NCBI RefSeq assembly: GCF_001907695.1
Contig: NZ_KV880639.1
Location: forward strand, 50,103 to 74,102
Direction: 5' to 3'
DNA from: Thalassospira sp. TSL5-1
GTDB taxonomy: Bacteria; Pseudomonadota; Alphaproteobacteria; Rhodospirillales; Thalassospiraceae
Length of the DNA stretch: 24,000 nt
Shown here: piece after piece, positions 1 to 24,000 of the stretch
Numbering within the stretch: the first letter of the stretch is position 1
How the letters are laid out: every line of letters starts with the position of its first letter
The notes under the pieces: model-generated
Told to the model about the DNA's origin: nothing
Seen by the model: the letters and a program-made list of their open reading frames with translations, nothing else
Database searches by the model: none
Translations under genes and position numbers: made by a program

Positions 1-644
1 TGGCCCTGAAACGCGAACAAAACGGCGACCCGCGTGCAGCAGGCGAACTCAGATTTGCCACAGTGATGTTTTGCGACATCAGCGATTTTACCGCCATGTC
101 GGAAAAACTGGCACCACAACAGGTTATCAGCCTGTTGAATGACTATTTTGACCAGGTCAATGCGCCCATTCGCCATCACGGTGGCGTTGTCATGAATTAT
201 GTCGGTGATGCCCTGCATGCCGCCTTCAATGTGCTGCATGATGACCCCGATCACGCAATACATGCCCTAAATGCCGCCTTGGTCATTCGCCAAATTACCC
301 AAAATTCCCGTTTTGGGGACAACAATCTGATCATGAAAACCAGAATTGGCATTCATTCGGGACCAGTTGTGGCGGGGCCGGTTGGCTCCAATGATCGCAT
401 CGATTTCACCATACAGGGCGATACGGCCAATCTGGCGTCCCGGCTGGAAAATTATAACAAGGAAACTGGGACCGAAATTCTAATCAGCAAAACAACCCAC
501 GATTTGATTATCGCCAATACCGGCCTACAGAAGGATGTAAGCTTTATTGATTTGGGCGAACACGCCATGCGCGGCCGCCAGAAACATATCGGGCTTTTCA
601 CAGTGGCAGATGCCGATATGCCCGCCCGACCAGCGCAAAGCTAG
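1..644 (+). CDS. Class III adenylate/guanylate cyclase catalytic domain protein, 5'-truncated by the window edge
   Basis: The frame of ORF 63..644 stays open back to nt 3 (..RFATVMFCDISDFTAMSE..). Motifs F-x-DI-x-x-FT, YVGDA, RIGIHSGPVVAG and GDTANLASRLE are typical of class III cyclase domains. Confidence 0.8.
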   Translation, partial: ALKREQNGDPRAAGELRFATVMFCDISDFTAMSEKLAPQQVISLLNDYFDQVNAPIRHHGGVVMNYVGDALHAAFNVLHDDPDHAIHALNAALVIRQITQNSRFGDNNLIMKTRIGIHSGPVVAGPVGSNDRIDFTIQGDTANLASRLENYNKETGTEILISKTTHDLIIANTGLQKDVSFIDLGEHAMRGRQKHIGLFTVADADMPARPAQS

Positions 645-688
645 CATCACATAACAGCCCGGCTCAATTGGCATCATGGCAGAAATCG

Positions 689-1615
689 CTACAAGGCGTT
701 TGTCATCCTGTCATGACCCAGGATGTTATCGCGCACGATCTGACGATAGCGGGCGGGTGAAACACCAACTATATAACCAAAACGGGTGGTAAAATGCGCC
801 TGACTGGAAAAACCACACGCCACGGCAATTTCAGCCAACCCCAATTGACCGTCCTGCAACATATGGCGAGACTGTTCGACCCGTTTGCGCAACACAAACT
901 GGTGCGGGGCCTCGCCAAGCGAGACACGAAACATGCGCGAAAAATGAAAAACCGATAAACCCGCCACCCTTGCAAGGTCATCTAGCGTAATGGCACGTTC
1001 CAGATGTGCGGCAATATAATCGGTCACCCGCCGACGCACCACCGCACTTAACCCGCCGCGAATATTGATGATGCCGGGTTTCTGTGCAGTATAATGCGAC
1101 AATAAATGCCCCACCAGGCCATATCCCGCCGTCGACATAACAAGACGATCCGCCGGCGCACTCCAGTCAAGCGGCACAATAACCCGGCGCACCATTTTTT
1201 CGACTGCCGGATCAATCCAGAAAACCTTTTCGGTTAATTCTATTCGGGCGGGGTCTTTGTCCAGTGTTTCAATCACGGCGCGGTTCCAAGCCGCTACTGG
1301 AATATAAAGATGAAACAGCTCCACCTCGCCCCGCACCATCCAGTCTGACGACACATGGGCGGGCATCACACACACGCGCCCGGGCCCGTCCCCCGATAAT
1401 GGCACCGCGCCCTGTTCGCGCAAAATGCCCGTTCCACCATCAAGATACAGGCTGAGTGTGTGGTGATCCGGGTTGTCATAACGGCTTTGCGCATAAGAAT
1501 TTCGCCGCCAGCGAACTGCGGAAATTTCGTCACCAAAATCCCCTGCAGATACAATGTCGGCATTGTTTTTCAGTTCATTAAAAACGGTATAATTCTGATA
1601 GCGGGGCGTTGTCAT
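689..1615 (-). CDS. AraC family transcriptional regulator
   Basis: 308 aa. The C-terminus has a double HTH (LDDLARVAGLSVFHFSRMFR...LAEIAVACGFSSQAHFTTRFGYIVGVSPARYR), the canonical AraC/XylS signature. It is divergent from the transporter at 1811. Confidence 0.85.
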   Translation of the reverse strand: MTTPRYQNYTVFNELKNNADIVSAGDFGDEISAVRWRRNSYAQSRYDNPDHHTLSLYLDGGTGILREQGAVPLSGDGPGRVCVMPAHVSSDWMVRGEVELFHLYIPVAAWNRAVIETLDKDPARIELTEKVFWIDPAVEKMVRRVIVPLDWSAPADRLVMSTAGYGLVGHLLSHYTAQKPGIINIRGGLSAVVRRRVTDYIAAHLERAITLDDLARVAGLSVFHFSRMFRVSLGEAPHQFVLRKRVEQSRHMLQDGQLGLAEIAVACGFSSQAHFTTRFGYIVGVSPARYRQIVRDNILGHDRMTNAL

Positions 1616-1810
1616 TTAATCAGAAATTCCAAAGGCGGGGCAGACAAACCATGTCCTTATACTGCCCCGCCAAGCCGGATTTGACCAGCCTCGCCCTGAT
1701 TATTGGGCATTTTTGCGCAAGATTATAAAAAAAACCGCAATATCGTGAAAGCCATGCAACAAATTTCAGCCTATATCTACCATCAATAATATGATGAGTA
1801 AGAGTGCCCC

Positions 1811-2719
1811 ATGACCGCTGCCCTGTTCGCCATTGTCACCCTGTGCTGGGGATTTACCTGGTACGCCATCAAACTGCAACTTGGTGCGATACCGATTGAA
1901 ATATCGATATTCTACCGATTTGCACTTGCCGCAGCGGTTCTTGCGGCCTTTATGGCCCTAACCGGTCGCCTGCGACCTGTGCCGTGGCGGGCCCATCCGT
2001 GGATATTTCTGTTGGGCTGCGGGCTTTTCGCCATCAACTTCATTTTGATGTATACCGCCTCGTCCTATATCGCCAGCGGCATTATCGCCGTATTATTTAC
2101 CACATCGACCATCTTTAATGCCCTGGGCAACTGGGTGTTTTACGGCCAGCGCCCCGGTATGCGCTTTGTCGGCGGTGCCATACTGGGTTTGGGCGGTATC
2201 GTTTGCCTGTTTGCCAACCAGCTGGCAACGCTGTCGCACAATGCAGCGGCCATTACCGGCATGGCCTGTGCCCTCGGTGGCACGGCGGTTTTCGCGGCTG
2301 GCAATATGGTATCGGTAAAATTGCACAAAATGGGCATCCCCACCCGCGATGCCGTCGTGCGCGGCATGGCCTATGGTGCAGCGTTGTTGCTGGTATTTAG
2401 TTTGTTGCGCGGTGAAGTGCCGGTTTTACCGATGGATCCCTATTACATTGCCGGGTTGCTTTATCTGGCTATTCCAGGCTCGATCATTGCGTTTTTGGCC
2501 TATCTGGCGCTGGTTAACCGGGTTGGCGCGGGCAAGGCGGCCTATGTCACGGTCCTGTTTCCTGTCGTGGCGCTTACGGTTTCAACCTTTCTTGAAGGCT
2601 ATATCTGGACGCCAACAGGGGCTGCGGGGCTTGCGTTAATTTTACTGGGTAACATCACCATTTTTGCCCGTATACCGACGCGCAAACGCAAAATACCGGC
2701 ACCAGAGATCGCACAATGA
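1811..2719 (+). CDS. EamA/DMT (drug/metabolite transporter) family permease
   Basis: 302 aa with about 10 hydrophobic segments. The two-halves EamA pattern is present (LCWGFTWYAIK..., ...AYLALVNRVGAGKAAYVTVLFPVVA). Confidence 0.85.
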   Translation: MTAALFAIVTLCWGFTWYAIKLQLGAIPIEISIFYRFALAAAVLAAFMALTGRLRPVPWRAHPWIFLLGCGLFAINFILMYTASSYIASGIIAVLFTTSTIFNALGNWVFYGQRPGMRFVGGAILGLGGIVCLFANQLATLSHNAAAITGMACALGGTAVFAAGNMVSVKLHKMGIPTRDAVVRGMAYGAALLLVFSLLRGEVPVLPMDPYYIAGLLYLAIPGSIIAFLAYLALVNRVGAGKAAYVTVLFPVVALTVSTFLEGYIWTPTGAAGLALILLGNITIFARIPTRKRKIPAPEIAQ

Positions 2720-2864
2720 AAAGGTGATCTCCCGTCACAACACCCGCCTTTTCTGAATAAAACCTCAGGTCCGAAAACGGCGAGCACGGGCTAGAAACCC
2801 GAACTACCCTTCTGGAATTGCACCCACAACCTTTGCTCAGGTTTGCAGTTCCAGGAGGACAAAA

Positions 2865-3140
2865 ATGCCCAAAAGCCCCATCAGCACCAAAGCCACCCCT
2901 ATCAACTTTCCACACGAATCATCGCCTGGCCTTGAACCAGCCCCACAATGGCCCAACTGGTTTGACCGTATTCTTAATGGCGTAAACGATTTGATAAAAA
3001 ACTGGGCCCTGTGCCAAATCCGCCGAAGAAACACATTGCGCATCGAAGACATGACAGACAGTCAGCGGGCCGATATTGGCCTGGCACCGCACAAATATGG
3101 TCGGGATATGCGAAACCATCGCTATCTCGCACGATTTTAA
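2865..3140 (+). CDS. Small DUF1127-like protein
   Basis: A strong RBS (AGGAGG) lies 7 nt upstream of the ATG. The C-terminal segment WALCQIRRRNTLRIEDMTDSQRADIGLAP fits the DUF1127 pattern (RRR-x6-L-x-D-x3-DIGL). Confidence 0.55.
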   Translation: MPKSPISTKATPINFPHESSPGLEPAPQWPNWFDRILNGVNDLIKNWALCQIRRRNTLRIEDMTDSQRADIGLAPHKYGRDMRNHRYLARF

Positions 3141-3240
3141 AGCCGCCTTTTGCCGCGATGACAGAGTCCGAAGATGGCGAGCGACAAAAACAAAGTTCTC
3201 CTAGCCTGCTATCCCCGACATACCCAGGCATGGAGCCATC

Positions 3241-4287
3241 ATGGCGCACTCAACATCCTCAAAGACAGCGGCACGCATATCGTCCACCATTTCACCATCA
3301 CCTGCCAATATGCAAACAAAGGTAACCGGCACCACATCGCAAAATATGGATGGCCTTAGCTGGTTTCTTTTAATCACACTTTCCATTTTATGGGGCGGGT
3401 CGTTTTTCTTTACCGAAATTGCCCTGCGCGAATTACCACCCTTCAGCCTGGTGCTTGCCCGGGTGTCACTTGCGGCTGTCATCCTGTGGCTGGTCATCGG
3501 GATGCGAAAAATATCAATCCCGCGCACCGCATTGTTATGGCCCAGTTTTCTAATCATGGGGATTTTAAATAATATGATCCCCTTTTCCCTGATCGTCTGG
3601 AGCCAAACCTACATCGCAAGCGGCCTTGCCGCCATTTTAAACGCCACAACACCGCTTTTCACCCTGATCATCGCCCAAATCGCCACCGATAGCGAAAAGC
3701 TTACCCTGCGAAAAATCATCGGTGTGATGACAGGCTTTATCGGTGTTGTCATTGTCATGGGACTGCCCGCCACAAGCGTCTTGTTCGATATCTCCAATTT
3801 TGGCAACAGCGCAACCGGGCTGTCCCTTGGCGCCATTGCACCGCTGGCCGTGCTCGGTGCCGCCATTTCCTATGGCTGTGCGGGTGTTTTTGGCCGTCGT
3901 TTCAAATCCGTTTCGCCTATTGTCACCGCTGCCGGGCAAACCACGGGCAGCAGCATCATGCTTGCCCCGATTGCCTTGCTGGTGGACAAGCCCTGGCAGT
4001 TGCCAGTGCCGGGTCTAACAACAGGCCTGGCGGTATTGGGCATCGCCGCGATCTCGACAGCACTTGCCTATATCCTGTATTTCAAGCTGCTTAACCGTGC
4101 CGGTGCCAGCAATCTTTTATTGGTGACGTTTCTGATCCCGGTAAGCGCCATTTTATTAGGCGTTGGCTTTTTGGGCGAACAACTGCATGTCACGGATATA
4201 ACCGGAATGATGGTGATCGGGCTGGGCCTCGCGATTATTGATGGCCGGCCACTGGCGTGGCTGTTTAACAGCACCGGTAAATCGTAA
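3241..4287 (+). CDS. EamA/DMT family permease (start uncertain)
   Basis: EamA-type repeats are present (ILWGGSFFFTEIALRELPPF..., ...YILYFKLLNRAGASNLLLVTFLIPV). The first ~35 residues are not transporter-like, so the true start may be ATG 3310 or ATG 3346. No clear RBS is seen at any candidate. Confidence 0.8.
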   Translation: MAHSTSSKTAARISSTISPSPANMQTKVTGTTSQNMDGLSWFLLITLSILWGGSFFFTEIALRELPPFSLVLARVSLAAVILWLVIGMRKISIPRTALLWPSFLIMGILNNMIPFSLIVWSQTYIASGLAAILNATTPLFTLIIAQIATDSEKLTLRKIIGVMTGFIGVVIVMGLPATSVLFDISNFGNSATGLSLGAIAPLAVLGAAISYGCAGVFGRRFKSVSPIVTAAGQTTGSSIMLAPIALLVDKPWQLPVPGLTTGLAVLGIAAISTALAYILYFKLLNRAGASNLLLVTFLIPVSAILLGVGFLGEQLHVTDITGMMVIGLGLAIIDGRPLAWLFNSTGKS

Positions 4288-4509
4288 AAATCACCCTCGG
4301 AAAGGGAAGAAACTCAACATTCTTCACTTAAAAAAGGTGCATGATGCCCCGATAACCAAATGACAATGCACAAAATCACACTTGTGCGGCGTCACGAGTT
4401 GATAAACATCACCCGCCACATTGTATTTTCAATATTGTAAACAAGATAACGGATGAACCATGTGACCTGATAACCATTTTGAAATACCGCATCCCAAAGG
4501 AAGCTGACC

Positions 4510-5577
4510 GTGCCTGACTGCAAGAAATGCGAGACCATGCCCCTACCGCTCCCCCGGCATGGACGACTTTATATTTGGCCGCCTGTTGCCCATACAGGCG
4601 GAAAAATCATCGCGGAAATACGCAAAAGCGGCCATCAGGTCGTGAATAATCTGGCAGTCTCCACCCTATATACCGATTTCGATATCGCAACATTGCCCAG
4701 TGTGATGCAAACCCTGAGTGACACGCTGTCACCTGAAGAAATGGCCGATACCAAGGCACTGATCATGGACAGCACCACGGAACCGGCTGTGGATGACATC
4801 GCGCGCGTTACGTCACTATACGCCATTCATGCCCGCCTCGGTGCAAGCTGGCTGGTTGATGTTTTGGCCGAAAGCAGGCTTCGTTCCGTTTTTCAGCCAA
4901 TTTTTGCCGCCTCGGACCTGACAACACCCTTTTCCCACGAATGCCTGATTCGCGCCGTTGACAGCCAGGGCAACATCATTGCCCCTAACCGGCTTTTTGG
5001 GGCGGCAACCTCGGCGGACCTTGTTTTTCAACTGGATCGAGCGGCACGGGCGGCAAATGTGCGTAATGCCCACGCCGCCGGGATCGACAATATTTTTATC
5101 AATTTCACCCCGTCATCCATTTACGACCCCAATTCCTGTCTGCGCTCCACCCTTCAGATCATTGATGAATGCGGGTTTGACCGCAGCAAGGTGGTGTTCG
5201 AGGTAATTGAAACCGAAAAAATCCACAGCACGGATCATCTTCGCGCCATTTTGAAATCCTATCGGGATTCCGGTTTTCGCGTGGCGCTGGATGATGTTGG
5301 TTCGGGCTATTCGACCCTGAACATGCTCTCGCAATTGCAACCCGACATCATCAAAATCGACCGGGAGCTGATCGATTATGTCGATAACGACATCTATAAG
5401 CAGGCCATTGTCAGCAAGCTGATCGATCTTGCCAAACAAATCGGCATTGAAGTGGTCGCCGAAGGTGTAGAACGCCAGGCAGAGCTTGATTTCCTGCTCT
5501 ATCACGGGGTGGATTATATTCAGGGCTTTTTGCTCGGCAGGCCCTCGCCCACCCGTTTTAGCGCAAGCAACGCCTAA
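4510..5577 (+). CDS. EAL-domain c-di-GMP phosphodiesterase with an uncharacterised ~130-aa N-terminal region
   Basis: GTG start preceded by AAGGAAG. EAL-domain motifs are all present: ECLIR, NFTPSS, FEVIETE, DDVGSGYSTLN, KIDRELI, AEGVERQAE and QGFLLGRP. Confidence 0.85.
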   Translation: MPDCKKCETMPLPLPRHGRLYIWPPVAHTGGKIIAEIRKSGHQVVNNLAVSTLYTDFDIATLPSVMQTLSDTLSPEEMADTKALIMDSTTEPAVDDIARVTSLYAIHARLGASWLVDVLAESRLRSVFQPIFAASDLTTPFSHECLIRAVDSQGNIIAPNRLFGAATSADLVFQLDRAARAANVRNAHAAGIDNIFINFTPSSIYDPNSCLRSTLQIIDECGFDRSKVVFEVIETEKIHSTDHLRAILKSYRDSGFRVALDDVGSGYSTLNMLSQLQPDIIKIDRELIDYVDNDIYKQAIVSKLIDLAKQIGIEVVAEGVERQAELDFLLYHGVDYIQGFLLGRPSPTRFSASNA

Positions 5578-5608
5578 AAAACAAACAGTACAGCCTGCAA
5601 ACAATAGC

Positions 5609-5644
5609 GACGGACCGCTCCATTTGCTGGTCCGTTTTGTTTTA
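5609..5644 (+). terminator. Rho-independent terminator downstream of the EAL gene
   Basis: The stem acggacc (5610-5616) / ggtccgt (5629-5635) is followed by TTTGTTTT. Confidence 0.6.
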
Positions 5645-5760
5645 GAACCAATCAACAAAAGCCATATGTAGATATAAATGGTTGCCAGACCGTTCTCACC
5701 CGTTACAAGAACGACCGAACCCTCTCGCGGCATGACCGCCAATCCATAGACGAGGCCCCA

Positions 5761-5973
5761 ATGAGCGACGTTAAAGACAGCAACGGCACCGAATTGAATG
5801 ACGGTGATTCCGTCACCCTGATCAAGGACCTGAAAGTTAAGGGAACCTCGACCACCCTGAAACGCGGCACTCTGATGAAAAACGTCCGCCTGACCAACAA
5901 GGACAGCGAAGTGGAATGCCGCAACGGCAAAACCACCATCGTGCTGAAAACCGAATTTCTGAAAAAAGCCTGA
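5761..5973 (+). CDS. PhnA/YjdM C-terminal-domain protein (70 aa, no N-terminal zinc ribbon)
   Basis: DSNGTELNDGDSVTLIKDLKVKGTSTTLKRGTLMKNVRL...IVLKTEFLKK matches the conserved PhnA C-terminal domain pattern. GAGG lies about 7 nt upstream of the ATG. Confidence 0.8.
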   Translation: MSDVKDSNGTELNDGDSVTLIKDLKVKGTSTTLKRGTLMKNVRLTNKDSEVECRNGKTTIVLKTEFLKKA

Positions 5974-5987
5974 TCCTGGCACCTTCA

Positions 5988-6039
5988 AAAACAGGGACGA
6001 TCAAAGACAGAATGCTCTGTCCATGATCGTCCCTGTTTT
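5988..6039. terminator. Bidirectional rho-independent terminator between convergent genes
   Basis: A perfect 16-bp inverted repeat aaaacagggacgatca (5988-6003) / tgatcgtccctgtttt (6024-6039) has an inner gacag/ctgtc stem. A-runs and T-runs flank it on both strands. Confidence 0.7.
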
Positions 6040-6056
6040 ATTTGCAACGGCAGAAT

Positions 6057-6335
6057 TTACCGACGGCTCATATGCCGGGCAATTTCGCGGCGGGCGATGC
6101 TTTCGGGCAGACGAAACGCCACTTCCAACTGCGCCCGCGACAGCCCGGTCACATCTCGCAAAATCATGTCATCCAGTTTTTCCAGCGCACGGATATGGTT
6201 GCGATCCTCGCGCCGCATTTGCCAGGCTTTATACAGGCGGCGCAATAAACCAACATTCGGTCGCGCAATGGTCTTTTCCGCCGAATGACGGCTGCGGGTT
6301 AGCGACGAAGGTGCATTCATTGTCTGGGTCATCAT
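6057..6335 (-). CDS. DUF1127 small protein
   Basis: I placed the start at ATG 6335 because AGGAGG (plus-strand cctcct, 6341-6346) lies 5 nt upstream. LLRRLYKAWQMRREDRNHIRALEKLDDMILRDVTGLSRAQLE is a classic DUF1127 signature. The gene is divergent from the LysR gene. Confidence 0.75.
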   Translation of the reverse strand: MMTQTMNAPSSLTRSRHSAEKTIARPNVGLLRRLYKAWQMRREDRNHIRALEKLDDMILRDVTGLSRAQLEVAFRLPESIARREIARHMSRR

Positions 6336-6434
6336 TAGTACCTCCTGTGTTGAGACAACCCTGCCGCACCGATATTGATTAATCAAACGAGAAGATTTAA
6401 CCTTATCTATGAGGAAAACTCAAAAGAGAGAAAC

Positions 6435-7334
6435 ATGAATCCGATTTCCATCCCCCTTCCCAATCTGGACCTTGATCTGGCCCGCACCTTTGTTGCCATT
6501 TGCGAAAGCGGCAATTTCTCCCGCGCGGCAGCGCAAGTCCACCGCAGTGCCTCTGCCATCAGCCTGCAGGTCAAGAAACTGGAGGAAATGGTGGGGCGGG
6601 AGCTTTTTTATCGCGAAACCCGCAAAGTGCGCCTCACCCCGGATGGGGAAGTATTGCTGGGCTATGCGCGACGGTTGCTGAAACTAAATGACGAGGCCTT
6701 TTCCAAATTCCTGCACCCGCAATTTAGCGGTCGTGTTCGCTTGGGTGCGCCCAATGATAACGGCATCGTCGCAATGCCGGAAATTTTGCACCGCTTTGCC
6801 ACCACCCACCCGCATGTCGAGGTGGATGTGTATCTGGGCCCAACCCTTAATTTGCGCCGCCGCATCTCCGAGGGCGAGCTTGATATTGCCATCTTCAGCT
6901 ATAACCCGGAACTGGACCCGCAACCGCCCATTCATGCCGAACCGCTGGTGTGGCTGGCGGCACGCAATGGCACAGCACAGGAAAAACGCCCGCTCCCCAT
7001 GGCGCTGGCAGAACCGGGATGTTACTGGCGGGCAATGGCGCTCAAGGCACTGGACGATGCCGGGCTTAATTACCGCATTGCCTATACCAGCGAGTTCTGC
7101 CAGGCCCAAATCGCCGCCGTCCGGGCCGACCTTGCCATTGCCCCACTGCCCATCAGCGTCATTTCCCCGGATCTGGTGCATCTGGGCTCAGCCCACGGCC
7201 TGCCCGATTTGGGCGAATACCGCATGACCCTGGCGAAGCGCGAAGGGACCGGCGAAATAGAAGATGTTCTGGCCGAGCACATGGTGGCGGGTTTTAAAAC
7301 CATCGCCGAACGCGGCATGCGCCTATTTGCGTAA
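6435..7334 (+). CDS. LysR family transcriptional regulator
   Basis: The N-terminal wHTH (LDLARTFVAICESGNFSRAAAQVHRSASAISLQVKKLEEMVGRELFYRETRKVRLTPDGE) is followed by a LysR substrate-binding fold. I prefer ATG 6435 (MNPISIP...) to the 6375 start given in the ORF track. Confidence 0.85.
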   Translation: MNPISIPLPNLDLDLARTFVAICESGNFSRAAAQVHRSASAISLQVKKLEEMVGRELFYRETRKVRLTPDGEVLLGYARRLLKLNDEAFSKFLHPQFSGRVRLGAPNDNGIVAMPEILHRFATTHPHVEVDVYLGPTLNLRRRISEGELDIAIFSYNPELDPQPPIHAEPLVWLAARNGTAQEKRPLPMALAEPGCYWRAMALKALDDAGLNYRIAYTSEFCQAQIAAVRADLAIAPLPISVISPDLVHLGSAHGLPDLGEYRMTLAKREGTGEIEDVLAEHMVAGFKTIAERGMRLFA

Positions 7335-7393
7335 AACCCAAAAGCCGGAGCCAGCAAGGTGGCCCCGGCATTCTGCGTCACGAAAACAACCGC

Positions 7394-8281
7394 TTAACCA
7401 GCAAAATAGTCAGTATTGCGCATATCCTCCAGCAGCGCCGGCCCGGTGGGTTTCCAGCCCAGATTGGCTCTGGTTTTGGCGGCGGAAGCACGCACATTCA
7501 TCTGGGCGAAATGGATGAACCAGGTAAAATAATCTGCCGCTTCCTCTCGCGTCAGGGCTTTTACTGGCAAATTCAACCCCACACCAATTGCGCTGGCAAT
7601 ATCCTTAAACGCTATGCCTTCTTCACCCACCGCGTGATAAACCGGCAATGGGTCCTGCGCTTCTATCGCATCACAAAAGGCCTTTGCCGCATCGACCCGA
7701 TGCACCGCAGGCCACAAATTTTGCCCGTCTTCAATATAGGCCGCCATGCCCTTTTGCCGGGCAAGGCCAATCAGGATCGGTACAAACCCGTGATCCCCCG
7801 CCCCATGAACGGATGGTGGCAAACGCATTAACGATGCCCGCACCCCTTGTTCCCGCAAGGCCAGTGTTGCCTGTTCCGATGCCACACGCGGGATTTTGCT
7901 GCTGACCTGATGGTCTTCGGTGGCAATGCCATCCGTTGCGATTAAACCAATCCCCGATGTCACGATCAAAGGCCGGGACGACCCCGCCAGCACCGCCCCC
8001 ATTTCCGCAATCACCTGTCGGTCATGTTCGCAATTTTCGGCATATTTGGAAAAATCATGATTAAAGGCCGTATGGATCACCGCGTCACACCCGGCCGCCC
8101 CCTTGCGCAGGCTTTCCAGGTCGGTCAGATCCCCGCGATGCACCTCTGCCCCGCTTTGTGCCAGCGCGCGAGCGGATGTGCTTGAACGCACCAGGCCCAA
8201 AACCTTATGCCCCCGTGCGATTAATTCCTGCACCACTGCGCTGCCCACAAACCCCGTAGCTCCTGTTACGAAAACACGCAT
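7394..8281 (-). CDS. NAD(P)-binding SDR-family oxidoreductase/epimerase (atypical SDR, NmrA-like)
   Basis: The start was moved to ATG 8281 (MRVFVTGATGFVGSAVV, a Rossmann GxxGxxG motif) with AGGAG upstream. The 36 residues upstream in the ORF track look non-genic. Confidence 0.85.
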   Translation of the reverse strand: MRVFVTGATGFVGSAVVQELIARGHKVLGLVRSSTSARALAQSGAEVHRGDLTDLESLRKGAAGCDAVIHTAFNHDFSKYAENCEHDRQVIAEMGAVLAGSSRPLIVTSGIGLIATDGIATEDHQVSSKIPRVASEQATLALREQGVRASLMRLPPSVHGAGDHGFVPILIGLARQKGMAAYIEDGQNLWPAVHRVDAAKAFCDAIEAQDPLPVYHAVGEEGIAFKDIASAIGVGLNLPVKALTREEAADYFTWFIHFAQMNVRASAAKTRANLGWKPTGPALLEDMRNTDYFAG

Positions 8282-8419
8282 TGCCGTCTCCTGCTTGCTA
8301 TCAATTACATCTTCCAGGCCATATGAGCCGTTTGAATATGCGCAAGATAGGTGATAGCGATTGGACGAACTATGCGCTAAACTCCGCAATAATTTCGCAT
8401 TCGTCCAAAAGGAAGCTTC

Positions 8420-9343
8420 ATGGACCCGTTATCTGATGTGCTGTCATTGCTCAAGCCGCGCGCCTATATGTCGGCGGGCATGGATATTGCCGGGCCGTGG
8501 GGCATTGATTTTCCTTCTTTGGGCCGGGGGATCAAAACCGGGGCCGTGGTGAAGGGTGACTGCTGGCTAGCGGTTCAGGGCGTAAAAGACCCGGTTCACC
8601 TTAAAACCGGGGACTGCTTTTTGCTGCCACATGGACCGGCCTTTTTTCTTGGCAGCAGCCTGGATGCCGATGCTGTTAAGGCAAAGGATTTTTTTGCCGC
8701 GAACACCGGGTTCGGCCATATTCGCACGGTAAAGGACGGCGGCGACTATCTGATTGCCAGCAGCCGCTTTATCCTCGATGGCACACAGGCTGATATGCTT
8801 CTGGCCCTGCTGCCGCCCATCGTGCATATTCGGGAACAGGGCGACTCTGTTGCGCTACGCCATTCCATTGAACGGATGATGGAAGAAATGCGCTGCAACG
8901 AACCAGGCAGCACCCTTGTGTTGCAAAACCTCGCCCATATGATGCTGGTTCAAGCGCTGCGCCAGCATCTGGATAACGCAAAGGATGGCATTGGCTGGTT
9001 CTTTGCCCTGTCGGACCGACAATTGTCGGCGGCCATTAATGCCATTCACAATGACCCGGCCCATCCCTGGAGTGTCGCCCTTCTGGCGAACCTTGCCGGT
9101 ATGTCCCGCTCCGCCTTTGCCGCCAAATTCAGGGACCGTGTTGGCAAAAGCCCGATGGCATACCTGACCCATTGGCGAATGTTACTGGCAGGGGAAAGGC
9201 TGAAGGCTGCCCGAGAACCGGTTTACGTAATCGCACTGGATCTGGGATACGAATCCGAAAGTGCGTTTAGCACCGCGTTCAAACGCGAAATGGGCGTCTC
9301 ACCCCGGCAATATGGACAGCTCAGCAAGACTCGTGCCGCATAA
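8420..9343 (+). CDS. AraC family transcriptional regulator with N-terminal cupin-like domain
   Basis: The C-terminal AraC HTH pair is present (LLANLAGMSRSAFAAKFRDRVGKSPMAYLTHWRM...IALDLGYESESAFSTAFKREMGVSPRQY). The gene is divergent from the SDR gene. Confidence 0.85.
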   Translation: MDPLSDVLSLLKPRAYMSAGMDIAGPWGIDFPSLGRGIKTGAVVKGDCWLAVQGVKDPVHLKTGDCFLLPHGPAFFLGSSLDADAVKAKDFFAANTGFGHIRTVKDGGDYLIASSRFILDGTQADMLLALLPPIVHIREQGDSVALRHSIERMMEEMRCNEPGSTLVLQNLAHMMLVQALRQHLDNAKDGIGWFFALSDRQLSAAINAIHNDPAHPWSVALLANLAGMSRSAFAAKFRDRVGKSPMAYLTHWRMLLAGERLKAAREPVYVIALDLGYESESAFSTAFKREMGVSPRQYGQLSKTRAA

Positions 9344-9368
9344 CGTGGGATCGTCAAAGCCAACAAAC

Positions 9369-9393
9369 CCCGCCAGATGAATTAACTGGCGGG
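9369..9393 (-). terminator. Hairpin at the convergent junction, probably the terminator of the 97-aa gene
   Basis: An 8-bp stem cccgccag (9369-9376) / ctggcggg (9386-9393) overlaps the stop codon of the minus-strand gene. On the minus strand it is followed by GTTTGTTGGCTTT. Confidence 0.4.
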
Positions 9394-9675
9394 TGCTTCC
9401 TCGTCGGAATAAGGCGCATATACGCTTTCAATCACGGCGTCAGTCCAGCCGATGCGACGCATGCAATCGAGCACGACGGGCGCAATCGCCACTTTCTTTT
9501 CCTTGCCCTTCACGGCCTCGTACTGGGCCTCGAATTTCTTGGGAATTTCAATCTCGCTGCCCTTGGCCACAATCGCCTCAAGCTCCCGCCGCCCCTCGGC
9601 CTCCAGGCTTTCCCAAAGCACACAGCGCGCAGGTGTCCAGGCCGTCGGACTGAAATTCTGGTTTTCTTCGCTCAT
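9382..9675 (-). CDS. Hypothetical acidic 97-aa protein, no family recognised
   Basis: Start set at ATG 9675 (MSEENQNF...) with only a weak RBS. It lies 155 bp downstream of rtcR on the same strand. I see no recognisable motifs. Confidence 0.45.
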   Translation of the reverse strand: MSEENQNFSPTAWTPARCVLWESLEAEGRRELEAIVAKGSEIEIPKKFEAQYEAVKGKEKKVAIAPVVLDCMRRIGWTDAVIESVYAPYSDEEAPAS

Positions 9676-9830
9676 GTGTTTACCCTGAATGACGTGATAA
9701 CAGCCTAGTGATAGGTAGACGGCCGGGGAATGTCCAGAGCATATAGACCTGCAAGAGGTCCCCGTCCCCACACTTCACCGTATAGGGTGACAACTTCGAC
9801 AAGGAGGTCAGCAGCGGTTTTAAAACCATC

Positions 9831-11411
9831 CTATACGGTTTTGGTGCCTGCAATCACGCTCCATTCCAGGCCGAACTTCGATAGATATTTTCGCAGTCGG
9901 TCAGCATCGTTCTGGATACGACGTTTATCGCGGGACTTTGCGTAAAGCATGCGACCGGCCTCGCTAAGACTGGAGGCTTGGCGACATGTGCGGAGTACCA
10001 GGGCCAATTGCACCATATCGAATGGGTCAATGTCGTTTGCTTCCTCCCCCATCAGCGCCTCCACGAGCTTAAAATCGCTATTGGAGCTGGCGCTGCTCCA
10101 GTCGTGCTGAAGGGTTTCGATTTCCGCTTCCACCATCGCCTTGGTGATGCGCCCACGCGGCGAGAGAATGCACAGTCGGCGCACGGAACCCCGGAAATCG
10201 CGGAAATTTCCCGGCCAAGTTGTTGCCGGACTAGTCGCAAATTTCAGATATTTGTCACGGGCGTCCGCGTTGAAGCCCACCTGGTTCCCCAGTTCCTTTT
10301 CCGAGCGGGCCAATTCATAGAGCAAGTTTGACTCGATATCCTCGCGCCGCTCGCGCAGCGGCGGAAGTTCAAAACGCCACATGTTGAGACGCGACAAAAG
10401 ATCGGGCCGAAAACGACCTTGGGAAACAAGTGTCCGCAAATCTCGATTGGCACCTGCAATAATCTGGAAACGGCTGGAAACCTCGTGGTCTGAACCCAAA
10501 GGATAAAACCGTCCAGTCTCGATCGCGTGCAGAATGATTGATTGTTCGCTCAAGCCCAGCTCATCGACCTCGTCTAGAAACAGGATACCGCCATCTGCCT
10601 CCCGTAAAAGGCCGCGACGCTCCGAGCCAGCATGTCCGGTATAACCGCGCTGCTGACCGAAAAGCATAGCCACCGCATCACCTCCGTTCAGCGTCGCGCA
10701 ATTCACATGCACGAGCCTGCCCTTCACGCGGCGGCGATCGAGTTTCAGATTATAGATGCGTTCAGCCAGTTGGCTCTTGCCCGTGCCGGTTTCGCCAAGA
10801 AGCAGGATCGGCTCGTCCGAGTTGCTCGCGACCAGTTCTATCCGGTCGATCAGGGCATTATATGTGTCGTTGCGGGTTTCGATACCGCCCTTCAGTTGGT
10901 CACCATATTCACGCGCCAGCTTATCGAAACGCTGCTGCAGCGCATTGTAGCGGCTGAGATCGAGATCAATGATGTCAAGTTTTGGTTGACCGTCATCCTC
11001 TCGCGGCGGCCCGGTCTGGATCAGGCGTGCCGGCACGTGACGGCTTTCTGTGAGGAGAAACCAGCATATCTGCGCCACATGAGAGCCAGTGGTCAGGTGC
11101 ACATGATACCGCTCCCGGTGTTCATCAAACCCGTATGCACGCGCGAAATCGAAGAGCTTTCCGTAAACCTCCTGAAAGTCCCAAGGGTCCTTCAGGTCGA
11201 GATTGCGCAGCAAGACCTCGGTCTGCGGAGAAACCTTCTCTATCGACCGCTTCACCTGCTGGGCCAGGCGATTAAAATTCATGTCGTACAGGATTTCCAG
11301 CCGCTCGATCGGGAAGTCTTCATGCTCCACCAGACTTACGGTGGGCCGCCACCGCCGTTTCTTACCCATATCGAGCTGCGTTCCGAGAAAACCTATGACA
11401 ACATTTTTCAT
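9831..11411 (-). CDS. rtcR: RtcR-type transcriptional regulator (N-terminal CARF domain, AAA+ bEBP core, C-terminal HTH)
   Basis: The N-terminus VVIGFLGTQLDMGKKRRWRPTVSL...ERLEILYD is RtcR/CARF-like. Walker A is GETGTGKS and Walker B is ILFLDEVDEL. The C-terminus NDADRLRKYLSKFGLEW is typical of RtcR. It is divergent from rsr-rtcB. I prefer ATG 11411 to the TTG at 11423. Confidence 0.9.
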   Translation of the reverse strand: MKNVVIGFLGTQLDMGKKRRWRPTVSLVEHEDFPIERLEILYDMNFNRLAQQVKRSIEKVSPQTEVLLRNLDLKDPWDFQEVYGKLFDFARAYGFDEHRERYHVHLTTGSHVAQICWFLLTESRHVPARLIQTGPPREDDGQPKLDIIDLDLSRYNALQQRFDKLAREYGDQLKGGIETRNDTYNALIDRIELVASNSDEPILLLGETGTGKSQLAERIYNLKLDRRRVKGRLVHVNCATLNGGDAVAMLFGQQRGYTGHAGSERRGLLREADGGILFLDEVDELGLSEQSIILHAIETGRFYPLGSDHEVSSRFQIIAGANRDLRTLVSQGRFRPDLLSRLNMWRFELPPLRERREDIESNLLYELARSEKELGNQVGFNADARDKYLKFATSPATTWPGNFRDFRGSVRRLCILSPRGRITKAMVEAEIETLQHDWSSASSNSDFKLVEALMGEEANDIDPFDMVQLALVLRTCRQASSLSEAGRMLYAKSRDKRRIQNDADRLRKYLSKFGLEWSVIAGTKTV

Positions 11412-11514
11412 GACCGTATCCAAATAGATATATGGCTATAATAAATTATATTATATGGAAAAGACGAAATCCGAAAATACTTATTTTATATATTAATATC
11501 AATAACTTATGAGA

Positions 11515-11535
11515 TTTTTTCTTTTTTCTTTTTTC
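11515..11535 (+). repeat. Three perfect tandem TTTTTTC heptamers in the rtcR-rsr intergenic region
   Basis: Read directly as ttttttc ttttttc ttttttc, 52-72 nt upstream of the rsr start codon. Confidence 0.9.
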
Positions 11536-11586
11536 TGTGCATCCGTCGTGGCAAAACTTGGACATCAAAACAGAAGGAAGAAGCAA

Positions 11587-13143
11587 ATGGCGAACAAATC
11601 CGTGTTTGCGACAATCGTGGGAAAGCTGCTCCCAAAGGCAACAGACACCAATATGCATGGCGCAAAGGCCTATGCCTATGAAGATGAGCACAAGCTGGCG
11701 CAGTTGGCTGTTACGGGTACTTTTGGGGATCTGTTCTATCAGGATGCACAGACTGAACTGGACAAGGTTCTCGAACTTGCCGAACGCGTCGACCCCTATT
11801 TTCTGGCGCAGACCGCAATCTACGCTCGTAAAAAGGGTCACATGAAGGACATGCCAGCCGTGCTGTTGGCGGTTCTTGCCCGCCGTGACCCCGTGCTCTT
11901 TCGTGCCGTCTTTGGCCGCGTCGTCGATAATGGCAAGATGTTGCGCAACTTTGTGCAAGTGGTTCGTTCTGGTCAGACCGGGCGCAAATCTCTGGGAAGT
12001 GCGCCCAAGAGCATGGTGCAGAACTGGCTCAATGGCGCATCAGACCGCGCATTGCTGCAGGCCAATATCGGGAATGCGCCATCGCTGGCTGATGTGCTGA
12101 AGATGGTTCACCCGAAGCCGGTTAGCCGCGAACGCGAAGCCCTGTTTGCCTGGATCATCGGACGCCCTTGCGACGTCGCACTTCTGCCGGAAGCCGTTCG
12201 TGAATGGCTGGCCTTCAAGGAAACTGGCGAAGGCAAAGTGCCAGATGTGCCGTTCCAGATGTTGACCCAGCTTAATCTGTCGACCGAGCATTGGGCCACC
12301 ATCGCCCGCAAGAGCTCGTGGCAGATGGTGCGACAGAACCTGAATACGTTTGAACGCCACGGCGTTTTCAACGATCAGGCAAATGTGAAACATGTGGCCG
12401 AGCTACTTGCCAACCAGCAGGCGATCGCCAAGGCACGTGCGTTTCCCTATCAGTTGATGGTCGCAGCGCAGAACGTCATCGGCAAGGTGCCGCGCGAAAT
12501 CGTGGACGCACTGCATGATGCGATGGAAATCGCAGTGCAGAACGTGCCGCAGGTCGAAGGCTCGGTTGTTGTTTGCCCTGACGTGTCAGGCTCGATGACC
12601 TTTCCGGTCACGGGATATCGCCGCGGCGCGACTTCGACCGTGCGTCATGTGGATGTCGCCGCCCTTGTTGCGGCCGCGTTCCTGCGGACAAACCGGCACT
12701 GCGAGGTACTGCCGTTCGACTTTGACGTGCGAAACGCACGTCTGGAGCCGCGCGACACGATCCTGACGAATGCCGGACGGTTGGCAAAACTTGGGGGTGG
12801 CGGAACGGACTGCTCCGCACCGCTGAAGTGGCTGAACAAGCGCAAAAAGACGCCGGATCTTGTTGTATTCGTCTCGGACAATCAGTCCTGGATGGACGAC
12901 TTGAACGGTTCGCGCTCAACGGGCATGGCCCAGGAATGGGCTGTTTTAAAACAGCGCAACCCGAAGGCAAAGCTGGTGTGCATCGACATCGCGCCTTACG
13001 GCACAACGCAGGTGAAAAACCGTGAAGATGTGTTGAACATCGGCGGATTTTCCGACGCGGTATTCGATCAGATCGCCACCTTCTCCAACGGCCAAAATGG
13101 CCCGGAGCATTGGGTGGAACAGATTAAAAGGATCGAGATTTGA
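11587..13143 (+). CDS. rsr: Ro60-related protein Rsr (TROVE domain plus C-terminal vWA/MIDAS domain)
   Basis: Start set at ATG 11587 (MANKSVFA) behind GAAGGAAG. The TROVE-like N-terminus reads NMHGAKAYAY...GTFGDLFYQDAQ...AIYARKKGHMKDMPAVLLAVLA. The vWA MIDAS motif is CPDVSGSM. The ORF-track start at 11509 would translate the poly-T tract. Confidence 0.9.
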   Translation: MANKSVFATIVGKLLPKATDTNMHGAKAYAYEDEHKLAQLAVTGTFGDLFYQDAQTELDKVLELAERVDPYFLAQTAIYARKKGHMKDMPAVLLAVLARRDPVLFRAVFGRVVDNGKMLRNFVQVVRSGQTGRKSLGSAPKSMVQNWLNGASDRALLQANIGNAPSLADVLKMVHPKPVSREREALFAWIIGRPCDVALLPEAVREWLAFKETGEGKVPDVPFQMLTQLNLSTEHWATIARKSSWQMVRQNLNTFERHGVFNDQANVKHVAELLANQQAIAKARAFPYQLMVAAQNVIGKVPREIVDALHDAMEIAVQNVPQVEGSVVVCPDVSGSMTFPVTGYRRGATSTVRHVDVAALVAAAFLRTNRHCEVLPFDFDVRNARLEPRDTILTNAGRLAKLGGGGTDCSAPLKWLNKRKKTPDLVVFVSDNQSWMDDLNGSRSTGMAQEWAVLKQRNPKAKLVCIDIAPYGTTQVKNREDVLNIGGFSDAVFDQIATFSNGQNGPEHWVEQIKRIEI

Positions 13144-13148
13144 AAACA

Positions 13149-13223
13149 GGTCTGGCGGAATGCTCATGGGACTACATCCTGTCCTTTAGCACATGATCTC
13201 ATGGACACCTTGTCCGCCAGACC
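13149..13223 (+). ncRNA. Y-RNA-like module A (short form)
   Basis: An 11-bp terminal stem ggtctggcgga (13149-13159) / tccgccagacc (13213-13223) encloses the 5' box ATGCTCATGGGACTACAT (13160-13177). An inner hairpin is tgtcc/ggaca (13180-13184 / 13203-13207). The 3' box CCTTG abuts the stem. Confidence 0.55.
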
Positions 13224-13244
13224 TGACCAGACATCTTGAGGAGA

Positions 13245-13376
13245 TGCGGCGAATGCCAGTGGAACTACATCAACTGTAATGCCCATGTCGCGGGTTCGAG
13301 TCCCGCCGTGGTCACGGCCACGTAGCTCAGTCGGTAGAGCAAAGCACTTACGTTTCACAACACACTTGTCGCCGCA
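13245..13376 (+). ncRNA. Y-RNA-like module B with a circularly permuted tRNA-like domain (YrlA-like)
   Basis: The terminal stem is tgcggcga (13245-13252) / tcgccgca (13369-13376). The 5' box is ATGCCAGTGGAACTACAT and the 3' box is CACACTTG. The interior reads T-arm gcggg-TTCGAGT-cccgc (13290-13306), a closed acceptor-like hairpin (13307-13322), and D-arm gctc-AGTCGGTA-gagc (13325-13340). Confidence 0.75.
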
Positions 13377-13398
13377 GCTTTTCCAAGGAAAGCGGAAA

Positions 13399-13484
13399 CA
13401 CATAGGAGGAATGCCCGTGGGACTACATTGGCAACCAGCCTGTTTGAAACAGGCAATGTCTCACAATCCCTTGTCCTCCATCTG
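13399..13484 (+). ncRNA. Y-RNA-like module C (short, with T-loop-like hairpin)
   Basis: The stem ggagga (13405-13410) / tcctcc (13474-13479) is extended by T13403:A13480 and neighbours around a bulged A13404. The 5' box is ATGCCCGTGGGACTACAT and the 3' box is CCCTTG. The inner hairpin is cctg-TTTGAAA-cagg (13439-13453). Confidence 0.6.
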
Positions 13485-13501
13485 AATATGTAAAAGGAAG
13501 A

Positions 13502-13650
13502 TCCTGGCGAATGCTAAAGGAACTACATGGCACAATCGGGAAGGTGTGTGGGTTCAACTCCCCTCCAGGCCAGCGCCCAGACGGCAAACGTACAAGCCAA
13601 AAGCTTGTGCGGGGCGGCCTCCCAACGTTTCTTCTCCTTTGTCGCCGGGA
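13502..13650 (+). ncRNA. Y-RNA-like module D (T-loop hairpin plus long bulged hairpin)
   Basis: The stem is tcctggcga (13502-13510) / tcgccggga (13642-13650). The 5' box is ATGCTAAAGGAACTACAT, and aaagga (13516-13521) pairs with tccttt (13635-13640). The interior has ggg-TTCAACT-ccc (13550-13562) and a long hairpin at 13567-13620 (aggcc..gccc..cgtacaagc / gcttgtgcg gggc ggcct). Confidence 0.6.
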
Positions 13651-13693
13651 ACTGAAAACGAAAATCCGCAATTCGCACTGACAGAAGGAATGA

Positions 13694-13825
13694 TGCGGCG
13701 AATACCAGTGGAACTACATCAACTGTAATGCCCAGGTCGCGGGTTCGACTCCCGCCGTGGTCACGACCACGTAGCTCAGTCGGTAGAGCAGAGCACATAC
13801 GTTTCACAACACACTTGTCGCCGCA
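13694..13825 (+). ncRNA. Y-RNA-like module B' (second copy of the tRNA-like YrlA-type module)
   Basis: This is a copy of module B at +449 nt. The stem is tgcggcga (13694-13701) / tcgccgca (13818-13825) and the box is ATACCAGTGGAACTACAT. The T-arm is gcggg-TTCGACT-cccgc, and the acceptor-like hairpin and D-arm are retained. Confidence 0.75.
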
Positions 13826-13847
13826 GCTTTCTCAAGGAAGGCGAAAA

Positions 13848-13933
13848 CACACAGGAGGAATACCTGTGGGACTACATTGGAAACCAGCCTGTTCGAATCA
13901 GGCAACGTCTCACAATCCATTGTCCTCCGTCTG
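13848..13933 (+). ncRNA. Y-RNA-like module C' (copy of C)
   Basis: The stem is ggagga (13854-13859) / tcctcc (13923-13928) and the box is ATACCTGTGGGACTACAT. The inner hairpin cctg-TTCGAAT-cagg (13888-13902) has a canonical T-loop sequence. C13852:G13929 replaces the T:A pair of module C. Confidence 0.6.
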
Positions 13934-13948
13934 AATGTAAAAGGAATA

Positions 13949-14098
13949 TCCTGGCGAATGCCGAAGGAACTACATGGCACAATCGGGAAGGTGTGTGGGT
14001 TCAACTCCCCTCCAGGCCTGCGCCCAGACGGCAAACGTGCAAGCCAAAAGCTTGTGCGGGGCGGCCTCCCAAATGTTTCTTCTCTTTTGTCGCCCGGA
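13949..14098 (+). ncRNA. Y-RNA-like module D' (copy of D)
   Basis: The stem is tcctggcga (13949-13957) / tcgcccgga (14090-14098), with one C-U mismatch. The box is ATGCCGAAGGAACTACAT. The same T-loop hairpin and long hairpin as in D are present. Confidence 0.55.
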
Positions 14099-14102
14099 CT
14101 CC

Positions 14103-14120
14103 CTTCAAGAAGGCTTGAAG
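14103..14120 (+). other. Perfect 7-bp hairpin directly after the last Y-like module (processing site or weak terminator?)
   Basis: The sequence is cttcaag-aagg-cttgaag. It is followed by cctctattaatt, so there is no clean U-tract. Confidence 0.3.
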
Positions 14121-14305
14121 CCTCTATTAATTGGATTCATGAAACGATGAAAGTTGCAAGCGGGGGTGGCCGCAGGACCACAGATAGACGCACTCGTCAA
14201 AAGTAGCAGGGGACCTGCCGTGTTGGCTTACCCCGACCCGGAACACCCCGGCGGCTGAATATTTGTCTTGCAAATACTCTAGCCCCCAATGCAGAGGAAA
14301 AGATA

Positions 14306-15712
14306 ATGACGGAAGAAAACGGGCTTGAAACCATCACCGGAAATCACTTGAAACAGTGGGGACATGAGCCGGGCAAGCACTTTCCGAAACTGATTGAACG
14401 CGCCAATACCCTGCAAGCCGAGGGCGTGGTCATTGATCAGATTCGCGAAGCGCTTGAAAGCGAGAAAGTTGTTCCTCTCAATCTTCGTGCCAGGGGTGAA
14501 CTGACGTTTCACGAAAATATTCAGATCGCTCACCCCGACGAAGAGAACAATCTCTCCAAGGTTCGTGAAACCATGGTTGAGCTGATGCGCACGCCGACGA
14601 TTGTTGCCGGTGCGATCATGCCCGATGCCTGTCCCGCGGGACCGACAGGTACGATCCCGGTTGGCGGCGTGGTTGCAGCACGCAATGCTATTCACCCTGG
14701 CATGCATTCAGCCGATATCTGTTGCTCGGTTATGATGACCGACCTGGGATATGCAGACCCGAAGACCGTGTTGAATGCTGCACAATCGGTAACGCATTTC
14801 GGTCCGGGCGGTCGCCCGCAGGGCCAGCGTTTCACCGTTTCACTCGCCCTGATGGATGCGTTTCGCGAGAACCCGTTTCTGAACCACCCCAAAGCCTTGC
14901 GCATGGCGCAAGAGCATATGGGCACACAAGGAGACGGGAACCACTTCCTGTTTGTAGGCCGTTCACGCAAAACGGGACGAACGGCGATGATAACCCATCA
15001 CGGTTCGCGCGGTCCGGGTGCGCTTCTCTACAAGCATGGCATGACGGTTGCTGAACGTTTCCGCAAGCAGCTTTCACCGCAGACCCTGAAGCAAAATGCC
15101 TGGATTCCGGTCGATACACGGGAGGGACAGGACTATTGGGACGCCTTGCAACTGATCCGCAAATGGACAAAGGCCAACCATAATGCCATCCATCAAGCCA
15201 CCGTTGAGACGGCCGGGGTGCAGGACATGGGCGAGCGTTTCTGGAACGAACATAATTTCGTCTTCAAACGTGGCGATCTCTTCTATCACGGCAAAGGTGC
15301 CACGCCTGCCTGGGACGGTTATGCAAGTGATGCAACGGGTCTGACCCTCATCCCTCTCAACATGTCCGAGCCTGTGCTGGTGGTGCGTGGCAAGGATGCC
15401 GAAACGGGCCTTGGCTTCAGCCCGCATGGCGCGGGGCGCAATTTTTCCCGCTCCGAGCATCGCCGCCGTTCAGAAAACACGACGCCGGAAGCCATGCTGA
15501 AGGCGGAAACGGACGGGCTGGATATCCGCTTCCACGCCGGTGGAATTGACATTTCCGAACTGCCGTCCGGCTACAAGAGCGCCGAAAACGTGGTGTCTCA
15601 GATCGAGTCCTACGGTCTCGCAGATATTGACGACTATATCGACCCGTATGGCTGCATCATGGCCGGCAATGTTCCGCCTGTCTGGCGGCTACGCAAAGCG
15701 GGCAGACGATGA
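14306..15712 (+). CDS. rtcB: RtcB-family RNA 3'-phosphate/2',3'-cyclic phosphate ligase, divergent long form (468 aa)
   Basis: The RBS AGAGGAAAAG precedes the ATG. RtcB motifs are retained: MPDAC, HSADICCS (the D-x-x-C metal site), GDGNHF, HHGSRGPG, EHNF and PHGAGR (guanylylated His motif). It is about 60 aa longer at the N-terminus than the 408-aa E. coli enzyme (length from memory). Confidence 0.9.
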   Translation: MTEENGLETITGNHLKQWGHEPGKHFPKLIERANTLQAEGVVIDQIREALESEKVVPLNLRARGELTFHENIQIAHPDEENNLSKVRETMVELMRTPTIVAGAIMPDACPAGPTGTIPVGGVVAARNAIHPGMHSADICCSVMMTDLGYADPKTVLNAAQSVTHFGPGGRPQGQRFTVSLALMDAFRENPFLNHPKALRMAQEHMGTQGDGNHFLFVGRSRKTGRTAMITHHGSRGPGALLYKHGMTVAERFRKQLSPQTLKQNAWIPVDTREGQDYWDALQLIRKWTKANHNAIHQATVETAGVQDMGERFWNEHNFVFKRGDLFYHGKGATPAWDGYASDATGLTLIPLNMSEPVLVVRGKDAETGLGFSPHGAGRNFSRSEHRRRSENTTPEAMLKAETDGLDIRFHAGGIDISELPSGYKSAENVVSQIESYGLADIDDYIDPYGCIMAGNVPPVWRLRKAGRR

Positions 15713-15902
15713 GAGGATTGTCAGTTCGAGCAGCCGAACCTTGCCGGCACTGCCAAATAACGTTGTTGCCGAGAAAAAGGACTGCATTGCATCTTCCAGC
15801 CGCAATCAGCAGGATGCCCGGCCACAAGACAAACGTAACCGCGCCGAGACCCCGGAGTTTTCGGCTCATCCCCGTCCATTGCAAGCACATTTTGCATAAA
15901 GC

Positions 15903-15932
15903 AAAAGCCCGGCTCGTGAGAACCGGGCTTTT
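15903..15932. terminator. Bidirectional rho-independent terminator between the rtcB unit and tRNA-Met
   Basis: A 10-bp stem aaaagcccgg / ccgggctttt has A/T runs serving both strands. It lies 4 nt beyond the tRNA 3' end. Confidence 0.7.
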
Positions 15933-15936
15933 GAAT

Positions 15937-16013
15937 TGGTAGCGGAGGAGGGACTTGAACCCCCGACACGCGGATTATGATTCCGCTGCTCTAACCAGCT
16001 GAGCTACTCCGCC
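15937..16013 (-). tRNA. tRNA-Met (anticodon CAU), elongator-like; tRNA-Ile2(k2C) cannot be excluded
   Basis: The reverse complement folds as a cloverleaf. The acceptor is ggcggag/ctccgct (with G1-U72) and the D-arm is gctc-agctggtta-gagc. The anticodon arm is gcgga-AUCAUAA-tccgc and the T-arm is ggggg-TTCAAGT-ccctc. The CCA end is encoded. It lacks the initiator hallmarks (no 3 G-C pairs in the anticodon stem, no 1:72 mismatch). Confidence 0.9.
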
Positions 16014-16313
16014 ATATGGCTTTGTCTTTGGTGTTCCGTGTTGTCCGGAACGGGGCGGTTTTTACGTCAGGGAACCGCCCCCGTCAAGCGCCTTTTTGAC
16101 GTTTTTGTCAAAAAAGATTCCGACAAAATCGCAAGTGGCACAAAGCCTTGAAAAAACGCCCTCTGGCACAGGCCAAAGGGCGCATCCTGCCCGATATGGC
16201 GGGTTAAATTGCAAAGGGATGTCTGATAGCCCCTTATTTGGGCCTACAGGCTTGCATCAGACGAAAACACCGATGGATAAGTCGGTAACCGTCCGATGCC
16301 TTCCTGGCGCGTT

Positions 16314-17471
16314 TTAGGCGGCGTGGGCGCCATCTGTGGCGGTGTTATGTTCCTGGCTGCTGATCCAGCCGCCGCCCAGCACACGGTCGCCCTGATAGAT
16401 CACACCGGCCTGCCCCGGCGCGATGCCAAATTGCGGCGCATGCAAATCAATCCGCGCCTGACCGGGGGCATCGGCCACCGGATAGATGGTTGCCGTGGCC
16501 GGAGCCATTGCGGAACGCAGTTTGACTTCGACCTCAACACCTTCGGGATCGATGGAAGCTGCACCGAGCCAGTTCAGTTCCTTGATATAGATGCTGTGCT
16601 TTGCCAGTGCTGATTTGGGGCCAACAATGACCTGCCGGGTTTCGGGCACCAGTTTGACCACATAAAGCGGTTCCGCCGTGCCACCGATATTAAGGCCGCG
16701 ACGCTGGCCGACCGTGTAATGGATCAGCCCGCGATGATCGCCCATCACAGTGCCATTCACATCGACAATCTGGCCCGGTTCGCCTGCTTCGGGGCGCAGT
16801 TTTTCGACCAGACGGGCATATTTGCCATCGGGCACAAAGCAAATATCCTGGCTGTCGGGCTTATCGGCCACTTCAAGGCCAAACCGGGCGGCAAGTGCGC
16901 GGGTTTCGGCCTTGGACGTTAAATGACCCAACGGGAATCGCAGGAAATCCAGCTGGTCCTGGGTGGTAGTGAACAGGAAATAGCTTTGATCGCGGTTGGC
17001 ATCGGCAGCGCGGTGCAGTTCCGCCTGCCCGTTTGCGCCCAGTTTACGCTGCACATAATGGCCGGTTGCCATGCAATCCGCGCCCAGATCATGGGCGGTT
17101 TCCAGTAAATCGCGGAATTTGACGGTCTGATTGCATTTGACACAGGGAATCGGCGTTTCGCCGCGCAGATAGCTATCGGCAAAATCGTCGATCACTTCTT
17201 CGCGAAAGCGGCTTTCGTAATCAAGGACATAATAAGGAATATCAATATCCTCGGCCACCTTGCGGGCATCGTAAATATCGCGCCCGGCACAGCAGGATTT
17301 CGCCCGCGACGGTGCGTTTGCGCCCATATCATAAAGCTGCAGGGTAATCCCCACCACGTCATACCCTTCGGATTTCAAAAGGGCGGCGGCGGCCGAGCTA
17401 TCCACCCCGCCCGACATGGCAACAACCACGCGGGTATCTTCGGGGGCTTTGTCTATTCCAAGACTGTTCAT
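16314..17471 (-). CDS. mnmA: tRNA-specific 2-thiouridylase MnmA
   Basis: The PP-loop [18 protein letters not shown] is present, together with the conserved CCAGRD and CVKCN cysteines and a typical MnmA C-terminal barrel. I prefer ATG 17471 (AAGGGA upstream) to 17495. Confidence 0.9.
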
Positions 17472-17609
17472 CGTCAAATTCCCTTGGCCCACCATCGGTC
17501 AAGGCGATGGCGACCAGATTGTCGATCTCTGATCAGATATCTGTTTTAATGCGTTTGGTGCTTGTGCACCTTCATACGTATTCCGTTATGCCCATATAGG
17601 CGTTGCCGC

Positions 17610-18308
17610 CTATTTTGCCAGATCAAGGCCCATTTGCCAAAAATCGGCTTCAAGGCGGCTTGCCATCGCGAAGGTTTGCGTCAAATCGGCAATGCGGCCT
17701 TCGCCACCGCGTTTTTGCGCCAGGGCATCGAGCAAGGTAATTTCCGCCTTGGCAACATTCTGGAAATCCTCCGACGCATACATTTCAATCCATGCGCGGT
17801 AAGGATTGCCGTCCAGTTTTGTATCAGAACTTGCCATCAACCGGTTTGCGATTTCGGCATAGCCCACCATACAGGGCATCACAGCCACCTGCAGGTCAAT
17901 CACATCGCCCTGATGGCCCTTTTCCAGCACATAGCGCGTATAACCCACCGTTGCACGCGCTTCCGGCTGGCTGACAATATCGCCTTCGGAAAGGCCCCAG
18001 CCTTTGCAAAATTCAAGATGCAGGCTCATTTCCATATCGAGAATCGCCGACACCGTTTGTGAGAACTGGCGCATGGCGGCCAGATCATCGGCCTTATAGA
18101 CCGCAAGGGCATAGGCACGGGCAAACTGGATCAGAAACAGGTAATCCTGGATCAGGTAATGGCGGAAACATTCCTGCGGCAGGGTACCATCGCCCAGCTT
18201 GCGGACAAATTCATGATCCACATAGCTTTGCCAGACATCCGGCGCATTGGCACGCAGGCGGCCAAACAGACTGCTTTGCGGGATAATGTCGGTAAAGGGG
18301 CTGGTCAT
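17610..18308 (-). CDS. TenA/thiaminase-II family (heme-oxygenase-like fold) protein
   Basis: The sequence WQSYVDHEFVRKLGDGTLPQECFRHYLIQDYLFLIQFARAYA fits the TenA family pattern. It is 232 aa. Confidence 0.75.
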   Translation of the reverse strand: MTSPFTDIIPQSSLFGRLRANAPDVWQSYVDHEFVRKLGDGTLPQECFRHYLIQDYLFLIQFARAYALAVYKADDLAAMRQFSQTVSAILDMEMSLHLEFCKGWGLSEGDIVSQPEARATVGYTRYVLEKGHQGDVIDLQVAVMPCMVGYAEIANRLMASSDTKLDGNPYRAWIEMYASEDFQNVAKAEITLLDALAQKRGGEGRIADLTQTFAMASRLEADFWQMGLDLAK

Positions 18309-18356
18309 GGCATCTGATCCTGTTTTGCAAAAACATTACGGTTCAAAAACAGATCA

Positions 18357-18383
18357 GACCAGCCCGCGTTGGCGGGACTGGTC
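18357..18383 (-). terminator. Hairpin downstream of iscX (probable operon terminator)
   Basis: The stem gaccagcccgc (18357-18367) / gcggg-a-ctggtc (18372-18383) has one bulged A. On the minus strand it is followed by TGATCTGTTTTTG. Confidence 0.5.
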
Positions 18384-18418
18384 CATCTTTTAAATCGGCA
18401 AAGACCCGGCTACTGGCC

Positions 18419-18616
18419 TTAATCTTCGCGTTCCTCGATCCATGCCATCTGGATGGCCTCAAGGATTTTTTCGTTCGATGCTTCGGGATCGTCATCAAAG
18501 CCGGGCAATTCGCAAACCCATTTGTGCAAATCGGTAAAGCGAAGATGCAGGTTATCTACATCCGGATGGGCTTCTTCAAGTTCGATCGCGATATCGTAAG
18601 TATCTGTCCAGCGCAT
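18419..18616 (-). CDS. iscX: Fe-S cluster assembly protein IscX
   Basis: MRWTDTYDIAIELEEAHPDVDNLHLRFTDLHKWVCELPGFDDDPEASNEKILEAIQMAWIEE closely parallels E. coli IscX/YfhJ (..FDDDPQASNEKILEAI.., recalled from memory). The start is at ATG 18616 behind AAGGGGA. Confidence 0.85.
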   Translation of the reverse strand: MRWTDTYDIAIELEEAHPDVDNLHLRFTDLHKWVCELPGFDDDPEASNEKILEAIQMAWIEERED

Positions 18617-18667
18617 CGTCGTCCCCTTTTGCGGGTGAAAAGGCAAGGCGGCAAACAGGCCTGCTGA

Positions 18668-19003
18668 TTACTTGTCGACCATCATGTTACGAGTGGCCGA
18701 AGGCAGCTTCACGCGCAGGCCGTCCAGCTCGTCGCTCATGATGATCTGGCAGCCAAGACGCGACGTTTCTGTCAGGCCAAAAGCCAGGTCCAGCATGTCT
18801 TCTTCGTCTTCACTGGGTTCTTCCAGTTTGTCGAACCAGTCGCCATCCACAACAACGTGGCAGGTCGAACATGCCAGCGAGCCTTCGCAGGCACCTTCCA
18901 GATCGATGCCGTTTTTATGCGCGGCTTCAAGAACGGACAACCCGTCGGCGACCTCGAATTCCTTTTCCGTACCGTCAGGTTCTACAAAAACGATCTTGGG
19001 CAT
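18668..19003 (-). CDS. fdx: ISC-type [2Fe-2S] ferredoxin
   Basis: The adrenodoxin-type cluster motif reads [12 protein letters not shown]...C. It is 111 aa and lies between hscA and iscX. Confidence 0.9.
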
Positions 19004-19117
19004 CTGCGCCTTTCTCCTCGAATTTAATTCTGTTTCGATCTCTGTTTATCAACCCGCTATGGCGATGTGCGGGACAATCGCCGTAGCGGCACCATTTGTC
19101 AATTCATCTGCGCCCGA

Positions 19118-21025
19118 TTAAGGGCTGACATTGTTCACATTCTGGCCAGCAAGTGCGCGGCGAATGCCGCGATCCATGCGTTTTTCGGCAAACGGGCGCG
19201 ATGCCGCGTCCAGTGCCTCGGCCAGATCATTAATCACCTGGCGGTCATCGCCCTGCATGGCGGCCTCAAGTTCGCCGACCGCCGCATCAATGGCTGTCTT
19301 ATCCTGATCATCGAGCAATTCGGCATCGGCCTTCATGGCCGCCTGAACAGCCAGAATATTACGTCGCGCCTCTACCCGGGCTTCGGTCAGCAGGCGCAGT
19401 TCCATATCGTCGCGGGCATGCACCATGCTGTCGCGCAGCATATTCGCCATGTCCGCTTCGTTAATGCCATAGGTGGGCTTCACGGCCACTTCCTGCTCGA
19501 CCCCCGTGGTTTCTTCGCGGGCGGAAACGGTTAACAGACCATCGGCATCCACCTGGAAGGTTACACGAATGCGCGCCGCCCCCGCCGCCATTGGCGGAAT
19601 GCCGCTGAGCACAAAGCGTGCAAGCGAGCGGCATTGATCGACCATTTCGCGTTCGCCCTGCACCACATGGATCATCATGGCACTCTGACCATCCTGATAA
19701 GTGGTAAATTCCTGGCCCTTGGCAACCGGGATCGGCGTGTTGCGGTCAATGACCTTTTCAACAATCCCGCCCATTGTTTCCAGTCCCAGCGACAGCGGAA
19801 TAACATCCAAAAGCAGGTTATCCGACCCGCCCGTCAGCGCCTCGGCCTGCAGGGCAGCACCGACGGCCACCACTTCGTCCGGATCGATATTGGAAAGAGG
19901 CTCCTGTTCAAACAGGGCGGCAACAGCAGCACGCACCGCAGGCACACGGGTGGAACCACCCACCAGCACCACACCCTTGACGTCTTCGGGCAGCACATCG
20001 GCATCATCAAGCACCTGTTCGGTGATTGAAACCGTGCGTGCCACCATCGGTGCGATCATGGCATCAAAATCGGCGCGGGTGATGCTATGCGTGGTTTCGC
20101 TGTCATTAATATCCACGGCCACATCAATCTGGTCCTGATCGGTCAGGGCTTCCTTGATGGCACGGGCGATTTTCAGCAGGCGCTTGGCTGCCGAAGAATC
20201 GATATTATCGGCAATGCCCTGCCCCTTGCGGTCAGCCAAAATGGCCTCGACAATCGCATGGTCAAAATCATCGCCGCCCAGGGCCGCATCACCTCCGGTG
20301 GATTTCACCTGAAAAACGCCCTTTTGCATTTTCAGAAGCGAAATATCAAAGGTGCCCCCACCCAGATCATAAACAGCGTAAAGCCCCTCTGCCCCGTTAT
20401 CGAGGCCATAGGCAAGGGCTGCTGCGGTTGGTTCGTTAACCAGGCGCAAAACCTCGATCCCGGCCAGTTTGGCGGCATCCTTGGTCGCGGTGCGCGCCGC
20501 ATCGTCAAAATAGGCAGGCACCGTAATCACGGCCTGTTCCACATCCTGCTCCAGCGCCTGTTCGGCCCGGGTTTTCAGGGTGCGTAAAATATCGGCCGAC
20601 ACCTCGACCGGGGTTAACACCCGGTTGCCAACATTCAGGCGCACCATTTGTGGTTCGGCATTATCGGCATCGGTTGGCGCTTCGGGAATTTCAACATGAT
20701 ACGGCAGCGTTCCCGCCACCGATTTGACATCCTCAAGGCCCCTGCCCATCAGCCGCTTGACCGAGGAAACCACCTGACTGGCCTGGCTGTCGATCAGATC
20801 ACGGGCATCCTCGCCAACGGTGACGGTGCCATCCGTGGCATAATGTACCACCGACGGCACAATGGCGGATCCGCCATCGGCATTGCGCAGCACTTCGGAT
20901 TTTTCGTTGCGCGACATCGCCACGACCGAGTTGGTTGTGCCCAAATCAATCCCGACCGCCAGTTTACGTTCTTCCTCGTGGGGAAGCGGGGTTTGTCCGG
21001 GTTCGTGGATGGTCAGCAAAGCCAT
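19118..21025 (-). CDS. hscA: Fe-S cluster assembly chaperone HscA (Hsp70 family)
   Basis: Hsp70 signatures are present ([29 protein letters not shown]). It is 635 aa and sits at the expected operon position. Confidence 0.95.
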
Positions 21026-21046
21026 AAATTCAATCCGTTTATTGTA

Positions 21047-21685
21047 TCAGGCCGCAGCCAAGCGCGCCTTTTTGGCACGCGCTTCCTGCGCCATTTTTAA
21101 CAGATAACGCAACCGCGTCGTCAATTTGCGGGCCGCATCATAGGCCCCGCTATTGATCGCCGTTGCCACTTCCTTTTCGCAATCGCGCGCCATTTTACGC
21201 ACGTCACGCACAATTGCATCAATTGCCGCACGGTCCCCGGCATCATCCAGGGCCTCGCGCATTTCCATTGCCTCCATCAGCAGGGCGGGGTCATTTACGG
21301 TTTGTCCCTCGCCGCCTTCGGGCTCCACCCCGTTCATGCGCATCATATATTCCGCACGCGAAACCGGGTTTTTCAGGGTTTCAAAGGCATCATTCAGGCT
21401 GGCGGCCTGTTGCTGCGACAGGGACTTCTCGCGTGCCGATTTGGTGGCGAAACGGTCCGGGTGCAGGGTTTGCTGCTGCTTGAGGTACTGGGCCTCAACG
21501 GCATCAATATCGACATTGAAATCACGCGGGATTTCAAAACGGGCAAAATGATCCAGCTGGCCGGGAGCCTGAATGGCCCCGCAGGTATCACAAAACAGCG
21601 CCACCGCCGCCACCGGCCCCTTACAGGACCAGCAGGTCTTATCGCCACCGGTGTTGGATTTGCTCTGTTCTGACGCAGCAGTCAT
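21047..21685 (-). CDS. hscB: Fe-S cluster co-chaperone HscB (J-type) with an N-terminal CxxC...CxxC extension
   Basis: The J-domain HPD motif is present (LHPDRF), followed by the C-terminal helical HscB domain. The N-terminus reads CWSC-x10-CDTC. Confidence 0.9.
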   Translation of the reverse strand: MTAASEQSKSNTGGDKTCWSCKGPVAAVALFCDTCGAIQAPGQLDHFARFEIPRDFNVDIDAVEAQYLKQQQTLHPDRFATKSAREKSLSQQQAASLNDAFETLKNPVSRAEYMMRMNGVEPEGGEGQTVNDPALLMEAMEMREALDDAGDRAAIDAIVRDVRKMARDCEKEVATAINSGAYDAARKLTTRLRYLLKMAQEARAKKARLAAA

Positions 21686-21847
21686 AATATTTTGGCCTGT
21701 ATCGTGTTTTTGTCATGCAAACGGCAATGCAACATTGCCGGTCACGCCACTTTTCCGCCATATGCAACCCGCTTGGCCCTTTGGGTGGCCTTTTTCCCGG
21801 GTTGCAAATGCCGACTGTGAACCGACTGTAAATTTGCGGCTATCAAG

Positions 21848-21879
21848 GGATGGCCCCGGCGCAAGCACCGGGGCCATCC
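21848..21879. repeat. Perfect 12-bp inverted repeat in the iscA-hscB spacer
   Basis: The repeat is ggatggccccgg (21848-21859) / ccggggccatcc (21868-21879) with an 8-nt loop. No U-tract is present on the transcribed (minus) strand. Confidence 0.6.
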
Positions 21880-21908
21880 TCCAGATCAGGGCCGGAAACC
21901 CGGCGACA

Positions 21909-22250
21909 TTAAACGTGGAAGGATTCCCCACAACCGCAACGCCCTTTTTCGTTGGGATTACGAAAGACGAAACCTTCTTCCATTTTATCGACCGAATAAT
22001 CCATTTCGGTACCCAGCACAAACATGATTGCCTTGGGGTCGATCATCAGCTTCACGCCGTCATCAAGCTGTACGACTTCGTCGAACCCGCTTTCATCATC
22101 GGCGTATTCCAGCGTGTATGACAGACCCGAACAACCCTTGCTGCGCACACCCAAACGGATACCCGCAGACGGTTTGCCGCGGCTTGCCAGCAATGCCTTG
22201 ATATGATCAAGCGCACTGGGTGTTACATTGATAGGGGCCGGTAATGCCAT
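21909..22250 (-). CDS. iscA: Iron-sulfur cluster insertion/A-type carrier protein IscA
   Basis: The motifs GCSGLSY and the C-terminal CGCGESF are present. It is 113 aa. Confidence 0.9.
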   Translation of the reverse strand: MALPAPINVTPSALDHIKALLASRGKPSAGIRLGVRSKGCSGLSYTLEYADDESGFDEVVQLDDGVKLMIDPKAIMFVLGTEMDYSVDKMEEGFVFRNPNEKGRCGCGESFHV

Positions 22251-22295
22251 CCTGGTCTCCTTGTCTCCAGATCGTCAGCTGGTTGGTAAAGCGGC

Positions 22296-22700
22296 TTATT
22301 CAGCCGCTTCAACCTCGGCTTTGCCGTTTTTGGTATTGTAATCACTGATCGCGGCCTTGATCGCGTCTTCCGCAAGGATCGAGCAGTGAATTTTAACCGG
22401 CGGCAATGCCAGTTCTTCGGCAATCTGCGAGTTCTTGATCGCACCGGCTTCGGCAATCGTCTTGCCCTTGACCCATTCGGTGATCAGCGAGCTTGACGCA
22501 ATCGCGGAACCACAGCCAAAGGTTTTGAATTTCGCATCTTCAATGATGCCTTCTGCCGAAACCTTGATCTGCAATTTCATCACGTCGCCGCAAGCCGGAG
22601 CGCCAACAAGGCCGGTACCAACCGAAGATTCGTTTTTGTCAAACGAACCAACATTGCGCGGGTTTTCGTAATGATCGATGAGTTTTTCACTGTAAGCCAT
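22296..22700 (-). CDS. iscU: Fe-S cluster scaffold IscU
   Basis: The sequence MAYSEKLIDHYENPRNVG...GAPACGDVMKL...FGCGSAIASSS...LPPVKIHCS has all three conserved Cys residues and the LPPVK HscA-binding motif. Confidence 0.95.
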   Translation of the reverse strand: MAYSEKLIDHYENPRNVGSFDKNESSVGTGLVGAPACGDVMKLQIKVSAEGIIEDAKFKTFGCGSAIASSSLITEWVKGKTIAEAGAIKNSQIAEELALPPVKIHCSILAEDAIKAAISDYNTKNGKAEVEAAE

Positions 22701-22760
22701 TTTTAGAACCCTCCTAGAAGTCCTGTGTCTCTCTTGATTTTAATATAGTACGCCAGGCGA

Positions 22761-23984
22761 TTAATGCTCGGCCCACTCGATAGATTTTATGTCGATGCCT
22801 TCCTGCGCCATTTCCCAAAGCGGGCTCATTTCACGCAGGCGTTCCACTTCGTTGCAGATCGCATCAACAGCCTGGTCAAGTTCTTCGCGGGTGGTAAAGC
22901 GACCAATGCCGATACGAAGCGAGGTGTGGGCCAGTTCTTCGTCAACACCTAGGGCACGCAGCACATAGGACGGCTCCAGCGACGCAGAGGTGCAGGCGGA
23001 ACCCGACGATACCGCAATATTCTTGATGCCCATCAGAAGGCTTTCACCCTCGACATAGGCAAAAGAGATATTGAGGTTGCCAGCGACGCGGTTTTCCTCG
23101 TCGCCATTTAGGTAAATGTCGGCCAGACGTTCGCGGAAACGGTTCAGCGTATAATTACGCAGTTCCATAATGCGGGCGTTTTCTTCGGCCATTTCGTTCT
23201 GGGCAATGTCACATGCCTTGCCAAGGCCCACGATCAGCGGGGTCGGCAACGTGCCCGAACGCATGCCGCGTTCCTGACCACCACCGGTGATCTGGGCAAC
23301 AACACGCACCCGCGGACGACGGCGGACAAACAGGGCGCCAACGCCTTTAGGGCCATAAATCTTGTGACCCGAAATCGACATCAGGTCGATTTTCATATCG
23401 TTGACATCCAGCGGAATTTTGCCAACCGCCTGGGCGGCATCACAATGGAAGAACACACCGCGTTCGCGGCAAATTTCACCAATTTCCTTCAGCGGCTGGA
23501 TCACACCGATTTCATTGTGAACCGCCATGATCGAAACCAGGGCCGTTTCATCGGTAATCGCTTCTTTCAGTTGCTCAAGGTCAACCAGGCCATTCTGCTG
23601 AACCGGAAGATAGGTAACTTTATACCCTTCCTGTTCCAGATGGCGGGCACTGTCGAGAACGCATTTGTGTTCCGTTACGGTGGTGATGAGATGCGGCTTT
23701 TTCTTGCCGTAAAACTTCATCACGCCCTTAAGCGCCAGGTTGTTGGATTCCGTCGCACCCGAGGTAAAAATAATTTCCTTGGATGATGCACCGATAATCG
23801 AGGCAACCTGCCCACGGGCAAGCTCGATCGCGTCTTCGGCTTCCCAGCCGAACGAATGGTTCCGCGAGTGGGCATTACCGAATTTCTCATAGAAATAAGG
23901 CAGCATTGCATCAACGACACGCGGGTCGGTCGGCGTTGTCGCCTGATAGTCCAGATAGATCGGCTTTGCTTTAAGCTCGTTCAT
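22761..23984 (-). CDS. iscS: Cysteine desulfurase IscS
   Basis: The PLP-lysine motif [12 protein letters not shown] and the active-site loop SSGSACTS are present. It is 407 aa and is the first visible gene of the isc operon in this window. Confidence 0.95.
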
Positions 23985-24000
23985 TTTAAGGCATCCTCAC

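What the first reader, a model, noticed from the sequence alone, without database searches (positions are those of the whole stretch)
13149..14098. Seven tandem Y-RNA-like modules fill the rsr-rtcB spacer, an unusually large and diverse Y RNA array
The 1,162 bp between the Ro60/TROVE gene (stop at 13143) and rtcB (start at 14306) has no credible CDS. I can instead read seven units that share one architecture.

Each unit has a 6-11 bp terminal stem. The 5' arm of the stem is followed immediately by the box ATRC-N3-WGGRACTACAT. The 3' arm is preceded immediately by (C/T)TTG.

The terminal stems are:
- A: ggtctggcgga/tccgccagacc
- B: tgcggcga/tcgccgca
- C: ggagga/tcctcc
- D: tcctggcga/tcgccggga
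- B', C' and D': copies of B, C and D

The junction sequences 5' ..CGAAUGCCAGUGG.. and 3' ..CACUUGUC.. resemble the conserved Ro-binding helix of metazoan Y RNAs. From memory, hY3 reads 5' ..CCGAGUGCAGUGG and 3' ..CACUUGAC.

Genetic linkage of Rsr, Y RNAs, RtcB and RtcR is established in Salmonella (rsr-yrlBA-rtcBA) and Deinococcus. As far as I recall, those loci encode only one or two Y RNAs. Seven modules in four structural classes (A, B, C, D) would be exceptional. It suggests a set of interchangeable RNA adaptors that tether Rsr to different partners or substrates.
Basis: partly seen in the sequence, partly recalled or inferred. Interest (0 to 1): 0.85.

Follow-up and report, generated by a model that had tools for sequence, protein, structure and literature searches.

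The report
Seven-gene bacterial Y RNA array
The gap between the Ro60 (rsr) and RtcB RNA-ligase genes holds seven genuine Y-RNA-type genes in four structural classes; the kind is known, and multi-gene arrays like this turn out to be normal in related marine bacteria though undescribed in the papers I could read.

Summary
The box ATRC-N4-GGRACTACAT occurs 7 times, all on the + strand at 13160-13975 (0.01 expected). Each box lies in a unit whose ends pair, with (C/T)TTG before the 3' arm.

A covariance model trained only on short modules from other genomes finds exactly these seven in the 24-kb window. The classes:
- B and B' are YrlA (Rfam 67.2 and 65.3 bits).
- D and D' belong to a conserved ~150-nt family absent from Rfam, with a T arm and a D-like arm.
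- C and C' carry a lone T-arm-like hairpin.
- A is a short hairpin starting 3 nt after the rsr stop.

Helices covary across 80 related loci.

The "exceptional" claim needs tempering. Relatives carry 1-9 modules (median 4), and A-YrlA-short-D is the most frequent order. Seven arises here from a 449-nt tandem duplication of B-C-D. An eighth, degenerate module lies at about 14161-14291.

In 37 of 80 relatives, and in large phage contigs, tRNA genes sit among the modules; the bacterial ones are mainly Asn and Lys.

Verdict: real Y RNA genes, a new variant of a known kind. Rsr binding and adaptor or decoy roles are inferred.

The parts
9831..11423 (-). rtcR, a divergently transcribed activator (RtcR/CARF-like domain plus sigma-54 interaction AAA+ domain)
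   Evidence: Pfam RtcR 247.5 bits and Sigma54_activat 132.1 bits
11587..13143 (+). rsr (Ro60/TROVE ortholog, 518 aa). The longer ORF from 11509 is probably an over-extension
   Evidence: Pfam vWA_Ro60 and TROVE. 100% identical over 518 aa to the TROVE protein of Thalassospira sp. TSL5-1. A purine-rich AGGAAG that looks like a ribosome-binding site lies before the ATG at 11587
13147..13225 (+). Module A: short Y RNA (YrlB-like, no tRNA-like domain). 13-bp terminal stem; helix 2 is CAUGGGA / UCUCAUG. It starts 3 nt after the rsr stop codon
   Evidence: R1 64.3 bits, E 4.7e-14. Perfect inverted repeat I2. Fold z-score -5.3. Orthologs are the first module in most related loci
13245..13376 (+). Module B: YrlA-type Y RNA. 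T arm 13290-13306, acceptor-like stem-loop 13307-13322, D arm 13322-13341
   Evidence: Rfam YrlA RF02553 67.2 bits (gathering score 69), E 6.7e-15, model positions 1-114. R1 37.5 bits; B was not in the R1 training set
13405..13479 (+). Module C: short Y RNA with one hairpin. The hairpin GCCUG-UUUGAAA-CAGGC is a mutated form of the T-arm-like GCCUG-UUCGAAU-CAGGC seen in C' and in orthologs
   Evidence: R1 49.9 bits. Alignment A2. C versus C' differences at 13445 and 13449
13502..13650 (+). Module D: ~150-nt 'D-type' Y RNA. It has a T-arm-like hairpin (GGGUUCAACUCCC), a D-arm-like stem CGCCC/GGGCG whose loop AGACGGCAAAC carries an inserted hairpin, and two long-range helices (P and H) that cross each other
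   Evidence: R1 29.4 bits. Only 15.6 bits to Rfam YrlA. Family alignment A1: 48 pairs, 94.5% paired, 26 with compensatory changes. P and H are specific to their own sequence, 0 of 2000 permutations
13694..13825 (+). Module B': second YrlA-type Y RNA, 95.5% identical to B
   Evidence: Rfam YrlA 65.3 bits, E 2.3e-14. R1 34.4 bits. Identity
13854..13928 (+). Module C': copy of C that keeps the T-loop-like UUCGAAU
   Evidence: R1 51.7 bits.
13949..14098 (+). Module D': second D-type Y RNA, 94.7% identical to D, with one mismatch in the terminal stem
   Evidence: R1 32.2 bits.
14161..14291 (+). Element X: probable degenerate eighth module. The GGGGG/CCCCC stem and the CGCAGGAC/GUCUUGCA helix are kept. 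The Ro box is mutated (AAUGC to GUGGC, UACA to CACA, CUUG to CUAG)
   Evidence: R1 only 7.6 bits, E 4.8. It aligns to an intact module in Martelella, L015 7442-7577 at 27.3 bits. That module type recurs as family fam5 in 9 loci. The start of the same element is conserved in L001 up to that contig's end
14306..15712 (+). rtcB (RNA ligase, a divergent subfamily)
   Evidence: Pfam RtcB 118.5 bits over residues 196-451. NCBIfam RtcB-family hits lie far below their cut-offs. 70-87% identical orthologs follow the arrays in most of the closer relatives, L002-L065

Best explanation
The rsr-rtcB spacer is an array of seven Y RNA genes, plus one decayed relic. It sits inside an rsr-(Y RNA)n-rtcB unit next to a divergent rtcR.

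**Shown**
- Every module has the same closing architecture:
  - a terminal stem of 6-13 bp;
  - an internal loop (5' AAUGC, 3' N3-6-YUUG);
  - an 8-bp second helix (three bases plus GGRAC on the 5' side, GUYUC plus three bases on the 3' side) with a conserved G-U pair;
  - then UACA.
- This architecture is the stem of the YrlA family that is taken to bind Ro60.
- The part distal to it differs by class:
  - a full tRNA-like T / acceptor-like / D domain in B and B';
  - a T arm plus a D-like arm with an inserted hairpin, joined by crossing long-range helices, in D and D';
  - a lone T-arm-like hairpin in C and C';
  - a small hairpin in A.
- B-C-D was duplicated in tandem. The two copies are 91-96% identical. 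That divergence is about the same as between this strain and its nearest sequenced relative.

**Inferred**
- The array is transcribed with rsr and rtcB. No sigma-70-like promoter and no convincing terminator was found inside it.
- The transcript is cut into 71-150-nt RNAs.
- Rsr binds the shared stem and stabilises each RNA.
- The differing distal domains give Rsr different partners, or gate it differently. This is by analogy with Deinococcus Yrn1, which tethers Rsr to PNPase.
- The tRNA-like domains engage tRNA-binding factors, or act as decoys, during the tRNA-damage response that RtcR senses in Salmonella.
For: **Box and architecture**
- Seven boxes against 0.01 expected.
- Across 242 modules in 81 loci, the best complement to the 5' arm has a median of 9 bp. 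It is preceded by TTG in 83% of cases, against 1.4% for control anchors. TTG was not used to choose the partner.

**Second helix, tested without selecting for pairing**
- The R of GGRAC covaries with its Y partner: A-U 45, G-C 35, A-C 4.
- The variable pairs are 83-95% paired; 0 of 2000 shuffles reach the observed value.

**Short-module alignment A2**
- 98.5% of cells paired, and 10 of 17 pairs show compensatory change.
- 0 of 500 shuffles reach this; slid controls give 35-59% paired.

**Model R1**
- In the window it finds only the seven modules.
- In 80 related loci it gives 296 hits, all on the rsr strand and all downstream of rsr.
- Each window module scores within the range of its class: A-type 63-83 bits, C-type 47-57, YrlA 33-51, D-type 27-37.

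**Class assignments**
- B and B' match Rfam YrlA end to end at 67.2 and 65.3 bits.
- D-type: 48 pairs, 94.5% paired, 26 compensatory. Its signature occurs in 49 of 81 sources (the window plus 80 loci), once in 47 of them.
- Differences between B and B' keep pairing intact. For example, a U-G pair becomes U-A in the acceptor-like stem.

**Context**
- The gene neighbourhood is rtcR, rsr, rtcB.
- Published precedent: Y RNAs lie beside rsr and inside rsr-yrlBA-rtcBA (PMC4201824, PMC7790460).
Against: - No expression, processing or Rsr-binding data exist for this organism.
- B and B' fall 2-4 bits short of Rfam's gathering score for YrlA.
- No canonical sigma-54 -24/-12 promoter was found upstream of rsr, although an RtcR-type activator is present. 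How the unit is transcribed is therefore unknown.
- Some copies show possible decay:
  - C has lost the UUCGAAU loop;
  - D' has a stem mismatch;
  - D has an A-C mismatch at the first pair of helix 2;
  - X is degenerate.
- The 3' arms of the terminal stems were chosen by complementarity, so the pair counts for that helix lean towards pairing.
- The shuffle controls do not remove the effect of shared ancestry among the sequences.
Confidence: 0.82

Rival explanations
1. Only one set (A, B, C, D, or a mix of copies) is functional. The duplicated copies are redundant and on the way to decay, so the effective repertoire is four Y RNAs, not seven.
For: - The closest relative, L001, reads A-B-C-D-X with no second set.
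- C has lost the T-loop-like sequence that C', L001 and L015 keep.
- D' has a stem mismatch, and D deviates from the near-invariant CCGAAGG.
- Element X shows that modules do decay in this locus.
Against: - All six duplicated modules still score within the range of their class with R1.
- After about 5-9% divergence, which is as much as between the orthologs, the stems remain intact and several changes preserve pairing.
- L001 is a 3.8x-coverage metagenome-assembled contig, so the repeat could have been collapsed during assembly.
Confidence: 0.3
2. The tRNA-like modules act mainly as decoys or competitive inhibitors of tRNA-targeting nucleases, or as spare substrates for RtcB. In this reading they are not tethers that bring Rsr to protein partners.
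For: - In 37 of 80 related arrays, genuine tRNA genes lie among the modules. They are Asn(GUU) x24, Lys(UUU/CUU) x15, Gln(UUG) x7, Pro(UGG/CGG) x4, Phe(GAA) x2, and two calls of undetermined identity.
- The same interleaving is seen in large phage contigs.
- Salmonella RtcR is activated by tRNA fragments, and a decoy role for YrlA has been proposed (PMC7790460).
Against: - The window's own array contains no tRNA gene.
- Every module keeps the conserved YrlA-type closing stem, which argues that Rsr binding is central.
- A has no tRNA-like domain at all, and C and C' have only a single T-arm-like hairpin.
- This reading can coexist with the tether model.
Confidence: 0.2
3. The units are cis-acting structured repeats of the operon mRNA, serving as stabilisers, processing sites or attenuators between rsr and rtcB. 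They would not be free-standing RNAs.
For: - Tight packing: the median spacer is 24 nt.
- rtcB usually starts about 25 nt after the last module.
- A begins 3 nt after the rsr stop.
Against: - B and B' are full-length homologs of YrlA, which is a discrete Rsr-bound RNA in Salmonella and M. smegmatis (PMC4201824).
- The distal domains are conserved with covariation and include tRNA-like arms, which a simple stabiliser would not need.
- The same modules occur inside phage tRNA arrays with no rtcB found in the stretches fetched.
Confidence: 0.06
4. The region consists of decayed tRNA genes or tRNA-derived repeats with no present function, or it encodes small proteins.
For: - T-arm and D-arm sequences are present.
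- ORFs of 41-109 aa overlap the region.
Against: - ARAGORN and Rfam's tRNA model find no tRNA here, and the arms are in permuted order (T before D).
- The architecture and its covariation are conserved across 80 loci.
- The spacer ORFs have no Pfam match. The ORF that starts at D's box ATG is not kept in D'.
Confidence: 0.03

Closest known systems
Salmonella Typhimurium rsr-yrlBA-rtcBA operon, regulated by RtcR (PMC7790460; Chen et al. 2013 as cited in PMC4201824)
   Same: - Divergent rtcR.
- rsr followed on the same strand by Y RNA genes and then rtcB.
- One tRNA-like Y RNA (YrlA) together with a short Y RNA.
   Different: - Salmonella has two Y RNAs. This locus has seven plus a relic, in four classes.
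- No rtcA follows rtcB here.
- No canonical sigma-54 promoter motif was found.
- Rsr and RtcB are divergent subfamilies.
YrlA family (Rfam RF02553; PMC4201824; crystal structure described in bioRxiv 10.1101/312249)
   Same: - B and B' align over the whole model, with T arm, acceptor-like stem-loop, D arm and the GNCGAA(N)G motif.
- All seven modules share the YrlA closing stem, including AUGC..GGRACUAC and YUUGUC.
   Different: - B and B' score 2-4 bits below the gathering score.
- D and D' score only about 16 bits. They replace the acceptor-like hairpin with a long-range helix and carry a hairpin inside the D-like loop.
- A has no tRNA-like domain. C and C' have only a T-arm-like hairpin.
Deinococcus radiodurans Yrn1/Yrn2 and the Rsr-Y RNA-PNPase machine (PMC4201824)
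   Same: - Several Y RNAs lie beside rsr.
- One has tRNA-like features and one is a simple hairpin.
- They are co-transcribed with a tRNA (tRNA-Asp), which matches the tRNA genes found inside related arrays here.
   Different: - The Deinococcus RNAs lie upstream of rsr.
- They belong to a separate lineage with a more metazoan-like Ro-binding helix.
- No rtcB linkage is described there in the papers I could read.
Metazoan Y RNAs and nematode stem-bulge RNAs (2-4 Y RNAs per vertebrate, PMC4201824; many sbRNAs in C. elegans, PMC4726728)
   Same: - A small family of RNAs shares one Ro-binding closing stem.
- The family members differ in the distal loop domain.
   Different: - Rfam's metazoan Y RNA family (RF00019, recalled from memory) is not among the matches at E<=10.
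- Metazoan Y RNAs lack tRNA-like domains.
- Their genes are separate Pol III units, not an operon array.
Phage-encoded Ro60 with Y RNAs (22 phages in PMC4201824; Thermus phage phiLo Yrl1 and Yrl2, PMC12135203; TROVE proteins in jumbo phages, PMC7824862)
   Same: - rsr homologs are followed by several modules that R1 detects: L131 has 7, and L148 and L119 have 3 each.
   Different: - The phage modules are scattered through arrays of 17-26 tRNA genes rather than packed between rsr and rtcB.

Membership tests
YrlA (Rfam RF02553), modules B and B' | Score at or above Rfam's gathering threshold (69 bits) | tested here: inconclusive
   67.2 and 65.3 bits, E 6.7e-15 and 2.3e-14, full model 1-114. This is just under the curated cut-off. 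Orthologous modules in relatives score 71-85 bits.
YrlA, modules B and B' | T-arm-like and D-arm-like stem-loops with an intervening acceptor-like stem-loop (PMC4201824) | tested here: met
   GCGGGUUCGAGUCCCGC, CGUGGUCACGGCCACG and GUAGCUCAGUCGGUAGAGCA align to the T, acceptor-like and D elements of the model.
YrlA, modules B and B' | GNCGAA(N0-1)G motif in the 5' strand of the closing stem (PMC4201824) | tested here: met
   GGCGAAUG at 13248-13255 and GGCGAAUA at 13697-13704.
YrlA, modules B and B' | Encoded within 4 kb of rsr on the same strand (PMC4201824) | tested here: met
   102 and 551 nt downstream of the rsr stop, on the + strand.
YrlA, modules D and D' | Match to the family model, and a canonical D arm plus acceptor-like hairpin | tested here: not met
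   15.6 and 15.9 bits, E about 5. The T arm is present. The D-like arm carries an inserted hairpin. The acceptor-like hairpin is replaced by long-range helix P. I file these as a related but separate family.
YrlA, modules A, C and C' | tRNA-like domain | tested here: not met
   No Rfam YrlA hit at E<=10. A has no T or D arm. C and C' have only a T-arm-like hairpin.
Y RNA in the broad sense (all seven modules) | About 80-130 nt, with the 5' and 3' ends paired in a stem that carries the conserved Ro60-binding site, plus a distal loop domain (PMC4201824) | tested here: met
   Lengths are 75-150 nt. The closing stem and helix 2 are supported by covariation. R1 hits all seven.
Y RNA in the broad sense (all seven modules) | Bound and stabilised by Ro60/Rsr | not testable with these tools
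   This needs Rsr immunoprecipitation and Northern blots or RNA-seq in wild-type and rsr-deleted cells.
Metazoan Y RNA (Rfam RF00019; accession recalled from memory) | Match to the family model | tested here: not met
   The family is not among the matches at E<=10 in the permissive scan of 13100-14350.
rsr-Y RNA-rtcB RNA repair operon under RtcR and sigma-54 | Sigma-54 -24/-12 promoter (TGGCAC-N5-TTGCW) upstream of rsr | tested here: not met
   No + strand match with up to 2 mismatches in 11424-11586. None was found in 44 of the first 45 sources examined (the window plus L001-L044); L026 gave one weak 3-mismatch match. Other conserved blocks are present instead.
rsr-Y RNA-rtcB RNA repair operon under RtcR and sigma-54 | Gene content and order: rtcR divergent, then rsr, Y RNAs and rtcB | tested here: met
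   Pfam assignments. The same order holds in nearly all of the closer relatives (L002-L065) that reach rtcB.

The most novel reading that the evidence does not exclude
Rsr-rtcB loci of marine alphaproteobacteria, and some large phages, carry an expandable toolkit of Y RNAs.

- One conserved Rsr-binding stem is joined to at least seven recurrent distal domains. These include a previously undescribed tRNA mimic with crossing helices (the D-type).
- The modules are often interleaved with spare tRNA-Asn, tRNA-Lys and tRNA-Gln genes.
- Each class would direct Rsr, and perhaps RtcB, to a different damaged RNA or protein partner. Alternatively each class would decoy a different tRNA-targeting nuclease.
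- Arrays would grow and shrink by tandem duplication and decay, as part of an arms race over tRNA cleavage.
- The seven-module array in this window would be a snapshot of one such expansion.
Probability: 0.3. Interest if true: 0.8.

Novelty: new variant of a known kind. Interest (0 to 1): 0.6.

Why it matters
Work on bacterial Y RNAs rests on three species with about two Y RNAs each. What the distal 'effector' domain of YrlA binds is still unknown.

This locus and its relatives provide a natural comparative series:
- one shared Rsr-binding stem carrying four different distal domains here, and seven or more recurrent ones across the clade;
- one widespread ~150-nt class that Rfam lacks;
- frequent interleaving with tRNA-Asn, tRNA-Lys and tRNA-Gln genes inside an RNA-ligase unit.

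This makes two questions directly testable. First, does each Y RNA class recruit a different partner? Second, is the Rsr / Y RNA / RtcB system aimed at specific cleaved tRNAs?

There is also a practical consequence. Rfam-based annotation reported 0-2 YrlA genes in each of the 12 loci I scanned at gathering threshold. A model of the shared stem finds 4-9 modules in those same loci.

Tried and rejected
- **Rfam at gathering threshold.** It reported only the tRNA-Met gene at 15940-16013. The permissive scan was needed to see YrlA.
- **Plasmid origin.** A megablast of rsr through rtcB against the plasmid collection found nothing.
- **Sigma-54 promoter.** No + strand match upstream of rsr, and none in the window or in L001-L044 apart from one weak 3-mismatch match in L026. 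The only nearby match, with 2 mismatches, is on the minus strand, and its second G is not conserved in the related loci, so I rejected it. The conserved blocks that are present (TATCC..GATA repeats, TTTTTCT, CRTGNCAAAAC) remain unexplained.
- **Promoters and terminators inside the array.** No sigma-70-like promoter. The only + strand terminator-like site is a weak 5-bp hairpin at 14111-14123 without a proper U tract.
- **Protein-coding reading of the spacer.** No Pfam hits.
- **The 77-aa ORF overlapping the rtcB stop (15709-15942).** No family match, and no homolog in the 80 loci. It is probably spurious.
- **Single-linkage clustering of modules.** It lumped everything together. I replaced it with community clustering of the inner domains only.
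- **RNAalifold on the D-type alignment.** It mis-drew the T arm and missed helices P and H. I tested those separately.
- **Minimum-free-energy fold of module A.** It differs from the structure the family supports.
- **Reviews that might state the known maximum number of bacterial Y RNAs.** PMC10870794, PMC6047535 and PMC6542706 are not held. 'Not previously described' therefore rests only on PMC4201824, 10.1101/312249, PMC7790460, PMC12135203 and on full-text searches.
Full report
**1. The observation**

The 1,162-nt spacer lies between the rsr stop (13143) and the rtcB start (14306). It contains the box ATRC-N4-GGRACTACAT seven times, all on the + strand, at 13160, 13253, 13411, 13511, 13702, 13860 and 13958. 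Dinucleotide shuffles of the window give 0.01 matches (also family D3).

Each box directly follows a 5' arm whose complement lies 60-140 nt downstream, directly after (C/T)TTG. The stems are:
- A: 13 bp, perfect (I2)
- B and B': 8 bp
- C and C': 6 bp
- D: 9 bp
- D': 9 bp with one mismatch

B'-C'-D' is a 449-nt tandem copy of B-C-D. The repeat finder gives 92-96% identity. My alignment gives 38 differences in 417 columns. The seven longest spacer ORFs have no Pfam match.

**2. Gene context and source**

Pfam identifies these genes:
- a divergent rtcR (9831-11423, minus strand; RtcR domain plus sigma-54 interaction domain)
- rsr (Ro60 vWA and TROVE domains)
- rtcB (14306-15712)

The Rsr protein is 100% identical over 518 aa to the TROVE protein of Thalassospira sp. 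TSL5-1. The true start is therefore probably 11587, not 11509. The nearest homologs are from Martelella and a Rhizobiaceae genome (88%), followed by many Roseobacter-group genomes at about 75%.

**3. What the modules are**

A permissive Rfam scan gave the following:
- B (13246-13378) and B' (13695-13827) align to the whole YrlA model (RF02553) at 67.2 and 65.3 bits, E about 1e-14. This is just under the gathering score of 69.
- D and D' reach only about 16 bits.
- A, C and C' match nothing.
- Rfam's metazoan Y RNA family does not appear.

The Rfam YrlA consensus itself contains cgaAUGC..GgaaCUAc on the 5' side and cUuGucGccg on the 3' side.

**4. Comparative test of the shared architecture**

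I fetched 80 related rsr loci. A strict box pattern hit only the rsr strand and only downstream of rsr, in 75 of the 80 loci.

*Terminal stem.* For 242 modules I took the best complement to the 5' arm. Its median length is 9 bp, against about 6 bp for control anchors. It is preceded by TTG in 83% of cases, against 1.4% for controls. TTG was not used to choose the partner.

*Second helix.* I located the 3' strand by its conserved GUYUC only, not by complementarity. The result is an 8-bp helix. The R of GGRAC covaries with its partner (A-U 45, G-C 35, A-C 4). The three variable pairs are 83-95% paired, and 0 of 2000 shuffles reach the observed value. One G-U pair is conserved in 74 of 84 distinct combinations.

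*Module A.* It fits this helix as CAUGGGA / UCUCAUG, although its minimum-free-energy fold differs.

*Alignment A2 (63 short modules).* 98.5% of cells pair and 10 of 17 pairs show compensatory changes. 0 of 500 shuffles reach this, and slid controls give 35-59%.

**5. A model of the shared stem**

I built R1 from the short modules only. A, C and C' are three of its 63 training sequences, so they match partly by construction.

With filters off, R1 finds exactly the seven modules in the 24-kb window:

| Module | Bits |
|---|---|
| A | 64.3 |
| C' | 51.7 |
| C | 49.9 |
| B | 37.5 |
| B' | 34.4 |
| D' | 32.2 |
| D | 29.4 |

The next best hit is 15 bits, on the reverse strand of the near-palindromic A. 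B, B', D and D' were not in the training set.

**6. How unusual is seven?**

R1 on the 80 loci gives 296 hits at E<=0.01. All are on the rsr strand and all lie downstream of rsr.

| Modules per locus | 1 | 2 | 3 | 4 | 5 | 6 | 7 | 8 | 9 |
|---|---|---|---|---|---|---|---|---|---|
| Loci | 3 | 14 | 20 | 24 | 7 | 6 | 3 | 1 | 1 |

One further locus has none. These counts are lower bounds. Some contigs are truncated, and at least one real module (the second D-type in L015) was missed.

Other points:
- An Aliishimia genome has 9 modules and Aliisedimentitalea sp. MJ-SS2 has 8.
- The most frequent single order is short-YrlA-short-D, which is the A-B-C-D order (6 of 80 loci).
- The median spacer between modules is 24 nt.
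- rtcB usually starts about 25 nt after the last module.

The four-class set is therefore standard for this clade. Seven is near the top of the range but not unique.

The papers I could read speak of 'at least two' Y RNAs per species, and of 355 YrlA-like sequences in 276 genomes (PMC4201824). Rfam at gathering threshold sees 0-2 YrlA per locus where R1 sees 4-9.

**7. The classes**

Clustering of the inner domains gives recurrent families.

*D-type.*
- About 150 nt.
- Its signature CCCAGACGGCAAA is present in 49 of 81 sources (the window plus 80 loci). It occurs once in 47 of them, and twice only in the window and in Martelella.
- It is absent from the more distant loci at 55-58% Rsr identity.
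- My proposed structure has 48 pairs: the closing stem, helix 2, a T-arm-like hairpin with a UUCAACU loop, a D-like stem CGCCC/GGGCG whose loop AGACGGCAAAC carries a variable hairpin, and two long-range helices P and H that cross each other.
- 94.5% of cells pair and 26 pairs show compensatory changes. 0 of 500 shuffles reach this, and slid controls give 45-57%.
- P and H are only 77-79% paired in the raw MAFFT columns. An alignment-free test shows each sequence's own partner pairs better than partners from other sequences (0 of 2000 permutations). Control region pairs gave 401 and 13 of 2000.
- Reading this as a tRNA mimic in which the acceptor-like hairpin of YrlA is replaced by a long-range helix is my inference.

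*C-type.* It carries GCCUG-UUCGAAU-CAGGC, a 5-bp stem with a T-loop-like 7-nt loop. Relatives show covarying versions such as GCGG-UUCGAAC-CCGC. The window's first copy, C, has UUUGAAA instead.

*A-type.* It is the first module in most loci, starts 3-10 nt after the rsr stop, and is the best conserved (63-83 bits).

**8. History of this array**

The closest relative is L001, a Thalassospira metagenome-assembled genome with Rsr 96% identical. It reads A-B-C-D and then continues directly into the sequence that follows D' in the window. It therefore shows no second set. That contig has low coverage, so assembly collapse cannot be excluded.

| Comparison | Identity |
|---|---|
| B vs B' | 95.5% |
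| C vs C' | 90.7% |
| D vs D' | 94.7% |
| Window modules B, C, D and their copies vs L001 orthologs | 94-95.5% |
| rsr DNA, window vs L001 | 93.6% |

The duplication is therefore about as old as the split between the two strains. Both copies have kept their architecture.

Martelella (L015) reads A-D-B-C-D2-X, where D2 is only about 80% identical to the other D copies. Arrays evidently rearrange and duplicate repeatedly.

**9. An eighth, decayed module**

The 207 nt between D' and rtcB align with the region before rtcB in Martelella. There R1 finds an intact module (7442-7577, 27.3 bits). That module belongs to a recurrent family, fam5.

The window's counterpart, about 14161-14291, keeps the GGGGG/CCCCC stem and the CGCAGGAC/GUCUUGCA helix. 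The box is mutated, and it scores only 7.6 bits.

**10. Expression**

No sigma-70-like promoter lies inside the array. The only + strand terminator-like site there is a weak hairpin at 14111-14123. Co-transcription with rsr and rtcB is inferred from this, from the tight packing, and from the Salmonella and Deinococcus precedents (PMC7790460, PMC4201824).

A canonical sigma-54 promoter was not found upstream of rsr, although an RtcR-type activator is present. Other conserved blocks lie there instead. This is unexplained.

**11. A lead on function**

In 37 of 80 related arrays, genuine tRNA genes sit among the modules on the same strand. The set is narrow:
- Asn(GUU) x24
- Lys(UUU or CUU) x15
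- Gln(UUG) x7
- Pro(UGG or CGG) x4
- Phe(GAA) x2
- two calls of undetermined identity

The window, L001 and L015 have none.

In viral contigs, rsr homologs and up to seven R1 modules are embedded in arrays of 17-26 tRNA genes.

From memory, Lys(UUU), Gln(UUG) and Asn(GUU) are frequent targets of anticodon nucleases and contact-dependent tRNases. Salmonella RtcR is activated by tRNA fragments (PMC7790460). This fits either Rsr adaptors devoted to damaged tRNAs or tRNA decoys. Nothing here tests either idea.

**12. Verdict**

The seven modules are real and are best read as Y RNA genes:
- two YrlA;
- two of an undescribed tRNA-like class;
- three short ones, two of which carry a T-arm-like hairpin.

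The kind is known. The size and class diversity go beyond the literature I could read but are typical of the clade. The count of seven comes from a recent tandem duplication.

Noticed in passing
L005, L006, L008, L010, L011, L013, L014, L019, L024, L035, L061, L064 and others, between rsr and rtcB (for example L008 6982-7056 and 7246-7320): Genuine tRNA genes lie among the Y RNA modules on the same strand in 37 of 80 related loci. The set is narrow: Asn(GUU) x24, Lys(UUU/CUU) x15, Gln(UUG) x7, Pro x4, Phe x2, plus two calls of undetermined identity. Typically tRNA-Lys or tRNA-Gln follows the first YrlA, and tRNA-Asn follows the D-type. The window's array has none.
   Followed up: partly
L131 6214-12698 (IMGVR_UViG_3300034782_000062, a 183-kb contig); also L119, L135, L148, L097: Large viral contigs carry rsr homologs (39-51% identity) plus 2-7 modules that R1 detects. 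In L131, L119 and L135 these are embedded in arrays of 17-26 tRNA genes. L097 has a tmRNA gene nearby.
   Followed up: partly
window 11424-11586 and the equivalent upstream regions of L001-L044: No canonical sigma-54 -24/-12 motif lies upstream of rsr, although an RtcR-type activator is present. The conserved blocks are repeated TATCC..GATA..GATA motifs next to rtcR, a TTTTTCT tract, and CRTGNCAAAAC about 35 nt before the rsr ATG. Their roles are unknown.
   Followed up: partly
window 14161-14291; L015 7442-7577: A degenerate eighth Y-type module lies just before rtcB in the window. Its counterpart in Martelella is intact, and the type recurs in 9 loci.
   Followed up: yes
L015, approximately 7205-7360: Martelella has a second D-type module. 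Its box reads GAAAGAAC and it is about 80% identical to the first. Both the box pattern and R1 at E<=0.01 missed it, so the module counts are lower bounds.
   Followed up: partly
window 11509-11586: The mechanical rsr ORF (544 aa from 11509) is probably 26 codons too long. Database homologs are 518 aa, and a purine-rich AGGAAG that looks like a ribosome-binding site precedes the ATG at 11587.
   Followed up: yes
window 15709-15942 (+) and 15937-16013 (-): A 77-aa ORF overlaps the rtcB stop and runs into a convergent tRNA-Met gene. It has no family match and no homolog in the 80 related loci, so it is probably spurious. No rtcA follows rtcB.
   Followed up: yes
window 11587-15712: Thalassospira is, from memory, a member of the Rhodospirillales. 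Its Rsr and RtcB are closest to those of Martelella, a Rhizobiaceae genome (Rsr only) and Roseobacter-group genomes (about 70-88% identity). This suggests the whole rsr-array-rtcB unit moved between orders. GC content is unremarkable. Both proteins score far below the NCBIfam equivalog cut-offs.
   Followed up: no
window 14111-14123: A small hairpin, AGGCTTGAAGCCT, lies just after D'. Similar sequence occurs at the same position in L001 and L015. It has no proper U tract and its role is unknown.
   Followed up: no
alignments A1 and A2: The shared stem comes in two flavours. Short modules have ..GGA-AUGC..GGGAC with GUCUC..YUUG-UCC. Long tRNA-like modules have ..CGA-AUGC..GGAAC with GUUUC..YUUG-UCG.
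   Followed up: no

What the first reader, a model, noticed from the sequence alone, without database searches (positions are those of the whole stretch)
13439..13620. T-loop hairpins without a D-arm partner in modules C and D, and a long bulged hairpin in D, which may be unrecognised Y RNA effector domains
Besides the tRNA-like module B, both other duplicated module types contain a hairpin with a G-C closing pair and a 7-nt loop matching the tRNA T-loop consensus UUCRANY.
- C: cctG-TTTGAAA-Cagg (13439-13453).
- C': cctG-TTCGAAT-Cagg (13888-13902).
- D and D': ggG-TTCAACT-Ccc (13550-13562).

None of these has an adjacent D-arm.

Module D also carries a hairpin of about 54 nt (13567-13620). It is built from aggcc[agc]gccc, then a 10-nt bulge, then cgtacaagc-caaaa-gcttgtgcg, then gggc and ggcct.

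T-loops are general RNA-RNA docking modules. They recognise the tRNA elbow in RNase P, T-boxes and the ribosome. Their recurrence in every duplicated module suggests either inter-module docking or capture of tRNA-like substrates. I do not recognise these two module types from described Y RNAs.
Basis: inference. Interest (0 to 1): 0.65.

Follow-up and report, generated by a model that had tools for sequence, protein, structure and literature searches.

The report
Two extra Y RNA types beside rsr
The flagged hairpins belong to two separate small Y RNA genes in a tandem array between the Ro60 gene (rsr) and the RNA ligase gene rtcB; their tips appear to be cut-down or rearranged copies of a tRNA shape, and one of them is a conserved Y RNA family that I could not find described.

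Summary

The region 13150-14100 is a tandem array of seven Y-RNA-like units, plus one decayed unit. It lies between rsr and rtcB, and each unit has its own Ro-binding stem. "C" and "D" are whole Y RNA paralogues, not modules of one RNA.

**C (13403-13481)** carries a textbook T-arm and no D-arm. The arm is nearly invariant in 8 relatives, with no compensatory changes. Window copy C has a mutated loop (UUUGAAA).

**D (13503-13650)** is a discrete family:
- A covariance model found 27 copies scoring 94-168 bits, against 61 bits or less for every other Y module.
- It is present in 13 of 14 rsr-anchored alphaproteobacterial loci and in none of 24 Pseudomonas loci.
- Rfam has no family for it.

Two crossing helices, P2 and P3, covary instead, as does the inner hairpin.

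The "10-nt bulge" with its flanking stem (CGCCC-AGACGGCAAA-[variable hairpin]-GGGCG) matches the tRNA D-arm consensus. D therefore probably does have a partner for its T-loop, which would make it an acceptor-less, pseudoknotted mimic of the tRNA elbow. That last step is inferred, not shown.

I rate it a new variant of a known kind.

The parts
9831..11423 (-). rtcR (sigma-54 activator of the RNA repair operon)
   Evidence: Pfam RtcR 8.2e-74 and Sigma54_activat 2.1e-38.
11587..13143 (+). rsr (Ro60 orthologue). The mechanical ORF starts at 11509; the likely start is the ATG at 11587.
   Evidence: Pfam vWA_Ro60 1.6e-16 and TROVE 6.4e-07. Homologues of 518 aa cover 95% of the ORF.
13150..13222 (+). 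Y module A: a plain hairpin Y RNA with no T-arm
   Evidence: Ro-stem motif copy 1. Fold -36.3 kcal/mol, z = -5.33. Conserved in L001, L003 and the roseobacter loci.
13246..13378 (+). Y module B: YrlA-type, with the full tRNA-like domain
   Evidence: Rfam YrlA 67.2 bits, E 6.5e-15, just under the gathering score of 69.
13403..13481 (+). Y module C: a Y RNA paralogue whose tip is a T-arm only. Lower stem 13405-13410/13474-13479. Upper stem 13417-13423/13458-13464.
   Evidence: Motif copy 3. Both stems are 100% paired across 9 relatives, with one compensatory pair in each.
13438..13454 (+). T-arm of C: GCCUG-UUUGAAA-CAGGC. The loop is mutated relative to the UUCGAYU of its homologues.
   Evidence: Folds as 7 bp plus a triloop in this copy.
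13503..13650 (+). Y module D: a member of the conserved D-type family. Lower stem 13503-13510/13642-13649. Upper stem 13516-13523/13627-13634.
   Evidence: Covariance model R1 scores it 150.3 bits. Structure counts.
13528..13531 (+). P3 5' strand (UGGC), which pairs with 13569-13572
   Evidence: Covariation G-C / U-A / C-G at column 32-130. Partner-specific complementarity: 2/5000 permutations do as well.
13538..13545 (+). P2 5' strand (GGG-a-AGGU), which pairs with 13617-13623
   Evidence: 7 of 8 pairs change on both sides. 1/5000 permutations do as well. The alignment was fitted to this helix.
13550..13562 (+). T-loop hairpin of D: GGG-UUCAACU-CCC
   Evidence: Three invariant G-C pairs in 26 of 26 copies; loop UUCRAYU in 26 of 27. 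Weak when folded alone.
13569..13572 (+). P3 3' strand (GCCA), two nucleotides upstream of the D-like stem
13574..13588 (+). D-arm-like element: 5' stem strand CGCCC plus the loop AGACGGCAAA
   Evidence: Nearly invariant across the family. Matches GCNCARNYGGYA, which occurs about 3e-5 per position outside tRNA and Y genes. The outer pair changes from C-G to U-A in L066.
13589..13611 (+). Variable hairpin inserted in the D-like loop
   Evidence: 5 of 5 pairs change on both sides. Stem length and loop vary. 0/5000 permutations do as well.
13612..13623 (+). D-like stem 3' strand GGGCG (13612-13616), followed without a gap by P2 3' strand GCCUCCC (13617-13623)
13695..13827 (+). Y module B': second YrlA-type copy
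   Evidence: Rfam YrlA 65.3 bits.
13852..13930 (+). Y module C', with the consensus T-arm GCCUG-UUCGAAU-CAGGC at 13887-13903
13950..14098 (+). Y module D'. T hairpin 13997-14009, D-like element 14021-14035, inserted hairpin 14036-14058, GGGCG 14059-14063.
   Evidence: Model R1 scores it 155.7 bits.
14158..14292 (+). Decayed E-type Y module. The Ro motif and the T-arm are both broken.
   Evidence: Alignment with intact E-type modules.
14306..15712 (+). rtcB RNA ligase
   Evidence: Pfam RtcB 5.7e-34.

Best explanation
The flagged coordinates span parts of two independent Y RNA genes, C and D. They sit in an rtcR | rsr - Y RNA array - rtcB locus.

**Architecture.** Each unit has the bacterial Y RNA layout. 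The 5' and 3' ends pair into a bulged stem carrying the G-N-(C/G)-GAAUGC motif, which is where Rsr (Ro60) binds YrlA-type RNAs. The distal end is the effector domain.

- C keeps only the T-arm. Roseobacter relatives also keep a hairpin after the T-arm that looks like an acceptor stem.
- D keeps a short T-loop hairpin and a D-arm-like element. That element has a 5-bp stem CGCCC/GGGCG and the loop AGACGGCAAA, with a variable hairpin inserted before the 3' strand of the stem.
- D has lost the acceptor hairpin.

**Fold of D.** The core is held by two covarying helices that cross each other, forming a pseudoknot.
- P2 is the equivalent of the anticodon stem. It runs directly on from the D-like stem.
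- P3 pairs the nucleotides just after CUACA with those just before the D-like stem.

**Likely mechanism (inferred).** Rsr binds the basal stem of each RNA. The tips then present different partial tRNA shapes: the whole L in B, the T-arm in C, and a T-loop/D-loop elbow in D. These shapes would engage factors that recognise tRNA, or would gate the Rsr ring differently. In D the T-loop docks on the D-like loop of the same RNA rather than capturing another RNA.

**Shown:** the array, the conservation, the helices and the sequence match to the D-arm consensus.
**Inferred:** Rsr binding, processing from one transcript, elbow formation and the partners.
For: **Locus.** rtcR, rsr and rtcB are identified by Pfam. 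The 24-nt Ro-stem motif occurs seven times, and a 449-bp B-C-D unit is duplicated. B and B' match Rfam YrlA at 67.2 and 65.3 bits.

**Related loci.** All of them carry arrays of 3-8 such units downstream of rsr, often with tRNA genes interspersed.

**D-type is a discrete family.** Model R1 gives 27 hits at 94-168 bits, and every other Y module scores 61 bits or less. There are none in the Pseudomonas, Brocadiaceae or viral loci.

**Structure of D.**
- Inner hairpin: 5 of 5 pairs change on both sides.
- P2: 7 of 8 pairs change on both sides.
- P3: 2 of 5 pairs change on both sides.
- The outer pair of the D-like stem changes from C-G to U-A in L066.
- Overall covariation score is 0.284, against 0.07 or less for slid controls.

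**Alignment-free check** (duplex energy of cognate strands against permuted partners):

| Helix | Permutations doing as well |
|---|---|
| P3 | 2/5000 |
| P2 | 1/5000 |
| Inner hairpin | 0/5000 |

**Context fold.** The 99-nt fold of the window copy also uses GGGA/UCCC and CGCCC/GGGCG, not aggcc/ggcct.

**D-arm likeness.**
- GCCC-AGACGGCA fits GCNC-ARNYGGYA with the same spacing as GCUC-AGUCGGUA in module B.
- That pattern occurs about 3e-5 per position outside tRNA and Y genes.
- The order of elements (P2 strand, short variable segment, T hairpin, D-like arm, P2 strand) is that of YrlA (PMC4201824; 10.1101/312249).
- E-type modules show that this RNA superfamily tolerates a helix leaving from the D loop.

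**Precedent.** M. smegmatis YrlB has a possible T-arm, and Yrn1 has a T-arm with partial D-loop features (PMC4201824).
Against: - There is no expression, processing or Rsr-binding data for any of these RNAs. No paper in the library describes Y RNAs in these bacteria.
- The T hairpin of D has only 3 invariant base pairs, so it offers no covariation. It is unstable on its own.
- The D-like stem is almost invariant, with one compensatory event.
- There is no covariation between the T-loop and the D-like loop. In Ruegeria pomeroyi the T-loop is UUGAACU (position 56 is G) while the D-like loop is unchanged. This argues against a strict G19-C56 pair.
- Position 15 of the D-like loop is U in 5 of 27 copies (L003a, L052, L059a, L066).
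- Alignment A2 was laid out by hand around P2 and P3, so their 100% pairing is by construction.
- The permutation test ignores how the sequences are related.
- P2 and P3 could be alternative folds rather than simultaneous ones.
- C-type has no compensatory change in its T-arm, and its Ro motif reads GGAA rather than CGAA.
- Single-sequence folding z-scores for whole D modules are not significant.
Confidence: 0.6

Rival explanations
1. C and D carry orphan T-loops with no partner in the same RNA. These act as docking modules, either between Y modules or to capture the elbow of tRNA or tRNA-like substrates. D additionally has a 54-nt bulged hairpin, drawn as aggcc[agc]gccc / gggc-ggcct, that serves as an effector arm.
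For: - C has a T-arm and nothing resembling a D-arm.
- When the 54-nt piece is folded alone, it adopts the drawn hairpin (-25.7 kcal/mol, z = -2.4).
- T-loops are general docking motifs (established knowledge).
- YrlA's own effector is unknown (10.1101/312249).
Against: - The outer stem pairs in only 48.8% of cells across 26 D-type copies. It shows no partner-specific complementarity (3450/5000).
- It competes with P2 and P3, which do covary.
- D contains a conserved loop matching the D-arm consensus, which could occupy its T-loop.
- From my own knowledge, known elbow-capturing RNAs (RNase P, T-box, the L1 stalk) use two interdigitated T-loops, not a single T-arm.
- Each module has its own Ro stem, so they are probably separate RNAs after processing (inference from PMC4201824).
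Confidence: 0.15
2. C and D are decaying, non-functional copies of YrlA, or mere spacer within the rsr-rtcB precursor. They were produced by tandem duplication and are on their way to loss.
For: - The array is prone to duplication and decay. The B-C-D unit is duplicated and the E module at 14158-14292 is clearly degenerate.
- Window copy C has a mutated T-loop.
- C-type is patchy, present in 4 of 14 rsr-anchored loci.
- Other loci hold truncated YrlA-like units.
Against: - D-type is kept in 13 of 14 rsr-anchored alphaproteobacterial loci. These include records named Thalassospira, Martelella, Roseibium and many roseobacter genera, with Rsr at only 70-94% identity.
- It has long invariant blocks together with compensatory changes in three helices. 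That is the signature of selection on structure.
- The C-type T-arm and both of its stems are conserved across the same range.
Confidence: 0.1
3. P2 and P3 of D-type are mutually exclusive alternative pairings, not a pseudoknot. D would then be a conformational switch, for example between a Ro-bound state and an effector-bound state.
For: - Both helices covary, yet they cross each other.
- The T hairpin is marginally stable.
Against: - Nothing in the data separates simultaneous from alternative formation.
- The strands of P2 and P3 do not overlap each other, so they can coexist. The connecting segments (4-11 nt, and hairpin-containing loops) are long enough for a pseudoknot.
Confidence: 0.1

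Closest known systems
YrlA (Rfam RF02553; S. Typhimurium YrlA; Chen et al. 2014, PMC4201824; structure preprint 10.1101/312249)
   Same: - Encoded just downstream of rsr on the same strand, in an rtcR/rtcB locus.
- Has a basal stem with the GNCGAA-type motif.
- The distal domain is built from tRNA parts, in the permuted order anticodon-stem strand, variable segment, T-arm, then D-arm, then anticodon-stem strand.
- Module B in the same array is a near-threshold YrlA.
   Different: - C lacks both the acceptor hairpin and the D-arm.
- D lacks the acceptor hairpin, has a 3-bp T stem, carries a hairpin inside its D-like loop, and adds the crossing helix P3.
- The Rfam YrlA model scores D at only 15.6-15.9 bits and does not report C.
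Mycobacterium smegmatis YrlB (PMC4201824)
   Same: It is a second, smaller Rsr-bound Y RNA, encoded beside YrlA and processed from the same precursor. The authors say it contains a possible T-arm without a full tRNA-like domain. It is the closest described analogue of module C.
   Different: There is no detectable sequence relationship, and its locus is arranged differently (upstream of rsr). I could not compare the sequences because the figure is not held.
Deinococcus radiodurans Yrn1 (PMC4201824)
   Same: It is a Y RNA with a T stem-loop and, in the authors' words, some D-loop features without a full D-arm. It tethers Rsr to PNPase. It is an analogue of the idea that a Y RNA tip can be a partial elbow.
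   Different: The authors describe Yrn1 as evolutionarily distant from YrlA-type RNAs. It has an anticodon-arm-like hairpin, and no pseudoknot or inserted hairpin has been described for it.
Viral tRNA-like structures with a pseudoknotted acceptor arm (TYMV type) and the tRNA-like domain of tmRNA (my own knowledge)
   Same: These are tRNA mimics. Part of the L shape is built through a pseudoknot (TYMV), or the D-arm is reduced while the T-loop is kept (tmRNA). The D T-hairpin gave a weak partial tmRNA match of 10.2 bits.
   Different: Both are aminoacylatable 3'-terminal or split-end domains with a real acceptor end. D-type has no acceptor end and is embedded in a Ro-binding stem.

Membership tests
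Bacterial Y RNA (Rsr-associated, YrlA/YrlB type) | Encoded within a few kb of rsr, on the same strand | tested here: met
   C and D start 260 and 360 nt after the rsr stop codon, on the + strand. The same holds in all related loci.
Bacterial Y RNA (Rsr-associated, YrlA/YrlB type) | GNCGAAN0-1G motif near the 5' end (PMC4201824) | tested here: inconclusive
   D and D' have GGCGAAUG, which meets the motif. C and C' have GAGGAAUG/GAGGAAUA, and A has GCGGAAUG. In these the C is replaced by G, with a compensating extra C in the 3' strand (UCCUCC, UCCGCC).
Bacterial Y RNA (Rsr-associated, YrlA/YrlB type) | The 5' and 3' ends pair into a bulged stem | tested here: met
   Lower and upper stems are 97.6% paired in 26 D-types, with compensatory pairs. 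They are 100% paired in 9 C-types.
Bacterial Y RNA (Rsr-associated, YrlA/YrlB type) | Bound by Rsr, or dependent on Rsr for accumulation | not testable with these tools
   This needs immunoprecipitation or Northern blots. No such data were found in the literature library.
YrlA (Rfam RF02553) | Reaches the Rfam gathering score of 69 bits | tested here: not met
   D scores 15.6, D' scores 15.9, and C is not reported. B and B' score 67.2 and 65.3, just under the threshold.
YrlA (Rfam RF02553) | T-arm, acceptor-like stem-loop and D-arm in that order | tested here: not met
   C has the T-arm only. D has a T hairpin, a linker with no hairpin (CUCCAGGCCAG), and then a modified D-like arm.
tRNA T-arm / T-loop motif | 7-nt loop UUCRANY closed by G53-C61 on a 5-bp stem | tested here: inconclusive
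   C' meets it fully (GCCUG-UUCGAAU-CAGGC). C has the loop UUUGAAA, with two departures, and folds as a triloop. D and D' have the right loop and closing pair but only 3 bp; the pair at positions 50:64 is a mismatch in 24 of 26 copies.
tRNA T-arm / T-loop motif | Psi55 and m5U54 modification, and the U54-A58 reverse Hoogsteen fold | not testable with these tools
   U at loop position 1 and A at position 5 are present in all copies. The modifications and the fold need experiments.
tRNA D-arm (for module D) | 3-4 bp stem with G10-C25, and a loop with A14, R15, G18, G19 and A21 | tested here: met
   GCCC-AGACGGCA...GGGC fits GCNCARNYGGYA with the spacing of module B's D-arm. Background rate is about 3e-5 per position. 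R15 is U in 5 of 27 copies.
tRNA D-arm (for module D) | Loop of 7-11 nt closed directly by the stem | tested here: not met
   A hairpin of 14-23 nt lies between AGACGGCAAA and the 3' strand of the stem in every copy.
tRNA D-arm (for module D) | Tertiary pairing of G18/G19 with the T-loop (elbow) | tested here: inconclusive
   There is no covariation between the two loops. R. pomeroyi has G at T-loop position 3 with an unchanged D-like loop. A 3D structure or probing is needed.

The most novel reading that the evidence does not exclude
D-type is a previously undescribed, widespread class of Y RNA in marine Alphaproteobacteria. Its effector domain is an acceptor-less, pseudoknotted mimic of the tRNA elbow.

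Together with the other members of the array, it forms a toolkit of different partial or permuted tRNA shapes:
- A: a plain hairpin.
- B: the whole L shape.
- C: the T-arm half.
- E: a class-II-tRNA-like domain permuted in the D loop.

This toolkit would let a single Ro60 ring be coupled to several different tRNA-recognising or RNA-repair enzymes when the rtc operon is induced.
Probability: 0.3. Interest if true: 0.75.

Novelty: new variant of a known kind. Interest (0 to 1): 0.55.

Why it matters
The effector that binds the tRNA-like end of bacterial Y RNAs is still unknown. The authors of the YrlA structure predict that it recognises the elbow (10.1101/312249).

A natural series of Y RNAs presents the whole tRNA shape, only the T-arm, or only a T-loop/D-loop core. 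All are kept side by side next to rsr and rtcB. This is in effect a deletion series made by evolution. Finding which members bind which partner would show which part of the tRNA shape matters.

Two further points follow:
- Current annotation (Rfam YrlA) misses most Y RNA genes in these arrays.
- Model organisms that carry D-type, such as Ruegeria pomeroyi DSS-3, could be used to test the idea.

Tried and rejected
1. **Rfam at gathering threshold on the whole window.** It found only tRNA-Met at 15940-16013. ARAGORN agreed. C and D are therefore not tRNA genes and belong to no curated family.
2. **BLAST of the array against plasmids.** There were only three short hits to the YrlA part and nothing for C or D.
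3. **RNAalifold on the plain MAFFT alignment A1**. It found the inner hairpin, the Y stems and P3. It also proposed small invariant hairpins (GCC/GGC inside the D-like loop, and GGGG/CCCC) that have no covariation, so I did not adopt them.
Rejected on the counts.
5. **A 5-bp T stem for D.** Rejected, because the pair at 50:64 is mismatched in 24 of 26 copies.
6. **A Levitt-type 15:48 pair or a G19:C56 covariation in D.** No covariation was seen by inspection.
7. **Sigma-54 promoter consensus upstream of rsr.** There is no match in the spacer. No intrinsic terminator lies inside the array beyond the chance level. Co-transcription therefore stays an inference.
8. **Viral contigs.** The 14 D-pattern matches are all chance, with no R1 hit. 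The C pattern gave 0 matches.
9. **Expression data.** The R. pomeroyi sRNA survey does not mention these RNAs.
10. **Regex classification of all modules**. It mislabelled variant D-arms and picked up alignment rows, so I do not quote its counts.
Full report
**1. The observation**

Folded alone:
- C' gives a 5-bp stem with a 7-nt loop.
- C gives a 7-bp stem with a triloop, because its loop is UUUGAAA.
- The D hairpin is very weak (-3.3 kcal/mol, z = +0.31).
- The 54-nt piece gives the drawn bulged hairpin.

**2. Context**

The window holds rtcR (9831-11423, minus strand), rsr/Ro60 (ORF 11509-13143, likely start 11587) and rtcB (14306-15712). This is the known layout of the RNA repair operon with Y RNAs (PMC4201824; PMC7790460).

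Between rsr and rtcB a 24-nt motif, GGNGRAAURC-N4-GGRACUACAU, occurs seven times. A 449-bp unit is duplicated at 92-96% identity. Each motif copy is matched downstream by YUUGUCNCC, so each unit closes its own bulged stem.

The units are:

| Unit | Coordinates |
|---|---|
| A | 13150-13222 |
| B | 13246-13378 |
| C | 13403-13481 |
| D | 13503-13650 |
| B' | 13695-13827 |
| C' | 13852-13930 |
| D' | 13950-14098 |
| Decayed eighth unit | 14158-14292 |

B and B' match Rfam YrlA at 67.2 and 65.3 bits, against a gathering score of 69. D and D' match only weakly (15.6 and 15.9 bits), and C does not match at all. At gathering thresholds nothing but a tRNA-Met elsewhere in the window is found.

C and D are therefore complete Y-RNA-like units, not modules of a single RNA.

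**3. Relatives**

- An rsr-anchored scan of one genome per species gave 28 loci.
- A DNA-pattern scan of metagenomes gave 10 more loci with D-type units. All ten lie in an array of Y modules; rsr is visible upstream in eight, and L044 and L062 continue into non-rtcB genes.
- Eleven look-ups of Rsr homologues at 70-77% identity gave 12 loci.

All the alphaproteobacterial loci carry arrays of 3-8 Y units, often with real tRNA genes interspersed. Pseudomonas loci carry 3-5 units, including one with a T-arm and an acceptor-like hairpin but no D-arm.

**4. Module D**

*A discrete family.* A covariance model built from 17 D-type units separates the family cleanly.
- There are 27 hits at 94-168 bits, and every other Y unit scores 61 bits or less.
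- D-type is present in 13 of 14 rsr-anchored alphaproteobacterial loci. The exception is L069.
- It is absent from 24 Pseudomonas loci, from one Brocadiaceae locus and from viral contigs.

*Invariant blocks.* These are GGGUUCRACUCCCCUC, GCGCCCANAYGGNAAA, GGGCGG and GUUUCUU.

*The inner hairpin.* The hairpin at window 13589-13611 changes its sequence, length and loop freely while staying paired. All 5 tested pairs change on both sides.

Across 26 copies it pairs in 48.8% of cells.

*Two other helices covary.*
- P3 joins the nucleotides right after CUACA to those two nucleotides upstream of the CGCCC stem. Examples are UGGC/GCCA in the window, CAUGC/GCAUG, UGCA/UGCA, CUGCA/UGCAG and CGC/GCG.
- P2 joins a purine-rich segment upstream of the T hairpin to the nucleotides immediately after GGGCG. 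Examples are GGG-a-AGGU/GCCUCCC in the window, CCGGAGG/CCUCCGG, GGAAGACC/GGUCUUUC and UCCGGG..ACC/GGUCCCGGG.

*An alignment-free test.* I compared the duplex energy of each sequence's own two strands with that of permuted partners, using 17 lineage representatives.

| Helix | Permutations doing as well |
|---|---|
| P3 | 2/5000 |
| P2 | 1/5000 |
| Inner hairpin | 0/5000 |

*Counts on the hand-laid alignment A2.* The full model is 96.3% paired and 19 pairs change on both sides. The covariation score is 0.284, against 0.07 or less when partners are slid.

*Caveats.* A2 was fitted to P2 and P3. The permutations ignore how the sequences are related. The T hairpin and the CGCCC/GGGCG stem are almost invariant; the single compensatory event is C-G to U-A in L066.

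P2 and P3 cross each other. They form either a pseudoknot or two alternative states.

**5. Is there a D-arm in D?**

The stem and "bulge" read GCCC-AGACGGCA...GGGC. The true D-arm of module B reads GCUC-AGUCGGUA-GAGC. All positions conserved in tRNA (G10, C11, C13, A14, R15, Y17, G18, G19, A21) agree, with identical spacing.

The consensus GCNCARNYGGYA occurs about 3e-5 per position outside tRNA and Y genes in 1.18 Mb of held sequence. That gives roughly 3e-3 for a 90-nt region, before allowing for the pattern having been chosen after seeing the sequence.

The order of elements is that of YrlA, as solved by crystallography, minus the acceptor hairpin (PMC4201824; 10.1101/312249):
1. P2 5' strand.
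2. A 4-11 nt variable segment.
3. The T hairpin.
4. A linker.
5. The D-like arm.
6. P2 3' strand, with no spacer.

The inserted hairpin sits after A21, near the part of the D loop that varies in length in tRNAs (my own knowledge).

A helix leaving from the D loop also occurs in the E-type units of related loci. There, GGUAGA-CGC and GCG-GAAA pair around an anticodon-like hairpin, a long variable arm, a T-arm and an acceptor-like hairpin.

Three points count against the idea:
- There is no covariation between the T-loop and the D-like loop.
- R. pomeroyi has UUGAACU with an unchanged D-like loop.
- Position 15 is U in 5 of 27 copies.

I put the elbow reading at somewhat under even odds taken alone. 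It is still better supported than "no D-arm".

**6. Module C**

Nine C-type units were found. Eight share GCCUG-UUCGAYU-CAGG(C/U), and L035 has a different T-arm. Both Y stems are 100% paired, with one compensatory pair in each. The T-arm is essentially invariant, with one-sided changes only.

In the roseobacter copies (L052, L064, L068) a GC-rich tetraloop hairpin follows the T-arm, in the position of YrlA's acceptor stem-loop. The window's lineage lacks it and instead has a 3-bp UGG-NAA-CCA hairpin before the T-arm.

C is thus a Y RNA that retains only the T-arm, or the T-arm plus an acceptor-like hairpin. [quoted passage not shown]

Window copy C departs from the T-loop consensus at two positions and may be drifting.

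**7. How it most likely works**

*Shown:* an array of independent Y-like units next to rsr, conservation of C and D, and the helices of D.

*Inferred from the YrlA and Yrn1 literature:*
- The units are processed from the rsr-rtcB transcript.
- Rsr binds each basal stem.
- The distal domain engages an effector or gates the ring.

My reading is that the array offers a set of partial tRNA shapes, and that in D the T-loop is occupied by the D-like loop of the same RNA. Confidence is 0.6 for the package. It is higher for "independent Y RNA paralogues with YrlA-derived tips" and lower for the elbow.

**8. Novelty**

Y RNA arrays, tRNA-like Y RNAs and T-arm-bearing minor Y RNAs are known. The D-type family, its crossing helices and its D-like arm with an inserted hairpin are not in Rfam 15. 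I did not find them in the searchable literature. The main reviews and the supplement of Chen et al. 2014 were not available.

I rate it a new variant of a known kind, with interest 0.55.

Noticed in passing
L003:6519-6655, L059:3480-3619 (minus strand), L037:3297-3431, L073:5716-5850, L065:5348-5482; decayed copy at window 14158-14292: This is a fifth Y unit type, which I call E. After the Ro stem, GGUAGA-CGC and GCG-GAAA pair like a D-stem. Together they enclose an anticodon-arm-like hairpin, a long variable-arm hairpin, a 5-bp T-arm and an acceptor-like hairpin. It looks like a class II tRNA circularly permuted in the D loop, rather than in the anticodon loop as in YrlA. 14 of 36 predicted pairs have compensatory changes. 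The window copy has lost both the Ro motif and the T-arm.
   Followed up: partly
window 13243-13625 versus 13692-14072: The B-C-D unit is tandemly duplicated with a 447-449 bp period at 92-96% identity. The closest relative L001 shows a single B-C-D before its contig ends. L003 has a different order: A, an unassigned element, D, B, C, D, E. The arrays therefore rearrange quickly.
   Followed up: partly
L002 5170-5245 and 5575-5650; L036, L044, L047, L052, L064, L071, L072 arrays: Apparent tRNA genes (anticodon loops read by eye as Lys-CTT and Asn-GTT, among others) sit between Y units inside the rsr-rtcB arrays of roseobacter loci. L044 has three in a row. I did not run ARAGORN on these loci.
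   Followed up: no
L037 about 2950-3070, L052 (reverse strand) about 4595-4715, L067 5262-5388, L073 5175-5296: A recurrent element of about 120 nt lies inside the arrays and has no Ro-stem motif: gcgtttaatg...ggcgggggcac...GGGTTCGACTCC...gggcgctc...ggcatgggcgg...aaacgc. It contains a T-loop-like hairpin. Model R1 hits the L067 copy weakly at 32.5 bits. A second recurrent element, cccttcggagatgcgcgggt..., occurs in L003, L035, L052 and L059.
   Followed up: no
L064:5544-5698 (Ruegeria pomeroyi): The D-type T-loop here reads UUGAACU, with G where C56 is expected. This is the only exception among 27 copies. It is relevant because R. pomeroyi DSS-3 would be the obvious experimental model.
   Followed up: partly
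L067 7445-7876, L069 5757-6125, L071 5871-6314: A small ORF of about 120-147 aa with no Pfam hit lies directly upstream of rtcB. Its N-terminus resembles F-C-K-x-C-x-x-R-L-x-x-W-L. It is present in some related loci and absent from the window.
   Followed up: no
window 11424-11586: The rtcR-rsr spacer is very AT-rich. It holds no TGGC-N7-TTGCW match even with one mismatch allowed, although RtcR is a sigma-54 activator. Comparison with 518-aa homologues puts the rsr start at the ATG at 11587, not at 11509.
   Followed up: partly
L004-L028, for example L005 5685-5775: Pseudomonas rsr loci also carry arrays. They contain a minimal hairpin Y unit, then a unit with gCCGG-UUUCGAU-aCCGGc followed by a ccgug-gcaa-cacgg hairpin and no D-arm, and then one to three YrlA-type units. 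Y units with a T-arm but no D-arm are therefore widespread.
   Followed up: partly
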